Assembly (NCBI GenBank): GCA_047495785.1
Contig: JBLDXI010000042.1
Coordinates: 5,084,001 to 5,148,000 of the forward strand
Reading direction: 5' to 3'
Source of the DNA: Lepidodermella squamata
Taxonomy: Eukaryota > Animalia > Gastrotricha
Length of the DNA stretch: 64,000 nucleotides
Positions 1 through 64,000 of the stretch are shown here, in pieces. The notes under the pieces are model-generated. The model was not told the DNA's origin. It saw only the letters and a program-made list of their open reading frames with translations, and did not search any database. Position numbers and translations under genes: made by a program. The first letter of the stretch is position 1; every line of letters begins with the position of its first letter.

Positions 1-881
1 CCAGCTAGAATTCTGACAATTTCCGCGTGTCTATTCTGAGCAGCAATGTGCAAGGGCGTCCAGCCATTATTATTAATAGCATTAACATCAGCTTTAAACT
101 CTCCCGCTACCATCCTGACGATTTCCGAGTTTCCATTCTGAGCAGCGATGTGCAACGGTTTCGACCCATTACTATTCGCAGCTTCGACGTTGCATTTAAA
201 TTGTCCAGCTAGAATTCTGACAATTTCAGCGTGCCCATTCTGAGCAGCGATGTGCAAGGGCGTCCAGCCATTATGATTAATAGCATTAACATCAGCTTTA
301 AACTCTCCCGCTACAATTCTGACGATTTCAGCGTGTCCATTCTGGGCAGCAATGTGCAGGGACGTCCAGCCATCCACCTCCGATGCCTCAACGTTGCAGT
401 GGAATTTTCCTGCTAACATCATGACGATATCAGCGTGTCCACTTTGAGCTGCGAAGTGCAATGGCGTCCATCCATCTTTCTCGCTGACGTCAACGTCGCA
501 ATGGAATTCACCTGCTAGCATCCTGACGATTTCAGCGTGACCACTTTGAGCTGCGATGTGCAATGGCGTCCACCCATTTTTCTCCTCGGCATTAACGTCG
601 CAATGGAATACACCTGCTATCATTCTGACGATCTTAGCGTGTCCATTCCGGGCAGCGATGTGCAACGGTGTCGAGCCATTCATGGTAGCCGTAGACAGCA
701 CATCAGCCTTGAACTTCATTACCAATAATTGAACAATGTCGTCATGTCCTTCTTGAGCGGCTAAACACAGCGGCGTTAGGCCGTCGTTGTTATTACAGTT
801 CACGTCAATCATTAAAGTTTCAGCCGACAACAGCAATTCGATTTCTTCGGTTTTGTGTTGCCTTATTAGGCGAAATAGCAA
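1..881 (-). CDS. Ankyrin-repeat exon of gene A (at least 8 repeats of about 34 aa, open to the window edge)
   Basis: Manual reverse-strand translation after acceptor tttag|881: LLFRLIRQHKTEE...DGLTPLCLAAQEGH...NGWTPLHIAAQNGHAEIVRILAG. No stop occurs before position 1, which explains its absence from the ORF track. Confidence 0.9.
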   Translation of the reverse strand, partial: MLFRLIRQHKTEEIELLLSAETLMIDVNCNNNDGLTPLCLAAQEGHDDIVQLLVMKFKADVLSTATMNGSTPLHIAARNGHAKIVRMIAGVFHCDVNAEEKNGWTPLHIAAQSGHAEIVRMLAGEFHCDVDVSEKDGWTPLHFAAQSGHADIVMMLAGKFHCNVEASEVDGWTSLHIAAQNGHAEIVRIVAGEFKADVNAINHNGWTPLHIAAQNGHAEIVRILAGQFKCNVEAANSNGSKPLHIAAQNGNSEIVRMVAGEFKADVNAINNNGWTPLHIAAQNRHAEIVRILA

Positions 882-934
882 CTAAATCAAATGGTAGCAC
901 ATTCATTGATAATCATAGAAAAATGTGATAATAC

Positions 935-3830
935 GTTTTCTTCTGGGTTCGGGTCGAGAAATGCAAGATCTCTATTGTGAGCTGTTTCCCTGAGTTCATT
1001 GAAGATTTTATCCGTGTTTTGTTCTGCATTAAGCAAATCCAGCGGTGGCACGCGATGCGAGCTGTTTTTTTCACGAACCATTCGTATGATGATGTTTCGG
1101 AATGCAAACGAATAACCACGAGAATCATCGAAGTCTTTCGGAGGATTGCTTCATAAGTAAGAAGGTAATTCACAAGGCTACATATTAAAAACTTCCATCA
1201 AAACTTACAGTATGATTGCCAGGGTAGAATCAAACTGTACAAATTATTTTCAATAAACTTGAATTCAAAGGAACAGAAATGTCTTACAGGCATGTAGAAA
1301 TTTGCTAATTCGAACAAAGTTACACCCAATGACCACCAGTCGCTTGCCTGAGAGTGATCTTTCCTCTCGAATAATTCCGGAGACTTGTAAAGATTTTCGC
1401 GACTCCCAACCTGTCGATGTTTCTCCCTTGGAGAGCTTTGCGGCACCAATATGACAGTATAGGAAATTGTCAATCCCAAATATCATTACCTTTCGTAAAT
1501 TTTTGCCAACCCGAAACCCCCCAGCTTGACAGACGAGCCGCCATAGAGAAATATATTCTTGGGCTCTATCGCACGATGAAGGATTTCGTTTTCGTGCAGC
1601 ATTGCCACAGCCGACGCAAGCTGCCGGGACCAATCCATCAGCAAATCTTCGGGAATAGGCCCGGCCGATTTCTTCATATAATCATTCAAATTTCCATCGG
1701 AGCAATATTCCATTACAAGATTGTAAATTGCGCCGACAGGACCCATCTCTTCAACAATTAAACCGTTGAAAATATTTTTTCTTCATAGAGATTTTGCGGC
1801 TGACTTACCATCGAATGTCCCGAAAACAGCTACAATGTTAGGGTGCGATAAATTTACTAGTTTCATATCGCTCCTTTTGCCCTATAAAGTAACTCTTCCC
1901 TTTTCCCCACCCATTTTCTGTTGAGAAGGCGAGTTTTTGCCTCATCGCTTAATGCATTATCGCGGCGCGCGGCAGTACTTTTATTGTAAGAATGCGCGGC
2001 TCGTTGCCTTGTATTCTGCAGAATGAATTCATTAGAAAAAGGGTTTATTGCAGTTGTATAGACCGCTTTGCAGAGAATTAAGCAATATATTCGCCAAAAA
2101 ACACTTTTTATGCAAGATAAATTCTCAGATTTTGTTAGTTTTCTCCTTGAAATTCGAAACTTTTGCGATTTTTTGGTTTTTTTCGTTTTCTTAGAATAAT
2201 GAAACCACCAGTTTCTGCCACCGTCAAGGTGTTTGAGAAGGACGTTGGCTTCGAGGAAGTCAAATCCTGGGTGAATAACAATTTCCCATTACTCAGAATA
2301 AAGTTTTCAGGACATTCGGCTGGCAAACGTTACGCATACTACAAATGCGAATATTTCATGAAGCATGGCTTCCTTAGGTGCACGGCGTCAGCGAAAGTCG
2401 TTGAGAACAGCGATGGATCTGTAGCTTTCGTTTCTCAAAATCCACAACATAACCATGAGCAAGATCCCAAAGCGACGAGCAGCAAGTTCTTGCGCATTGA
2501 CCGCACAGCTTCTGCTGTCGTGAACAATTTCCTCAAAGGCTCTAATCCGATTGTCGATCGAGAGCGGCTGCAGTCATCTATCGCACCAAGATACAGATCG
2601 ATGGGTCTGAAGAACCCGCCAGTGCCATCGATAAGTCAATTGAGAAAGGCAATAGCTACACAACGAAAAAAACAGAGAACGAGAAGGCGCCGATTGGAGC
2701 TCCATCAAAATAAGATCCAGATTCCGAACAGTACAGTAACAGTACGCGATACGGATTCCGAAAAACGCGAACCATCATTAACTGCTAACATCCTCTGCGT
2801 GGCATTTCTTGTTTACACCGGCTTTCGCCTCCTGAGCTAATGGGCGACTTCAAAAAAGCAAAGCCTCGAGAGCCCCTAGGGCAGTGACGCAAAACATGCT
2901 GCATGTTAGCATGTTACTTGCCTGTCGAACGTACGCATGCTTCGAGAATGAATCGTTTCAAATTTTTTGATCTGCGCATGACTTCCTGAGTATAGGCTAT
3001 CAATTATCCCCAATGTATCTCAATAAAAGTGCTTCAAGTTATCTTGAAGAGGCACCCGTCCAGTATTTGAAATAATTATGATTCTTGACACAATGCCATC
3101 GAAACCATACAACCCAATTGTGATTGACTGAGCGAGGAATATATTCAAAACTTAGCAGTCAAAACTTCAGTTTTCTGTTCAGCTGGCAAGGGAGTGCACT
3201 ACCGACTACCGAAGGCCTATTTGCCGTGAAACACCCATTGAAAACAACTTTCATTAGGAATTTATGATATTTTAGTTGACTTTCTGCAGAATACCGGGCA
3301 CCAACTGCAAGAAAGCCCGGTTTTTATGCAGAAAGTCTGAATTATTATGCAAGATAACCGCTGCCAAATTGCTCATCATGCATAAAAAATGGAGCGCACG
3401 TGCGATTTTATGCAAGATAACTTATTGATTGCTCGCATCTTATGCGAAATAGTAGGCAACAAGGGTAACGCTTCTGCCATACTTCTGCTGCCCGAGAAAA
3501 AAATTACGCCGCTCGCAAACATATGAATTACTACGGGGCTGTGCTCATACATAGGTTTTTGAAAACGTTCCCTTATAGGGCAAAAGGAGCGATATTCTAT
3601 ACGATAACATCTCAAAAAGGGAATTCTGAGGTATGATACGCAGCTTTACCTCGTCTCGACTTAATTTGATAAGCCGTTCGGCAAAATTAGGTTCTTTGTC
3701 ATAACACCGTTGAATCCGGCCGCGGTTGAAAGTCTTAACAACATAAATTGCGGCGTCTTTGTATCGACTGCACAGTATTGTCTTGCCGAAGGTACCAGCC
3801 TCCAACTCCTTTTCACGTTTGAACTTGTGG
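935..3830 (-). CDS. Pseudokinase domain PK3 of gene A (several exons, transposon inside)
   Basis: ORFs 3545-4108 (GTFGKT..VVK..SRDE), 1486-1746 (LVMEYC..LHRAIEPKN..KLGGFG), 1198-1479 (YKSPE..DWWSLG) and 887-1081, linked by short GT-AG introns. Confidence 0.8.
1869..3591. mobile_element. Non-autonomous TIR DNA transposon inserted in a kinase exon
   Basis: Perfect 19-bp TIRs CGCTCCTTTTGCCCTATAA (1869-1887 and 3573-3591) flanked by ATAT on both sides (1865-1868, 3592-3595). Removing the element restores the exon start NMKLVNLSHPNIV, with the same spacing as in the other three kinase domains. Confidence 0.9.
2199..2840 (+). CDS. Transposon-borne WRKY/FLYWCH (WRKY-GCM1 fold)-like zinc-finger protein with a basic tail
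   Basis: Intact intronless ORF with YYKC-x10-C...HNH, followed by RKKQRTRRRR; AATAAA near 3022. No DDE domain is visible. Confidence 0.65.
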   Translation: MKPPVSATVKVFEKDVGFEEVKSWVNNNFPLLRIKFSGHSAGKRYAYYKCEYFMKHGFLRCTASAKVVENSDGSVAFVSQNPQHNHEQDPKATSSKFLRIDRTASAVVNNFLKGSNPIVDRERLQSSIAPRYRSMGLKNPPVPSISQLRKAIATQRKKQRTRRRRLELHQNKIQIPNSTVTVRDTDSEKREPSLTANILCVAFLVYTGFRLLS

Positions 3831-5545
3831 ATTGAGGAAAACTCTAACTTTCTTGCTTCAGCCAAGGGCTCCTTAATTGCTATCGCCTGTCTGATGAATG
3901 GACTGCTCAGCAGAACAGCAGCCGTAGCTCTCTGGGATTTATCTTTAACGAGCATTGAAAGAACGAAGCATTGGTACTCCTCTGAATAGTATCGATCTGC
4001 GTCGAATGGTTTCGGGTCATTCCTAAAAAATAAAATTGCGTGCTTTTCCACAGTAGAGGCTGTATAATTCGAACCCCAGCAATGCGGACAGCGGGCTAGT
4101 CCGGACAATTTTAGGCCGACGGTCAGAGTTTACCTTATAATATGCGGACATCGCGCTTTTTAAGGGGGACAGCCCTTTAATGCGGACGCGCACTAATACG
4201 GCCAGTTTTCTAGCTAAGCACACACTGTCCATATGGGTATTTTAGGCTCTTTAATGCGGACACCGCGGACATCCCCTCCATGTCTCCGAGTGGGTTCAAG
4301 ATATTGCCACAAATCTTCACTCAGATAGCCTCAAGTTGCAAATTATGCGTAGAAACCACGCAAATCTAATCAAAGAGTTCGCTAATTAGAAAAGCAAACA
4401 GTATATACACCTGCGCGTAATTGTGGGCCTAATCCTGTCCGCTGAGGCCGTCGGAATATAGGGGATCGCCAAATGCGGACAGCGCGCTAATGCGGACAAA
4501 TTTTCCGCGACCGATGGTGTCAGAATTATACAGCTTCTACTGTATAATATGAGTTTATTGGATGAAAGGGCGGAAATGTTTGATTCGACACTCCAAACCT
4601 ACATCATAATGTCAGCTAGGCTCTCAAACTGAAAAAAATAAGAATTATTTCAAACGCTCATTAGCAATAGGTATCATTTGCTTACTGGCAAGTACAAATT
4701 TGCTAGCTCGAAGAAAGTAACGCCGAGTGACCACCAGTCACTCGCCTCTGAATTGCTCTTATTATGGAAAGTTTCAGGCGCCTTGTACATTGTTGTGCCA
4801 ATTCCAATCAATGAGCTGCTCGTCGACCTGTGAAGCATGGGATTCAAGCTTCTCTTACTGTGCTATGACTTTTATTAGAAATCACTCGCCTGCAGGGGGT
4901 CTAGCCAGGCCAAAATCGCCAATTTTAACAGTTCTCTCGTCCTCGCACAAAAATATGTTTTGCGGCTTAATGTCATGATGCAACACACCCTGACTGTGGA
5001 TCTTATCGACTGCTGACACCAACTGGCATGCCCAACCGTGCAAGAGCTCCTCATGTATTGTCTCGTTTGCTTCTGTTTTTCGTCTGATGTAACGACCCAA
5101 ATCACCATTTGCACAATACTCCATCGCCATATAGTATATTTCATCCCCTAAACGCCAATCGTAGAGCGCTTCATCCGGCTGCCCAAAGCGTTCTGTAGTG
5201 TGAAATTCAGCTTTTATATGCATCACGTACATTCCACCTACCTGAAAATGCGCCATAGATATCTACAATATTAGGGTGCTTCAATCTGCCTAATATTCTG
5301 TGCTGGATACAAAACAACAAAAAACTAATGAAATTGGAAACGCCCATAATGCTATGCCTCATCTCATCGCAGCTCAGCTTTATGATTTTCATCGCGCCTT
5401 CAGATTGGTAGCATCTCAGAATCTGGTTCAAATTGACAGCCTTCACGGCGCATTTAGCGAAATCATCTTTCCTTTGGCAAAGCCATATGCAGCCAAAAGA
5501 TCCCCTGCCCAACAAAGCGATTTTGGGATATTCGTGGATTGAGTG
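3830..5545 (-). CDS. NEK-like Ser/Thr kinase domain K2 of gene A, catalytic motifs intact
   Basis: GRGSFG, AVK, HPNIV, MEYCANGDL, HHDIKPQN, KIGDFGLA, YKAPE and DWWSLG across ORFs 5207-5899, 4882-5256 and 3545-4108 plus small exons. Confidence 0.85.
4051..4542. mobile_element. Tc1/mariner-type MITE, copy 1 (in a gene A intron)
   Basis: TIR CAGTAGARGCTGTATAATTC ... GAATTATACAGCTTCTACTG followed by TA; close copy at 10838-11336. Confidence 0.85.
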
Positions 5546-6224
5546 GTGGGTGGCTTTTGCGTCAACAGAACGGAGTTCCGGTTTCGCTCCTAGAATTTCG
5601 GCAATATTAGCGTGCCCTCTACGTAATGGAATACTAATCGGTGTCTCCCCATCCTTCCTCGCTAGTTGCGCTTTAGCTTCAAATTTCTTTGCCAAAACAT
5701 CGACTATATCAGCGTGCCCATTCTCAGCTGCAACGAACAGCGGCGTCTCGCCATTGTTTGCTGCTGCATTAACGCCAGCTTTAAAGTGGCCTGCAAGTAA
5801 TTCCACCAATTCAGTATGACCTTTTTCGGCGGCGAAGAAAATTGGAGTCCGACCATCCGCAGCCTTAGCCTCGATGTCAGCGATGTCAGCATTCCGCAAC
5901 TAATACTTCGATAATTTCGCTACGCCCGCATTTCGCCGCTATGTGCAACGCAGTTCTTCCGCAAAAGTCGACAACTTCAGGATCAGCATTGAACTTCCGA
6001 ATTAAGAGTCGCACAATGTCAACATAACCTTCTTGGCAGGCTATCATCAGAGCAGTGAGGCCTTCATCGTTGACGTTGTTGATATCAAAGTCGGGCTCCT
6101 TTTCAGTCAGGACTTCCTCTTTAATATTGTTGACATCGACCTCTGGCTCCTTGACATCGTTCAACAATCGAAGCAACGCTTCGATTTTTCCTTTATCACC
6201 CTGCCTCACCCATTTGAAAATTTC
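5546..6224 (-). CDS. First ankyrin block of gene A (5 repeats, frameshift near 5890)
   Basis: GLTALMIACQEG, GRTALHIAAKCG, GRTPIFFAAEKG, GETPLFVAAENG and GETPIS in ORFs 5886-6209 and 5207-5899. The frame changes at a duplicated GCTGACATC. Confidence 0.85.
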
Positions 6225-6277
6225 CTAATATAAACGAGGGATTGTTATTCAAACAGGTTTTTGCTGTCCCGACAAAC

Positions 6278-7807
6278 CTTGAGAGCATCGGCTTTGCTAA
6301 TGGAAGCAGTGCTCTCGACTGCTGTTGATTTTTGTTGCTCTCTTTGTTCCACCTCCGCCGTATTTTCCTCGAGGAACTTGCAGTGGTAGAGATCGACTGC
6401 GTCTGCCCTTTCCGAACGCTTCTTCGCCAACATTGAAAAGACGAAGTCGCGGTATTTCGGCGAATATTTCTGGTCAAAAGGTTTGGGTTCTTTCCTGTAT
6501 AGAGATCGAAATTGAGGTTGTCGAAGTATTATTCTTTTTCACACATTCTTGAAAACCAACATGGACCGCTCATCCAGATGGTAAGCAGCGGCCATTATAG
6601 CTACGGACCAAGATAGTTACTAAACGCAGGAGGGATACGTTAAACCCAACTGAATGCATTAAGGATCTATTGATAGGAGCTATGCTTTCCAAAGAATGCA
6701 GGCGTAATGTGACTCACTGAAAAATCTCAACAGTTGAGCTTTCATTATTGCTGAGATTTGCGCGCTACAGAAAGTAGAGGGGAGGAAGTACAGTGCTACG
6801 ATAAACCTACAAAATCCCGTTTAAACCCTAAAACTTACTTCATTATATCACGTGCAGAATCAAACTGTTAAATATTTTCTTGAAACAAGCTTTCCCATTA
6901 AATACAAAACGAACTGGTAATTCAAAGTGGGCCAACTCATATAAAGTAACACCAAGTGACCACCAATCACTTGCTTGAGAATAGACTTCAGAATTATACA
7001 GCTCCGGTGCTGAGTAACTAGGGAAGATGGCCCCCGAGTCTTCAACCGTCGGCGACAACCTGGCAAAGCAGGAGATTAATTCTGGTTGGAGGCGTCAATA
7101 ATCGGAAGATATACCGGTCTAAAATCGTGCTAAAACCAAAACCCCCAAGTTTGAGCATGCCTAGTTCGCTGCCATCGTTACATACGAACATGTTAGCCGG
7201 CTCAATATTTCGATGGAGCGCGCCCCATTAGTGAATAGCTGCAACAGCCGAGACCATTTGTCGAGCCCAGGTCTTGATCAAGTCCTCCGGAATTCGGTTA
7301 TTTTCAATCCGTCTCAGATTAATCAGTGCCTTGAGATCGCCCCCAGCACAGTACTCGGTCACTAAATAGTAGATGTTGTCGCCCAGCCTCGGCGGTCTCT
7401 CTCCAAGCTTCCAGCCTTCTAGGTCGCTTACTTCCTTTGAAATTCAGAAAACAGTTAAGCTTAAATAGCTCTTAATATTGAGCATTAACCTTCAAAAGCT
7501 CCGAATACACTGAGAACATGGGGGTGAGCCAACTTGAGGCACTTGATATGCTAAGATAAAAATAGAAGGTTTAAAAGATGCTAATCGAACATTTTCAAAC
7601 CTCTTCGCGAAGTAGCGAAACAAGTTTATTAGACAAACGCTCGTTGTCGCGATGTTTCCGACGAATTTCATCAAAATTGACTGCTTTTACTGTGAAGTCA
7701 GAGAATTCCCCATCACGCTTGCAAAGCCAACGCGAACCAAAAAGTCCCTTTCCCAATAGTTTAATTATGTTGAATTGAAGAGTCGAACAAAACTTGTCTT
7801 CCATCAA
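6278..7807 (-). pseudogene. Pseudokinase domain PK1 of gene A with a premature stop
   Basis: ORF 7595-7807 (GKGLFG..TVK), then exons reading LAHPHV and YYLVTEYCAGGDL..AAIH*WGALHRNIEPAN..KLGGFG, then ORF 6843-7058 (YSAPE..DWWSLG). Confidence 0.8.
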
Positions 7808-8169
7808 TCAAGCTAAACGCTAAGCATGTAAAATGTAAGCAACATAAATATTGAATGCCAATCTACGAACAATTATCTTGAATTAACTAATTAATTGAAT
7901 TAATTAGTTGTCTTGAAACGCTCAAAGCTCAACAGCACAGCCATGCATTATTTATATTTAAAAATTTTCATAGTAACATGATTCATATGTCCTACCGCTA
8001 TAAGCGATCCTCCCAAATGCCAATTGGTTTAACCCAAATGGCAATATGCCAAATATAGCGTTATAAGTCATATTGGGGTAACCCATTTGAAACAGTTGGT
8101 TGTCTATAACGATAACGCCTTGCACAATAACGCCTAATCAGCTCTATTCATTTTTCTATTCTATTTCAA

Positions 8170-9249
8170 ATGCCAAGAGCTTTACTGCCCCGTGACGCTG
8201 CTCAGAAGAAGCTGTTCATAACGGCTTGTTCTCAGGCTGGCACTATTGCAGGGTTATCTGCAGATGGTAAGCACAACATCAGACAGTTGTTCTGTGTCGC
8301 TGAAGGCAAGCTGAAATACCGAGAAGCTGAGAGGAGAGATGCGGATAACTGACATTTCTTGATCTGGGAAGGCTTTATCGCAGAAGATTGAATCTTGGAA
8401 GCTGAAGCTTAGGAAAGGAGAAGGTGTTTATCAGCTCAATTTCGGGCCCATATTAGTTTCGTCCGGCCCCCAAGCGTCGGTTGCGCAATTGGAGGATAAA
8501 AGTGGTTAGAGCTGTTTATCAGGTCATCGAGATTCTTTCGACATCGTTTACAGTCAGCGAAGAATTATTTGTTCAATTCGAGAATTATTTGAAGAATCGA
8601 ATTCTGAGAAAGAAATCTGTTAAGCGAAGGTTCGAATGAAAGCCGATCGCATAGATGGCGACTTGCGACTTCGTTTCTATCTCAAAGATGGATCGAACCA
8701 GCACTGATCCGAAAACTGTTTGGCGAAAGTCTTTTCTATCAAAAGCCACTTTTGGTACACGAGCAGGTATCATGGATGCTAATTTTGTCCTAAGCGAACT
8801 TTTCATCTATCGTGGTGCCGCTTTGGACATTGCGGAGTTCGAAACACCACAGAAAGAAAATACCAAAGAAGAAAGTTGCGTTGACTACGGCCCTTCGAGC
8901 TGTTGCTTCGTACGGGAGTGTTTGCAAATACCAGGGTGATTGTTCAGCCGACCGCTGTCCTTGCAAGAAAAACGGCTTCAAGTGTGCAAAAAACTGTCAC
9001 CCGGAGATGGCTTGCTTGGCACAGAAAACTGAAAAGAGAAGGCAGGCGTGGCGGCCGCGGCTGCCTTCGACGACGAGGAAGAGCAGCGGGAGGGATTTCG
9101 ATGCAAGACCGGATATGCATGCCCTCGACAAAGCGTTGCTTGTACCGCAACCATCAGAAGAAATGCGGATCGTCCTGTCTTTGCAGCACGAAAAACTTAT
9201 GTTTCAAGGAAAGTTGAAAACTTTGAGACCAGTGGACGTTGTCTTGTGA
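8170..9249 (+). pseudogene. Degenerate transposon-derived ORF resembling the C-terminal part of Ginger2/KRBA2-type integrase proteins
   Basis: Frameshifted pieces DRTSTDPKT..GTRAGIMD and the Cys-rich VCKYQGDCSADRCPCKKNGFKCAKNCH. Stops occur upstream and no catalytic core was recognised. The family call is from memory of the motif. Confidence 0.45.
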
Positions 9250-9312
9250 CTTGTGACGAATAAAAAGCTGGATTACAGGCAAGAAATTTAATAGAGAGTC
9301 AATAAGGTCATC

Positions 9313-10730
9313 GCTAGCTGCATCCGCGCGCTGGGTGCATAGAATTTGCTCGCTGCACCCGAGGGTGCAGGATTATAGCTAGTTACACCCGGAAGGTGCC
9401 CGAAAATAGCTGCGTGCACCCGCATCTGGGTGTGACCATTATGCTACGTACATTCGATAGGACGGTAATGAAATCACGGGTGCAGAGAGAAAAACCGCTA
9501 CACCCAATTGACTGCGCGCGGCGGCTAAAGAGCCATTCATTGCGCGCTAAGGAGTTAATGATCTGTCCGGTGCCGCTGATCAATGTTATCAGTTCAAGAG
9601 TCGAGGCCTTGAAGATAGAGCTGAAAGCGCAGGTCGATTTCCAGTGCGCAAACCGAAAGCAACATCAATAGGATTATGACGGTCGCGAGTTGGGCGCTAT
9701 ACCGCCGCCGCTACCTTTCGCTCGCGTTCATTACCACCAATAATCAATCTTCTCGAGCCGGTCTTCAGCGACATGAAAAATTACATCAATAACCTATTAC
9801 CGCCCGGCTTCCTGCCTTGAACTCGTGCCCCCTTTGCTTGATTTTCACCTGGAGATCAGTGTTTCCCTCGTGACCCGCAGAATGCACCATGACGGCTATG
9901 ATTGCACCCGCAGCGCCAGAGTCGGAGCGGAAAAGAAACAAAGAAATCGTAACCGCCAATCGTCGACTTCAAGGCCGGCTGCTCCACTTCCGGGTGCCCT
10001 ACTCCAACTGGGGTGACTGTAGGCAGTGGGGTGACTTTGACAATTGGAGGAATAGTAATTCCTAATTCCTATTCCCTCAATTCCTACTCTTTATTCATCT
10101 TCCTCCAATTCCCATTCTCTAATTCCTATTCCTCCAAGCTTTGACATGCCAAAATGGGGTGACTCTGGCATGCCTCGCGAAAGGAGTACCGAGTTGGATC
10201 GCCTGGAGGAAGGGCAATATAATAATGACATATGATTTCATATTCAATAAGTCGGCTTCGGTTTAGCCGTCACCGAAGTTTCAATTAATTCAATTAATTC
10301 AATTAATATAGAAATTGAAAAAATGCCGCGACTTTACATATTATGTCCTCTCCCAGAATGGGTTGTTATGATGCGCATTGTGCACATCCAGGCTGGCCTT
10401 TCCTTGGGCTATCCAACGGTACCCCACTCACGAGGTCCTTACCTTACCATCTTCGATTTTTGGAATGCCAAAGTCACCCATTCTGGCAAGTCAAAATGAC
10501 CCTATTGTGCAAAGCGCGCTAAGTCACCCCAGGTACGTAATCTCGCTAGCTCGCATTTTACCTTGTTTAATTACTTCTGTACACCTTGCCGCACCGACAG
10601 CCGGCTTTTTCCTAATTCCTTATTGTTTGTATATAGGGTGTAACGAGTCAAATCGTCGCACCCACACTAACGCGCGGTATAGGGTGTAGCTAGCAAATCG
10701 GATGCACCCGCGTGTGGGTGCAAATAGCAC
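9313..10730. mobile_element. Degenerate, nested inverted-repeat element(s)
   Basis: TGCACCC/GGGTGCA-type subterminal motifs in opposite orientation at 9313-9430 and 10635-10730; inner inverted pair at 10141-10174 and 10462-10494. Confidence 0.4.
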
Positions 10731-10837
10731 ACTAGAATTATTAAATTGCTTATCAAGTAGGTTTTTAGTGCAATTGTTCCTTAGGGTAACTCAATTGCCA
10801 ATTGGGGCCGATTGCTCATAACGGTACGACACATATA

Positions 10838-11336
10838 CAGTAGAAGCTGTATATTCCGAACCCCAGCAATGCGGACAGCTGGCTAGTCCGGACAATTTAA
10901 GACGGACAGAGTTTACCATATAATATGCGGGCATCGCGCTTGATAAGACGGACAGCCCCTTGATGCGGACGCGCACTAATACGGCCAGTTTTCTAGCTAC
11001 ATTCGCACTGTCCATGTGGGTATTTTAGGCTCTTTAATGCGAACAGCGCGGACATCCTCCAACTACGAGTCTCCGAGTGGGTGCTAGATCCGAGTAGGTC
11101 ACAAATCTTCATTTGCTTAGCCTCAAGTTGCAAATTATGCGTATAAACCACTCAAATCTAATTAAACAGCGCGCTAATTAGAAAAGTAAACAATACCTGC
11201 GCGTAAAAATGGGCCTAATCGTTTCCGCTAAGGCCGTTTCAGGGGGCGCCTCGGAATATAGGGGATCGCCCAATGCGGACAGCGCGCTAATGTGGACATA
11301 TTTTCCGATGGTGTCAGAATTATACAGCTTCTACTG
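10838..11336. mobile_element. Tc1/mariner-type MITE, copy 2
   Basis: TA|CAGTAGAAGCTGTATA ... TATACAGCTTCTACTG; colinear with 4051-4542. Confidence 0.85.
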
Positions 11337-11627
11337 TGTATATAATCTGCCTTTTGCGGTCTTTGCTCCAATAACGTTCTTCTTTCGTACAAATCGAAAG
11401 AGAGTCCAGATAAACGTAAATAATCAATTTCAAGTTAAAGTCTAAAAAAGAACACACGCCAATTATCAACTGGGTCAATAATATTATTATTTAGTCAATA
11501 AACAATATTTATAGGAGGAAAAGTTCTTACAGCTGTTTTAATTACACCAGCCGCTAAAAATAAACATATCTATCGGCCTAAGCGTGATTATCTGCGTACT
11601 TTAACGCGTTGCGGGCTGGCAGTATGT

Positions 11628-12740
11628 CGCGGGATGGGCGACAGAACGACTTGCCTAGAATATAAATAAATGGCGTGAAACTCAAGGGAAGGAGGCGAAA
11701 CTGGATTGTTTTTGCACCATCTGGCGTTTAGAAATTTTTTGAAAAAGACCTCAAAAGTGTGTTCCGAAATTTCATCGATTTTTTGATCGATTTTTAGGGG
11801 ATAACTATTGAAATACGAATTTCCACAACTTCATAATTTCCAGTTCGCCTAAACACGTTTTTTTCATAACGATAGGCTATTTTTTGAAAATTCGACCTTG
11901 ACACATGTTTATTTGGCGCGAAATTTAACATTTTATGGTATTTTTGCCTATAAAACAGAAATTTTGAGCTTTTTTGCATGATTCACTGTATTTGCAAACA
12001 CGTTTCACTTGGCGTTGCTTATTTCGCAGCTTATTTCTCGTTATGGGGAACCTCAAGCACCAATAAATTAAAACGCTCTTTACATTATGATTGAAACAAT
12101 AGACACCAAGATCAAAATTCGTCAAAAATTAATTATATTTACATAACATGAATTTTTTATTTCGACGGGGCAATTTTTTCATTCAAATAACTCGAAATCA
12201 ACACGAGCTCTGTCGCGAGAGGTCGAAACATGTGATCTTTTTCATATTTAGCCAAAAAATCAAAAGAAAAACGAATGTTTTCCATAGCCAAAATATTTCA
12301 AAAATAACGGAAACTTTGACAATTTTTAAAATTAAAGTTTTGGAGTGATTTTCAAAAATAAATAGCCTATCGTGGTCTACTCCTTGAGACGAGTAAGAAT
12401 ATATTTTCGGATCGAAAATCGGAGGCCCAGGTGATGAGTTATCCCCTACGATACTTTTGCATGCAAAGATGCAGAGCGATTTTTTCAATTTCAATTTTTT
12501 GCACTTTCGTAAAACACACTTTTCGATGTCTTTTTCTCGCTTCTGTGTGCTTGGACACGGATTAAAAACCATTGTTTATTAATCCAGTTTCGCCTCCTTC
12601 CCTTGGTGAAACTAACTTTTCGCATCTCGGCCAAGTCAGTCGTGTGTATGATCGCTAGAGCGCCAGTTTATTTCTGTGAATCAAATGCATTGCGCCATCT
12701 GTTTCTATTCTAGGCAAGTCATTCTGTCGCCCACCCCGCG
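11628..12740. mobile_element. MITE related to the 14804-14997 family, split by a nested insertion
   Basis: TIR CGCGGGATGGGCGACAGAACGACTTGCCTAGAATA versus TATTCTAGGCAAGTCATTCTGTCGCCCACCCCGCG. The internal part 12610-12710 matches the interior of the 14.8-kb MITE. Confidence 0.7.
11683..12605. mobile_element. Non-autonomous element with 8-bp TSD (P-element- or hAT-like)
   Basis: Perfect 25-bp TIR CAAGGGAAGGAGGCGAAACTGGATT; TSD GTGAAACT at 11675-11682 and 12606-12613. Confidence 0.9.
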
Positions 12741-12809
12741 TCGCCCCATGTGTAAGCGTTGCATGGTACAGGAGCGTGTATCGTTAACATAGAGCTAGCT
12801 CTATGATTG

Positions 12810-15800
12810 TTAATGACGCCAAATGTTGTTAGTATCACCCTCAGTAGCGGCTTTGTTCCTAGCTGTGATTGTTTCAACTAGAAACCGTGCAATGTCGAAG
12901 AAACCATTTAGGGCAGCGATGCGATAAGGCGTGATGCCATTATTGCAAGGAATATCGATGTCTGCGTTGAATGGAGCGTTGACAAGAGCTTTCACTATGC
13001 TAATCCATCCTGCTTCAGCAGCAATGAAAATCGGCGTCGCGCCGTCTACGGCTCGAACATTAACATCCAAGTTGCGGCATTGTGTTATCAACCTAAATAT
13101 GTCGTCATGGCCTCCTTGAGCAGCTGCGTGTAAAGCCGTGTATCCATTGGATGCGCAAGTATCAACTTTGGCTCCTTTTTCGATCAGAACTTTTGCCGCC
13201 TTGTATTGACCGGATATTACAGCGATGAATAGCGGGCTTCTTCCCTTCGAGTCGCACTTCTCAATTTGAGCTTTGAATTTTTCGACTAAAAGTATGATCA
13301 TGTCGACGTTATCTTCTTGTGCAGCAGCCATGAGAGGCGTAAAACCTTCTTCGTTAGTCATATTTACGTCCAAAATGCCCTTCTCTAAAAGGCTCGTCAC
13401 TTGAATAGTCTCATTCATTCGGGCATGTCGAAAGAGCATCAATAGGTAAATAAAACTACAAATTATCAATTATCATAAAAGCAATTCGCGAGATATACAC
13501 TTTGCGCATCTCGAGAACTACTATCGCTGACATCCCCAAGCGCATTTCGGTTGACATTATTTCTCCTCAGCCAAAAATCACTCTCCAGTAGTCGTTGCGC
13601 TGTCGCTCTCTCAGGGATGTTGCGGTGTAACATTGACCTAACGAACTCTCTGAATTCCAATGAATATCCGCGATTCGAATCGAAAGGTCTCGGTTCGACT
13701 CCTTGTCTGTAAGATTTTTCGAAATAGCAATTTCTCATTTCTACCAAGTATTGTTTCTAGCAATAGGCAGTGGTCGGTCCAAATCTCAGGGGGAAAATCG
13801 AGCATTTTGCCGAAAATGTGCAAATAATAAGGGCCCCCTTCCCCCGTACTCGGAACACTGACATGTGTTATTTTTAATCTGAATGAACAAATCCTGCGTC
13901 CTTAAAAGTGTAAAATTTACCCACCCTTTTCGCAGCTAACATTCATTTAGAGTCAAATGTCTGATCTCTCCCTAATTGACAGAACCCTAGATCTATGAGT
14001 GATAAATCTGCCCGGTCATATTGCATTTGCCCAACTTCCGTCCTCGATATTCATTTTTGTTTTTTGACACACTTCAAGCAGCAAGCAACTAGGCCAGTTC
14101 TCGGGAAGGATGGAGCTTAAAAACTTACTTTACGGCATCAACGTTTGGAAACTGTATAAAAAACTCACAACTTACTTTCACTTCCTTAGCAGTCTTAAAA
14201 TCAAGAAACTAACCGGTCTATAAAAGTGTGCCGCTTCGAACAGCGTAACTCCGAACGACCACACATCACCGGCTGTGGTATGAAGCCCAATGAAAAATTC
14301 CGGCGGAGCGTATTCTTGAGTTCCGAAGACAGTGAGCTCTTGAACAGGCTCACTACTATGATTTCCATTTATCAACACAGCCGATTTCCAAAAACTTGAA
14401 GGCTTACTTGGGAGCGAATCTCCTGGCAAAACCAAAGTCACCAAGCTTCACACATCTGCTAGAAGTGAGCAGTATGTTATCAGGCTTGATATCGCGATGT
14501 TGCACGTTCATCTTGTGAACCCTATCGATAGCTAACAGTAACTGCCGTGCGCAATTGTATAGCAAGTTGATAGGTATTGCCTCGTTGGCCTTCTGTTTGT
14601 CATCGATTAGCTTCCGGAAGCTGCCTCCTTTGCAATACTCCATAACGAGATAATAAATGTCGTCACCACTTTCTCCGCGTCCAAAGCCGCACAAATGTGA
14701 GTATTTTTCTATTACCGTATTTGCTCGTACATAAGGCTGACACTAATAAAAGGCGGACTCCCTCTATTCGTGTGCATCCTAATATTCATGCAGTAGTTCA
14801 TATCGCGCCTTCCGCGCCAGAACAGTGTGCCGGAAATAGAAACAGATGGCGTAAAACTAACGTTTTGCATCCTCGCCAAGTCAGTCGCGTGCCTGATCGC
14901 TGGAAAAAAAAGTTGAACGCCAGTTTTTTTCTGCGCATCAAATGCATTACGCCCTTTGTTTCTATTTCCGGCATACTGTTCTGGCGCGGAAGGCGCGATA
15001 TACAACCTTATATTCGGATTTTAGTTCAAGAGGGTCATTTTTTCGAAATGTACACCAACATAAGACTAGTCTTAAGTACGAGCAAATACGGTAAGCAAAA
15101 TCCAAGCATTTCATTAAACTATGAGGGCTCCGGATGTTTTTACATATTTATGTACAGTTTTTCAACTATTCGTACATATTTTCAGAAAGGGGAAAATGCT
15201 TTCTGCCATCAATTTTGGGACTTTCGCCATCAAACCGGAAAATTCAAATTTCACCATCAATTTTGGGGTTTTTACCATCAATTTAGGTACTTTCGCCAAC
15301 AAAATGGATTTTCTCGCCAACAAATCCGAAAATACCTGCTGATTTAGTCCAAAACTGCTCAAAACATTGCCAAATGGCGTACCATCGTTAGCGCAGAGGA
15401 ATTGGAGCATGTCCATGTCACCTTTAAGGTAATACTATAGGGTAATAATAAGTAAATGAAAATATGCAATTTTACATTTTTACTTTTTCGCATGACTATG
15501 GCATTTACTTCAAAATTGACATGAAACATTCCAAATCCGACCAAATCGCGCCAACGATATGGTACGCCATTTGTTAATGTTTTGAGCAGTTTTGGACCAA
15601 ATCAGCAGGTATTTTCGGATTTGTTGGCGAGAAAATCCATTTTGTTGGCGAAAGTACCTAAATTGATGGCGGTTTCGGTTTCGTTGGCGAAAGCCCTAAT
15701 TTGATGGTAAAAACCCCAAAATTGATGATGAAATTTGAATTTTCCGGTTTGATGGCGAAAGTCCGAAAATTGATGGCGAAAGTCCCAAAATTGATGGTAG

Positions 15801-16376
15801 GAAAATTTACACCCTTTCAGAAATATGTACAGCTTTCGACTATTCGTAAATAAATAGGTACAAATATTTGGCTATTCGGACATATTTTCGGCTTTCAACT
15901 GAATTGTAATTCAGGTTAGGGTTAGGGTTAGGGCTGGGTTGGATTTGAGAATATGTACGAATGGCTAAATATTGGTACATATTTATTTGCGATTAGTCGA
16001 AAACGTGTACATGAGTATGTACGAACATCAACTTCGAAATATGAGAGCCTTGCCTCTAAATTGACCATAAACTTTGATTACGCCTTCGTGCTGGCATTGT
16101 TCCGTCATTTCATACTAGAGCAAAATCGAATCTGCGCGTTTTTATCAGGCAAGATTAGCAATATGATACACTTGCCTCTCCAAGGTGAAGGTCGACTAGC
16201 GTTTTCGCATTATCCCCATGCTCCCTTTGTATCTTGGAAAGATTCACAGCTTTCACGGCATAGAAAGGCTGCAGTTTTTCATGGCTGCGTTTGCACAGCC
16301 ACAAATCTCCATATTGCCCTCTGTCTAGATGATCGATTTTCGTGAACTCTGTGGTAGAACTGAAATTTCTCGCCAT
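12810..16376 (-). CDS. Gene B: NEK-like Ser/Thr kinase followed by 5 ankyrin repeats (paralog of gene A)
   Basis: Exons read DRGQYG..AVK (16376-16176), YEMTEQCQHEGVIKVYGQF (16114-16054), YYLVMEYCKGG..HRDIKPDN..DFG (14708 to about 14408), YAPPE..DVWSFG, PRPFDSNRGYS..RATA, then the ANK ORF 12810-13439. Intron positions match gene A. Three splice sites are non-canonical. Confidence 0.8.
14804..14997. mobile_element. MITE with CG termini flanked by ATAT, copy 1
   Basis: About 42-bp TIR CGCGCCTTCCGCGCCAGAACAGTGTGCCGGAAATAGAAACA; ATAT at 14800-14803 and 14998-15001. A second copy lies at 51839-52030 and a half copy at 18143-18175. Confidence 0.9.
15131..16032. mobile_element. Inverted-repeat MITE with a central (TTAGGG)n-like core, split by the foldback element at 15189-15814
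   Basis: Degenerate inverted arms (GATGTT..TACATA..ATGTACA..TTTC.ACTA.TCG) around GGTTAGGGTTAGGGTTAGGG at about 15914-15933. Confidence 0.55.
15189..15814. mobile_element. Mutator-like foldback element
   Basis: Long near-perfect inverted arms (>200 bp) built of ~20-bp CCATCAA/CGCCAAC subrepeats; 9-bp direct repeat TTTCAGAAA at 15180-15188 and 15815-15823. Confidence 0.85.
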
Positions 16377-16532
16377 ATGAATAAAACAAAACTAGAGGGT
16401 AGAAAATCGACAGCAATATTGAGCCTTGTAGCCTTGCGTTTAATTGCTATCTCATTTGTCATTGGTTCTGTTCTCTGTGTTGAAATAAGTTACACTGTAG
16501 CTGAAAATGTCGATATAACAATTTTCAAAAAA

Positions 16533-16735
16533 CGAAGTGCCTATTTGTACATAATTATGTAATATATTTTAACTATTTTTACATAATTTTTCAAAATGGA
16601 ACTTTGCTTTTTCACCAATTTTCGGGGTTTTCCTGGTTAGGTTCAGGGTTAGGGTTGGGGCTGGGTTTAGTTTTCAAAAAGTTATGCACAAATAGGGAAA
16701 AAGTACCACATAATTATGTGCAAATAGGGGCACCC
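16533..16735. mobile_element. MITE with a TTAGGG-like core
   Basis: Arms GTGCCTATTTGTACATAATTATGT and ACATAATTATGTGCAAATAGGGGCAC; core GGTTAGGTTCAGGGTTAGGGTTGGGG; 10-bp flanking direct repeat TTTCAAAAAA (low complexity). Confidence 0.65.
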
Positions 16736-16982
16736 TTTCAAAAAATGAACGATCTTGGCCGAAAATGTTTCGTAAATAAAAAAAGCTCTGTGTTACATGA
16801 TGCACGCTAGAATGAGAAATATCCGGAAAATTTGTTCTCAACAGGTGCGACTCAAGAAAACTCTACTCTCACGGCGTACCTGAGACCTCAAGAACTGGTT
16901 ACATACAGCCTACAACCAGTTACCAAGGTCATACTTACAAAATAAGATGTTCGCGTCATGGCAAATCGATTAAGGTATTGGC

Positions 16983-17068
16983 AAGGTGGGCCGCTGACAA
17001 GTGGGCCGCCAACTTCTATTTTCAGGGTAGTTTTAGAAGTTAGCGGCCCACCCTCAGCGGCCCACCTT
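16983..17068. repeat. Short imperfect palindrome (MITE remnant)
   Basis: AAGGTGGGCCGCTGA..GTGGGCCGCCAACTTCTA versus TAGAAGTTAGCGGCCCAC..TCAGCGGCCCACCTT. Confidence 0.65.
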
Positions 17069-17747
17069 CGAGTGACAGATATGACCTCGAGTCATGAAAA
17101 AAATGAAACTGCCAAGTGAGCTCATCAAAATACTCATTGGCAATGTATATCAGATCAAGTTAAGGGGTGGCCGCTGATAAAAAAAGAAAAGTGGACCGTC
17201 AACTTCAGCCAGAAATTTTAACAACAAGGCGTACAACAAGGCTGATGCTAATGCGGTACTGCTAATCAATGGTATCTTAGTTATCGATGGTTTTGCGCTG
17301 AAACACGCCGATCGGCTACATTCGCATACACACGCCCATGAGAACTGCATTGACACTGAGAGAATGTCCAAACATTGAGAGTAAACTATCCAATAGGCCA
17401 TAGACCTCTATTCATTGAAAAAGTGCACTTTCAATATTGAGAATATATTTTCCCGCATTGAAAGTTTCCTTTCAATAAAATTGAGGCTTATTCAACGCGA
17501 AAGATCTCAAATCTTTTCATGTCACTTTCTGCGGTTTCCCCTCTCATTCAGAGTATACAGTACGACCTCCATAAATGCAAAGGGTCGGGAGACACGCGAT
17601 TGCATTTACGGAGGGTTACATTTATAGAGGGCTGTTAAAGAACTAGCGATGAATCATAAAAGTGCGTCGCTAAGTTTTTTCTTAGTTGCTAAGGCGACAA
17701 TGATTTTACTGGTTAGCCATGTTTTAAGATAAGTCGGAACGAATTCA

Positions 17748-17837
17748 GTAAACTTCATTGATTTAGTAGTTTTTGGTAGGTTGGCAAACTTGCACACGCG
17801 CCAACCTACCAAAAACTACTAAATCAATGAAGTTTAC
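17748..17837. repeat. Perfect 38-bp inverted repeat with a 14-nt loop
   Basis: 17748-17785 is the exact reverse complement of 17800-17837. Confidence 0.95.
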
Positions 17838-18756
17838 GATTGAGCTCAACATTTGTAAATGGGTTCATCACGCTTCCTAACTATATAATGAAAAATAAAA
17901 AATGAAAATCCAAGCATTGAAAATCTGGGGGTCGCGAAGAATCGAACCCGAGGCGCCCGCAAACCATGTTTTCCCGCGAAAACCAAAAAAGCCACGTCCA
18001 TTTTCACCTGTGGCACGAAAGCTACAAATCCTATCACGGATTGCGCCATCCGAAAGAGCAGGGTCGATTACCCCTTCAGACGAATCGAAGACATTTCAAA
18101 CTGGCAACTTCGATGACGCGAGGATTCGCGGAAATAGCACATTTTCCGGCACACTGTTATGGCGCGGAACCCGCGATATTGAATACTAGCGGCTCTTTTT
18201 CTCAAAGTGCTGTGCTTAGGACCAGAGCTACAGGACCTGCGTAAATGTGTGTTGATTACTTGAAAAGTCAACCTGGAATCGATTGTTATAAGCCATTTGT
18301 TGATCGAATTCATTTTTTATTCAATTTCATGCCGAATTTCCGACAATAATCGAAGCATTCACATTGCCGTTCCTTCTTCAATTACGTGCATCGCATTTAG
18401 TTCATTCCAAGCGATCCCTTTATTCTGTAGTATTTTCCATTTCATTCATATAATCGAGATAACTCGCGAGCAAAAAGTTATCGGAGAAAGATAGCGCAGA
18501 GAGAAAGAAGAAATAATCAATTTTTTACATGAATAAATTTCACTGCATATTATACAAGTGCAACATAGATGTAATATGGGGGAGAAATAATTCATCGAGA
18601 AATAAATATTTGCAATCATCAATAAATTATTATAACAAGGGTTTAACCTCACAATAAAAGGGTTCAGGATAACAAATCAAAATCCATTGTTCTCTCTGTC
18701 CAATTATCATCGAGAGCGAAAGAGCGAATAATTGTTGTTGTTTTCCGAAAGAAAAA

Positions 18757-21000
18757 TCACGCAGAAGACGCTGGTACGGAATTTTCGGTAATTTCCGGCG
18801 ACTTCAACCCGCCCGGTGCCAGGTCGAGCGTGACGGCGCTGAGTGAAGTCGAGCGTATCACGGCGAACAGCTCAACGTCCTGCGGGCCCAGCGTGAACAG
18901 CGGCGGCGAGTTGGGCTCGTCCAGCGACGAAATCGGCGACTTGGCCCGGCACGAATCGGCCCCGGACGAAATCGGGCTCACCGGCCCGCACGAACTGGTC
19001 GAGCGTGTCGACGAGAGGCACGACGACGAGACAGCCGGGCGGTGTTCGTAGGGGAAGGCCGCGCTTTTAACCACCCCCAGCAGCGATTTATCAGCCAGGC
19101 ACCGTTCCAGCTTAACGAGCTGCTTCGGTGCGGTCAGGCATATCGAGAGGGACACGTGGCTCGGGGCGACACGCATGACTGGTTCCAGCCCGCAGCAGCT
19201 GGTTTGTTCCGTTGTTCGGACGTCGAAGAACAACGCGCCTATTGTGGTTTCGACGAAAGCTGCCACCGATTCCGGGGCTTCGTGCACGCAGGATTTCGAG
19301 AAGTGGTCGTTAATTGCCTGGAGTAACGCCGTTTCGTTATGGTTCAGTGACCCTGAGTCGACGTCGGGTTGCGGCGGGGGCGGCGGGGGTAGTTCGACCT
19401 TGAGCGGTGCGGTTTTTTCGACGAGGGCGACCTGTTCCTGGTCTTCGGTTTTTACCTGGTATTTCTTACCGACGACCGGTTTTTTCTTGCTAGAACCGCT
19501 GGTTTTCGCCGACCAGCAGAAACAGCCGAATAAACTGCGGAACAGCGACGTTTTCTTCTTGGATTTCTTACGGCCGCTGATCGAAAGACTCATCTCGTCC
19601 TCATCTTCGTTAATTAGCGTCATCGATGGGGCGGTTGATGCTGGGACACCTACTGGTACCGGCTTCTTCATCGCATCGGGTTCCACCGCTGGAACCGGGC
19701 TGTTTTGACCGAGTAACAGCCGTTTTTCGTCCGATTCAGTGATGTTGAGTGATGTTTCAATAGCCGAGTCGTCTTGGTTCGACCCGGGTGATTGAGGTGG
19801 TTGGGCTGAGGAGGATGGGCGGAATCGACAGCAGCGGATCCACTGGTGCGTGGTGACCCCGGTTACCGGGTTTGTTACCGGCAGCCGGATTCGGGCGATT
19901 CCGACGCATAATTGCAGCTCACCTCGCCTTCTTAGGCCTTGAAATAAAAATTAGAAAAATTAGTGATTGAGAATTACTGCTAGGCTACATTGAAAAAATT
20001 AAAATTTCCAATGAAAATTTGAAAAAAAATTTGAAAAATTGAAATTAATCCAAATTTCTACATTTTCTTTGAAATTTCCACAAATTGTGAAAAAATAATT
20101 TCGCCGAATTTCGATTTCAAATTTCAAATTTTGAAATTTTGAAAAAAATTTAAATTTTTTGAAAAAAGTATCTCCACTAAAAAAATCGGAAAAATAAATT
20201 AGGAAAATTACTAAGTTCAGGACATTTTTTTAAATTATTTTCGAATTTGAAAAAATTAAAAAAAAACATCGCAAATAGACCAAAACCGAATTATTCTGCT
20301 CACAGATAAAACTTTCAACATTTTAAATTGAATTTTCAATATTTTAATTTTAATGTTCAAAGCTTCCCGATTGTTGATAACCAAATTCAGGATGAAAATC
20401 CTCGAAATCATAATTGGAAAAATTGAGGAAAAATATAAGATTATGAAGCTTACTTCCAGAGGGTGACACCCGGATGCACCGATCAGGCAGAACCGCTGCC
20501 TCCAGCTGGCTCGCCAATTGAAAGAAGCTGAACAGCCGAAGGGCGTTCAGAAAAATCAGAAACTGATTCACCGTCTCGATATCATCAATCGAATTCACCG
20601 CCGACGCTGGCACCGCAGATAGCGGCCTTTTCGCCGCCGCCTGGTTGGTACCAGACTGGTTCCCAACTGGTACCGACAACCGGCCCTGACCCGCCTTGTA
20701 GTAAGACCAGAAATCGTCCGATAATTTAGCCGTCGCCACAAGGTGACTGATAGCTCGGCGGTGTTCCGGGCTTAGGGCCATCGATTGAGCTTGCGGGGTG
20801 CTGGGCGGTTCCAGTAACAGGTTCCGGTTGGCTGATTTCACTGGAACCGGCTTTGGGCGAGCAGGTTTCGCCGTTGGGACGTGTCTCGTGGTCGATTTTT
20901 TGATCGGAGTCATCAACAAGGCTGTTTCACCTGCGTTGCTCGAGGTGTTACGGCCCATTAACGGCGCCGTAGCACTGTTATCAACTAGGAGTACCGTCAT
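18757..21000 (-). CDS. Uncharacterised Pro/Ser-rich protein, at least two exons (21000-20454 and 19937-18757)
   Basis: GC-rich ORFs joined in frame by a phase-1 GTAAGC...TTTCAAG intron with an AT-rich interior. A further small intron near 20515-20570 is possible. No domain recognised. Confidence 0.75.
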
Positions 21001-22422
21001 GGTTTCAAAAAATTCATTTCTTTGAAAAAAATCTAAACAAGAGAAATTGTTTCAATGAGAAAGAGGTGATGAAATTGAGCTGAGACTGAATTTTGAGGCG
21101 CGCGCTTCATTTTTTGGGGCACGTGCTGATCCAAACAGAGAAAATCGTAAAAATTCAGAAAATGAATGAAAAAATTCCAGTCAATAAAAACAATGAACGT
21201 TTCGTGGTAAATGATGCGGAAAAATAAGTAAAATAAATAAATAAATAATTTTTCTTCGCTGTGTATAATCCAAGTGGCCGTTTGAGGCGAAACGTGATCT
21301 TGTGCGCTATTTTTACAAGCGGCCTAGGCCGAGAAAGAAAATGCTGATATAATAACAACAATAATGACGAAGGCGCAGAATGAGCAGGAAAGGTAATAAT
21401 ATATAACGCATAATTTATTTTTCTACTCGGAAAAAATTATTTTCCACCGGCCACTTTGAATACGAAATGAGGCAGATTTCCAAACGGCTCGTACGTATAA
21501 GCAATAAAGGTAAACATACTAGAAAATATTCCGCGGAAAAATAGGGACGCCATTAAATAAGGAAAAATTAAAAACATTATTTGGGACACGAATTTCGATA
21601 CCGAAAATACCGAAAATCCCGAAAAATCGGAAATAATCCTCTAGCTAAGATTTTCCGCCTTGATGTTACCCGACGGAACATCGAATTGCACTCTCTGAAT
21701 GCTAATAAACCTACCGCAACAACAAAAGACTCTTGTGTATAGGAAAAACGATATCGACTACTTTCGAGTTGATATATAACATAACGGTATAATACACAGG
21801 CAATAGCGCAACAAAACGCGAATATGTAATATATATCGGTGCGAAAAATGCGGGCGGTTTGCTTCGTTTTTTCGGCTCGAGGCCAATATTATACATAGTA
21901 TATAATAATAGCCGTTGCTAATGTAATAAATATTGAAATGGCCTAAGAGATGGTGATATAAAATAATAACTACAGCATGTAGCTACTCAAGCGTGACGGG
22001 CACTTTTTTACGCGCTCTCGACTTCCGATATATGAGATGATGAGAGGGAGGCAGGGCTAGAAATAATTATATATATAAGGCAAAAAACGAGGGAAAATTG
22101 TTAGGTAAACAATATTGACTAATGATATTGGGTGCGTTTCTTTATCTCAATTTTATTTCATTTTTTAAAATAAAATGAAAATAAAATGGTCGTTTCATTG
22201 ATATTCATCGTTTATAAATTTTTTGTGTTTTCACGTTTCTTTTCGTAATTTTATTTTATAAAATGGCGCAAATAAAGCACGCGTTTCATCGAAAAAATCC
22301 ATTTTTTTAGCTCAAGGAAAAACAGGGGGTAGAGCCGTTTTGGTCTTATTTTACACTTGTATTCTGAGGCTTTTCTGCGCATAAATGTCCATTTTTATAT
22401 CGTCTTATATAGAATTGCGCTC

Positions 22423-22975
22423 GTAGAAGAGTTCAGCGGAACTTGGTTCGACAACGTCACTTCTCTATGGCAATGTTTGAGCAGTGACACTTCAGAAAGT
22501 TGTGTTATTCAGCAATACAACTATAGAGCCCACGTCATTTCAGTTGAGGTTTTTTAAGCTAACGATATCTGCTCAGTGCGTAGTGCGACATGTCAACCAC
22601 GACATTCGCGCTAACGACATTTGAGCTGACTATAAATTAATTATTAATTTAAGTGTTGAATCTTGGCTATACGAGCGGAGCGAGCATGCCCAGCTCCACC
22701 TCTATAGCTTTTTGAAGGTCCATTGTATTTGAATAATAATAAACATAATTAACATAAATTTAGCTGATTTGTCGAGTGGCTAAGTTGTCGCTTCGCTCAG
22801 CTCAGTTCGCGCAAATATCTTAGAGCCTTTAATTCGACGAATGTGGAAAACTTCTACTGCCCAAATATATTATTACAAATCTTTTGCGGAAGTGGCAGTT
22901 GCTGAAGTGTCGCCTGCTCAATCGGCAATGCTGAGGTGAAGTCGTTGAACTACGTTCTACTGAAATTTCCTACAA
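22423..22975. mobile_element. Old, degenerate TIR element
   Basis: Imperfect inverted ends GTAGAAGAGTTCAGCGGAACTTGGTTCGACAACG and GTCGTTGAACTACGTTCTACTGAAATTTCCTAC, with short subterminal repeats. Confidence 0.4.
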
Positions 22976-25900
22976 CCTATAATGTTTCGATGGGACGAAT
23001 TTAAGACCGGCGCTTCCCCGGACGCTCTCATGCTCCTATGGGCTTAGGGCAATCACGTTCATACGTTCAAACTACGCTCAAAACATTCATTTTTTTTCAT
23101 TTCTTTATCAGTGCGTAGTTTATAAACAGCACGTGTCGTTTCATTCACATTTTCTTTTCCAAAATCATGAAAAAAATGTGATAAAGAAATGACGTTTTAT
23201 TTTATAAAATAAAATGGAAAAAATCGAATAAAGAAATGATATTTATTTTAATTTTGAAATTTAAAATGATAAAGAAATGTCAGTGTTTAATTTTAATTTT
23301 AAAATAAAAAATGGCTTGTGATAAAGAAACGCACCCATTGTTATAAAAATAATATTGTTATGACAAAGAGAGCAGGAAAAAAACGAACCGGAAAATATGT
23401 TCGGGGATACATTATATGGATGAGATGATTGAGCAAAATTAGCCGCCAGAAAAATTCCAGCCAATTTTCCGCTCGAAATAAATATTTTCCTTTATAAAAA
23501 ATGTTGGAAAATATTCCTAACAAATTGTAAAAAATCCCCCTTAATTCTAAAATAATATAGAAAATTTAGTATATTTTTTTTGCTCCAAGTAACATTTTAA
23601 AATATTTTTTTCCTGAACTTTAATAATATTACCCTGTATTTAGGAAATATAGCGAGCGAGATGCAACACGTTGATAAGAAAAATCCTCTTTATTTTCCGA
23701 CGGCGCCAGGCCACCGCCACGGCACCAGCAAGGTGTTCAATGGGCAATAATGATATGCCAAAAAGGATCAAAAGAGGCATTAGAGGCTGCAACCTAAACA
23801 ACGAACGCACAGTTGCCTGTTTAATTCGTTGCTGTGTTGGCGCCAGGGCATTAATGTGATACAAAAATCCTATGCAGAATAAACAAAACGCAGACAACAT
23901 GTTAAACGCCGCGGTTATATACACGAATATAAACGCGCATCCTTATATATATATTACACGCGTGTGATAAATGCGCGCACAGGTAATAATAATAATAGTT
24001 ATGATAAAACGGTAATAAAAACGTGTTCGCGTAATAATAATACTTATTCCGCATTTAATTATCTATACCGATCGCGGAAATACGGTTTATTATTATTATT
24101 AGAGATAGCGCCCGATGTTACACCTGTTTACGTATAATATATTATGGTAGCTGGCGAATAACAGTTATTATAGGGGGCGGGTTGTTGTTAGGGTGGATAC
24201 AACTTCCTGTGATGCCTTGAAATAGCGTGGCTGGCGCGTTATCGCTAAATAAATCCTATGTTTTTCGCGAAACCGGAGAAGCTGCATGGAAAATCCTAAG
24301 CTTCGGCACGTTTTGGCTCCAAGGTTACACAAAAGTCAAACTTATACAATAATCATATCAAATATCGAAGCGCGATAAATCTGGGAAAAATACAAATACA
24401 CTCATTAAAGGACGCGTAAACTGACCTTAGGTTAGGAACAATTAAGGACTAATAATAGGAGTTATGGGAAGTTGAACAAAGGAGAGGAAGGGGAAAGTGT
24501 GGGAAAGGACAGGAAATGTACTCCTGCCTATTCAAAAATGTAAAGGACTGGTTCTCATGAAATTTTGAAAAATAATTCAAGCGTCTGTGTTAATTTTTGA
24601 AATTGTTTACAGCCACTACTCCCCTACTTGAAGCAAGGCATGCTATAGAGCTGTTCGTAAACGCGAAATTGAGAAGACACAACGCCGAGCAAAACGATTC
24701 AATTGATGAAACTTTCACAGCGCGCGCTTGAAAAGGTTAATCTTGAGCCGTGATCTGCGTTGAGACACGAAAATTGCCGCGCGGCTTTGAAGTCTCGGAA
24801 TAAATGTCTCTCTCTGTCTCAAGAAATAATGTAACAATGAGAGGCGGCCCCTCGTAAAATCACGCGCGCGTAAAAACTGCGCGCACAATGGTGACCTAAT
24901 TTAAATTACACCGTGCGCGCAAATTTAACAAAAACGACAAAATAGACACTTATTCTGGGACTTTATTACAGGCATATATCAAACGGCACGTCTCGCCGAG
25001 CTGAATCGCCTGATTACCATCGCTAACTACGTGAAAAAATTCAAGTCAAACAGTGAAGTTTCAAGATATTAGTAACCTTTGGAGGTGTAAATTTGTCTAA
25101 CCTTATTTGTAAGATAGTAATTATCGCCGTGAAATTGGACAATAAAAGTGCGCGTGTCTAGGCGGCTAATATAAGTAATCATCATTTAGCATTCTTAAAG
25201 ACGGCCGATGAAGATTTGCAAGTGCTGAGGTTGTAAAACAGGCGATAATGAGGTTGTAGTGGTGGTGGCGGTGGCAGACAAACACACTTTATTGTCATGA
25301 TGGAGCAGCGAGCAGCGAGCGAGATGAGACTGCTGGTCACATATTGTTGTACACCGATATAAGTGTAATATATTGCTCCGGAGTGAGCGAGTGAGTGATG
25401 GAGCGATGAGTGAATTGTAAAAGGGGTCAAGTCGAGAGCAGTGATAACGAGCGTGCATATTTAATAAGCACTTGTCATCGCGATGGCTCACGATCTCGAG
25501 CCGCGTGTCAATATAATGCATACCGCTCAACATCAAACGCTCGTGATTATCACATCATTTTTTGAAATTTACTATAACACTATAAAAAACAACAATTGAG
25601 ATCAGTTGAAAAACATTTGAATAATTTCGCTGAAAAACCATAAAGAGCGGAGATAGCGCAGAATATCTACTTCAAACTTCACAAAGCGACTACACTTCAA
25701 AAAGTTTGGGAAAAGAAATTCCCGGCCAACCAATATAAGAGGCGATCTGCGTTATAAAAAACACAGGTAGAAAATGAAGGAAATGGAAAAAATTATGCAG
25801 GTAAAGAAAAAGAATCAAACTTTGAGCGGAACTCAATTTCCGTGAGTTATTGAGCTGTCATACATTTTTTCGAAATGCAACGTATTTTCGATGGGAAATA

Positions 25901-28900
25901 ATTTCGGAATTTTTTCTATCTCAGGGCTAGTATAACAGTTCTTAAATTCCAAAAATGTGTTTAAAAAATTGACGATTCCCATGTATTTATGGGGTTGGAA
26001 CTTGAAAAAACATGCGAATATGATTTATAGGAATATTCGCAAATAAAAGTAGGAATATTAGGAAAAATATTCTTTCCCAAAATCTGAAGCTTGGCTGAGA
26101 AAGGAATATTGTATAGGAATGTTAGAGATTTCAGATGGAAAAACCTGATGAATCATCTCGGAAAAGGATGAAAAGGCCTGAAGAACTCGAATTAACAATC
26201 GAAAACTTTCGATTTCTTTCGAACCTATTGATTTTATTCTAATTTTTGGAGTTCATTTTAAAATATTATGATAAATGCTACATCGAGGTGGTTCAGAAAA
26301 ATTGAAAGGCAAAATTGGGACATCTATGGAATAAATTTTGAAGATGAAATGAAGCTCAATTAGATAAAATCGCAGTTTTCTCAAGCAATCTCGAAACCTT
26401 GAATAAGGTTAGCTATAGGACTATTTTGGGACTCAGCGAATAGCTCGCCTTTTCCCTTATATATAACGAATATTTGGCTATACAAGTATATGGTTATTTC
26501 CAAAGGTAATAGCCTAATAGTCCTTTATAAATCTAAGAGCTGATAGAGAGCCGTATTATAACACGCCTCGTTGTAGTAAAAGGGCCTGCAGTCCGCTGAA
26601 AGGCCCTAAGCAAGCAGTAACTGACCGCGGCTCAGAACACAACAAAACGCAGAAAACAATAGCGAGAACAGGTTTTTAGGCCTAATAAAGGCCGAGGCGG
26701 GCTGAAAATTCACTCGAGTGGCGTATGAAAACTCAACTCGGCGTGTCTCTCGACGTCATTATAATTATTGATAATTACTATATAACCCACTTCCACCTGT
26801 CTGAAGCTGCGAGTGGCCCACTTTCAGCGTAATTAATACCGGCAGTGTATATTACAAAAATAATACCTACCTGTGTTTTGTTTACGCGTAAACAAAGGGC
26901 AGAATAATAAAAAATAATCTGATGACAATAAAAGACATTAATTTTTTGAGAAAAATAACATAAAAAAGGTGTTAATTATATTTTCGAGAGGGATTTTTGC
27001 ATAAATGCCTTTACACCAGCAGGCCGAGGAGTTGGACGTTGAGCTAAAATAAGGATACTTGATAGGATAAATAGTATAACGGCATGTGATTTCTCTCCTC
27101 ACCTGGCGTTGCGAAAATAGATTAGCCGCCGATTTATCATCATCAAAAGCCTGCCGGTTATATAATGGAATATAAGAATATGGGATATAAATATGGCAGG
27201 AACGTAAACAATTTATCCCTGACTTGTTTCTAATAAATCATAATAACCCGCTATTTTTCCGAAAATAAGAAAAATATTAGGAAAATAAGGCAAGAATTTT
27301 TCTACTATATCAAATCCGGAAGTTGGGGTCGATTATTTTTTCTACATTTTTTATACAACAGACCGCTGATCAAATAAATAAGATTTTTGTACAGCAAGGT
27401 GATTAAAAAATCTGACGTTTTCGCGGTAAAAAGGCTTGGTTTCACCACGGCTGTATATGTAAATATACCGACTAGATTTTTTGTAAGAAAAATAAACTAA
27501 ATACGACAGTTGAGTGAAAAATGATAATAATCGACCGGCTGTCTTATGTAAAACAATTTTTTTCCTATATATACGAATGATATACAAATATGTAAATGAA
27601 AAATCGTTTTTATATAACGGCTGAAATCGACTGACAATTTTTATAATGAACGGAAGCCATGCGTATGCGTGTATATTATTACAACGAGGAAGAGATGAAA
27701 AAAAGCTTTTTTTTCCTTATTTTATATGATAATATACTCGGGTGTATTATATGCTCTAGACGGCGGATGTGTATGTTGTAATGACTGCGTGGACGAGTGT
27801 GAAATTTGAGTTTTTACGCGCCGCGTGCGGAACCGATCGAAGTTGATATATAATGAATGCGATGGACTATCTATTCCCTGCATACAAGTCGTGCTATGCA
27901 AAAAAAAATGCGAAAAATCAAGTGTTTTTTGCTGGACTGGAAAAAAATGAAGAGATTTTTTGAGGGGAAATTAATGGAAATTAAAAATTAATTCGTCAGA
28001 AAGCAACGCAAAGTTCCGAGGATTTTCGCGATCTAGAATATTCTATCGCTTCAACCGCAAAACTTGAATGCAAAAAAAATCATTTTGATAATTGGACGAC
28101 ATGAGGTTTAGGAAATTACGAAGCATTGCGATGATGTCCTTAATTGCCATAAAAGAGATATTTGCGCGTATAGCATACCTACAAGCCTCAATTGGGCGAA
28201 ATTTGAAAAATGACAATTCCGCCGAAGACATTTAAGCAAATGAAGAAATAATCAAATAAGTAACGAGTATTTTTCATCCAGCTTCAAAATATTCACGAAT
28301 TCCAGGTATATAAGGAATAGAATCATGCGAATTAGGATTAGGAATTCCTAAAAGGCGGCCCATCAGGGTAGATCTTCAAAGAAAAATTAATTAAATATTT
28401 TATTAAAAAAAGGAAAAGTTGAGATATTTATTTCTTTCCCTTCTTTCTAAAATAATGATAGATTGTCAAAATTATGCTTGTGGCAACTTAATATGAAGCG
28501 GCCGAGAAGCGGAAAAAGGGCTCAAGATTAGGATTATTAAAAATCTACGCTGACCAAAACAAATCATTTTCCTTATTGCCATCAATCGCCGAATAAATCC
28601 TCAATTTTGCGAAAACAAAGCCTGCTTTTTAATCAAAAACAGATAGCATAAATATCATGTATAGACAGGGGCGAAACAATAGGAAATTTCCCAGGGGACC
28701 GGTCACTATATAGAAAATTTGAATATATCATCCAGTTTGCACTTGAAATTCTGGGAAAAAACAACACGCATTTTTTGCGCATCATATTTGTATAATATGG
28801 GAAAAAAATATTCGCACTTCATGTCAAAAGTTGGGTATTATAAAATATAATTCCTATTCTTCCTTATTATTTGTATAAACTTAAGAAGCGTCTGTAGGGT

Positions 28901-31900
28901 AAAAAGTGTAGTAAGTACCGGTAGCACCCGTTAATTACTAGCAAATTCGAGAAAAGTCACGCCTCGGTGACTAAAGTCAGGAAACAGATATGCGGCGAAT
29001 GAGGCCTTTATTGGCGTTCAGCGAAGCGTAACAACTTGTTGTCATGTTGTGCGGTTTCAAAGATAGCGATGGGGGCTACTCTCGACTTGACGTTCAAGGG
29101 CGTGTTTTTAACACACCCACATAGCGAGAAAATATATTGATGCTTAAATAGGGGGCGGGTAGGCATAGTGGTTTACCTGCGTATAATGACGTGTTGGGCA
29201 CCCTGGCGCCGCCGCAATTGAGCCGTGTCACACTGCGCGCGCGCAGATGATATAAACGCGCACTTGACTGCGCGCGCCTGCCTAGTCATAAAAATGAGCT
29301 CGCGCGCGCGGTAATAAAGAGCGCAAACACGCGTGACGCGCACTTGCGACGCTGGAAACATATATATCATCATTATAATATATCATAGTAGCCTACAATA
29401 CCTATATATGCCTAATGAAAAAATAACCGGTGTCATTAACGTAAGGCCTCCTGTAATAAATTGGTGTATCCTTTTCGCCTTTATGGACACCCTGAGACGG
29501 TTTTTTTCCCGCCGGACCTCTATTTTTTCAATCTTTGTCGCGCATAACTCGGGCAATGTTTGTTTACCTTTCAGTTCGAAAAAATGAGTAAACAGCATAG
29601 AACGCAGTGCTCCATAGGTTTAGCTGAGAGGAACATTGATAGGAAATATATTAAGCTTAAAGTTGGGCGCAAAACTAACGATGCAATTTTTTGAAAAATT
29701 CGCAAAAAAATAGGATAAATTTGGAATAAATTTTTAATTCCAAAAAAATTGCAGCAGAAATCAACACCAAAATTTCAAAATTATATATTATTAAATATAT
29801 TATTTCGATGGAATGACAAATATTTTTCAACACAGGAACAGGTGAATTTTTTCGAAGATTCCTAAATGAGATCGAAATTGTATGAGACTTCGCTCCAATC
29901 GGAAAAAATTCGGATATTTTGCGAAAAGTTGGCCCATTTTTGAAGAAATTCTATTAATTACGGAATAGGTCGTGATAAGTAGCGCTATCTTCAACTCGTT
30001 CACCCTACGCGAAAAGTTGAAAGGGAAATAAAGCTTTCACTCACTTCATCTCGGCAGCTGCCTGAGAAAGCGCGAGAGAGGTGTTACACAAGGGCTGATA
30101 TAACCTGTCAGCAGACGCGGAGCCGACCACAAAACGGTAGCTAGCATGCCTTTACTCGTGAACCCGAGATAAAAAAGGCCGCCGCACACAGTCATCTGAT
30201 ATAAAATCGGACCTCGCAATGCGCGTGAGCGGAAGTTTATCGCGCACTATTATATTATAGTTTGGTAGTGTGTAACCTTTATTATATTAGGTATAATAAA
30301 AATCTGGGTTACAACAATTTTTGCGCGCACACGCCAGATCACGCTAATAATATAGCTCAGTGTGTCACATCGTATAGTAATAAAGGCCTATCCCGGTGTG
30401 TAATTATATGGCAATATTTCAAGTTGTCTGTATTATTGTTTAGGCATCAGGAACCAGGCGTCGTCGCTATGATTCATGTTGTTTGTGCGTGATCTGAACT
30501 TTGTTGTGGCCATTTTTATGCGAGATATTAGGTTGTAAACAAAAATACAGCAGGTTTATATACTATATATATGACTACCTACTGCTACGGCAATAATGAG
30601 TCGATTTTCGTGACTTTTGATGGTCTATATAATGGGACAACATTAGACATATGAGTGGCCTGACTTTTTTGATTAGGCCACTGAGTCTGCGGTATAATTA
30701 TGCCGATAACAAAATTTGATCCGGTTAATTATTTATCGATTAAAAAAATAATGCGAAAATGCGGATAATCCACGAGAAAAATTCCCAAAAATGGGCTACT
30801 GTTAGAGAGTGGGCTTCTGTTGAAGTGTGGGCTTATACAGTTTGAGTTCCGGTCTGGGAAGTTCCGGTTTGGGCTCAAGGTGCGGTGTTCGCGCAATGTT
30901 TTACTTTGTCGCGGAGCCGAACTTGCGCGCGGCGGCGTAACCCATAATCCGCCTAGGCTGCTCCATAGACCTGCAGAGTGACGCAGAGTGAACCCGGGCT
31001 ACTATTTTAGAGTGGGCTCAAGTATTTTGGGTCGTCATTTAGCTGGGCTCCTAAATGCTTGGAGGAATAGACAAATGTAATATTACTCGAAGACTAAATG
31101 AAGGTGGTTTCCGAAGATGAAAGAAATTATTGAGAATTTTCAAATTTTGGGCCTGAAATTACATTTTTGAATTTTTTTGGGTTTCTAAGCCTCGCTGTTG
31201 TTCAGGATGATTATAGAATTTGATACGGTTGAAAAAAACAAACGATAATTTCAGAATTTTTAAGGTGAATAGAGAAAAACTAAGGAATCTACAATTCTGA
31301 AATATTCTCGATTTCAAGTAGTTGAAGCTTCTTTTTGATGATTTTATCCAATTTTTCCGTGTGAATTTTCGTCTTCCTTTTTCGGGAAAAATTCGGGAAC
31401 TTCGCTGGGAGAAATGCACATTTTCACGCATTTTCAATTTTCGCCAATTTCTTGCATCATCATAATAGCTCTTCGAGATAAAAATACCGCCACTTCTTTC
31501 CATTATTTACTCCATTTTTTCTTTAGTTAAAAAATACAAAAAATGAAGTCGAAAAATGAGCTCGTGACGCCTGTCACCGCAAACATTTGTTATAAAAAAG
31601 GTGTAGATAAAAATGAAAAAAAACTATTGAAAAATGCGTAATAAAAACAAAATTCTTGAAAACTGCAAAAATTGTCTCAATTTTCCGAAGCAAATTTTCT
31701 GCTTAAATATTCTTGATATTTTGAAAGGTCGCGTGTCACTAATGCGATGATAATGGCGTGTAATAAAAATATTTATCGAGATAATGATAATAATTGCGGC
31801 TATGAATTACCGTGTCACGCATGGGCTGTTGAAAAATTATTGAAAAAATAGCCGGTAAAAATGAAAAATAATAAATAATAATAACAACAACGAGAGATGG

Positions 31901-34328
31901 CAGGAAAACTGCTGAAAACGCGCGCCGCCTATTATCGAGCCGCGCGCAACCGTCATTAAGCTGTCTGTTATTTTATCATCACATTACTATTATTATTATT
32001 ATAATCATTTTTGCATGCCGTTGACGTCTCTTCTTTCAGTGGCCGTAGTCATTTAACGCTCGCTGTGCCCAAATCAACATCGCCAACAACGCAAACGGCC
32101 GCGCGCTTGTTGATGAAAGTCTATTACTTGTGCTTACAATAATGTCTCAGTAGTGGTCGTTCGTCGTAATGACACGGCTATTAGGCCTACTTACCAAAAG
32201 TGAGCCACTCTTAGCCAGCGTTTTCCCATTATGTGAGACAGCAGCCCGGGCGCGTTTTTGCGCCTGCGCGTATACAATAAAAATGAGACACTCATTAGCG
32301 CGCATTTGCGCGTCTTTTTTGCGCACACGCGCGCCATATGTCAAACGGTGCGCGTTCGAGTGAATTTCGAAGAAAAACGGGCTTTTCGGTAGAGAAAAAT
32401 AACGGCAAATAAGTGTAAACATCACTGAAAATACGGTTGATTTTTTGAAAAATTGAGAAAATGATTTGAAATGATTTGAAATATAGCGAATTTTTACGTT
32501 GGAAGCCGCGAAAAATCATGATGCAGGACATGATAAAGGACGATATTATAATAAATTAGAATAATTTTAAAGATCCAAATAAACTTAAACAAACAAAAAT
32601 CAGCCATGAAAAATAGAAAATGGAAGCAAATATTCCGTGGCGCATACAAATTTGGTTTGACAGAGCGAAAGATATCAGGCGAAAATCCGAAATTCCGAAA
32701 AGAAATCCTTACCAAAAGCAGAAAACAATGCAAATAGAACGGGTTAAGCTGGAATAAAAGTCATTTTTCAGTTGGAAGAATTATTCGAAAAATTATCAAC
32801 CAGCAATGAACTCAATGCTAACTTGAAAAGGAATCGTACAAAAAACTGGTTTAACGGCTAATGGAAAAAAATCGGACGATGAGCAAATAGAAAATTATAC
32901 CCCTAATATAATATGATGTATAATACTTGAATATGTTGTGTTAGCTTATTATAAAAGTGAAGTTTATACACCGAAAAGTTTGCAGGCCTTCATCGTCTTC
33001 GTCTTCGTCTCATTCTGCTGCTCTTCACGCAGCAGCATCGCCGTTCGCCCGCGCTTAAGTGTCAACAATGGACCTCAATAAAACGCGCATTAGGCGTGAC
33101 ATGGCACACTATTATACCCCCTGCTAATAATATACACAGCGTAAGCTAAATAATTTTGGAAATTAATATAATGAAATGCCAATATTATATTACTGCTGTC
33201 CTTATTATATTTTTGAGGCAGCATCGTAGTAAAAAGGCGAAAGTTCGGCCGCCTTGTTTGCGAGTGCAAATTCTGGTGAGGCGGGTGACTGCAAAATCTT
33301 GATAAATACGGCCTATTAATAGTCGAGACACGCGCGCATCTGTCCTTTCAAATTAAAGCGCGATGACAATGATTTTTCTATTTATTTATAATATTTATTA
33401 TTACACGCGCCGGCTTTCAAAATGTAAATAGGAATATTAAATTATTTAGATATTATTATTATTATTATTATTTAGGATCCTTTCATAACAAATAAATTAA
33501 CGCGTTTAGAGGCGGCGTAAAAAGGCAGAGTTTTAAGGTGATTTTCAGCTGTCAAAAGGGCGTTTTGTAAATATACAAAATAGTATATAATAATAATAAT
33601 AATATTGCGATGAGTTTAGGTGCGCACGCCGCTGATGGAATTTTATTATATGAGCCACTTGATAATTGACCGGTCAATACACCTGTCGGATAAGTACTGA
33701 CAAACCAATTTGATTAGCACCGCGCCCAGTTCGCATTCTCTTCAATTTTTGACAAGACTTCAAGCTGTCACCAAGCAGCAGAAAGTGAGAGGACACTGTA
33801 AACTTTTGGGCCCAGAGTTTCCGCAGTTGGGTATTTCCAAATTATAGCTACATACCGCCATCGGGTTCCGAGACTCTGATAAGTATCGTACCCCCAGTTC
33901 GGTAGGCCAAGGTGGAAATCACCAAAACGACCACAGGGGACTCTTTGGTCATAAAACTTGAGCCCGAAAATACCGTTAGTTCGAGGATCCTACTTAGGGC
34001 ACTGATTTTGACCAAAAGGCCCTACCCTATATGTTTGCGTAACTTGACAGGTTTCGCCTGTTACCTTCTCATCTCGATGACTTCTTAGCTTCCGAAAAGT
34101 AAATTTAAAATATCATCGCAGAATTTGCGACAGCGAGATTTATTTTAATTATTGCAAGTCTTAAAACTGGAAACAGCACCAAAGCATTTAACAGACGATT
34201 AGCGGAACTTGATAATGGCTCAGCAAGTAAATTCTTCACAGCAGATTCGGCTATAATCCACAAATTCAGTGCGTCACTGCCGTACGACTCACCAGAATGA
34301 ATTAGATATTTGAATTCTTGACTCATAA

Positions 34329-34696
34329 TTAGCCTTTAATTCCAATTCTTGCGCTGGCTTGCGGCTTGCGGCGGTCCTTTGTTGGCTTTGAAATTTTGAC
34401 CTTGGCAGGATCTGAGGCCTTGTTTCCGCCCTGCTTCTTTCTATCGCTGCGAGCTCCCTCCTCTTCGTAGTCAGCCTCGCGGGCTGTCGGAGATTTCTGC
34501 GGCCTATGGATCGCAGGCTTGACGACTTTAGCGAACTTTGCCTCGCGCGCCGCACCGACAGCCCGGAACTCCTCTGCCGAAGCAGTGGAAGCAACCACGA
34601 AGGCCTGTTTAATAAAAAATATCGTGGCTACAGATCCCAGCAAGACAGCGCTATGAAACTTACTACAACAAGAGTGAGAAGAAGGATATTGTTCAT
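34329..34696 (-). CDS. Small secreted Cys-free peptide precursor 1 (102 aa; exons 34696-34664 and 34604-34329)
   Basis: Signal peptide MNNILLLTLVV|AFVVASTASA split by a GTAAGT..AAACAG intron, followed by EEFRAVGAAR...DYEEEGAR-SDRKK...SARIGIKG*. Confidence 0.85.
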
Positions 34697-34699
34697 GTT

Positions 34700-34950
34700 A
34701 GATCAAAAATTTGAAATGAAAAATGATTGTTAAAAATTGTGTAGCGCATTTTATAAGCTTCTCCCGGACGATCTTCTCACCAACTGAGCAAACCTGCGCG
34801 AGTAGGCGACTCACGTGTTTCGGAGTTACCGATGCACTCGATGAATGATAGATAGCTAAATGGCAGAGGCGATGCTTTATTTTTTAACGCGTGATCATCG
34901 TTGAATTAATATTATTTATTGACATACGAAGCCGGTGTTCAATTTAGCTA
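34700..34950 (-). promoter_or_regulatory. Promoter of precursor 1, duplicated with precursor 2
   Basis: TATAAAA about 55 nt above the ATG and CACGTG at about 34812. The block is colinear with 36315-36590. Confidence 0.6.
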
Positions 34951-35552
34951 TGCAAAACGGTCAGATACTTATGCACTAGAAGTTATCGTTAATTGTCTAA
35001 TTCAAATTTGTAAATAATGTAAGGTAAAAAGGTTATATCATGCGGAAAGTTATTTTACTAGCAATTTCATGATCAATCCGACGAGATTCAATGTCAATGC
35101 TTCAGCACTAAGGCTGTGTTTTTTGTTGTCCAATCTCCCCAAATTTCGGGTCGCCCATTTCTGAAGCTCACCTTAACCTGCAAAGGCTCGAGCCCGAAAA
35201 CCTCTGGTGCATGCATTGAAAAATCTTTCATCTGCTGCCTAAGCTTGAGATTCCCGAAATTCCGGGGCAACTAAAAAAACGCCCAATAAGCCTTAACGTA
35301 TGTTCGATCCCTCAGAGCTCTACTTTTATTTGTCAACGCCGAGCAACTGTCTCGGGAATGCAGTGCACCGATGATAGAGCAAAGGCGGTGGTAGTAGTGT
35401 TCCTGTTATCAATAGCCGGTGCGAAGGGTGAGCAAATTTCAACTATGTATGGACGACTGCGGTAACGGCTCGTCATGAGTTTGAGGATCCGATCTTCAAA
35501 TAGGTAGAGCGTGAACTAATTTGAGGTGTTCCATCTATGGCCACCGCTATTT

Positions 35553-35819
35553 TACTGTATATCTACTAATTTTTGGTGGTCATTAATTTTCGGTTTTGGA
35601 GATTTTGGGCCTGTGGATTCGACATTTAATTTCGGTGGATTCGAATTCGGTTAAGACTGGCCGCTGAGCAAAAAAATTGATTTATTTTAATAAGACGGCT
35701 CCAGCGCGTGATACGCGGTTTTCTTGCGAAGAAATAATATTCGGTGGTTTTAATTTGCAAAAACACCGAATTCAAAGATCAAACCGAAATTAATGACCGG
35801 AAATTGTAGATATGCAGTA
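35553..35819. mobile_element. Degenerate MITE between the two precursor genes
   Basis: TACTGTATATCTAC..GGTCATTAATTTTCGGTTT versus AAACCGAAATTAATGACC..GTAGATATGCAGTA. Confidence 0.55.
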
Positions 35820-35997
35820 TACATGGATCATAAAATATCAGTATTTTCCACAACATTATTTATTTGAAATAATCCTAAAAGGAAACAACGTAACAATGTT
35901 CTAGTGACGCGCGGCATACACCAAAGCATGACAAACACGATTAGATGCGACGTCGGATGGCTCCATGAGTGAATGCTTCACAGCCGCCACCATAGCC

Positions 35998-36310
35998 TTA
36001 CCAAGTGATGGGAAAGTGGTATAAGCGAGCTGAACCTTCTACACTAGAATGGTCTTTCTTGCCCTGGCCGTGCTTCATGCTGTTCTTGCCGGATTTTGAG
36101 GCCGTGTTTCTGGGCTGCTCATGTCTAAAGCCGCGAGCTACCTCCTCTTCGTAATCGGCATTGCGCGCCGTACCGACAGCCCGGAACTCCTCGGCCGCCG
36201 CAGTCAACACAGCTGCGAAAGCCTGTTAAAGAGAGTTATCATGGCTACAGAACCCAGCAAGAAAGCACGAAACTTACCACCACAAGAGTGAGAAGTAGGA
36301 TCTTGTTCAT
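35998..36310 (-). CDS. Small secreted Cys-free peptide precursor 2 (85 aa; exons 36310-36278 and 36222-35998)
   Basis: Signal peptide MNKILLLTLVV|AFAAVLTAAA with the same intron, followed by EEFRAVGTARNADYEEEVAR-GFRHEQ...SARLYHFPITW*. Confidence 0.85.
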
Positions 36311-36314
36311 GTTT

Positions 36315-36590
36315 GATCGATAATAATTTGAAACGAAAAATGATTGTTAAAAATTGTGAAACGCAGCCTCGCCATTTTATAGTCTTCTCCTCGCCGATCT
36401 TCTCACCAACTGAGCAAACCTGCGTGAGTGGGCGTAGACTCACGTGTTTCGGAGAAACCGATGCACTCGATTAATGATAGATAGCTCAATGGCAGAGGCG
36501 AGGCGGCATATCAGCGTAATTTTCTAACGTGTGATCATCGCTGAAACAATAAACATATTATTTATTGACTTACGAAACCGGTGTTCAAGT
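36315..36590 (-). promoter_or_regulatory. Promoter of precursor 2
   Basis: TATAAAA at about 36375-36381 and CACGTG at 36441; high similarity to 34700-34950. Confidence 0.6.
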
Positions 36591-37065
36591 CAGCATTGCA
36601 CCTGAATTTTTCATCTAGGTATTTTTTTCAAATTTGTCAAATAAATGTGATAATGTCGATGAGGGAAATGTAGCGTCGACTCTCGTTGAACTTCCGATGG
36701 ATCCTGAGTTCGCTCAATCGGAAAATAGCCGGGTCCCGTACTGCTCATCAGTTCTTTGAACACTTGAGATAACCAACCTTTTTTGAAATCAAGCTGCTAA
36801 AGCGACGAATGGTTTGCGCTCAGCGATAGCTTCTTTTTCGGTTTCCTGTGCTTAAATATTATCACAATCATTATATTGAAACGACCGAGAACCTTCGAAG
36901 ATTTATGCTTTGAAAACCACTGAAAAGTTCAAAAACTTGAATGTATAGACAAAAAAGGGTTAGCTAACAAATATCTCACATTTTATTCCGGCAAGTTTCA
37001 AATTTTGACAAAATTCTCGGTTGGCCAATATATAACAGCTTTTTCAAATAAAAATCATACTATAA

Positions 37066-39038
37066 TCATAGGTCATCGTGAACAATGGTGTACCGCATCG
37101 GAGACGGGCCAAGCTTAGCGAACGCAGATTCCGGCGGCTTGATCGTTTCCGCCTTGACAACCTCAGCCTGCTTCAATTTCACCGCCTCTCGCTTGCTCAA
37201 CTTCTTCGTCGCCAGCCCAACCGGTTTCGGCAACATCGGAGTCGTTGATCCGACGATGTCTTCATCTTTTACATTGGCTAGATGCTCTGTTGTAGTCGTT
37301 GTGCTCAGCTCAGTCGTAGTAGTAGGGGCCGGAGCTTCCGTCATGCTTGGTGGGACTTGAGCCGGGGCTGGAGCTGGCTGGTTAATGCTGATAATTTGAA
37401 CCCCGGGCGCGTTATTGTTCTGCTGATCTTGAAACTGCTGTATAGCCTGTTGCATCCGCATTTGTTCAGCTATATGAAAATCCTGATGCAACTTGCCGCT
37501 GATCATGTCTAGCACAAACTGCCGCAGGTGGTATTGATTCGGCTCTTCCAATTTCGCTTTGACATCCGTAGAAGGGAAAACGTACATATGCTTCAAATCG
37601 TCGATAGCAATGACTGGCAAATCGTTGATTGATTTACCAAGTCTTGTCAAAGGATGAGTGAATACGAAGCCATCGGCAATAAGAGCGTTGAGTCCGGTTG
37701 TTTGATCGCCCAGTTGCCGGTCGACTTCTGCCATGTAAGTTTTGATGACGGCTTTATCGTCTGGGTTGTAGAATAGGATTAGCATAGGCAGGCCTTCTTC
37801 TGTTAGGGCTTCGGCATTTTCGAAGGTTATCTCGCGGACTATTGGTCGGCAGTGGGTGTATAGAAATTTGTGGAGAAGGTTCAGATCGTTCAGGTCGTCA
37901 TCGAAGTCGTGCGACTCTTGAGTCTGTTAAAATGTGTGAAAACAACAGTGATTATGTTGCTTCCACGAAGCACTTTATTTCGGAACAAAGTGGCAATTTT
38001 ACCGAAGTAAGCTCGAAACAACCCGATGACAAGAAATTAGCCCTTTTCGGTATGTTTCCTGCATCGACCAACGTCAAGTACTGAATGGTTCATTCGAATT
38101 AAGGAGATAAGTCAAGGATAAATCGCTTTGAGGAGATTTTCCGGCAAATGAAAAAATATGAAAAATTCTCAAACCCCCGAAACCTCTATCCATTTCGAAA
38201 AATACCGAAAATAAGCAATTCAATTACCATTAGAAGGTTTTCTATCGGGGTTTTCTATCTAACCGGGGTTTCTATCAAATTCTGTGGAATCTTTATGCTC
38301 TATATCGTTAAGGGAATTTGCTATGCCCAGTAAAAATCTTCAAGACTTACCATTGGCGAGTAGAAGCGAATCTTGAACGCATCTGTAGCCTTGATGATCT
38401 CCTCAGGCAAGTCATCGCCAACATAAGCATGGAACTTGCATTCATCCCTCAGCGAGATGGCTTGCTTCCGTATGAATTCCAAAACATTCATAGACGAAGC
38501 GTCATCTTTCCTTGAGGCCCTTGCCACAATCGCAATGTGCCTGGCTTTCTCACTGAATTGAAGAATTGACGCAAGATCCGTGGAATATTCGATAGGATCT
38601 TTCAATTGAGCTTCGACGTATTGAGCCAAAGCGTCTGGAGTTCTCGGCCCTCGATACTCCAATCTCGCCGTCGTGCCACTCCGGACTAGTTTAAGAGTTG
38701 GGTATTTGTTAACGCCGTACCGTTGGCAGATACTTGCGCCTTCACCAGGACAATCGACTCGGGTGAAAACAATTCTAGACCCGTCGTACTTTTGAGCTAT
38801 AATATTTGACGCTTCCTCATAGACAGGCGCCAGTTGCCGCGAGTAAGGACACCAGTCTGCGAAGAAGTTCATGAAAACCAGCTCGGATTTTGCCAAAACT
38901 GTTGCAATATTGACTTCCTCCAGCCTCATGATCTCACAGAAAGACAGGCTGATCGATAGGATCTAGGATGGGGAAAAGTCTTAACAACGGTAACCAAGGA
39001 CGCCTAAAGCATACCGAAATCACGGCGAACCTCAGCAT
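37066..39038 (-). CDS. ERP44: ERp44-like ER protein 1 (exons 39038-39015, 38962-38351, 37923-37066); CPYS motif, ends HDDL
   Basis: Signal peptide, FFADWCPYS, RVDC, KYPTLKL, EYRGPR, PIVREITFENAEALTEEGLP, IAIDDLKHMY, SGKLHQDFH, PPESAFAKLGPS..RY. This is the most canonical copy. Confidence 0.92.
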
Positions 39039-39147
39039 GACCAGTGTCTTAGATTTTAAATAAAAACCTAGGAAAAATTCGGAAAATTAAATAGCACATC
39101 TTTAATTTTAAGGAAGACTTTTCGCTTTCATTCAAAATAGATATTTC

Positions 39148-40544
39148 TTATAGTTCATCCCTGGCTTTTGAGTAGCGCAAGTAGGACGGACCCAGTCGAG
39201 CAAAAGCAGACTCAGGCACGTCACGGTATGGCATATTAGCATCAACAAAGTCTGGGACGTTCCTCCCCATTGCCATAGGATTCATTTCTTCAGGAAGCAC
39301 AGCCTTTCCAAGATGAGGCTCCGCCGTAGTCGAATTATCCGCCTCAGCATTTTTTAACGCAGCAGCTTGTTCTGCTGCTTCTTTCTCAGCCTGTAAGGCT
39401 TGTTCATTCGCGTGAAATTCCATATGCAACTGCCCAGAGTACAACTGATGGGCAAATTCGCGAATCAACCCAGGCGTTGCCATTTCTTTAGTTGGCCTAG
39501 GGAAAATGTACATATGCTTGAAGTCGTCGATAGCCAAAACAGGCAGGTCCTTCTCAGTCCGGCCGAGTTGTTTCAGAGGCAGTTTGAACTTGGTTCCATC
39601 AGCGAAAACTGCTTTTATGGCGAAGCGATGGTCTGGGATTTCACGTTCGACGTAGGCAGCATAGTCTTTGATGATGTCGCGGTCCTCGGGGTCGTAGAAA
39701 AGGATAAGGAGGGGAATTCCGCGTTCTGCAATGTGTTCAGCATTATCGAAGGTGATTTCCTCAGTTAACGGAATGCAGTTGTCTTCGACCCAATTTTTCA
39801 GGTCTTCGTAATTCTCGGCATTGCCTGGGAACTCGATGTGCCTCTCCTTAACCTGGATTGATGAAAAAGGACGCAACGGATTATCAAAGAAATCTGAGGA
39901 TGACTTACCTCAGGCCATGTGAAACGGAACTTATACGGGGCATTGCCCATCAAATCTCGATCTTCTCCTGTTAGTATCCCGACGAAAGCGTGAAATCTGC
40001 AGTCATCTCTATGCTGATAAGCTATATCCTCCAAATTTTTCAGGGCTCGTTGCGTAGGGTCGGCAAGATTATGGTCAGGCTGAATCATCATAGTTACATG
40101 GCGTTCATTTTCAGTCAGGTCTAATAACTGATCGTAGTAGTCAAGGTAGTCGATAGGGTACGTGCGCTCCTTCTCAAAGTATTTTTTGAACGCTTCGACA
40201 GTTCTAGCGCCTTTGTACTCGAGTCTAGCGAGGAGGCCACGGCGGAATAGCCGCAAAGTAGGGTATTTATCTACGTTAACTTGCTGGCACCACGGTCGCC
40301 CGCCCTCTTCGCAATTCACCCGAGCAAGGCGGACGTTGGACATGTTGGGCATTTTGGCGAGTTGATTTGCGGTTTCTTCGAAGATTGGCACCAAATTTTG
40401 GCTGTGGATGCACCAGTTGGCGTAGAAATTGACCAGTGTTAGGTCGAAGTCTTTAATGACTTCCGGCGTGCTGATTTCTAGCACGGCGCTTTCAGCGAGG
40501 GCAAGCGGCGATGCTAGCAGCAGAAGAACGGAAGCTGCCAACAT
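39148..40544 (-). CDS. ERP44: ERp44-like ER protein 2 (exons 40544-39909 and 39852-39148); CIHS motif, ends RDEL
   Basis: Signal peptide, NFYANWCIHS, KYPTLRL, EITFDNAE, AIDDFKHMY, PESAFARLGPS; 56-nt phase-0 intron. Confidence 0.92.
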
Positions 40545-42449
40545 TTGGATGCGAAAATAATGATGGCAAATGGGTATTTTTTATAATATTTCAGCTAAAT
40601 ACAAACTAAAACCTGAAACGAGACGAGCAATATATATAAATATCTAAAAATTCAAAGTTATGATTCATCTCGAGAAAACCTGAAAATTCCGTCAAATAAA
40701 AATAAGGGATACTCATAGAGAACAGAAGTACAAGAGAGGAAACTCACGCTGGAAACTTGAAACATTAATTCGAAGCGGTTTTTTTAAGCCGGATCTTTTT
40801 ACAAAATGCGTGTAATTTTTTAGCGCACTTTTCTCGCGCAAACCCACAAAATTTCGGCAAAGCTTTTCTCCGGCTGTACTACTTCAAATCGGATTCCCCT
40901 TTTTATGGTGAATAGACCTGGTCTTGAACTTCAAAATTGCAAAAGGTTAGGTAAATATATGTGCATATATGCAACGGCTAAGTAAGAAGTACAGAAGTAC
41001 AGAAGTGGTTTGCCAGATGAAGATTTTACAACAAAAGGATATCACCGAATGACGAATTTGCCGCTTGGGAACGGATATTTCCACGCCCATTACGTGAAAA
41101 AGTGGGTGTTACTCCAACACTTCCTAAAAATTTGCTATTGCGTATACGGACCCGCCCCTTTGGGGTTAAGTAGTTTAAAGCATTTTCTATCTCCATGCAA
41201 AAATTTATTTAAATCGGCGACACACCGTTCGACGAAAAAATTCGTTGAAAATGAGCTATTTTTGCGAAATTTTTCGCTGAATTCGCCTTATCTTAGTGCG
41301 AGCAACAGCTAATAATTATGAATCATTGCTGCATTTTTTGCATGGTGATGATTTATAATTTGTGCAAAAAGATCACACCAAGATTATTAGGAATACTTCC
41401 AAATGTGTATAGAAATAAAAAAATCGGAATCGATCTAGATATCGGGACAATATTGACGTGAAATATCCCATGCTTCCGAAAATCAGCAATCATTTATCAA
41501 CCAGCCATTTCCCAATTTTTCTAGTCCAAAAGCGCAGGGCACAGTGACACAAGCCTTTTGGTTGACATTTATAGCGCATACTCCAGCGGATATACTACAT
41601 AGCGCTTAACATCCAGAAACATCTCTCTATGTGTGTATGTCGCAACAGAACGCGTGAAAAAGTCAAGACGTAATAAAAGCGCGACAATAGCCACAGCTCA
41701 ACACAGTGCCCCGAAATTGCACAACAATAATACGCGCTCAGGACTCAGAACAAGCGCACATCTGCATCCTTAGTACTAGCGCGCAGTGTTTTTTGGAAAC
41801 AAAAGACACATATAAAGGTAGCAGACCCATAGCTGCTTTGCCTTATGCGCAGAAACCACCACCACTGCAAGACCTCGGCATTAGCTAGCAGGTAGTATGC
41901 TAGGTAGGTATAGAATCAATAACAATGCACGCCGGCTGTGGTCTACGTATTCACGTATGCATGTTCATTATTATTACACTGTAAAAAGCGTTTTATACTA
42001 TTAAGATATGCCACGTGGCACGTTTTGCGGCCTGGTCACACTGCTAGAATTAATTTGTATCTCAAAGAATTATTGGGTGAAATCTTACACGATTTCCTCT
42101 CTCCGATAAAACTGCCGATAATTGATCTGGTTCGGGAAAGAAAAATGTGTCTCCCAGAAAGTTCAATTCAAACAATAGGCGTAGTTTCGAAAAAATGTTG
42201 GTGCGAAAATGATAAAGACTTAAAATCTGAATCTGGCCGGTGCCTGGTTGCCTGGCAACCGCATATTAGCCCTGGTGAGAACATTTTGTCGAGTAGCTAA
42301 AACCTAGGGTGTCTAGAAGGCTGTCGTATGGTATGCCATTGTCATTCATGCGTGTGGCCTTCTCGAATTTTCATTCATCACCAAATTTAACGCACCAAAT
42401 TGCAGGGAAAGAAAAACACTGGAAATGAATGACAATTTTATTGATTTCC

Positions 42450-43631
42450 TTAGAGTTCCTCAATTTCTCTGAATGAATATTTCTTATCAGACGGTTCATA
42501 TCGCTTAAAGCGGGATTCCGGAACCGGCAATTTGCCATCCAGAACTTTCAGTGTTTGTTGATGCAGCGATCCAGAGTAGTAGCCATACGAAAGCTTGCGA
42601 AGAGCCGAATCTCGCGACATTTCGGAGACAGAATCCGGTAAAAGGTATAAATGCTTGAAGTCATCCAAAGCTAAAAACGGGAGGTCATCAATTGTTTTCC
42701 CCAACTTCTCCAGAGCTGTTTTAAACTTTGTCCCATCAGCGTAAACAGCTTTCAACGACCTTCGATAGTCACCTAAATCTTTCTTCACAGTTTTGATGAA
42801 ATTCTTGACGGTTTTTTGATCGTTGGGTTGGTGGAATAGGATCAGAAGTGGAATCTTCTCCTCTGCAAACATCTCAGCATTGGCCTTAGTGATTTGTTGA
42901 GCGAGAGGGACGCAGTGATTCTCAGCCCACGGACGGAACTCGTCAATATCCCCGGCGTGATCTTCAAACTCGACAAAAGCATCTTCGTAAGACCGATCAA
43001 GGAAAAGAACTTTGTAGTTCGAGTCGCCGATCGTATCCTGAGGCATATCGTCACCAATGTAAGTCACAAAACGGCAATCATCAGATAACCACGATCCTAA
43101 TTCGTTCAAATTCGCTAGAACGTTATCGGCCGCTCCAGATTTTCGATACTTCCCCGTAATCAAAGTTACGACATAACGATTTTTCGCGTCCAAAGCTTCG
43201 ATTTCATCGAGGCTTTTCGCGATTTTGACCGGGCTCTCCAAATGGTGGTTCACATACTTCTTCAAAGGCTCGACCTCACGCTTCCCAATGTAGTCCCTTC
43301 GAATTGGTTTGCCTTTTCGGAAAATTTTGAGAGTAGGAAGCTTTTTGATCTGGAATTCATCGCAGAGAGCCATGCCATCATAACGGCCGCCATTTTCGTC
43401 GCAATCAACCTCGGCGAAGGTTATTTTTTGCTCCTCGGCGTAAAATTCAGCCAGCTCTTCGAAAACAGGAGCCAATTTCTGGCTGTGCTCGCATCGCTTC
43501 GAGTAGAACTTGACAAAAATTAAATCTTTGCTGTTGAGTTGATGAAAAGTTTCGCCGCCTGTCCTCACAACACTGGAAGCTTTCACCAAGGTTAAACTAA
43601 TGGTTAATAATAAATAAAAGAAGCTTCGCAT
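42450..43631 (-). CDS. ERP44: ERp44-like ER protein 3 (single exon); CEHS motif, ends IEEL
   Basis: Single ORF with signal peptide MRSFFYLLLTISLTLVKA, KFYSKRCEHS, KLPTLKIF, IPLLILFH, ALDDFKHLY, PESRFKRYEPS. Confidence 0.9.
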   Translation of the reverse strand: MRSFFYLLLTISLTLVKASSVVRTGGETFHQLNSKDLIFVKFYSKRCEHSQKLAPVFEELAEFYAEEQKITFAEVDCDENGGRYDGMALCDEFQIKKLPTLKIFRKGKPIRRDYIGKREVEPLKKYVNHHLESPVKIAKSLDEIEALDAKNRYVVTLITGKYRKSGAADNVLANLNELGSWLSDDCRFVTYIGDDMPQDTIGDSNYKVLFLDRSYEDAFVEFEDHAGDIDEFRPWAENHCVPLAQQITKANAEMFAEEKIPLLILFHQPNDQKTVKNFIKTVKKDLGDYRRSLKAVYADGTKFKTALEKLGKTIDDLPFLALDDFKHLYLLPDSVSEMSRDSALRKLSYGYYSGSLHQQTLKVLDGKLPVPESRFKRYEPSDKKYSFREIEEL

Positions 43632-43845
43632 CTTAATGTATGAAAGGTAAAACAATAACAGTCCATTGAAGCATCGCTTTGTTTATTGTTTTGATGTTTT
43701 TAATTACTGAGCTAGTGCACTGGTTGATGATCTTGAACTCACGAAAAAAACATGCAAATAATCTCGAAAATTCGTTTATTCTCGATACTTCCGATGGAAT
43801 GAAAGATTTTGAAAGGAGCATTCTAATTTCAAGTGATTGCAAGAT

Positions 43846-45202
43846 TTAAAGCTCATCACCATCACGCCTAACAATTGTGTATCGCTGTTCATTAGGTTTA
43901 AATTCTTTGAAGATAGACTCAGGTACTGTTGTTGGAATTGATGGCGCTACAGCTGTTACTGTTCCATCATCCTCTATGATGTACTTTTTCTTGACGGGAA
44001 CTCCCCGCGCGCCTCGAATCGCCGCCTCCTTTTCCTCTACAACCTTCTTCTCAAGCTCGTGGAATTCGTTGTGCAGCTTCCCGTTGTAGAGGTCGAAAAC
44101 AAAAGAGCGCAGAGGCCAATGCGGGGCCTCGAATTTTTCGACCAAAGTTGGGAAATTATACATATGCTTGAAGTCATCAATCGCAATCACCGGCAAATCA
44201 TCCACTGTTTTGCCCAACTTCGCTAAAGGTTCAGGAAATTCAGTTCCATCAGCGTAGACTATCTTAATGTTGTATCGGTGATCCGGCAATTGTGTTCGAA
44301 TTGCTTTACCAAAGCGGAGAACGATGTCTCTATCCTTAGCAGGGTCGTAGAACAAGATGAGGAGCGGAATTCCACGCTCTGTGATACGTTCAGCATTTTC
44401 ATAGGTCATTTCCTCCACCAATGGGTTGCAATTATGCTCGGGCCACCATCTTATCGTATCGTTCTCCAATTCCTCCGGACCGATCTCTAACGATTCTTCG
44501 AGCTGAAATATTTAGAACATATTCACAATAAATCAAATTATGCTGTAGACAGCCTCTTACCACTTTGTACATGTATTTTAGTTTATAAGGCTGGTGGCTG
44601 CCTAAAACGTTTCGCGGCATATCATCGCCGACGTAATAGTGGAACTTGCAGTAGTCGCGAAGGGTTTCGCTGTATTTTTCGATCTCTTGAAATACTTTTT
44701 TCCCAGCTTCAGTTTCCATAGCTCCTTTCCTCATCAGCAGCACAAGATGGCGTTCCTTGTCGTCGAATTTCGCAACCTCAGTGTAGCTCGAGGCTTGTTC
44801 GAACTTGTGAAGAGCGACTTCTTTGAGGTACTTCTTCAACGCCTCCACAGTTCGATCGCCTTTGTACTCTATCTTAGCCCATTCACCCTTGTACCACAGC
44901 CTGATAGTTGGGTATTTTTCGACTGCCATTTGTCGGCAGAATTCCGCGCCGTCTTTATCGCAGGCAACTCGGGCAAGTCGGATCTCTGCCATATCCGGGT
45001 CATTTGCGATTTCGCTAGCTGTTGCCTCGTAAATTGGCGCCAATCGTTGGCTGTGGATGCACCAGTCAACGGCGAAATTGAACAGAACTGTTTTATATGG
45101 GTGGACGGTGTGCATGCCCCATGCATCGATGACTTTGCCAGGTTCGTGAGCCGACGTGACGGCGATAAGCAGTGCAAAGCCGAGCAAACTCCGCAAAATC
45201 AT
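43846..45202 (-). CDS. ERP44: ERp44-like ER protein 4 (exons 45202-44561 and 44502-43846); CIHS motif, ends GDEL
   Basis: Signal peptide, FAVDWCIHS, KYPTIRL, EMTYENAE, IAIDDFKHMY, GKLHNEFH; 58-nt intron at the shared position. Confidence 0.92.
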
Positions 45203-46474
45203 TATGTTAACGTCGTAAAATAGAGTGATGATGCACTAGGATGAATTTTTACGCTATGTTATTATATTTACTGGCTATTCATATTTTTAAAGTGTGCGTG
45301 GCGCCCCTCATGCTTACTGCTTACGTGGCATGTTATTAGAGTTGTAAAACGTAAAAAAAGAAATTAGGAGGTCGCTCCTTGAGAAAAACGGCCAAGGATT
45401 TTTCTAGAATAGTGGCATCTCGATTCTTGATTTATGTAGTGTGAAACAAGTTAAGAAATAGGTCGAATTTCCCAAGCTGAATGTATATAGCTGCTATGGC
45501 TTTATCCCTGGTTACCTTAAAAATGCAGAGTCATAGTGACATTTAATTGGCTTGATTCATCACATCTATTTTCATATTAGCAAGGATGGATCGCATTTGA
45601 AGATGATGTCTTGAAAATTGCACAGATTTACAAAGCATTTAGGTACACATTAATTTTAGTGCCGAAAAATCGGAAAGTCGACAATGACGTAAGTAATCCA
45701 ATTCAAGAGGACAGTTTATAACGAGCTGCTATGTATGGGACCTTGATGCTTTTTCAAGGAAAAAGAGAAGGAGAGTGTACAAAGGACAGGAGAGACCATT
45801 GGTCGAATAATTTAGAATTAAGAAAATAATGATTGCAATTTTATCCCTAGCGATTTTCATTCACAGCGACGTCGGGATAGAATCCAAGACAACACTTGCA
45901 ACCTTGAGCAAATTGCTGCGGGTGAAAGTATAAAGGATAAATTCTAGGGATGGTTGCTAAAATACTACCGTTTTACTCCCCAATAATTGACATTAGTTTT
46001 TGGTTATAAGATTCAAAGAGAAGCTGCACTGGCGAAAAGCTGGTTAGTTGATTAGCCCCGTAGCTGTTTACTGTTTATCTTTTTATCGTGTATGTGTGTA
46101 TATGACTCGCGGTGCCTTTTGCAGCCATAAAATGTGAATTAAAAAATAGCGGATATCAAAAGCGAACGCAGCTCCTATAATGATGTTCGAGGTTTTGGAT
46201 AGTTCTCCGTTCTCCAGATCCTTCATCGAAAATTGAAAAATAAGTGAGCTTTAGATCAAAGTACCAAAGACATCTCTAAAATCAGCTATCATCCAAATTT
46301 TCCGTATCAAACTTGATGAGCAAAATGAACGCAAATACGATAATCAACAGCCCTTTATTGGAGTAGGACGAAAATAATCTCAATTTTCCCGACGGTCCAA
46401 CGTCAAATGTACATTCAAGCAGTGCAGATTGAAAGAATCAATTTTACAGGGTATTATATTATGAAATAACTTGC

Positions 46475-47827
46475 TTAGAGCTCATCATCGTGTCTAATAA
46501 AGGTGTATTTGTCTTCTGAAGGCTTTAGTTCTCTGAACGTTGACTGAGGCACTGATGTGAGCACAGTAGGCTGAACTTCAGTCACAGTTCCATCCTCCTC
46601 AACCTTATACTTCTTCTTCACAGCGACACCTCTCGCACCTCGAATGGCAGCCTGTTGTTCTTCCAGAAGTCTTTTTTCATTCTCATGGAATTGCTCATGT
46701 AACCTGCCGTTGTGGAGGTCGTAAACAAAGGTTAGAAGAGACCAATGTTCATCGAATTTGTCGACCAACTTCGGGAAGTTGTACATATGTTTGAAGTCAT
46801 CGATCGCAAGCACCGGCAAATCGTCCACAGTTTTGCCCAGCTTTTCCAACGGCTTTGTAAATTTAGTTCCATCAGCGTAGACCGCTTTAACCGCCCATCG
46901 TTCATTATGTAACTGCCTTCGAACTTCTGCGGAGAAGCGAAGCAGGATTTCGGGGTCTTTAGGGTTGTAGAAGAGGATCAGTAGAGGGATTCCGCGTTCT
47001 GTAATCTGCTCGGCATTTTCGTAGTTGATTTCCTCTAGCAATGGATTACAATGTTGCTCCAGCCAAGGTTTCATCGTTTCGTTGTTCAACTCTTCAGCGC
47101 CAATTTCAAAAGATTCCTTGAGCTGAAAGATTATGAGCGAAAAATATTGAAATGGAGATCTAAATCAGTATTAAACTACACTTACCACATGGTACTGATA
47201 CACGATTTTGTGCGGCTGATGACTGCTTAGCATGTCCTTGGGTATATCGTTGCCAACGTAGAAATGGAATTTACAGAAATCCCGTAGAATTTCACTTTGT
47301 GTTTGCACCGCTGCAAATAGAAGTCTGCCCTCATCTTTTTCAATACTGGACAATCGCATTAACAGAATAATGTGCCGATCAGTATCTTCAAATTTCGCGA
47401 CTTCTTCCGGCTTGAAGGCCTGTTGAAACGTGTGGATAGCTACGTTGCTAAGGTATTGCTTAATTGCCTCGACAGCTCGATCGCCTTTATACTCCAACTT
47501 AGCCCATTCGCCTTTGAAGTATAGCCTGATTGTAGGGTATTTATTCACTAGTAACTGCCGGCATAACGGCGCGCCTCCTTTATCGCAAGAAACACGAGCG
47601 AGCCGAAATGAGTCGAACTTTGAATCGTATGACATCTCGCGGGCTGCTTCGTCGAAAATCGGTGCCAGTTTGCGGCTATGATGGCACCACTCCGCGACGA
47701 AACTCACCAGCACGATTCGATAGGCTGACAGCTGTGACTCGTCGCTAATTTCGATTACTGAACCCGGCGGCTCGCTTGCCATAGCGAATTGCACAGCTGC
47801 AAACCCAAAAAGGCTTAGCAAGAGCAT
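46475..47827 (-). CDS. ERP44: ERp44-like ER protein 5 (exons 47827-47186 and 47122-46475); CHHS motif, ends DDEL
   Basis: Signal peptide, FVAEWCHHS, KYPTIRL, EINYENAE, LAIDDFKHMY; closest to copy 4. An alternative in-frame ATG lies at 47854. Confidence 0.92.
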
Positions 47828-48350
47828 TTCAAAGATTCCTGGTTCTAAAAACATTGGAAAACATTTGTTACTTGGAAGCCTATACTAATCGCTCACAAAA
47901 TGCTTCATCGGCTGAGGCTAACTGTGAGAGGCAGAGAGTATCAAAGCCTAAAAGAAGGCTGTTATTCTTAGACCCCTATCAAAATTCAGAAGCAGACGGG
48001 CATAGGTACCCATCTGAAATTGGAGGTAGGGATAATCAGCGCAATCACACAGACTAGAAGTCGACAAATTCATCCCAACTTAATCCACATTCACAACTAG
48101 ACGAAAAACATGAATAGCCGGTGGGTGAAATGATGATGTTTAATTGTGGGTCAGGAAATGTCTCCATTTCTCGATCCTGCGCAAAAGAACAGCATAAAAC
48201 CGGCTAATAATTCGCAATTAAGTTGCAAATTAGTTGCAATTGGGATGTGGGATGTGGCGATTACATTCTAGAAAATAACCGGCTGAATTCCGAGATCTGG
48301 TGCTTCCGCACGCTGCAAAGCACGGTTTCGTGATTTTGAAAGAAGCGCGC

Positions 48351-48358
48351 TGACGTGG
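48351..48358 (+). promoter_or_regulatory. Candidate unfolded-protein-response element (TGACGTGG) about 520 bp above ERp44-like copy 5
   Basis: Exact match to the XBP1/ATF6-type UPRE octamer. A short motif, so a chance match is possible. Confidence 0.35.
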
Positions 48359-48599
48359 CGCGTGACGAGATCAAGGGTTACAGCCGCCTATTAATATAAA
48401 TAGCGTCCCTAATATACGTCATTAAGAACAATGGCTTGTCATGCCAAACGTGACGTCGCATGCTGCAAAGGATGCACTCCACATAACAGATTAGCGTAGT
48501 TTTTTACTACGACGTAATAAGTAATAAGGATTAATTGTTACGCGTTTTTTTGGTTCCAGAATCTTCCGAAGAACATAAATTGTGAGAATCTGATTTTAT

Positions 48600-50146
48600 T
48601 CATAGCTCATCCTTGTGCCTGTTCAAAAGAGTGTATCTTTCAGCAGACGGGCCGAGTTTGACAATTTCCGATTTAGCCACTTCATTTGGTACCATAGGTG
48701 CCACATCAGTAACGGAGCCATTTGCATCAACCGAGTATTTCTTCTTCATAGGAACACCACGAGCTCCGATGTAGACTTCATCTTTTCGCTGCTGGAGTTT
48801 TTTCTCATTCTCGTGAAATTCTTTATGCAATTTTCCCGAGTAAAGATCGTGGGAGAACGTCCGAAGGGCCCATTCCTCGCCCATTTCTTCCACAGGCCTC
48901 GGAAAATTGTACATATGCTCGAAATCATCAATGACCAAAATTGGCAGATCTTCGGTAGTGCGGCCCAATTTCTTGAGAGCTGAGCTAAATTGTGTACCAT
49001 CGGCGTAAACAGCTTTTAAAGAGTATCGCTCGTCGAAAAGCTGTTTGCTAACTTCCAGCGCGTATTTCTTCACAATTTCACGGTCTTCTGGGTTGTGAAA
49101 CAGGATGAGAAGCGGCGTGCCGAGTTCAGCGATTCGTTCTGCGTTGTCGGGATTGAGTTCTTCCACTAAGGGTACGCAGAAATTTTCGATCCATGTGTTG
49201 AGTTGCGTTTCGTTCTCCGCATCGCCAGGGAACTCCGTAAAGGCGTCATTCAGCTATACAAAATTGGGAAATCGACATGCTTACAATTATTTGCTAACTT
49301 TTTGAATAGAGGAATAGTGAAGTGGTAAGTGGTCATTTTCAAATTGCTATTTTTCTATATAGAATCAATTCAAAGTACAAAATGAAATCGACCTTTGAAG
49401 TAAACATCGATAGATTATAAACTTTGAGAGAACTCACAGCTGAATTGATGTGTCTGATCAAGTAGCCCCTATCGCCGGTCGTGTACTTGGGGATATCATC
49501 ACCATAATACGCGTGAAAGTCACAATCCTCACGAAACTTCTCGGACAGTGCCTCCAATTTCGAAATAACCGATTTCGCAACTTCGCTCTCTCGCTTTTCA
49601 GGCCGCATTGTCAGCACCACGTGCCGTTTTTTGGTTCCGGAGAAGTCTGAAATTTCGGCGAGAGACTTGGCCTCAAGAAATGGAGGCCTCAGGTGCAGAT
49701 CAACGTAATCGCGGAAAGCAGCAACCATACGCTCACCTTTGAACTCATGAAGAACTGGCTCGCCTCGTCTGAATAGCCGAATTGTGGGCAATTTCGTGAT
49801 TTTCAAGTTTTCGCACATCAGCTTGCCGTTATGGCCGCTTTCCTCTTCACAGTCGACCTTGGCAAAGAAAAGCCGGTTTGCCCTCATCAGGTTTGCCGAT
49901 AAGAAAACAGCTCCTTCTTCGAAAGTTGGCCTCATCACGTGGCTATGTGGGCAAAGTTGAGCATAGAAGTAGATCAAAACTAGTTCTTTATCCCTCATAA
50001 ATTCATGGCGATCTGTTTCGCCGATTTGCGTGACTTCGGCAGCCAAAATCGACGAGAAAAATAATCCTAATAAAATGCCCTGCAAGAGAAGGAGTGGGGT
50101 CCGAGGAATTCCAGATAAGACTTCGGGAAAAACTCACACTGAACAT
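48600..50146 (-). CDS. ERP44: ERp44-like ER protein 6 (exons 50146-50138, 50079-49438, 49253-48600); CPHS motif, ends KDEL
   Basis: Signal peptide MFS|GILLGLFFSSILA, YFYAQLCPHS, AKVDC, KLPTIRL, VIDDFEHMY, SGKLHKEFH, KLGPSAERY. Confidence 0.9.
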
Positions 50147-50484
50147 TGACAGTTTTGTGGATGTACTTTGACGCTAGATTATGCTATACTCACCATTTGA
50201 AGTAAAAGGCATAAAGCTGACGTAGCTCTTCGAGAACAGTCTCTTAATTTGTAGATGCTATCACGTCTTTAGTGCTTAAGCTGCACTCGGTTAAAAAGCT
50301 AAACACCTGACTATTAACAACATAATATACCCGGCTTTCATGAGCTTGAAGAGCTAAGTGAATTAGATAGTTGGCCTTTTCATCTCTGATTTCGTCCTAT
50401 TTCGAATTCAAAGGCTGATTTTATAATTTATTCGATTATTGCATTATTTCTCTCACATGAACAATTGGGTCAAACAGATTCTAA

Positions 50485-52582
50485 TTAGCCCAGTCGCTTC
50501 TTCTTGCGACAGAACCGAACTATTACGAGCGAAGCTTGTTGGAATTGGCGAGGGGTGAGGATTTTCATAACAGCTGTCAAGCACATTTCAATATTCAACA
50601 ACAACATGGCTGTACTATGTAAGCGATGCGTCCCGATTATCGGGCCGAAACTATGGGGGAAACTTTCGGCAAAAAAAGCGATACCAAGCGGCAGGTGGCA
50701 TATCGAGTTGATTGTAAACGCTACCAGAGATTGTTGAGCGAAGAAAAATTCACGATGGCGCCACGAAGAGTCATCTGAGCATGTTTGCAAGCTAATTGAT
50801 GCTAACAGGCTCGCGTTGACTCGTTGCATTTTCTTGAAAATCGCCCAGTAATTCATGGCAAGAACTGAAGACGTTGAAAGGACTGCAAAAGAGTAGTAGA
50901 TGAATAGTAGGGCTGAGGTGTTGAAATATTCGGTGAGCTTGTAGTCAAACGCTCCACAAAGGTGTATGTATCTTGAATTGTCCACGGGTAGTGCCTGATG
51001 GCCCAGAATGCTGTATGGATAGACAGTTAATACCGTCGACAAGGAACCGCAGAGCATAAAGCCGAAAGCAACAGTGATCGAAAGCTGTAACACACAAAAG
51101 CACTGGATTAAGAAAAGAGAATAGCAAGAACTCTATTCCACCTCAGGCTTACATTCTCACTTCGGTTTAATGACCCAAACTTTCAAACGGAAACACGCTG
51201 CAAGGGAAAATCAACCGGGGATTCCAAATCTAAACAAGGCTGAGATTCTGATTCTCTTAATTCTTCAAATGCTGAGCTATCATGAGCAGGACTTCGGCAC
51301 GTAACTCTCATCAGCATTTTGGACTGAAATAATTTCGAATAATATATGCTTTCGCTGGTTATGTGTTTCACGCAATTACATAGTTAGGTTAAGATTGCAT
51401 AATATCGATCGAGATACACCAAGTGGCCAAATCGATTCAGATGCGACATGTATCGATTTATTGCATACGTCTGAAGACAGCTAAATTACTGCGCAATTCT
51501 CTCTCTCTCTCTAATTCAATTTCCCTAACCCGATGTCGGCTGTGTTATGACAGCGTGTAACTGTTGGTCATTTCTACGTCACGCACTGTTACACTTGTCG
51601 AGAGAAATTAGGGATAAAGAGGATAATAGCAATAACGCGGAACTCTGTAATCTAGAAATACCCCCTTCCGTTTATAACGAATGCAGATAATTGGGTCATT
51701 TCTCCTAACCTCAGAAGAGACAAATCGCTGCTGTTACCTATAATGACTTTTGTTTGGAATAAACTGAATACCGTGTTTCAATGAATAACAGCCTTCAAGA
51801 ATTTGAACTTTGAACATTAAAATAAGATAGGAACATATCGCGACTTCCGCGCCAGAACAGTGTGCCGGAAATAGAAACAAATGGCGTAATGCATTTGATG
51901 CGGAGAGAAAACTGGCGTCCAACTTTTTTTCTCGCGATCAGGCACGCGACTGACTTGGCGAAGATGCAAAAAGTTAGTTTTACGCCATTTGTTTCTATTT
52001 CCGGCACACTGTTCTGGCGCGGAAGTCGCGATATGGATAGGGAATAGGGTATCAGCTTTCAGCTATTGAAACCTGTTTTCTTTTTAAGCGGAGTGCGTCG
52101 AAGCCGAGACAAACCTTGAGCAGACTGGATCTGTAGTTAGGAGAGTCCGATAGCGCTCGAAGCCGTCGCTCGTAACTGATAATCCTATTCATGTAACACC
52201 CGAAAGGCCCAATCGCTAAGGCTACCCACATTGAAGAGCGGCAAAAACCAGCGTTGAAATTGCCATCGTGCAGCGTTACCAGAAAACCGAACGCGAAATT
52301 AAAGGCCAGCAAAGCGTTGCGCAGGTCATAAATCGCGTTCAGAACAAAAAACTCGCGCTTTACGCCTCGTTTGATATAAACGCCCAGGCTTCCTAACGCT
52401 GATAGAATGATGAATATTGGCGATATCAGAAATGGCAAGCTGTATGCCAGGCGGTCGCTGACTGTTTGAGCAGTTAGATCCGTATACCATATGAAATACG
52501 GCCTGGGTTCATTGTAACCTCGGCCAGATATATTCACCAGTATCCAAGCTCCGTTTATAACGTATGCAACTGATCTATTCAT
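50485..52582 (-). CDS. Divergent class A (rhodopsin)-like 7TM receptor, about 355 aa (exons 52582-52115 and 51084-50485)
   Basis: Seven hydrophobic segments, N-terminal NxS sites, Cys before TM3, DRY-like SYERR, Cys in ECL2, CHLP in TM6, basic tail; phase-0 GT-AG intron. Confidence 0.75.
51839..52030. mobile_element. MITE with CG termini flanked by ATAT, copy 2 (GPCR intron)
   Basis: Inverted copy of 14804-14997; ATAT at 51835-51838 and 52031-52034. Confidence 0.9.
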
Positions 52583-54604
52583 CAAATCGCCTTGAAAATT
52601 AGTGAAATGTCGCGTAAATTGAATTCGCTTTGCCACATTTTAAATTCGATTATCATCTCTTTTCTTCTTGAAAGAATTGCTAAGGTACTCAATTATCGGA
52701 CTAATAATGTCACTTCACCTAATAATATGTCGTCCTTTATCGAGTCCGTTTGAAATCTTCGCGCAAAGCAATCTTCGCTAAATTAAACTTCAGCGGACAT
52801 GATTACCTTGCAATCAGAAACAGTCCATTTGTCATTTGAAAATCTGCTAACGAACATGGGATGAAAATACGTCAGGCGTAGATGTTTCGGAACTATCCCA
52901 TCGTCAATGCAGCGTAACGGAGAAAAATAGGGCGTGGGCTCTCAGTTTTCGACCGCTTCGGAATCCGAGCCAAATCTTCTGCAAAAATAAAAATCTGGAT
53001 CTCTATTCTCGCGAATTTAATAATTTCAGGATCCCGTGAGCCGAATTACTGACATGCAGCTCCTCTCTTCAAAACTCAATTTCGTGAGTCCTAGTTTTCA
53101 GTTCGCAATGTTTGGTTAATATGAAACATTATAGCTCTTATCCACAAACTAACTTCGGAGAGGGTGTCTCCGGAGACGGAGCATGCAAGTTCCGAATACT
53201 CAAGCGAAACCTTGGGGCAATTGAGCCGTGCGAAGTTTCTATTTTTGGCGGGCTGAAGATTTCGAGCGCGCAAAATTGAGCAGGTAGACCTAGGGTTTGC
53301 AATTGTTTCAATTAGACTTGAATCCTCAAAATTCCTACATAATAGGATGCGAAATGAGGCGACAAGACGCATGAGGCAAAATTTCGACGCGAAATTTAAC
53401 ATTTTTCAGAATAATTAAAAAATAATTACCAATAATAACTGAATCATTCTTCGAACCCGCACTAAAAGCTAACATTTTTATTGTAACCCGGTAATTTGTA
53501 TTTCGGATTTATTGGTGAAAGGAAGGATATTTTACTGCGCGCGTTTCATATGCTAGAAATGTACGTCATTATAGTCAGTTACAATCAAAATTACGAATCA
53601 ACGATGCCACGTGAACATTTAATCGATGTCGTCGCCCTAACTCGCGCGTTCGAATGTCCACGCGCGCGTGTGTATGCAGTAACTTCGGACGCGCACAAAT
53701 TTCGGTTCGGAGAGCAGTTGTCGGAATCAGTTGTCGGGGCATAGTTTCACTAATATGAATATATTCATGAGATGTCGTGAAAGCAGGACATTCTTATTTG
53801 AGTGCCTAAAATGGCAGGAAAATTTGAGCACTTAGAATGAGGTTACAAAAAGTCAAAACTTATTTTTCCGGAATTTTTCTGACATAATTATCAATTATCA
53901 ACTTTGAGGGCTTTGGAATATTAATTAGCACCTTATGAATATTCATATTTTTAAAACTATTAAAACTTCTTTTGGTCTGTCCGACTTTTTATTGTTAGCT
54001 GCGCTTGACACATACTTGGAGCAAAAAATAGTTCGGGCGCGTGTGAGACATTTTTAGTTTCAACTCAACAAATTCCTAACCGTGCGTAACTTTTGAATCT
54101 CGCTGTATCGAAGACGAAAACTTTGCACACGTCTCTGAATCAGTTTGAGAGCGTAACCAAGTGTTCCCGTGTTCCCGGTAATGCAGTGTTGCTCAGCCAC
54201 AACACGTTCTGAATAACATCATCTCTTTCCATGGATTTTTCATCGAATAAATGTCATTATTTAAAACGTTTCATTCACATGTTTATTCGGCTTTGCGCGA
54301 TACCAACGGCTAATAGCTAGCATGAAACTAGATCAATAGCGCTGAGTATCAATTTTAATTATTTCTATATTTCTTTTCATTTTACCTTCAGCGGTGATAA
54401 CAACATGATGATTGACAGACACTCCCTGCTCAACGAGCTTCGAGGTTTGCGCGCAACGGCATAATTCAGTGGGAGAGCCGTCTGCGTTCGCAAGGAGACA
54501 TCTCCAAGTCGTACCGTGCTCTAGGTCGAATCACACCCTTCCGCATAAGGAAAACAAAAAAATTGTCTCCGCAAAAAGTATATTAGGAAAAGTCCGCCCG
54601 AGAA

Positions 54605-55780
54605 ATGCGCATGGCTGCATTGCTTTTCGCTCTGCTTTCTCTTGGGGTGCCCTCAGCCACTGGCCAGTCATTGATGAGCTCCTTCGAGAAATGGGTCAGT
54701 AAGCCTGAGCTGAATAACATGCTGCCAGCTACGTTGCCGCCGTACTATGATCAGCAGATCAATTCAAAAACTGAATGCATGTCTCACTGCACAAGAAACG
54801 CGAGTTGCAGCAGTTTGGCTTACAGCGAGTCGAAGCGAGTGTGCAAACTGTACAGCCATCTCGGCTTGGTTACACCCCTGCCGAAACTGAAGCTGGATCT
54901 AGGTCAAGGCCATAAAATGTACTATCGAGTACGTATTGCGTCATACTAAGCCATTAGCCATATTAGCCATTAGCCACTGGCAGAATAAACATTAATTTTC
55001 TATTATTCCTTTGAAAGGGTCATTTCTGCCCGCCTGGTTGGATATCAGACAACGATAGCGACCGTTGTTACCTACTGCAGAGTGAAACATTGTGGCGGCA
55101 ATATTCCTGGAAGGTTTGCGACGAAAACTTTCAGTCGGAACTAGCCACCTTCCAGAACGTCGACCAGCGGCGTCGGCTCTACCAGGTAATTCGGAAATCT
55201 TTTGAACCTATTACAATCGCCTTTCTTCAGATTCTGAAGAACAACGCTCCGTCGAATTCGACCAACTGGTGGACTGGCTATGCTTCATTCGCTGCAAACG
55301 TCTGGCCACGGCCTGTTCAGGAGATCAAGGGCTACCTCAAACGCAAGGGCAATGTGGGCGATGACTTTTTGACCCTCAATAATGTTAAAGGTCCCAAGGA
55401 ATGCGCCAGCATGTGCGATCGTGTCTATCGTGACAGTTGTGTTGCCTTCGCCTACATCCGCCGTGATAACTACTGTACTCTAAAATCATCTTCTTACAAC
55501 GGACCGGGTACCTCGGTCGATGTCGACGTGTGGACGTATGAAAAAATTCGTGGCAGGCCTACCGCACGGCGTCCCAATTTGAAAGTAAACTCTGCTTCTG
55601 GTAACTGCTTCGATGGACAAGCTGGTAATGCTTTGACGCTTCAGAAATGCGCGGATAGTTGTAAGGCAACGCGCGGCAGGTGCGTGACTTACCAATTTCC
55701 CAGACCGGCATTTAGGCTGCAGAACAACGCCGAACACAGGGGTTGAAAATGTCTGCTGAACAAAGGGGTGAAATCGAATT
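54605..55780 (+). pseudogene. Secreted PAN/apple + C-type lectin-like protein, interrupted by TGA (55744-55746) and a MITE
   Basis: Signal peptide; PAN1 (ECMSHCTRNASCSSLAY..CKLY); CTLD start (CPPGW..CY..C..LATF..WWTGY); PAN2 (ECASMCD..CVAFAY..CTLK); PAN3 (KCADSC..CVTY..*KCLL). Introns at 54929-55017 and about 55186-55230. Confidence 0.75.
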
Positions 55781-56333
55781 GTACTGACTTGTTCGGCTTT
55801 TTTACGCCAATTTGTTCGGCCTTGTTCGGAAATGTTGGGAAAATAATTTCAGCCAGAAAAAATAAAAATGTGCGATGGCTGTGGGAGTTGAACCATCGTT
55901 CTCGCACTCCTTACTCAGCCTCTCTCACCACTAAGCCATCTACTCTCTTGAAATCAGAGACCGTTTTCTAGCTATATAAATGAGTGGGTGTAAATCGTAA
56001 CTTGGAAACTATAATGGCTATCGAAATTCTGAAAAAGCCATCAGATTCAGCGTGTGCGCTTTCATTTTCTTTATGGACTTTCTTTGCTGGCAAGAGCGCT
56101 GGTGCCCACCGATGTTCAGTATTGAGCTATTCATTTAAATAGCTAGAAACCGGTCTCTGATTTCAAGAGAGTAGATGGCTTAGTGGTGAGAGAGGCTGAG
56201 TAAGGAGTGCGAGAACGATGGTTCAACTCCCACAGCCATCGCACATTTTTATTTTTTCTGGCTGAAATTATTTTCCCAACATTTCCGAACAAGGCCGAAC
56301 AAATTGGCGTAAAAAAGCCGAACAAGTCAGTAC
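55781..56333. mobile_element. Young MITE with about 200-bp TIRs and AATT TSD
   Basis: 55781 to about 55983 is a near-exact reverse complement of about 56131-56333; AATT at 55777-55780 and 56334-56337. Confidence 0.92.
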
Positions 56334-56726
56334 AATTCGCTAGCGACGCGGCATAAGGGACTATTTGGACGGTAACTTTTTTACCGCACAGCAAACATAG
56401 TACTGAGAATAAAGTGCTATTTTTACCGTCCTTTTTACCGTTCAGTAACTTCATCTCGTCATTGTTCTCATGTGCGCGGTAAATATTTTACCGTAAACGG
56501 CATCCCACCGCAGCACTAAGGCAAACAATAGTCACATACGGTAAGCTTGTTTTCTTTGTGTTCACGGAGGTTTCGTTTAGAAGTTTGCGAGCGTCCTTCA
56601 TGACTACATGATATGCTAGCTGCATTAGGTATGCCGCCGCGTGAACATGACACCTACTGTTCATGTATTAAAATTTAACATGTTATTATTTCCGAGTGCG
56701 AATATGCCAAACGCTCGACCCTGAAA

Positions 56727-56934
56727 CCGATAATCGAAGCGTTGACGCCAGCGATTTGTGCGATCGATCGATTTGTAATTAGTTCAGTTTTGTACTCCAG
56801 GACAATGAGTTAATCCCCTGCCATATGGCCCCGATAATCGAAGCGTTGGCGCCAGCGATTTGTGCGATCGATCGATTTGTAATTAGTTCAGTTTTGTACT
56901 CCAGGACAATGAGTTAATCCCCTGCCATATGGCC
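56727..56934. repeat. 104-bp tandem duplication
   Basis: The unit CCGATAATCGAAGCGTT...GCCATATGGCC starts at 56727 and again at 56831, with one visible mismatch. Confidence 0.95.
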
Positions 56935-57488
56935 CCCATAGCGTTGTATGGTTTTGGTGGGGAGTGAGCACTCTATCATCTCTATGACAAAACCAAAAAA
57001 TAAAGCAAAAAATAAAGCAAAAAAGTCATTTCCACTGATTTAATTCTCGTTAAAACTAGAGCAGCCTTATTCCCGAGTTGGCGAGGTTTTCAGAATTTTT
57101 TCGGCAGAATTTACCATTGAGCTGGGTGACAATGAGAATTCCTGGCCAATATCTGACTATTATTGTTCTGTTGAAATTTGAACTTTCTTACGTTAATCTC
57201 ATCAAAAAATGTAAATAGTTGGGCATTTCCAAAATGGCCTGAAATCTGCAGCTGATCTGCAGCCAGTCGGCTAATTTTGTGCCTTGAAGATGTACGTAAG
57301 TAATCAGTATTAAAGTAAATTAGTAATATTAAGCCTACCTGAGCGTTCGTTAATTATAAATGAAATTGGCGATATTATAATATTGAATAATAATCATTTT
57401 GCAATAAGTTCAACGCTGAGGTTGTTCTTTTACGTTAAAATTGTTGCTGATCGGCTGTGCTATTAACGACACATTAATTACTGATTAT

Positions 57489-58200
57489 ATGGCTGAAAAC
57501 GGCAGACCGCCTTCCGGTCGCCGCCGAAGCCGCCCGCCCGATGGGGGCGTTCAGCAGAAGAAGTCAAAACCGGACCCACCGTTGTCTGCCACTGACGGCG
57601 CGAAGCTGCCGAAGAAATTCAACGTGAAGGGCGGGGCTCTCGGCCGCTGCCATCGCCGAGGTCTAAGCACTCATCCTACAGCACCGCAGTGCCGATGCCT
57701 CTCCGTCGTCCTCCGTCGACCGCATGGATGCCGACGCCGCTTTCCGGTGCTCCGGGCGTCGTCGTCCTCTCCGCCGGTCACCAATCAGCCGCCGGCTCGT
57801 GGTGCTCCTGTCAGCCCGGCTCGTCACGCGCCGGCCCCGTCTAACCCTGTTAGCAAACGTGTGGTTATCATTGATAATGTCTTTGGCATGTCTCGAAGTG
57901 AGCCTGAGCCCGAGCTAGTTAGAGCTGCGCCCTGGCTCGAATATCAAGCGGCGGTTGACATGCGCAGTGGTGGCCTTCGGGTCATCTGCTCCACGCCAGC
58001 TACAGCGGATCGCCTCTTGAAAAGAGACCTTGTCGCCGGTGCCTTCCGAGGGTCCAACTACCGTGTTCATCGCCCCGGTGAGCCAGATTCGACTCGTCCC
58101 TTGCCTCCTGCCGTCGAGAAAGAACACCGTACCGTGCTGACCTCGCGTCTATCGGCCTGCTACTCTGTTGCCGATCTGCGGGCCCACCTCTCGCCAACGG
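57489..58200 (+). mobile_element. Truncated non-LTR retrotransposon ORF1 (gag-like) fragment
   Basis: GC-rich intronless ORF with a Pro/Arg-rich N-terminus and then KRVVIIDNV..GGLRVIC..RTVL, resembling LINE ORF1 RRM-like regions. It ends abruptly at AT-rich sequence. Confidence 0.5.
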
Positions 58201-58951
58201 ACAAACGAGACCAACAATACCGAAAATAGGTTGTTTACTCAGGCTTATATGTAACGCAAAATAAGCCGTGTAAGCGCAATGTAACGCAATGTAACCGACT
58301 AGCGATCCTAAGCCAGGTCCTAGTTTTACCATTTTTCCAACATTTTTCTGTATTATTGTGCGACAATTTTTTATGTAAAACGATTCGTCGTGAATTGAGG
58401 ATTTCAATAATCCAAGTCCCATTCTCCTAGCTGTCACACCTGAGAAGGAGATGCACCGCTAAACACCGCGCTCGCTCTAAAATTGATGCGCAATGGGAAA
58501 ATGCTGATAAAACCCTTTTCATTAGTGTTAAAAACGTAATTTTTCGCAGCTGTTACAGGTTACAGCGCTACGCAAACACGACGAGTTTTTCGTTTGCCCG
58601 AGCGATCAGAACAATTTTGCATGTGTTTATCATGAAGTGTCCATACTGTTCTTAGTCCCAAGACTTCGGAGCGTATTACGCAACTTCGGCCGTCCGAACT
58701 TCGGATGGCCGTCCGAAGTCGTTTATAAATCCAGCATAAGTCAAACGGGTTATCCTGTAATGGGACTAGGGCTCTCAGGCGCTCGTCGATCAGCCGGTAA
58801 ATCGACCTGGGGATGAACCTGGTTGGCGAAGGGGTTATACATATTTGCCAACACTCCGCATTGTGAAGCAATTGGTTTCCTCTACAAGCGTCGCATAGTC
58901 ATCGTTTTGAAAAATAATAAATAATAGGCCTTCGTTATACATAAAAATCAG

Positions 58952-59063
58952 ACGCCCTTTTGTCTCGGCGCCCTTTTGTCCGGCGCCCTTTTGCCTTTCG
59001 CCCTCATGTCCGGCGCCCTTATGTCTTTCGCGCTTTTATCCGCGCCCTTATGTCATGGTACTG
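58952..59063. repeat. About 15-bp tandem repeats (CGCCCTTTTGTCCGG type), probably one transposon end
   Basis: About 7 degenerate units ending in GTACTG. Confidence 0.75.
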
Positions 59064-60329
59064 TTTATTGCATCGTGTTTTCGTTGCACATAAACACGCT
59101 CATACTTAACACCACGCATAACACTATTGCTGCCACGTGCATTCCGCCCTATAAAAATTCATTTTCGAGCGTTCAAAATTGCACTTCAACTCCACGTAGT
59201 GATCAGATTGCGCACTCACGATGCGACATTGAAACAAAAAATGAACAAAAAAACCCCTCCTTAATACTATCTGCCAAATTTTTCGACTATCTTGGATAGC
59301 ACTTTTACATTTTAGATTTTTTTGAAGATTTTTACTTGAAATCGGTCATTTCATATTTCTTTCTCATTATATGCGTCGCGTAGATCGTTTCTTGCTCTAT
59401 CGTTTCATGAAAACCTCACCGTGCCGAAATTTTCGTATCGTAAAGTATCCCGCTTACAAATACAAACACTTTAGTGACTGGTGGCACCGAAAAACGAGCT
59501 ATCCACCTTATCAGAAATTTCAACCAGGTGAAATGTCATGGCTATAGCAAAGATCGAGGTACAAGGAGTACATTGATATTTGAGCGGTGTTCGTAGCTAT
59601 CATGGTTGTTGAGAAACGAAGCCTCAAATTGTCCGACCCAAAAATGCAAATTTTCGAAATTCGCTCTCAAAAATCTAAATTATTGGCATACATTCGCAAT
59701 TAGCTTCTCTGCACACACTGATCTTAACCACACGCATTCAGTTGTATATCATATAGGGTATTTGAAGGTGAGGAATCTATTTGAAAGCTCAAAACAGCAG
59801 ACCAATTTATGCCAGTACCTCCACAAGAGCCTGAAATTGTAAGAATCCGCGGACGATGGCACCTTTATTGGTATGAGCTCCTATATCTACTGCAGACTAA
59901 TGATTTATTAAATTGCAACACTTGGAGCAGATCTGATTTGTGTCTGAAAAGCTTTGCAAAGCAGAACAAATCGCTTTATCGCCCCAGAGATCTACCCGTA
60001 AACCGTTCTCGTCATAAAATACGCGCCACTTTTTTGCCTTCAGTGTGCGACTTTCAGGGGGCCGAGCCAGACAACAAAAATGAGAATTTATCCCTTGTTG
60101 CGTTATTTTTGAGAGCTTATGGAGCGTGATTTAGTGGAAAATCTTCAAAATTTGCTCGCATCGCTCGCTTTTCAGTTAAAATGACTTGTCAGTTTGACAA
60201 AAAGATCAAATCATTTTTTTCATCCATGGCAGCTCCGGAATCCAAGATCGCACCCTGCTTCAACTACTCTGAAACCCTGAAAAGTAGTCTGCATTCTCGC
60301 CAATAGATCGGTTTGAAGTGCCGTAAGCC

Positions 60330-61560
60330 CTAATTATAGTTAGGATCCCATCCAAAATGATCGAGTGGATGTGCATTGTAAATTATTCTTCTTCGCGTGA
60401 TTTTTTTTTCTTTGATAACAATGGCATTTTTTTCTTTGGCCGTCGGTTCAAGTCCGCGCAAAAATCGTGAAACCCAAACTTGAATGGTGGGTCAGTATAA
60501 GAATGATGCCAGGCGAGTTGCATGTCAAGCGAGTTGCGAAGTGTTGCAACACCCCCAATTTATCTGGCCAAAGCTTATCTATCCCTTTCAAAAGCTAATA
60601 AGAAAAAATATAAGAAAAACCGTCCTTGATTTCGTTGATGTGATCTTACGAAGTGTTGTCAAAGAATTCAATGGTCTTCCTACCAGTACGCCATCGAGCT
60701 TCTTTTCCGCACCACGATAACACCGTGGTCTTGGTCTACCAAAAGCATCTTGGGAAGCGTATTTACAAATATATAAAATCTGCAGGAAGCTTCTCATCCA
60801 TAACGAACCGCTTGTGATGGCTTGTAGGAACCTGGAAGGTGAAATGGAGGAATGCCTTGCCAAAATTGATATCGATTTAGCCTCGGACGGAAACCTCAAA
60901 TGCAATCTTGAAGAAGAGTTGGATGAAAATGATTGACATGACACAGAGAAGAACCTTCCGCCACACGTAAAAGCTATACGCAACAATTTGCGTGAACGAG
61001 AATTCCAAGCTTGGTGCAGCCTGGAACAAAAAGGAAAAGGAGTGTCTCAGTTCAAATGTGTGCCTAAAACAAACAACTGGGTTCTGCGAAGGAATGGCTT
61101 GAGTGTAGCAGAGTGGACAATGGCAATTAAGATGTCGACGAATACGGCGGCTCCGGTGAGAGGGGTGCCAGGTGTCAGTCAGGACGGTACCCAGTGTCGC
61201 AGATGCGGCGCTGAGATTGAAACGTCCTCAATTGCCAACTCAATTGCCCACGTCCTCGCCGGCGCTTGCCCCTTCAACTCGTTGCTGATTACTTCGAGAC
61301 GTAACAAGATCCGTCTGAAAATTGCCGTGAATTACGTAGCCAAGGCCTCAAAGTGACTGAGGAAGAACACTGATCGCCAACAATGGTTCAACGCGACGAT
61401 TCGACATTTTAGCAGTTCAAAAGGGGAGTAGAAATGGATTAATTATCGACCCGGCGATTAGATTCGAATCAACTATGAAGACCAGTTTACAGTTGTAGAT
61501 ATGGAAAAGCGCTCAATATATGAACCATGTAGTAACTTTATTTGTGAAGCTTTCAACGCT
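60330..61560 (+). mobile_element. Decayed 3' part of an RLE-type (R2/NeSL-group) non-LTR retrotransposon
   Basis: PKLIYPFQ..GLP..GLGLP post-RT region, CCHC knuckle CRRC..ET..HVL..C, then RRFDILA..GLIIDPAIRFE..EKRSIYEP (PD-(D/E)xK endonuclease). Stops and frameshifts are present. Confidence 0.8.
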
Positions 61561-61989
61561 AACAATCAATCCAAGTGAGTGATCAAAGTGAGTCGGGAAA
61601 GTGAGTCTTCGGAACCCCTGAAATCAACCTGGAAACTAAACTATAAAATCAGCCGGAATGCTACACCCGGGCTATGTTATGGGGAACTTTGGCAACCCAG
61701 GGTGACCAGGTGGTGGAAGGCGGGCGGGTTTCAACGTTAGCAACTAACAGCTGGGAACATATGGAACCCAGTGAACGGGGAACAAAACATTGTTTCATGT
61801 TGTGAATCCCTTGCCACGTGATTTACATGAAAACTGCTATCTGAAGCAGTTACCTGGTTTTCCATCACCGCTCACGTGACCTTTCATGCCCCGCTCATAT
61901 TTAGGTAATTTAGTAATGCGAGTCCTTGATTGATGCTATCCTGTTTTGTTAGATTTCGCAAATTTCAAGTCAGGGCGAATTTAAAAAAT

Positions 61990-63317
61990 GCTACGGCGCC
62001 GAAATGTTAGGCTGTAACGGGAGGTAATATCTTTCTATCGGAATAAAGTCTCTCGTTCACGGAACAAAATGTCTACAATTATCCGAAAGACATTTTAATT
62101 CGAAAAATTGTCGAAGTTATCGGAAAGTATCTTTTTTCCGTCGGAACAATGAAGCAAAAAAAAGATGGCGGCCACGCTTCAGCAATGGCTGCAGCCGGCC
62201 TAGTCAAGCTTGGCTAATTTAGTCATAGTAACCAAATTTTCAGATTTTTGAAGCTACGGTGCACTCAGTTTTCAATTTAATTAATTCGAGGAAGCTTGGG
62301 GACTAGTAATACATTTAAACACGGGGAATCTTTTGCTATTAAAATCGCTCTTATAGGATACCACAAGGCTGATCAGTCGCTTACGACCCGAGTTATAAAT
62401 CTTCTTGCGCTCTGAAGTTTTTTGGCAACACTTTTTTCTTGAGCTGGCAACCGGTTTGCTAGTCATCGATAGAGCACCTTCAAACATCAAATTAGCTAGT
62501 GATGGTTCTTGTTTATTAATTTATCGCCTTTTACGTGTGAAATGTGGGTAAGGGTTAAGGGTGAATGTGAGATCTTGGCTTCAATTTTGTCATTTTCCGT
62601 CGCTTAAAAGACATTTTCAGAGGATATTCAACAGCTTTGATGAAAACTTCGCGACTTTGCTTGAGGCTGTTCAGCTGGCGACGTGGAAGGCTGAGGTGAC
62701 CCATTCCGCCGTTATGAAGACATTTTCCTAAGGAGCGAAAAAAAGCCCCGTTTCCATGCGTTGGCTTTGGCCCACGAGCTAAGATGTGTCGCCATCGGCA
62801 TCATTCTGATCCTCTAGCGGTTAGAACGATGTCCCAAGCCCGGTCTTCGGCGGTTGTCTGCTTGGAGCTTCGGAGTATGAGACATCGAACAAGCAGGGAC
62901 AACTGGGCCTGTTGAGTAACCTGAGTTCGGCGAAGAAGGCAGCTGTATTCTGCGAGGTAGTAGTGGGTTACAAGTAATACAAGCAAGCGAAGCGCGGGCG
63001 GTGTTAAAATCGCGGCAGAAATCCTATTGTTCCTATTGGTCGTGTGACCCGAACCTATTTTCCAGTTATCGAAGCTGAAGATTAGGCAGTGAAAGCTGTG
63101 CCCCTGTTCGTGGTGGCTAGAGGCGTAGTTCATTGTTCCGTCATCGAAAAGACATTATTCGAGGAAAAAGATATTGATGGGGGAAAATAAGTAATTTCGA
63201 GTGAAAAGAGATATTTTTATTATTCCGATAGATTCCGACGGTAGAAGATATTTTGTTCCGCGTAACAGAGACATTGTTCCGATAGAAACATCTACGGCCT
63301 GTAACGGCACCGTAGCA
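61990..63317. mobile_element. Degenerate TIR element
   Basis: Ends GCTACGGCGCC and GGCACCGTAGC, with inverted subterminal blocks (TTTCTATCGGAA..CGGAACAAAAT versus ATTTTGTTCCG..TTCCGATAGAAA). Confidence 0.55.
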
Positions 63318-64000
63318 ATGCCGTAGTTAGGGGAGTAGTAGTAACGGTGCGAGTGCTATCAAATTCGACCTGGAAAAGTAATTTTGTGGCGGTTGCCGAT
63401 TGGACTGCCCAGCGATTTGTGTGATTTTCTATAATTATCATAATAATAATATGATATTCTATAATATAATTGTTAAGGTCGCCGATTTATCTCTTATTAA
63501 TTTAACTGCGATTTTTGCTGTTTTTTAGAGCTAATGCTAGTCATCGTTATTTGCGCACGGCACCTCGACGCGTGTGACATGAGCAGAGGTCGGCTGGATT
63601 TCGTGAATTTCGAACCACGCAACGACTCAATTTCGCAAATCTAAAACTCGTGAGTTATTTTTAATAATTTAGTGTGAACGATCTACCGAAATTTGCCGAA
63701 ATTCTCGATTTTTAAATCTCCAAAAATTCAATCGAATTCAAATCTTTAAAATGTGCTAATTTTGTTATATCTAAATCGCCAGTAATTCTTGCCTGTTTTT
63801 TTCAGGGGATGCGATGGCCGATCGAACGCAGTTTTGATGCTTCCGTTTTATCGTGACCTACTTCAAATTTCAAATAAAACGTCACACTGCATTCGGTCTC
63901 TTTCGACCTGCTTGAATTTCGCTATTCCACAGAATTTCTGGACTCTTGGCGACTGGCGACTGGCTCGGCTCGGTTCGGCGACTACACGCGACTCGAAGCG

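Follow-up and report, generated by a model that had tools for sequence, protein, structure and literature searches.

A kinase-ankyrin gene cluster in Lepidodermella squamata with a likely chimeric, decaying member at its upstream end

Genes and features of the locus

The window analyzed here is the whole stretch of 64,000 nucleotides taken from contig JBLDXI010000042.1 of the gastrotrich Lepidodermella squamata (assembly GCA_047495785.1), and all coordinates refer to it. Pfam searches on open reading frames (ORFs) located four protein-kinase domains and their ankyrin (ANK) arrays on the minus strand, at the places given by a first-pass annotation. At least four genes on the same strand form a tandem cluster, of which this region is the upstream end. 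Genes A and B lie in the window, and two genes of kinase-pseudokinase-ankyrin (K-PK-ANK) type lie just outside it, following directly on gene A, namely gene C, with a 276-aa array ORF, and gene D, with an array ORF of 1223 aa (∼36 repeats by length). Along the minus strand, gene A consists of a pseudokinase (PK1), an ankyrin array (ANK5), a kinase (K2), a second pseudokinase (PK3), and a C-terminal ankyrin array. All searches were run exon by exon, and the reading frame at candidate splice junctions was checked by translating a short stretch across each. The features are listed with their evidence in parentheses.

13499..16376, minus strand: gene B kinase domain, five exons (Pfam Pkinase on exon ORFs, splice enumeration, sequence)
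12810..13455, minus strand: gene B ankyrin array, 219-aa ORF, ∼5 repeats, stop codon included (Pfam Ank families, E=7.7e-40)
6278..7804, minus strand: PK1, degenerate kinase domain of the K-ANK subfamily with HRN and GFG (Pfam, sequence, splice analysis)
7228..7230, minus strand: in-frame TAA in the PK1 catalytic exon (one TAA within 7132-7389; sequence)
5579..6224, minus strand: ANK5 array, ∼5 repeats over two reading frames (Pfam; ORFs 5889-6224 and 5210-5899; alignment to the gene B array)
5889..5899, minus strand: 1-nt frameshift within an ankyrin repeat of ANK5, at ∼5892 (sequence)
3900..5563, minus strand: K2, active-type kinase domain with HHD for HRD and an intact DFG (Pfam, splice enumeration)
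5558..5560, minus strand: K2 site homologous to the start ATG of paralogs, reading GCA (DNA alignment with six paralogs)
5361..5362, minus strand: conserved K2 intron-1 donor, AT versus GT in 6/6 aligned paralogs (DNA alignment)
4050..4546, no strand assigned: 500-bp interspersed repeat inside K2 intron 4 (blastn)
3650..4042, minus strand: junction exon with the end of the K2 C-lobe, a ∼25-aa linker, and the PK3 G-loop and VAIK (continuous ORF)
935..3800, minus strand: PK3, conserved pseudokinase with HRA-IEP-N and GFG, Lys and G-loop kept (Pfam)
3573..3596, minus strand: PK3 beta4-5 mini-exon (DNA alignment, translation)
1749..3482, no strand assigned: enlarged intron 2 of PK3, ∼1.7 kb (splice enumeration, DNA alignment)
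1..881, minus strand: gene A C-terminal ankyrin array (Pfam E=7e-112; the ORF ends 399 nt beyond the window start)

Gene B begins with an ATG at 16376-16374 and, as had been proposed, has the order kinase-ANK5, with Pfam placing the kinase before an array of ∼5 repeats. It is predicted to be active because the HRD, DFG, and VAIK Lys are all present. GC rather than GT is found at three conserved donor positions (exon ends 16176, 16054, and 13506), and joining the kinase to the array requires either a GC donor at 13505, which gives a 50-nt intron, or an 89-nt GT-AG intron (13498..13410). The intron phases 0/1/2 are common to gene B, PK1, and K2. The first-pass annotation had described identical intron positions in all four kinase domains; introns 1-3 and the kinase-to-ANK intron are indeed homologous, but intron 4 is ambiguous, and in PK3 the homology is limited to the conserved sites, since a shifted donor is required for its open path.

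The upstream module of gene A starts with an ATG at 7804-7802, and its introns fall at 7601|7550, 7490|7430, 7115|7059, one uncertain position, and 6278|6224. The closest paralogs of PK1 are active K-ANK genes at ≤57% identity. Synonymous sites between PK1 and its nearest relatives are saturated (pS 0.85-0.90) and dN/dS is therefore not computable. The TAA of the catalytic exon stands where every paralog has a sense codon for Ser or Lys within a single open exon. In ANK5, the frameshift adjoins a 9-nt tandem duplication, and ankyrin repeat homology to the gene B array runs on across it. There is no room here for a normal intron, and the frameshift can be bypassed only by pseudo-introns of 28-43 nt with weak sites. 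The array lacks the conserved C-terminal tail of the family, which the paralogs have.

The ANK-to-K2 junction lies inside one ORF (5210-5899) and the K2-to-PK3 junction inside another (3548-4129), so the claim that both fusions sit within continuous ORFs stands. The former 5'UTR of K2 is now read in frame with ANK5, and ORF 5210-5899 contains no Met before the VAIK lysine. The K2 exons are ..5342, 5302-5242, 5192-4886, 4827-4686, and 4042 onwards; in place of the lost intron-1 donor, splice enumeration offers an in-frame GT 21 nt downstream. K2 is 73% identical to the gene C kinase exon and has a pairwise dN/dS of 0.18-0.31. PK3 is 74-86% identical to its counterparts at 11 other loci, with a pairwise dN/dS of 0.18-0.25. 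When its mini-exon is read through the conserved donor and acceptor, seven codons are followed by a TAA (3575-3573); the mini-exon carries a 15-nt insertion and is strongly diverged, and splice enumeration finds an open path only from a shifted donor at 3640. The last array had been annotated as ANK8+. The array itself is confirmed, and its size is corrected to an ORF of 427 aa, or ∼12 repeats of the 34-aa unit by length, with no stop inside.

In the aligned paralogs, the counterpart of PK3 intron 2 measures roughly 60-80 nt. In gene A this intron contains a 225-aa plus-strand ORF (2163-2840) with no family match; zero Pfam matches were obtained for this ORF and for the plus-strand ORFs 8655-9671 and 10378-10689. 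The interspersed repeat in K2 intron 4 has a second copy at 10837-11340 (82% identity over 520 nt, blastn).

A kinase-ankyrin family with two architectures

Two architectures, kinase-ANKn and kinase-pseudokinase-ANKn, occur in the family across the genome. The latter is the ground plan of 12 loci, including the two genes (C and D) that follow gene A, and nine loci beyond genes A, C, and D have it with their own ATG. The sister subfamily, kinase-ANKn, includes gene B and the nearest relatives of PK1. The kinase-pseudokinase fusion proposed in the first-pass annotation is thus real and conserved, and its pseudokinase is under purifying selection. Its hallmark is the junction exon, which has 13 conserved copies with identities of 60-69%. 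In gene A, the K2 C-lobe and the PK3 N-lobe share this exon and one ORF; as judged from the ORFs, two kinase-fold domains, one of them lacking catalytic residues, would be carried in one polypeptide, which is the arrangement of a tandem kinase-pseudokinase. Intact paralogs have pairwise dN/dS values of 0.12-0.34, and those of K2 and PK3 (0.18-0.31) are alike. Further groups of pseudokinase-type exons occur in the genome at 60-69% identity. The ankyrin unit is 34 aa long with a GWTPLHIAAQNGH-type consensus (111 repeats), and array ORFs of 274 aa and ∼1500 aa at two more loci (L016 and L004) add to those of genes B, C, and D. The suggestion of a fast birth-and-death family is borne out by its large size, tandem clusters, arrays from 219 aa to ∼1500 aa, near-identical duplicates, fragments, and broken copies.

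The domains had also been called NEK-like, an assignment that is only partly supported by the exon sequences. All four are kinase domains by Pfam, and the NEK catalytic residues (VAIK Lys, HRD Asp, and DFG Asp) are present in gene B and K2 but not in PK1 and PK3; gene B (HRD, DFG) and K2 (HHD, DFG) keep the catalytic Asp, and PK1 (HRN, GFG) and PK3 (HRA, GFG) do not. However, the exons disagree in comparisons that were made exon-wise. Against solved structures, a profile of 12 catalytic-loop exons is led by NEK1 (76 bits), NEK7, and NEK2, with RAD53 and GCN2 at ∼69.5 bits, and for single exons GCN2, NEK1, NEK2, and PDK1 tie. The activation-segment/alphaF exon, alone and as a profile, has RSK and PKA as its top matches and no NEK among the matches listed, and the N-lobe exon gives weak matches to CDPK.

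A word search of 5.8 billion protein clusters with the K2-PK3 junction ORF returned nothing at E<=1e-5, neither transcript-derived nor foreign relatives in the 107-340 aa range, and an HMM profile of the junction exon was run against 1.84 billion representative proteins without a close match. This profile gave 19 weak matches, and its three best are spurious, being repeat proteins (Ig, fn3, LRR); no kinase relative scored better than E=8e-6, and two matches at E ∼1e-4 are two-kinase proteins without ANK. We found no published description of an active kinase joined to a conserved dead kinase and a variable ankyrin array.

Origin and present state of gene A

The first-pass annotation had read gene A as a triple-kinase fusion. 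The spliced frame of gene A is broken by the TAA at 7230-7228 and the frame change at ∼5892, both of which interrupt PK1-ANK5, and the ANK-to-K2 junction occurs nowhere else in the genome, with no second case among 91 N-lobe exons. The explanation that we consider moderately likely as a whole is that the family consists of lineage-specific, divergent Ser/Thr kinases fused to ankyrin arrays, and that gene A would be a chimeric fusion of a K-ANK and a K-PK-ANK gene, now a young pseudogene. The chimera is suggested by the two architectures that meet in gene A, by the missing C-terminal tail of ANK5, and by the uniqueness of the ANK-to-K2 junction. An accidental deletion would have fused the truncated array of PK1-ANK5, an old, catalytically dead member of K-ANK type, in frame with the 5'UTR of a member of K-PK-ANK type, leaving this downstream member, K2-PK3-ANK with its 427-aa array, with no ATG of its own. 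Two neighboring family members would in this way have been welded together and would then have decayed.

Given the lesions in the chimera, the locus is probably a young pseudogene that yields no three-kinase protein. As read from one assembly, disabling changes fall at sites that are coding or functional in the paralogs: the TAA at 7230-7228, the frameshift at ∼5892, ATG to GCA at 5560-5558, GT to AT at 5362-5361, and the TAA at 3575-3573; the change of HRD to HHD in K2 is also counted. The dN/dS values of K2 and PK3, which are like those of intact paralogs, and the absence of a stop in the 427-aa array indicate that inactivation was recent. Counting against decay, ∼1100 codons of K2-PK3-ANK are still open, and in-frame GT/GC..AG pairs exist, though weak, that could skip the TAA or the frameshift.

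These last observations bear on whether gene A is instead a working triple-kinase gene in which small lineage-specific introns remove the stop and the frameshift, or in which these two are artefacts of assembly or of alleles, a possibility that we regard as very unlikely. Both domain junctions lie within continuous ORFs, K2 and PK3 are under purifying selection, and, because K2 has no ATG of its own, translation of its N-lobe would need the upstream module; bypass introns at 7255|7200 or 7246|7200 and at 5907|5869 are formally possible in frame. However, these introns would cost the protein its catalytic loop and half of an ankyrin repeat. Introns at the TAA and the frameshift were rejected as the main reading, as the paralogs have homologous coding sequence there and the splice signals are weak, with neither pyrimidine tracts nor consensus donors. 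Five independent defects at one locus are unlikely assembly errors at 83x HiFi coverage, a figure that belongs to the published L. squamata assembly (PMC11660948) and holds only if the assembly is the same, and the architecture is present at no other locus in the genome. We think it less improbable, but still unlikely, that the locus comprises two units, PK1-ANK5 being a dead relic that is at most a 5' leader and K2-PK3-ANK being expressed from an internal start as a pseudokinase-ankyrin scaffold without a working K2 N-lobe. From K2 through the array the frame is open, and dN/dS resembles that of intact paralogs. The first in-frame Met is found just past the AVKAV motif, after the VAIK lysine, and the further pseudokinase-type exon groups suggest that dead-kinase-ANK proteins may be viable in this genome. 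Against this, the K2 intron-1 donor is lost, the PK3 mini-exon is disrupted in its conserved frame, and the promoter region that preceded the former 5'UTR has been deleted. A decaying chimera is thus the reading that we prefer, and the locus would then be a dated example of domain shuffling by deletion between tandem paralogs, and of the death of the resulting chimera.

Possible functions and comparison with known systems

In intact members, the ankyrin array would recruit a partner and the active kinase would signal by phosphorylation, while the dead kinase, with its G-loop and Lys kept, would regulate or scaffold the active one, like JH2 in JAKs. That the family members might be intracellular sensors is pure inference. 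Alternatively, though this is less likely than not, the family could serve in the regulation of cilium and cytoskeleton as NEKs generally do, its expansion mirroring many ciliated cells and not immunity. The NEK1, NEK7, and NEK2 matches of the catalytic-exon profile favor this role, and Nek expansion is also seen in ciliates; in Giardia, Neks localize to flagellar and cytoskeletal structures, and part of the expansion there may be due to its eight flagella and dual spindles (PMC3218828). On the other hand, the NEK assignment differs between exons, and high turnover, pseudogenes, and variable arrays also fit arms-race families. It is a long shot that the K-PK-ANK genes correspond, in an animal, to the tandem-kinase immune receptors of plants, with ligands from pathogens or self bound by the variable ankyrin surface and the live kinase gated by the dead one; on this view, gene A would capture a stage in the building of higher-order multi-kinase receptors by deletion between tandem neighbors, and could even still work through rescue splicing.

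RIPK4, ANKK1, and ILK combine one kinase or pseudokinase with ankyrin repeats, and the order in gene B is that of RIPK4 and ANKK1. RIPK and ILK are kinases of the TKL group, have short, fixed arrays, and are conserved single-copy orthologs, not an expanding family; none was present among the 60 best solved-structure matches listed per search. JAK kinases share with the K-PK genes a conserved dead domain that sits beside an active one in the same chain and plausibly regulates it, but their order is reversed, with the pseudokinase JH2 before the kinase JH1. JAKs are tyrosine kinases with FERM-SH2 and not ANK, and searches of solved structures revealed no sequence affinity beyond the kinase fold. 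Plant tandem kinase proteins, such as the wheat WTK resistance genes (PMC11006675), also contain an active kinase and a pseudokinase in one polypeptide and are clustered and rapidly evolving, in which they match K2-PK3 and the 12 K-PK-ANK loci. They descend from plant receptor-like kinases, rarely have ankyrin arrays, and have an immune role shown genetically. The junction-exon profile, with no kinase better than E=8e-6 among the 1.84 billion representatives, gives no support for descent from the plant or JAK lineages.

The nearest precedent is the Nek-ankyrin family of Giardia lamblia (Manning et al. 2011, PMC3218828), so the architecture cannot be called new for a NEK-type kinase, as the first-pass annotation had supposed. 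Most of the 198 Giardia Neks consist of a kinase followed by an ankyrin array, and 71% are catalytically dead. As here, the family is large and turns over rapidly, repeats are gained and lost between relatives, and array length is variable (219 aa to ∼1500 aa ORFs in L. squamata). In contrast, each Giardia gene has just one kinase domain and thus lacks the kinase-pseudokinase tandem, and the host here is an intron-rich animal genome. The Giardia repeats are of the TALM subclass, whereas the consensus of our 111 repeats has TPLH at that place, with TALM occurring a single time, in the first repeat of ANK5. In at least 12 L. squamata genes, an active kinase is joined to a variable ankyrin array and to a conserved dead kinase that is under purifying selection. 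The family thus widens the kinase-ankyrin theme past the case of Giardia and the tandem-kinase theme past those of plants and JAKs, and it offers a natural series for studying how a pseudokinase regulates the kinase next to it.

Domain layout and introns of genes A and B

The 121-Mb Lepidodermella squamata assembly (151 contigs), which holds the window (G000:C42:5084001-5148000), was searched exon by exon; junction-spanning stretches were translated in scripts for the reading-frame check only. Pfam Pkinase and ankyrin matches on stop-to-stop open reading frames (ORFs) fell on the minus strand and agree exactly with the domain placement that the first-pass annotation had proposed for the kinase-ankyrin gene B and the multi-kinase gene A.

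16376, minus strand: ATG start of gene B (sequence)
ending at 12810, minus strand: ankyrin ORF of gene B, 219 aa, 3' of the kinase (Pfam on ORF)
7804, minus strand: ATG start of gene A (sequence)

The kinase of gene B has its VAIK lysine, HRD and DFG intact. Gene A encodes, in order, a pseudokinase PK1 (HRN, GFG), about five ankyrin repeats (ANK5), an active-type kinase K2 (HHD, DFG), a second pseudokinase PK3 (HRA, GFG), and a long ankyrin array. With flanking DNA fetched, this final array is a 427-aa ORF (about 12 repeats by length, 34-aa unit) that ends 399 nt past the window start. The ANK-to-K2 and K2-to-PK3 junctions each lie within one continuous ORF (5210-5899 and 3548-4129, respectively). 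The domains and junction ORFs of the earlier description are upheld; gene A as a whole is not an open frame.

Introns were placed by enumerating in-frame GT-AG pairs between conserved motifs and by aligning the DNA with paralogs. Intron 1 (phase 0, after the alphaC region), intron 2 (phase 1, after the beta4-5 mini-exon), intron 3 (phase 2, six to seven residues past DFG/GFG), and one more intron just before the ankyrin array occupy homologous positions in all four kinase domains; most measure 39-60 nt. The claim of identical intron positions is roughly right; for PK3 the match is limited to the conserved sites, since this domain stays open only with a shifted donor, and the placement of intron 4 is ambiguous. 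Gene B has GC at three donor positions (exon ends 16176, 16054, and 13506, minus strand: GCAAGT, GCAAGG, and GCAAAG), the first two of which align with GT in kinase-ANK paralogs and the third of which is assigned by analogy. If these donors are used, the introns retain the family phases. A single gene with three such GC-AG introns is unusual, whether it still works or is decaying at random.

Several other elements were observed in the window. A roughly 500-bp interspersed repeat occurs twice in the same orientation at 82% identity, inside K2 intron 4 (4050-4546) and in the B-A intergenic region (10837-11340). The enlarged intron 2 of gene B contains a palindromic, MITE-like element of about 200 bp (14799-15001) with inverted self-matches, and a second copy at 93% identity lies at 51835-52035. 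The 1.7-kb intron 2 of PK3 contains a 225-aa ORF (2163-2840, plus strand) whose N-terminal part is Cys/His-rich and whose tail is basic; it matches no Pfam family and may be a mobile element remnant.

The kinase-pseudokinase-ankyrin family

Two relatives of gene A, genes C and D, and a retrotransposon fragment were found to the left of the window start; L002 is a piece of this flanking DNA.

next to gene A on its downstream side, just past the window edge: gene C, a kinase-pseudokinase-ANK gene whose array ORF has 276 aa
on the same side, beyond gene C: gene D, of the same domain order, with an array ORF of 1223 aa (by length about 36 repeats)
L002:609-2777, minus strand: LTR retrotransposon pol fragment separating gene C from gene D, with RNase H, integrase zinc finger, and rve core

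The pol fragment shares the strand of genes C and D and lies 7.2-9.4 kb beyond the left edge of the window. Between it and gene D is an isolated kinase C-lobe exon fragment (NPKQF..YSEKFKCFVLSLL; L002:282-506, window -9718..-9494), a further defunct remnant of the family.

Nine more loci follow the plan of genes C and D; they lie on contigs C2, C7, C24, C32, and C74. Each has its own ATG, an active-type kinase, and the same junction exon (C-lobe end, linker, pseudokinase N-lobe), followed by a pseudokinase with HRA-IEP-N and GFG and then an ankyrin array. The array ORFs measure 629 to about 1500 aa, and a conserved tail closes several of them. The pseudokinase-type catalytic exon is found in 12 loci at 74-100% identity, with further groups at 60-69%, and the wider family comprises at least 91 N-lobe exons in the genome. 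A sister subfamily consists of one active kinase and an ankyrin array; it holds the nearest relatives of PK1, at 57% identity or less, and gene B matches it in architecture. Nearly identical translations were observed for two pairs of kinase-pseudokinase-ANK genes, L010 (C7:2293001-2303000) and L011 (C32:106001-116000) on different contigs and L006 and L007, 17 kb apart on C2; each pair reflects either a very recent duplication or haplotypes that the assembly left uncollapsed. The earlier proposal of a birth-and-death family is supported.

Defects and origin of gene A

Gene A carries five independent defects. An in-frame TAA interrupts the PK1 catalytic exon (7230-7228, minus strand; flagged as '1 TAA' in the genome search and seen in the sequence), where all paralogs have one open frame and a sense codon. 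The ANK5 array changes frame at about 5892, next to a 9-nt tandem duplication; ORF 5889-6224 closes with TGA, and the same repeat resumes one base out of frame in ORF 5210-5899. K2 has GCA (5560-5558) where six paralogs have the start ATG after a conserved 5'UTR motif, the former 5'UTR is now read in frame with ANK5, and ORF 5210-5899 has no Met before the K2 VAIK lysine. The conserved intron-1 donor of K2 is AT, not GT (5362-5361), with an in-frame GT 21 nt downstream. Lastly, the PK3 beta4-5 mini-exon is strongly diverged in sequence and contains an insertion of 15 nt; spliced at the conserved sites, it is open for seven codons before a TAA (3575-3573), and only a shifted donor at 3640 gives an open path. 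The catalytic motif of K2 is HHD, as compared to HRD in 11/11 other aligned catalytic exons.

The "triple-kinase fusion" of the first-pass annotation is thus broken in frame and is most likely a young chimeric pseudogene. The gene would still be readable if short introns skipped the TAA or the frameshift, and short GT/GC..AG pairs able to do so formally exist. However, their splice signals are weak, they fall where the homologous sequence of the paralogs is coding, and their removal would take out the catalytic loop or half an ankyrin repeat, which makes a readable gene A quite improbable.

For the pseudogene, a deletion is the simplest history, since the ANK-to-K2 junction has no match elsewhere in the genome (90/90 other N-lobe matches begin after the linker) and ANK5 is without the conserved C-terminal tail. 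One deletion would have taken the 3' end of a kinase-ANK-type gene together with the intergenic DNA behind it and the promoter of the kinase-pseudokinase-ANK gene that follows, so that the two genes were joined in frame about 30 nt before the old ATG. The dN/dS of K2 and PK3 against six paralogs (Nei-Gojobori, summed per exon) is 0.18-0.31, no higher than among the apparently intact paralogs themselves (0.12-0.34), and the 427-aa array has no stop. These observations indicate that, through most of its history, the kinase-pseudokinase-ANK half of gene A evolved under purifying selection and that the defects are recent. By the same measure, selection clearly acts on the pseudokinase domain (omega about 0.2). 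The junction exons of genes A (window 3647-4018) and C (L002:6171-6569) differ by a dS of 0.27, whereas all other pairs fall at 0.7-1.0; this contrast suggests that gene conversion has acted locally between the two neighbours. Synonymous sites between PK1 and its relatives are saturated.

Kinase affinity and known systems

The proposed NEK likeness finds partial support. Against solved structures, NEK1, NEK7, and NEK2 are the top matches of a profile built from 12 catalytic-loop exons (76 bits, versus about 69.5 for RAD53 and GCN2), and single exons tie among GCN2, NEK, and PDK1. The activation-segment/alphaF exon (DWWSLGV motif) places the AGC kinases RSK and PKA on top, and the N-lobe exon has weak CDPK matches only. 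Judged by these exons, the family would consist of divergent Ser/Thr kinases whose catalytic core resembles that of NEKs, with NEK membership at most tentative. Between the alphaF motif ELANFYLPV and the motif PKPFD there are only a few residues (window 4686/4042, 1259/1148, and paralogs); the alphaG region of the canonical C-lobe seems shortened in the family.

Among 111 ankyrin repeats, variation is concentrated at positions 1, 3, 11-12, and 32-34 (also 8 and 15), which we take to be the canonical binding surface; such a pattern is typical of ankyrin arrays generally. In the favoured model of intact members, the array would recruit a partner, the active kinase would signal, and the adjacent dead kinase would regulate or scaffold it. 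The role of the family may lie in immunity or in the control of cilia and cytoskeleton; the sensor role put forward in the first-pass annotation is a hypothesis.

A word search of protein clusters with the junction ORF gave no match. The junction-exon profile returned 19 matches among 1.84 billion representatives, all weak: three spurious repeat proteins lead the list, and two of the 19 are two-kinase proteins lacking ankyrin repeats (E about 1e-4). The paper on the published L. squamata genome (122 Mb, 157 contigs, MDA + HiFi at 83x) mentions neither kinases nor ankyrin (PMC11660948). The view that a kinase-ankyrin architecture was unfamiliar for a NEK-type kinase is not supported: the Giardia kinome has 198 Neks, 71% of them catalytically dead, and in 67% an N-terminal kinase is followed by 1-26 ankyrin repeats (PMC3218828). 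Kinase-ANK genes with dead kinases are therefore already known, and what is new here is the conserved tandem pseudokinase added to this plan, in an animal. For this family, the closest functional analogy would be the tandem-kinase resistance proteins of plants.

Follow-up and report, generated by a model that had tools for sequence, protein, structure and literature searches.

ERp44 is a chaperone that acts in the early secretory pathway, where it retains its clients in a thiol-dependent manner. It is normally encoded by one gene, and its single active-site cysteine, its zinc- and pH-controlled tail and its terminal RDEL set the range of its clients and its cycling between the ER and the Golgi. 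The presence of several ERp44 genes in an invertebrate has a precedent in nematodes, where erp-44 paralogs are annotated (C. elegans erp-44.1/.2/.3; C06A6.5). Searches of the literature for ERp44 paralog arrays or expansions retrieved nothing relevant, and no report of a six-gene tandem array was found. Here, we describe such an array in the gastrotrich Lepidodermella squamata and compare its genes with the known ERp44 proteins.

Organization of the array

Six ERp44-like genes, g1 to g6, form an intact tandem array on the minus strand at 37066-50146 of the window, that is, of the whole 64-kb stretch of DNA analysed (Table 1). After removal of the introns, which are short and number one or two per gene (g3 is intronless), all six frames are open, in agreement with an earlier note on this DNA that had described six same-strand ERp44-like genes free of stops and frameshifts. 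The introns of g1, g2, and g4-g6 are all in phase 0, and the main intron position is identical in five of the six genes. The splice sites of g1 are predictions, as is the 56-nt intron of g2 (GTAAGT..CAG). The stop codon of g2 lies upstream of the g1 ATG at a distance of 109 nt, and that of g4 upstream of the g3 ATG at 214 nt. No seventh copy or fragment was found by tblastn in the 64-kb window. The neighbours of the array are two 7TM-like ORFs, with no Pfam matches, and PAN-domain genes.

Table 1. Coordinates of the array genes and of the g5 trans-splice acceptor (positions within the window)
Feature	Position	Strand	Exons or detail	Protein length	CxxS motif	C-terminus
g1	37066-39038	minus	39015-39038 (predicted mini-exon), 38351-38962, 37066-37923	497 aa	CPYS	HDDL
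g2	39148-40544	minus	39909-40544, 39148-39852	446 aa	CIHS	RDEL
g3	42450-43631	minus	single exon, no intron	393 aa	CEHS	IEEL
g4	43846-45202	minus	44561-45202, 43846-44502	432 aa	CIHS	GDEL
g5	46475-47844	minus	47186-47844 (coding part 47186-47827), 46475-47122	429 aa, counted from ATG 47827	CHHS	DDEL
g6	48600-50146	minus	50138-50146 (predicted mini-exon), 49438-50079, 48600-49253	434 aa	CPHS	KDEL
g5 trans-splice acceptor AG	47845-47846	minus	spliced leader ending ..ATTTGTGTCTAAG joined here

Family identity and phylogeny

When g3 was compared with the PDB, human ERp44 was the top match (1.8e-45), ahead of TXNDC5 (2.9e-30) and PDI (about 7e-20), and it aligned over residues 39-371 of the 401-residue g3 ORF translation, in keeping with an a-b-b' fold. 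The AF2 model of g3, the sole protein modelled, reached a pLDDT of 90.2, with a low-confidence tail (block-mean pLDDT 46-69 for the 40 C-terminal residues). Foldseek searches with this model placed human ERp44 in all of the top eight positions (E 4e-33 to 1e-26), followed by PDI at 1e-21; TM values to ERp44 structures were 0.6-0.8. Pfam matches to Thioredoxin (E 1e-11 to 1e-17) and Thioredoxin_6 were obtained in the proteins scanned, the C-terminal exon of g6 being left out.

Two further paralogs occur outside the array: a canonical gene on contig C56 (L002 1228-2562, minus strand) and its sister on contig C3. In a first tree, these two and the six array genes formed one clade (99/100) within metazoan ERp44. 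A larger tree, to which the canonical gene of a metagenome relative was added, recovered a joint clade at 100/100, again within metazoan ERp44; the metagenome relative joined C56/C3 (99/94), g2-g6 were held together (100/96), and the six array genes were monophyletic with only moderate support (88/71). In the two trees, the ERp44 clade was split from the PDI outgroups at 100/99 and 100/100. All eight genes share an extra cysteine after the Cys63 equivalent and a small b-domain insertion. Branch lengths are greatest for g3 (2.1-2.2), followed by g1, g2, and g6 (1.0-1.3), and are 0.14-0.32 for C56. The assignment to ERp44 rather than to another PDI subfamily is thus upheld by the best sequence and fold matches and by phylogeny with PDI outgroups.

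Nematode ERp44s were the closest outside group in the larger tree (support 83-87), and Brachionus ERp44 did not group with the eight-gene clade. A link to Trichinella and Trichuris seen with FastTree was not resolved by the first careful tree and reached a support of only 83-87 in the second; it may be due to long-branch attraction. In all trees built, the expansion is confined to this lineage, as the earlier note had proposed, within a scope bounded by one metagenome contig. Exhaustive profile and exon-level profile searches for array-type orthologues yielded no sequence closer than those of ordinary ERp44s; among the full-length matches a Mytilus cluster scored best (356 bits), and g4 exon 2 was matched at no more than 49% identity. 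A scan of JGI metagenomes for array-specific peptide patterns found none. A word-indexed search with g3 returned four distant PDIs only, a result that reflects the sensitivity limit of the index and is not evidence of novelty.

Conserved and divergent residues

The N-terminus is hydrophobic in all six proteins (maximum 10-residue Kyte-Doolittle mean of 2.4-3.0), as in a signal peptide, which in g1 and g6 rests on the predicted mini-exons. Each protein has one thioredoxin a domain with a CxxS motif, in which the trapping cysteine is present and the resolving cysteine is absent. Every mature protein contains exactly five cysteines, a number that fits two pairs plus the active-site cysteine. The C-tail motif (P)PES-F..L.PS..RY aligns throughout the array, its first residues reading PPES in g1, VPES or VPQS in g2-g5, and VAKS in g6.

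The functional residues of ERp44 were taken from the literature (PMC6363758) and transferred onto the alignment. Equivalents of His299 and His328 occur in all six array genes, and that of His332 in all except g3. The zinc site-2 histidines, His277 and His281, are both gone in g2-g6 and retained in the C56 and C3 paralogs, and g1 holds His277 alone; to our knowledge, this site is not family-defining beyond the studied human ERp44. Differences are also found ahead of the C-terminus, where g4-g6 have in common a conserved linker insert, GARGV..KKKY..G(T/S)VT, and g1 has a Thr/Pro-rich linker of ~100 residues preceding the C-tail; g3 has the shortest tail in the array.

Divergence and constraint

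The array copies are 34-58% identical in pairwise comparisons, with pN of 0.25-0.47 versus pS of 0.71-0.84. The dN/dS ratio (omega) of the g4-g5 pair is about 0.13; only a few pairs escape saturation at synonymous sites, and the omega values are therefore rough. With this proviso, the copies are under purifying selection, in line with the selected expansion proposed in the earlier note. The g4 coding sequence differs from run X2 at two positions, both synonymous, whereas the adjacent intergenic DNA shows 16 differences in 952 nt. Judged from these comparisons, the copies are old and constrained, their age being bounded by one metagenome contig. The genome as a whole is not duplicated, as shown by the one copy of Ero1 and the two genes for KDEL receptors. 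The assembly contains neither COX1 nor a mitochondrial contig.

Transcription and trans-splicing

At minimum, g3, g4, and g5 are transcribed. The cDNA evidence comes from run X1, which has no tissue or library description. A 1332-nt contig of g4 omits exactly 44503-44560 and reads through the stop codon; contigs of g5 omit exactly 47123-47185 and include the stop codon. For g3, a 430-nt contig (depth 16) matches 43500-43582 and its remainder runs past the edge of the compared stretch. Expression, which the earlier note had named as a check on its reading, is thus seen as spliced contigs for g4 and g5, as partial coverage for g3, and as a trace only for g6 (depth about 1 at 48525-48926).

The g5 exon begins at 47844, after the acceptor TTTTTAG, and one g5 cDNA contig departs from the genome at 47846, carrying the letters of the leader. 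Trans-splicing of the mRNA at 47845/47844 places the true start of g5 at 47827. The candidate leader does not occur in the window; the genome holds 72 copies of it versus 4 for a control, and in tandem genomic copies the leader is followed by GTATGT. No match to the candidate was found in Rfam, and none in the literature.

Retrieval signals and KDEL receptors

The earlier note had ascribed an ER-retrieval tetrapeptide to each of the six genes. This holds for g2 and g6, the only ones with canonical signals, and HDDL of g1 is a plausible signal, but g3, g4, and g5 do not have the basic residue at position -4. The stop codons that follow GDEL in g4 and DDEL in g5 are backed by cDNA. Other ER proteins of the genome end with a basic -4 residue (RDEL, REEL, KEEL), and no report of its loss was found in the ERp44 literature searched. 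The two KDEL receptor genes both retain Asp50 (RYLDLF) and Glu117/Trp120 (..E.(L/F)WTFS), and have Val or Thr, not Asn, at position 54. In human cells, receptors with the D50/E117 gatekeepers refuse ADEL and DDEL, and proteins with these ends are mostly secreted; GDEL and IEEL were not among the signals tested (PMC8248988). Standard KDEL receptors would be expected to reject the tails of g3, g4, and g5.

Proposed function and alternative explanations

With a probability of roughly 0.8, we regard the array as a tandem expansion of ERp44 that is old and specific to this lineage, and whose copies are most likely sub-functionalised, with different clients or different depths along the ER-Golgi route. 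All six retain the features on which the ERp44 mechanism depends: the lone CxxS cysteine would trap clients as mixed disulfides without resolving them, the a-b-b' scaffold is present, the C-terminal tail motif would cap the active site, and the His299/His328/His332 cluster (His332 in five of six) would run the zinc/pH switch. Divergence is located in the parts predicted to set client choice and trafficking, namely the inner residues of CxxS, the zinc site-2 histidines, the linker, and the tetrapeptide, and from this distribution we infer a division of labour among the copies and differences in their localisation. The slow C56 copy probably keeps the ancestral housekeeping role.

Membership of another PDI subfamily (ERp46/TXNDC5, ERp57 or PDI), which would make the array genes oxidoreductases, is refuted by sequence and phylogeny and retains next to no credence: the thioredoxin domain does match TXNDC5 and PDI too, but CxxS takes the place of CxxC in the only thioredoxin a domain, ERp44 gives the best match both over the full length and in fold, and the PDI outgroups stand apart at 100/99-100. 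Redundant copies that drift neutrally on the way to becoming pseudogenes could display branches as long as those seen here against the canonical copy (2.1-2.2 for g3, 0.14-0.32 for C56); this path is strongly disfavoured, given that all six frames are intact despite saturated synonymous sites, that conservation extends to the five cysteines, the histidines, and the tail motif, that the g4-g5 omega is low and the g4 differences are synonymous only, and that g3-g5 are expressed. The proposal of the earlier note, in which the copies would serve a single specialised gland that secretes disulfide-rich products, seems unlikely. No co-located client genes were identified, and run X1, with no tissue description, says nothing on tissue.

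A tentative refinement, compatible with a sub-functionalised ERp44 expansion, is that g3, g4, and g5 may have left the KDEL-receptor loop and might trap thiols in later Golgi or secretory compartments or extracellularly, with g2, g6, and perhaps g1 remaining in the ER-Golgi cycle. An exit of this kind would agree with the cDNA-confirmed stops after GDEL and DDEL, with D50 and E117/W120 being kept in both receptor genes, with the basic tails of the other ER proteins, and with the rejection of ADEL and DDEL by such receptors in human cells, although the paper in question covers DDEL and not GDEL or IEEL (PMC8248988). The replacement of Asn by Val or Thr at receptor position 54 may count against the exit. 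Some yeasts use DDEL, and human ERp44 is retained by its tail and histidine cluster besides RDEL, both of which also weigh against the exit. It is improbable, and more so than the exit itself, that g3-g5 constitute a post-ER tier that performs quality control through thiols or escorts clients (late Golgi, secretory granules, extracellular), the whole array then offering graded retention depths; if true, such a tier has so far not been described for ERp44.

As natural material, the expansion offers eight ERp44 variants in one genome. Among them, the cysteine that traps and the histidines of the switch are nearly constant, and variation falls on the dipeptide within CxxS, the histidines of dimerisation, the linker of the tail, and the retrieval signal. 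The variants provide a ready panel for asking which element sets client choice and patrol range along the secretory route, and the array is thus of use for comparative work on ER proteostasis.

Comparison with known ERp44 proteins

Human ERp44 (TXNDC4; PDB 2R2J, 5GU6, 5XWM) has the same signal peptide, CxxS-bearing a, b, and b' domains, the equivalents of Cys160/Cys212, the (P)PES..F..L.PS..RY tail and an xDEL-type end, and its His299/His328/His332 cluster is whole in five of the six array genes; identity of its chains to the g3 model is 27-28%. In contrast to its CRFS motif, the array presents CPYS, CIHS, CEHS, CHHS, and CPHS. The array genes also have an extra cysteine, probably paired with the Cys63 equivalent, and lack Cys272/Cys289; His277/His281 of zinc site 2 are lost in g2-g6, the linkers are new (the g4-g6 insert and the g1 Thr/Pro-rich stretch), and four of the six genes have a non-canonical tail.

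The C56 and C3 paralogs belong to the same clade as the array (99-100) and carry the same extra cysteine and b-domain insertion; the main array intron position is kept in C3 and lost in C56. The slow C56 gene (branch 0.14-0.32) retains His277/His281, PPES, and RDEL, and is 75% identical to the metagenome relative and 36-45% identical to the array genes. A canonical ERp44 elsewhere in the genome, which the earlier note had proposed to look for with a CRFS motif, is present, but its motif reads CHFS. In the larger tree, nematodes form two separate ERp44 groups that are not interleaved with the array clade, and the duplications are thus independent. The array had been put forward as an undescribed system; it is instead a real gene-family expansion and not a new kind of system, consisting of paralogs of a known chaperone that in nematodes already has annotated paralogs.

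Gene models and arrangement of the array

An ORF listing of the whole window, together with tblastn using the intronless copy, gave exactly six ERp44-like loci (g1-g6) between 37066 and 50146, all on the minus strand. The six-gene array described in the earlier note thus stands as to its six loci and intact frames, while its tetrapeptides and the g5 start needed correction. Enumeration of splice sites scored against the intronless copy placed one main intron of 56-427 nt in each intron-bearing gene, at a common position and always in phase 0; the introns start with GTAAGT or GTGAGT and end in (T)CAG or TAG. In g1 and g6 the start codon and first signal-peptide residues come from a predicted short 5' mini-exon. 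Two multi-pass membrane-like ORFs without a Pfam match adjoin the array, and beyond them lie two secreted-protein ORFs with a PAN/Apple domain (50485-52636 and 54605-55746).

Array proteins and related loci of the genome (G000, same genome assembly; Cn, contig n; L, numbered locus)
Feature	Location	Strand	Remarks
g1 protein		minus	497 residues, no internal stops
g2 protein		minus	446 residues, no internal stops
g3 protein (intronless gene)		minus	393 residues, no internal stops
g4 protein		minus	432 residues, no internal stops
g5 protein		minus	429 residues, no internal stops
g6 protein		minus	434 residues, no internal stops
Canonical ERp44 (C56)	L002 1228-2562	minus	single long open frame, CHFS, RDEL
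Eighth ERp44 paralog (C3)	G000:C3:410768-422333 (L019 + L021)		CFYS, REEL
Leader copies	L028-L031 (G000:C9:4116481-4120980)		
Leader copies	G000:C17:1137307-1142014		
KDEL receptor gene (L034)	G000:C38:885137-885614		gatekeepers kept
KDEL receptor gene (L035)	G000:C38:503420-503929		gatekeepers kept

ERp44 identity and age of the expansion

Pfam identifies Thioredoxin and Thioredoxin_6 in the array proteins scanned. Residues 39-371 of g3 matched human ERp44 at 1.8e-45 in a search against PDB, with weaker matches to TXNDC5 (2.9e-30) and PDI (about 7e-20). The AlphaFold model of g3 (mean pLDDT 90.2) had human ERp44 structures as its best eight Foldseek matches (E 4e-33 to 1e-26), followed by yeast PDI (1e-21).

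When all 121 Mb of the assembly were searched in six frames, two more ERp44 genes came to light outside the array. The canonical ERp44 that was to be sought elsewhere in the genome by its CRFS motif is present on contig C56, its motif being CHFS, and shares 40-48% identity with ERp44 of molluscs and brachiopods. The C3 gene is split by an intron of ~10.3 kb at the position of the array genes' main intron. This conserved intron has been lost from the C56 copy. The eight ERp44 genes are not the product of genome duplication, since Ero1 is present in one copy and KDEL receptor genes number two.

In a first tree (IQ-TREE, LG+C20 PMSF) all eight genes formed a single clade (99/100) within metazoan ERp44, which was separated from the PDI outgroups at 100/99, confirming the ERp44 identity proposed earlier. 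Shared characters back their monophyly without recourse to the tree: beyond the Cys63 equivalent the eight genes all have an additional cysteine, and their b domain bears a small insertion, both absent from the remaining ERp44s of the alignment.

Among 1.84 billion representatives, a profile search yielded no hit closer than ordinary ERp44s. It did recover two halves of one canonical ERp44 on metagenome contigs (ERZ27333047 and ERZ23486787), 83% and 66% identical to the C56 copy and 75% when joined. This relative's gene (L032/L033, 2268-3654) retains the main intron at 2937-3000. In a second tree it joined C56 and C3 at 99/94, inside a 100/100 clade, and therefore the canonical/array split is older than the split from the relative. 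The same tree supported g2-g6 at 100/96 and the six array genes together at 88/71; the nearest outside group was nematode ERp44s, with support of only 83-87.

Selection

Pairwise identity among g1-g6 is 34-58%, with pN of 0.25-0.47 and saturated pS of 0.71-0.84. The pairwise dN/dS check gave omega about 0.13 for the youngest pair, g4-g5 (dN 0.30, dS 2.25); such values are rough, since all but a few pairs have saturated synonymous sites. Between the assembly and the DNA run X2, the g4 CDS shows two differences, both synonymous, and 952 nt of intergenic DNA next to g4 on the same contig shows 16. Trees, shared characters and this purifying constraint together support the selected, lineage-specific ERp44 expansion proposed in the earlier note.

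Transcription and trans-splicing

Contigs of X1, a 2015 cDNA run with the SMART adapter present in loose contig ends, were compared with the g3-g6 part of the array. They skip exactly 44503-44560 and 47123-47185, the g4 and g5 introns, and read through the stop codons of both genes. A 430-nt contig covers g3 positions 43500-43582 at depth 16, and g6 has only trace coverage. Two haplotypes ~5-6% apart occur at 46125-46622 in both the DNA and cDNA runs, spanning the g5 3' UTR and its last 48 codons.

The g5 mRNA is trans-spliced to a spliced leader. Its X1 contig departs from the genome at 47846, the letters beyond being ATTTGTGTCTA(AG) in mRNA sense; the leader that the mRNA carries at 47844-47846 ends ATTTGTGTCTAAG. 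The string ATTTGTGTCTA is absent from the window; the whole genome holds 72 copies, against 4 for a control, many in tandem clusters with units of roughly 650-700 bp and often with GTATGT next (consensus ..CCATCTGCGAATTnTAATTTGTGTCTAAG|GTATGT). The contig leaving the genome, the multi-copy leader elsewhere and the adjacent GTATGT establish trans-splicing and the true g5 start codon at 47827. Neither Rfam nor the literature yielded a match to the leader. Three copies (L022, L026 and L027; G000:C2:993644, C4:652785 and C7:4113113) lack a GT donor and are followed by unrelated sequence; such copies may be retro-copied leader-bearing cDNAs.

For an organism that trans-splices, the distances from the g2 stop to the g1 start (109 nt, 39039-39147) and from the g4 stop to the g3 start (214 nt, 43632-43845) look operon-like. 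At about 39070-39078, ~30 nt ahead of the g1 start codon, an acceptor-like TTTTCCTAG site follows an AATTAAA.

Mechanistic residues and retrieval signals

Residues were mapped from the human zinc-ERp44 paper (PMC6363758) through the PDB numbering of the g3-human ERp44 match to the alignment. Each mature array protein has five cysteines, namely the CxxS Cys, the Cys63 equivalent, the new Cys and the Cys160/Cys212 equivalents, of which only the active-site Cys lacks an obvious partner. All six retain His299 and His328, and all except g3 retain His332. In human ERp44 the site-2 residues His277/His281 bridge the zinc dimer (PMC6363758); C56 and C3 retain the two, g1 lacks one and g2-g6 lack both. 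At the tail motif g1 has PPES, g2-g5 have VPES or VPQS, and g6 has VAKS. A conserved basic insert, GARGV..KKKY..G(T/S)VT, is common to g4-g6 ahead of the tail, and g1 has a Thr/Pro-rich linker of ~100 residues.

From g1 to g6 the proteins end in HDDL, RDEL, IEEL, GDEL, DDEL and KDEL, the g4 and g5 ends being confirmed by cDNA. The ER-retrieval tetrapeptide first ascribed to every gene must hence be amended, as g3, g4 and g5 have no basic -4 residue. In human cells DDEL and ADEL fail as retrieval signals, both being excluded by the receptor gatekeepers Asp50 and Glu117 (PMC8248988). Both KDEL receptor genes retain RYLDLF (Asp50) and E..WTFS (Glu117, Trp120), with Val or Thr where the human receptor has Asn54, and further ER proteins of the genome end in RDEL, REEL or KEEL, with a basic -4 residue. 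Because the receptors keep their gatekeepers and other ER proteins use a basic -4 residue, it is reasonable to expect that g3, g4 and g5 would be poorly retrieved. A post-ER role for these three copies with non-basic tails seems improbable.

Comparison with known systems

No published description of an ERp44 array of such kind was found in the literature; annotated erp-44 paralogs are already known from nematodes.
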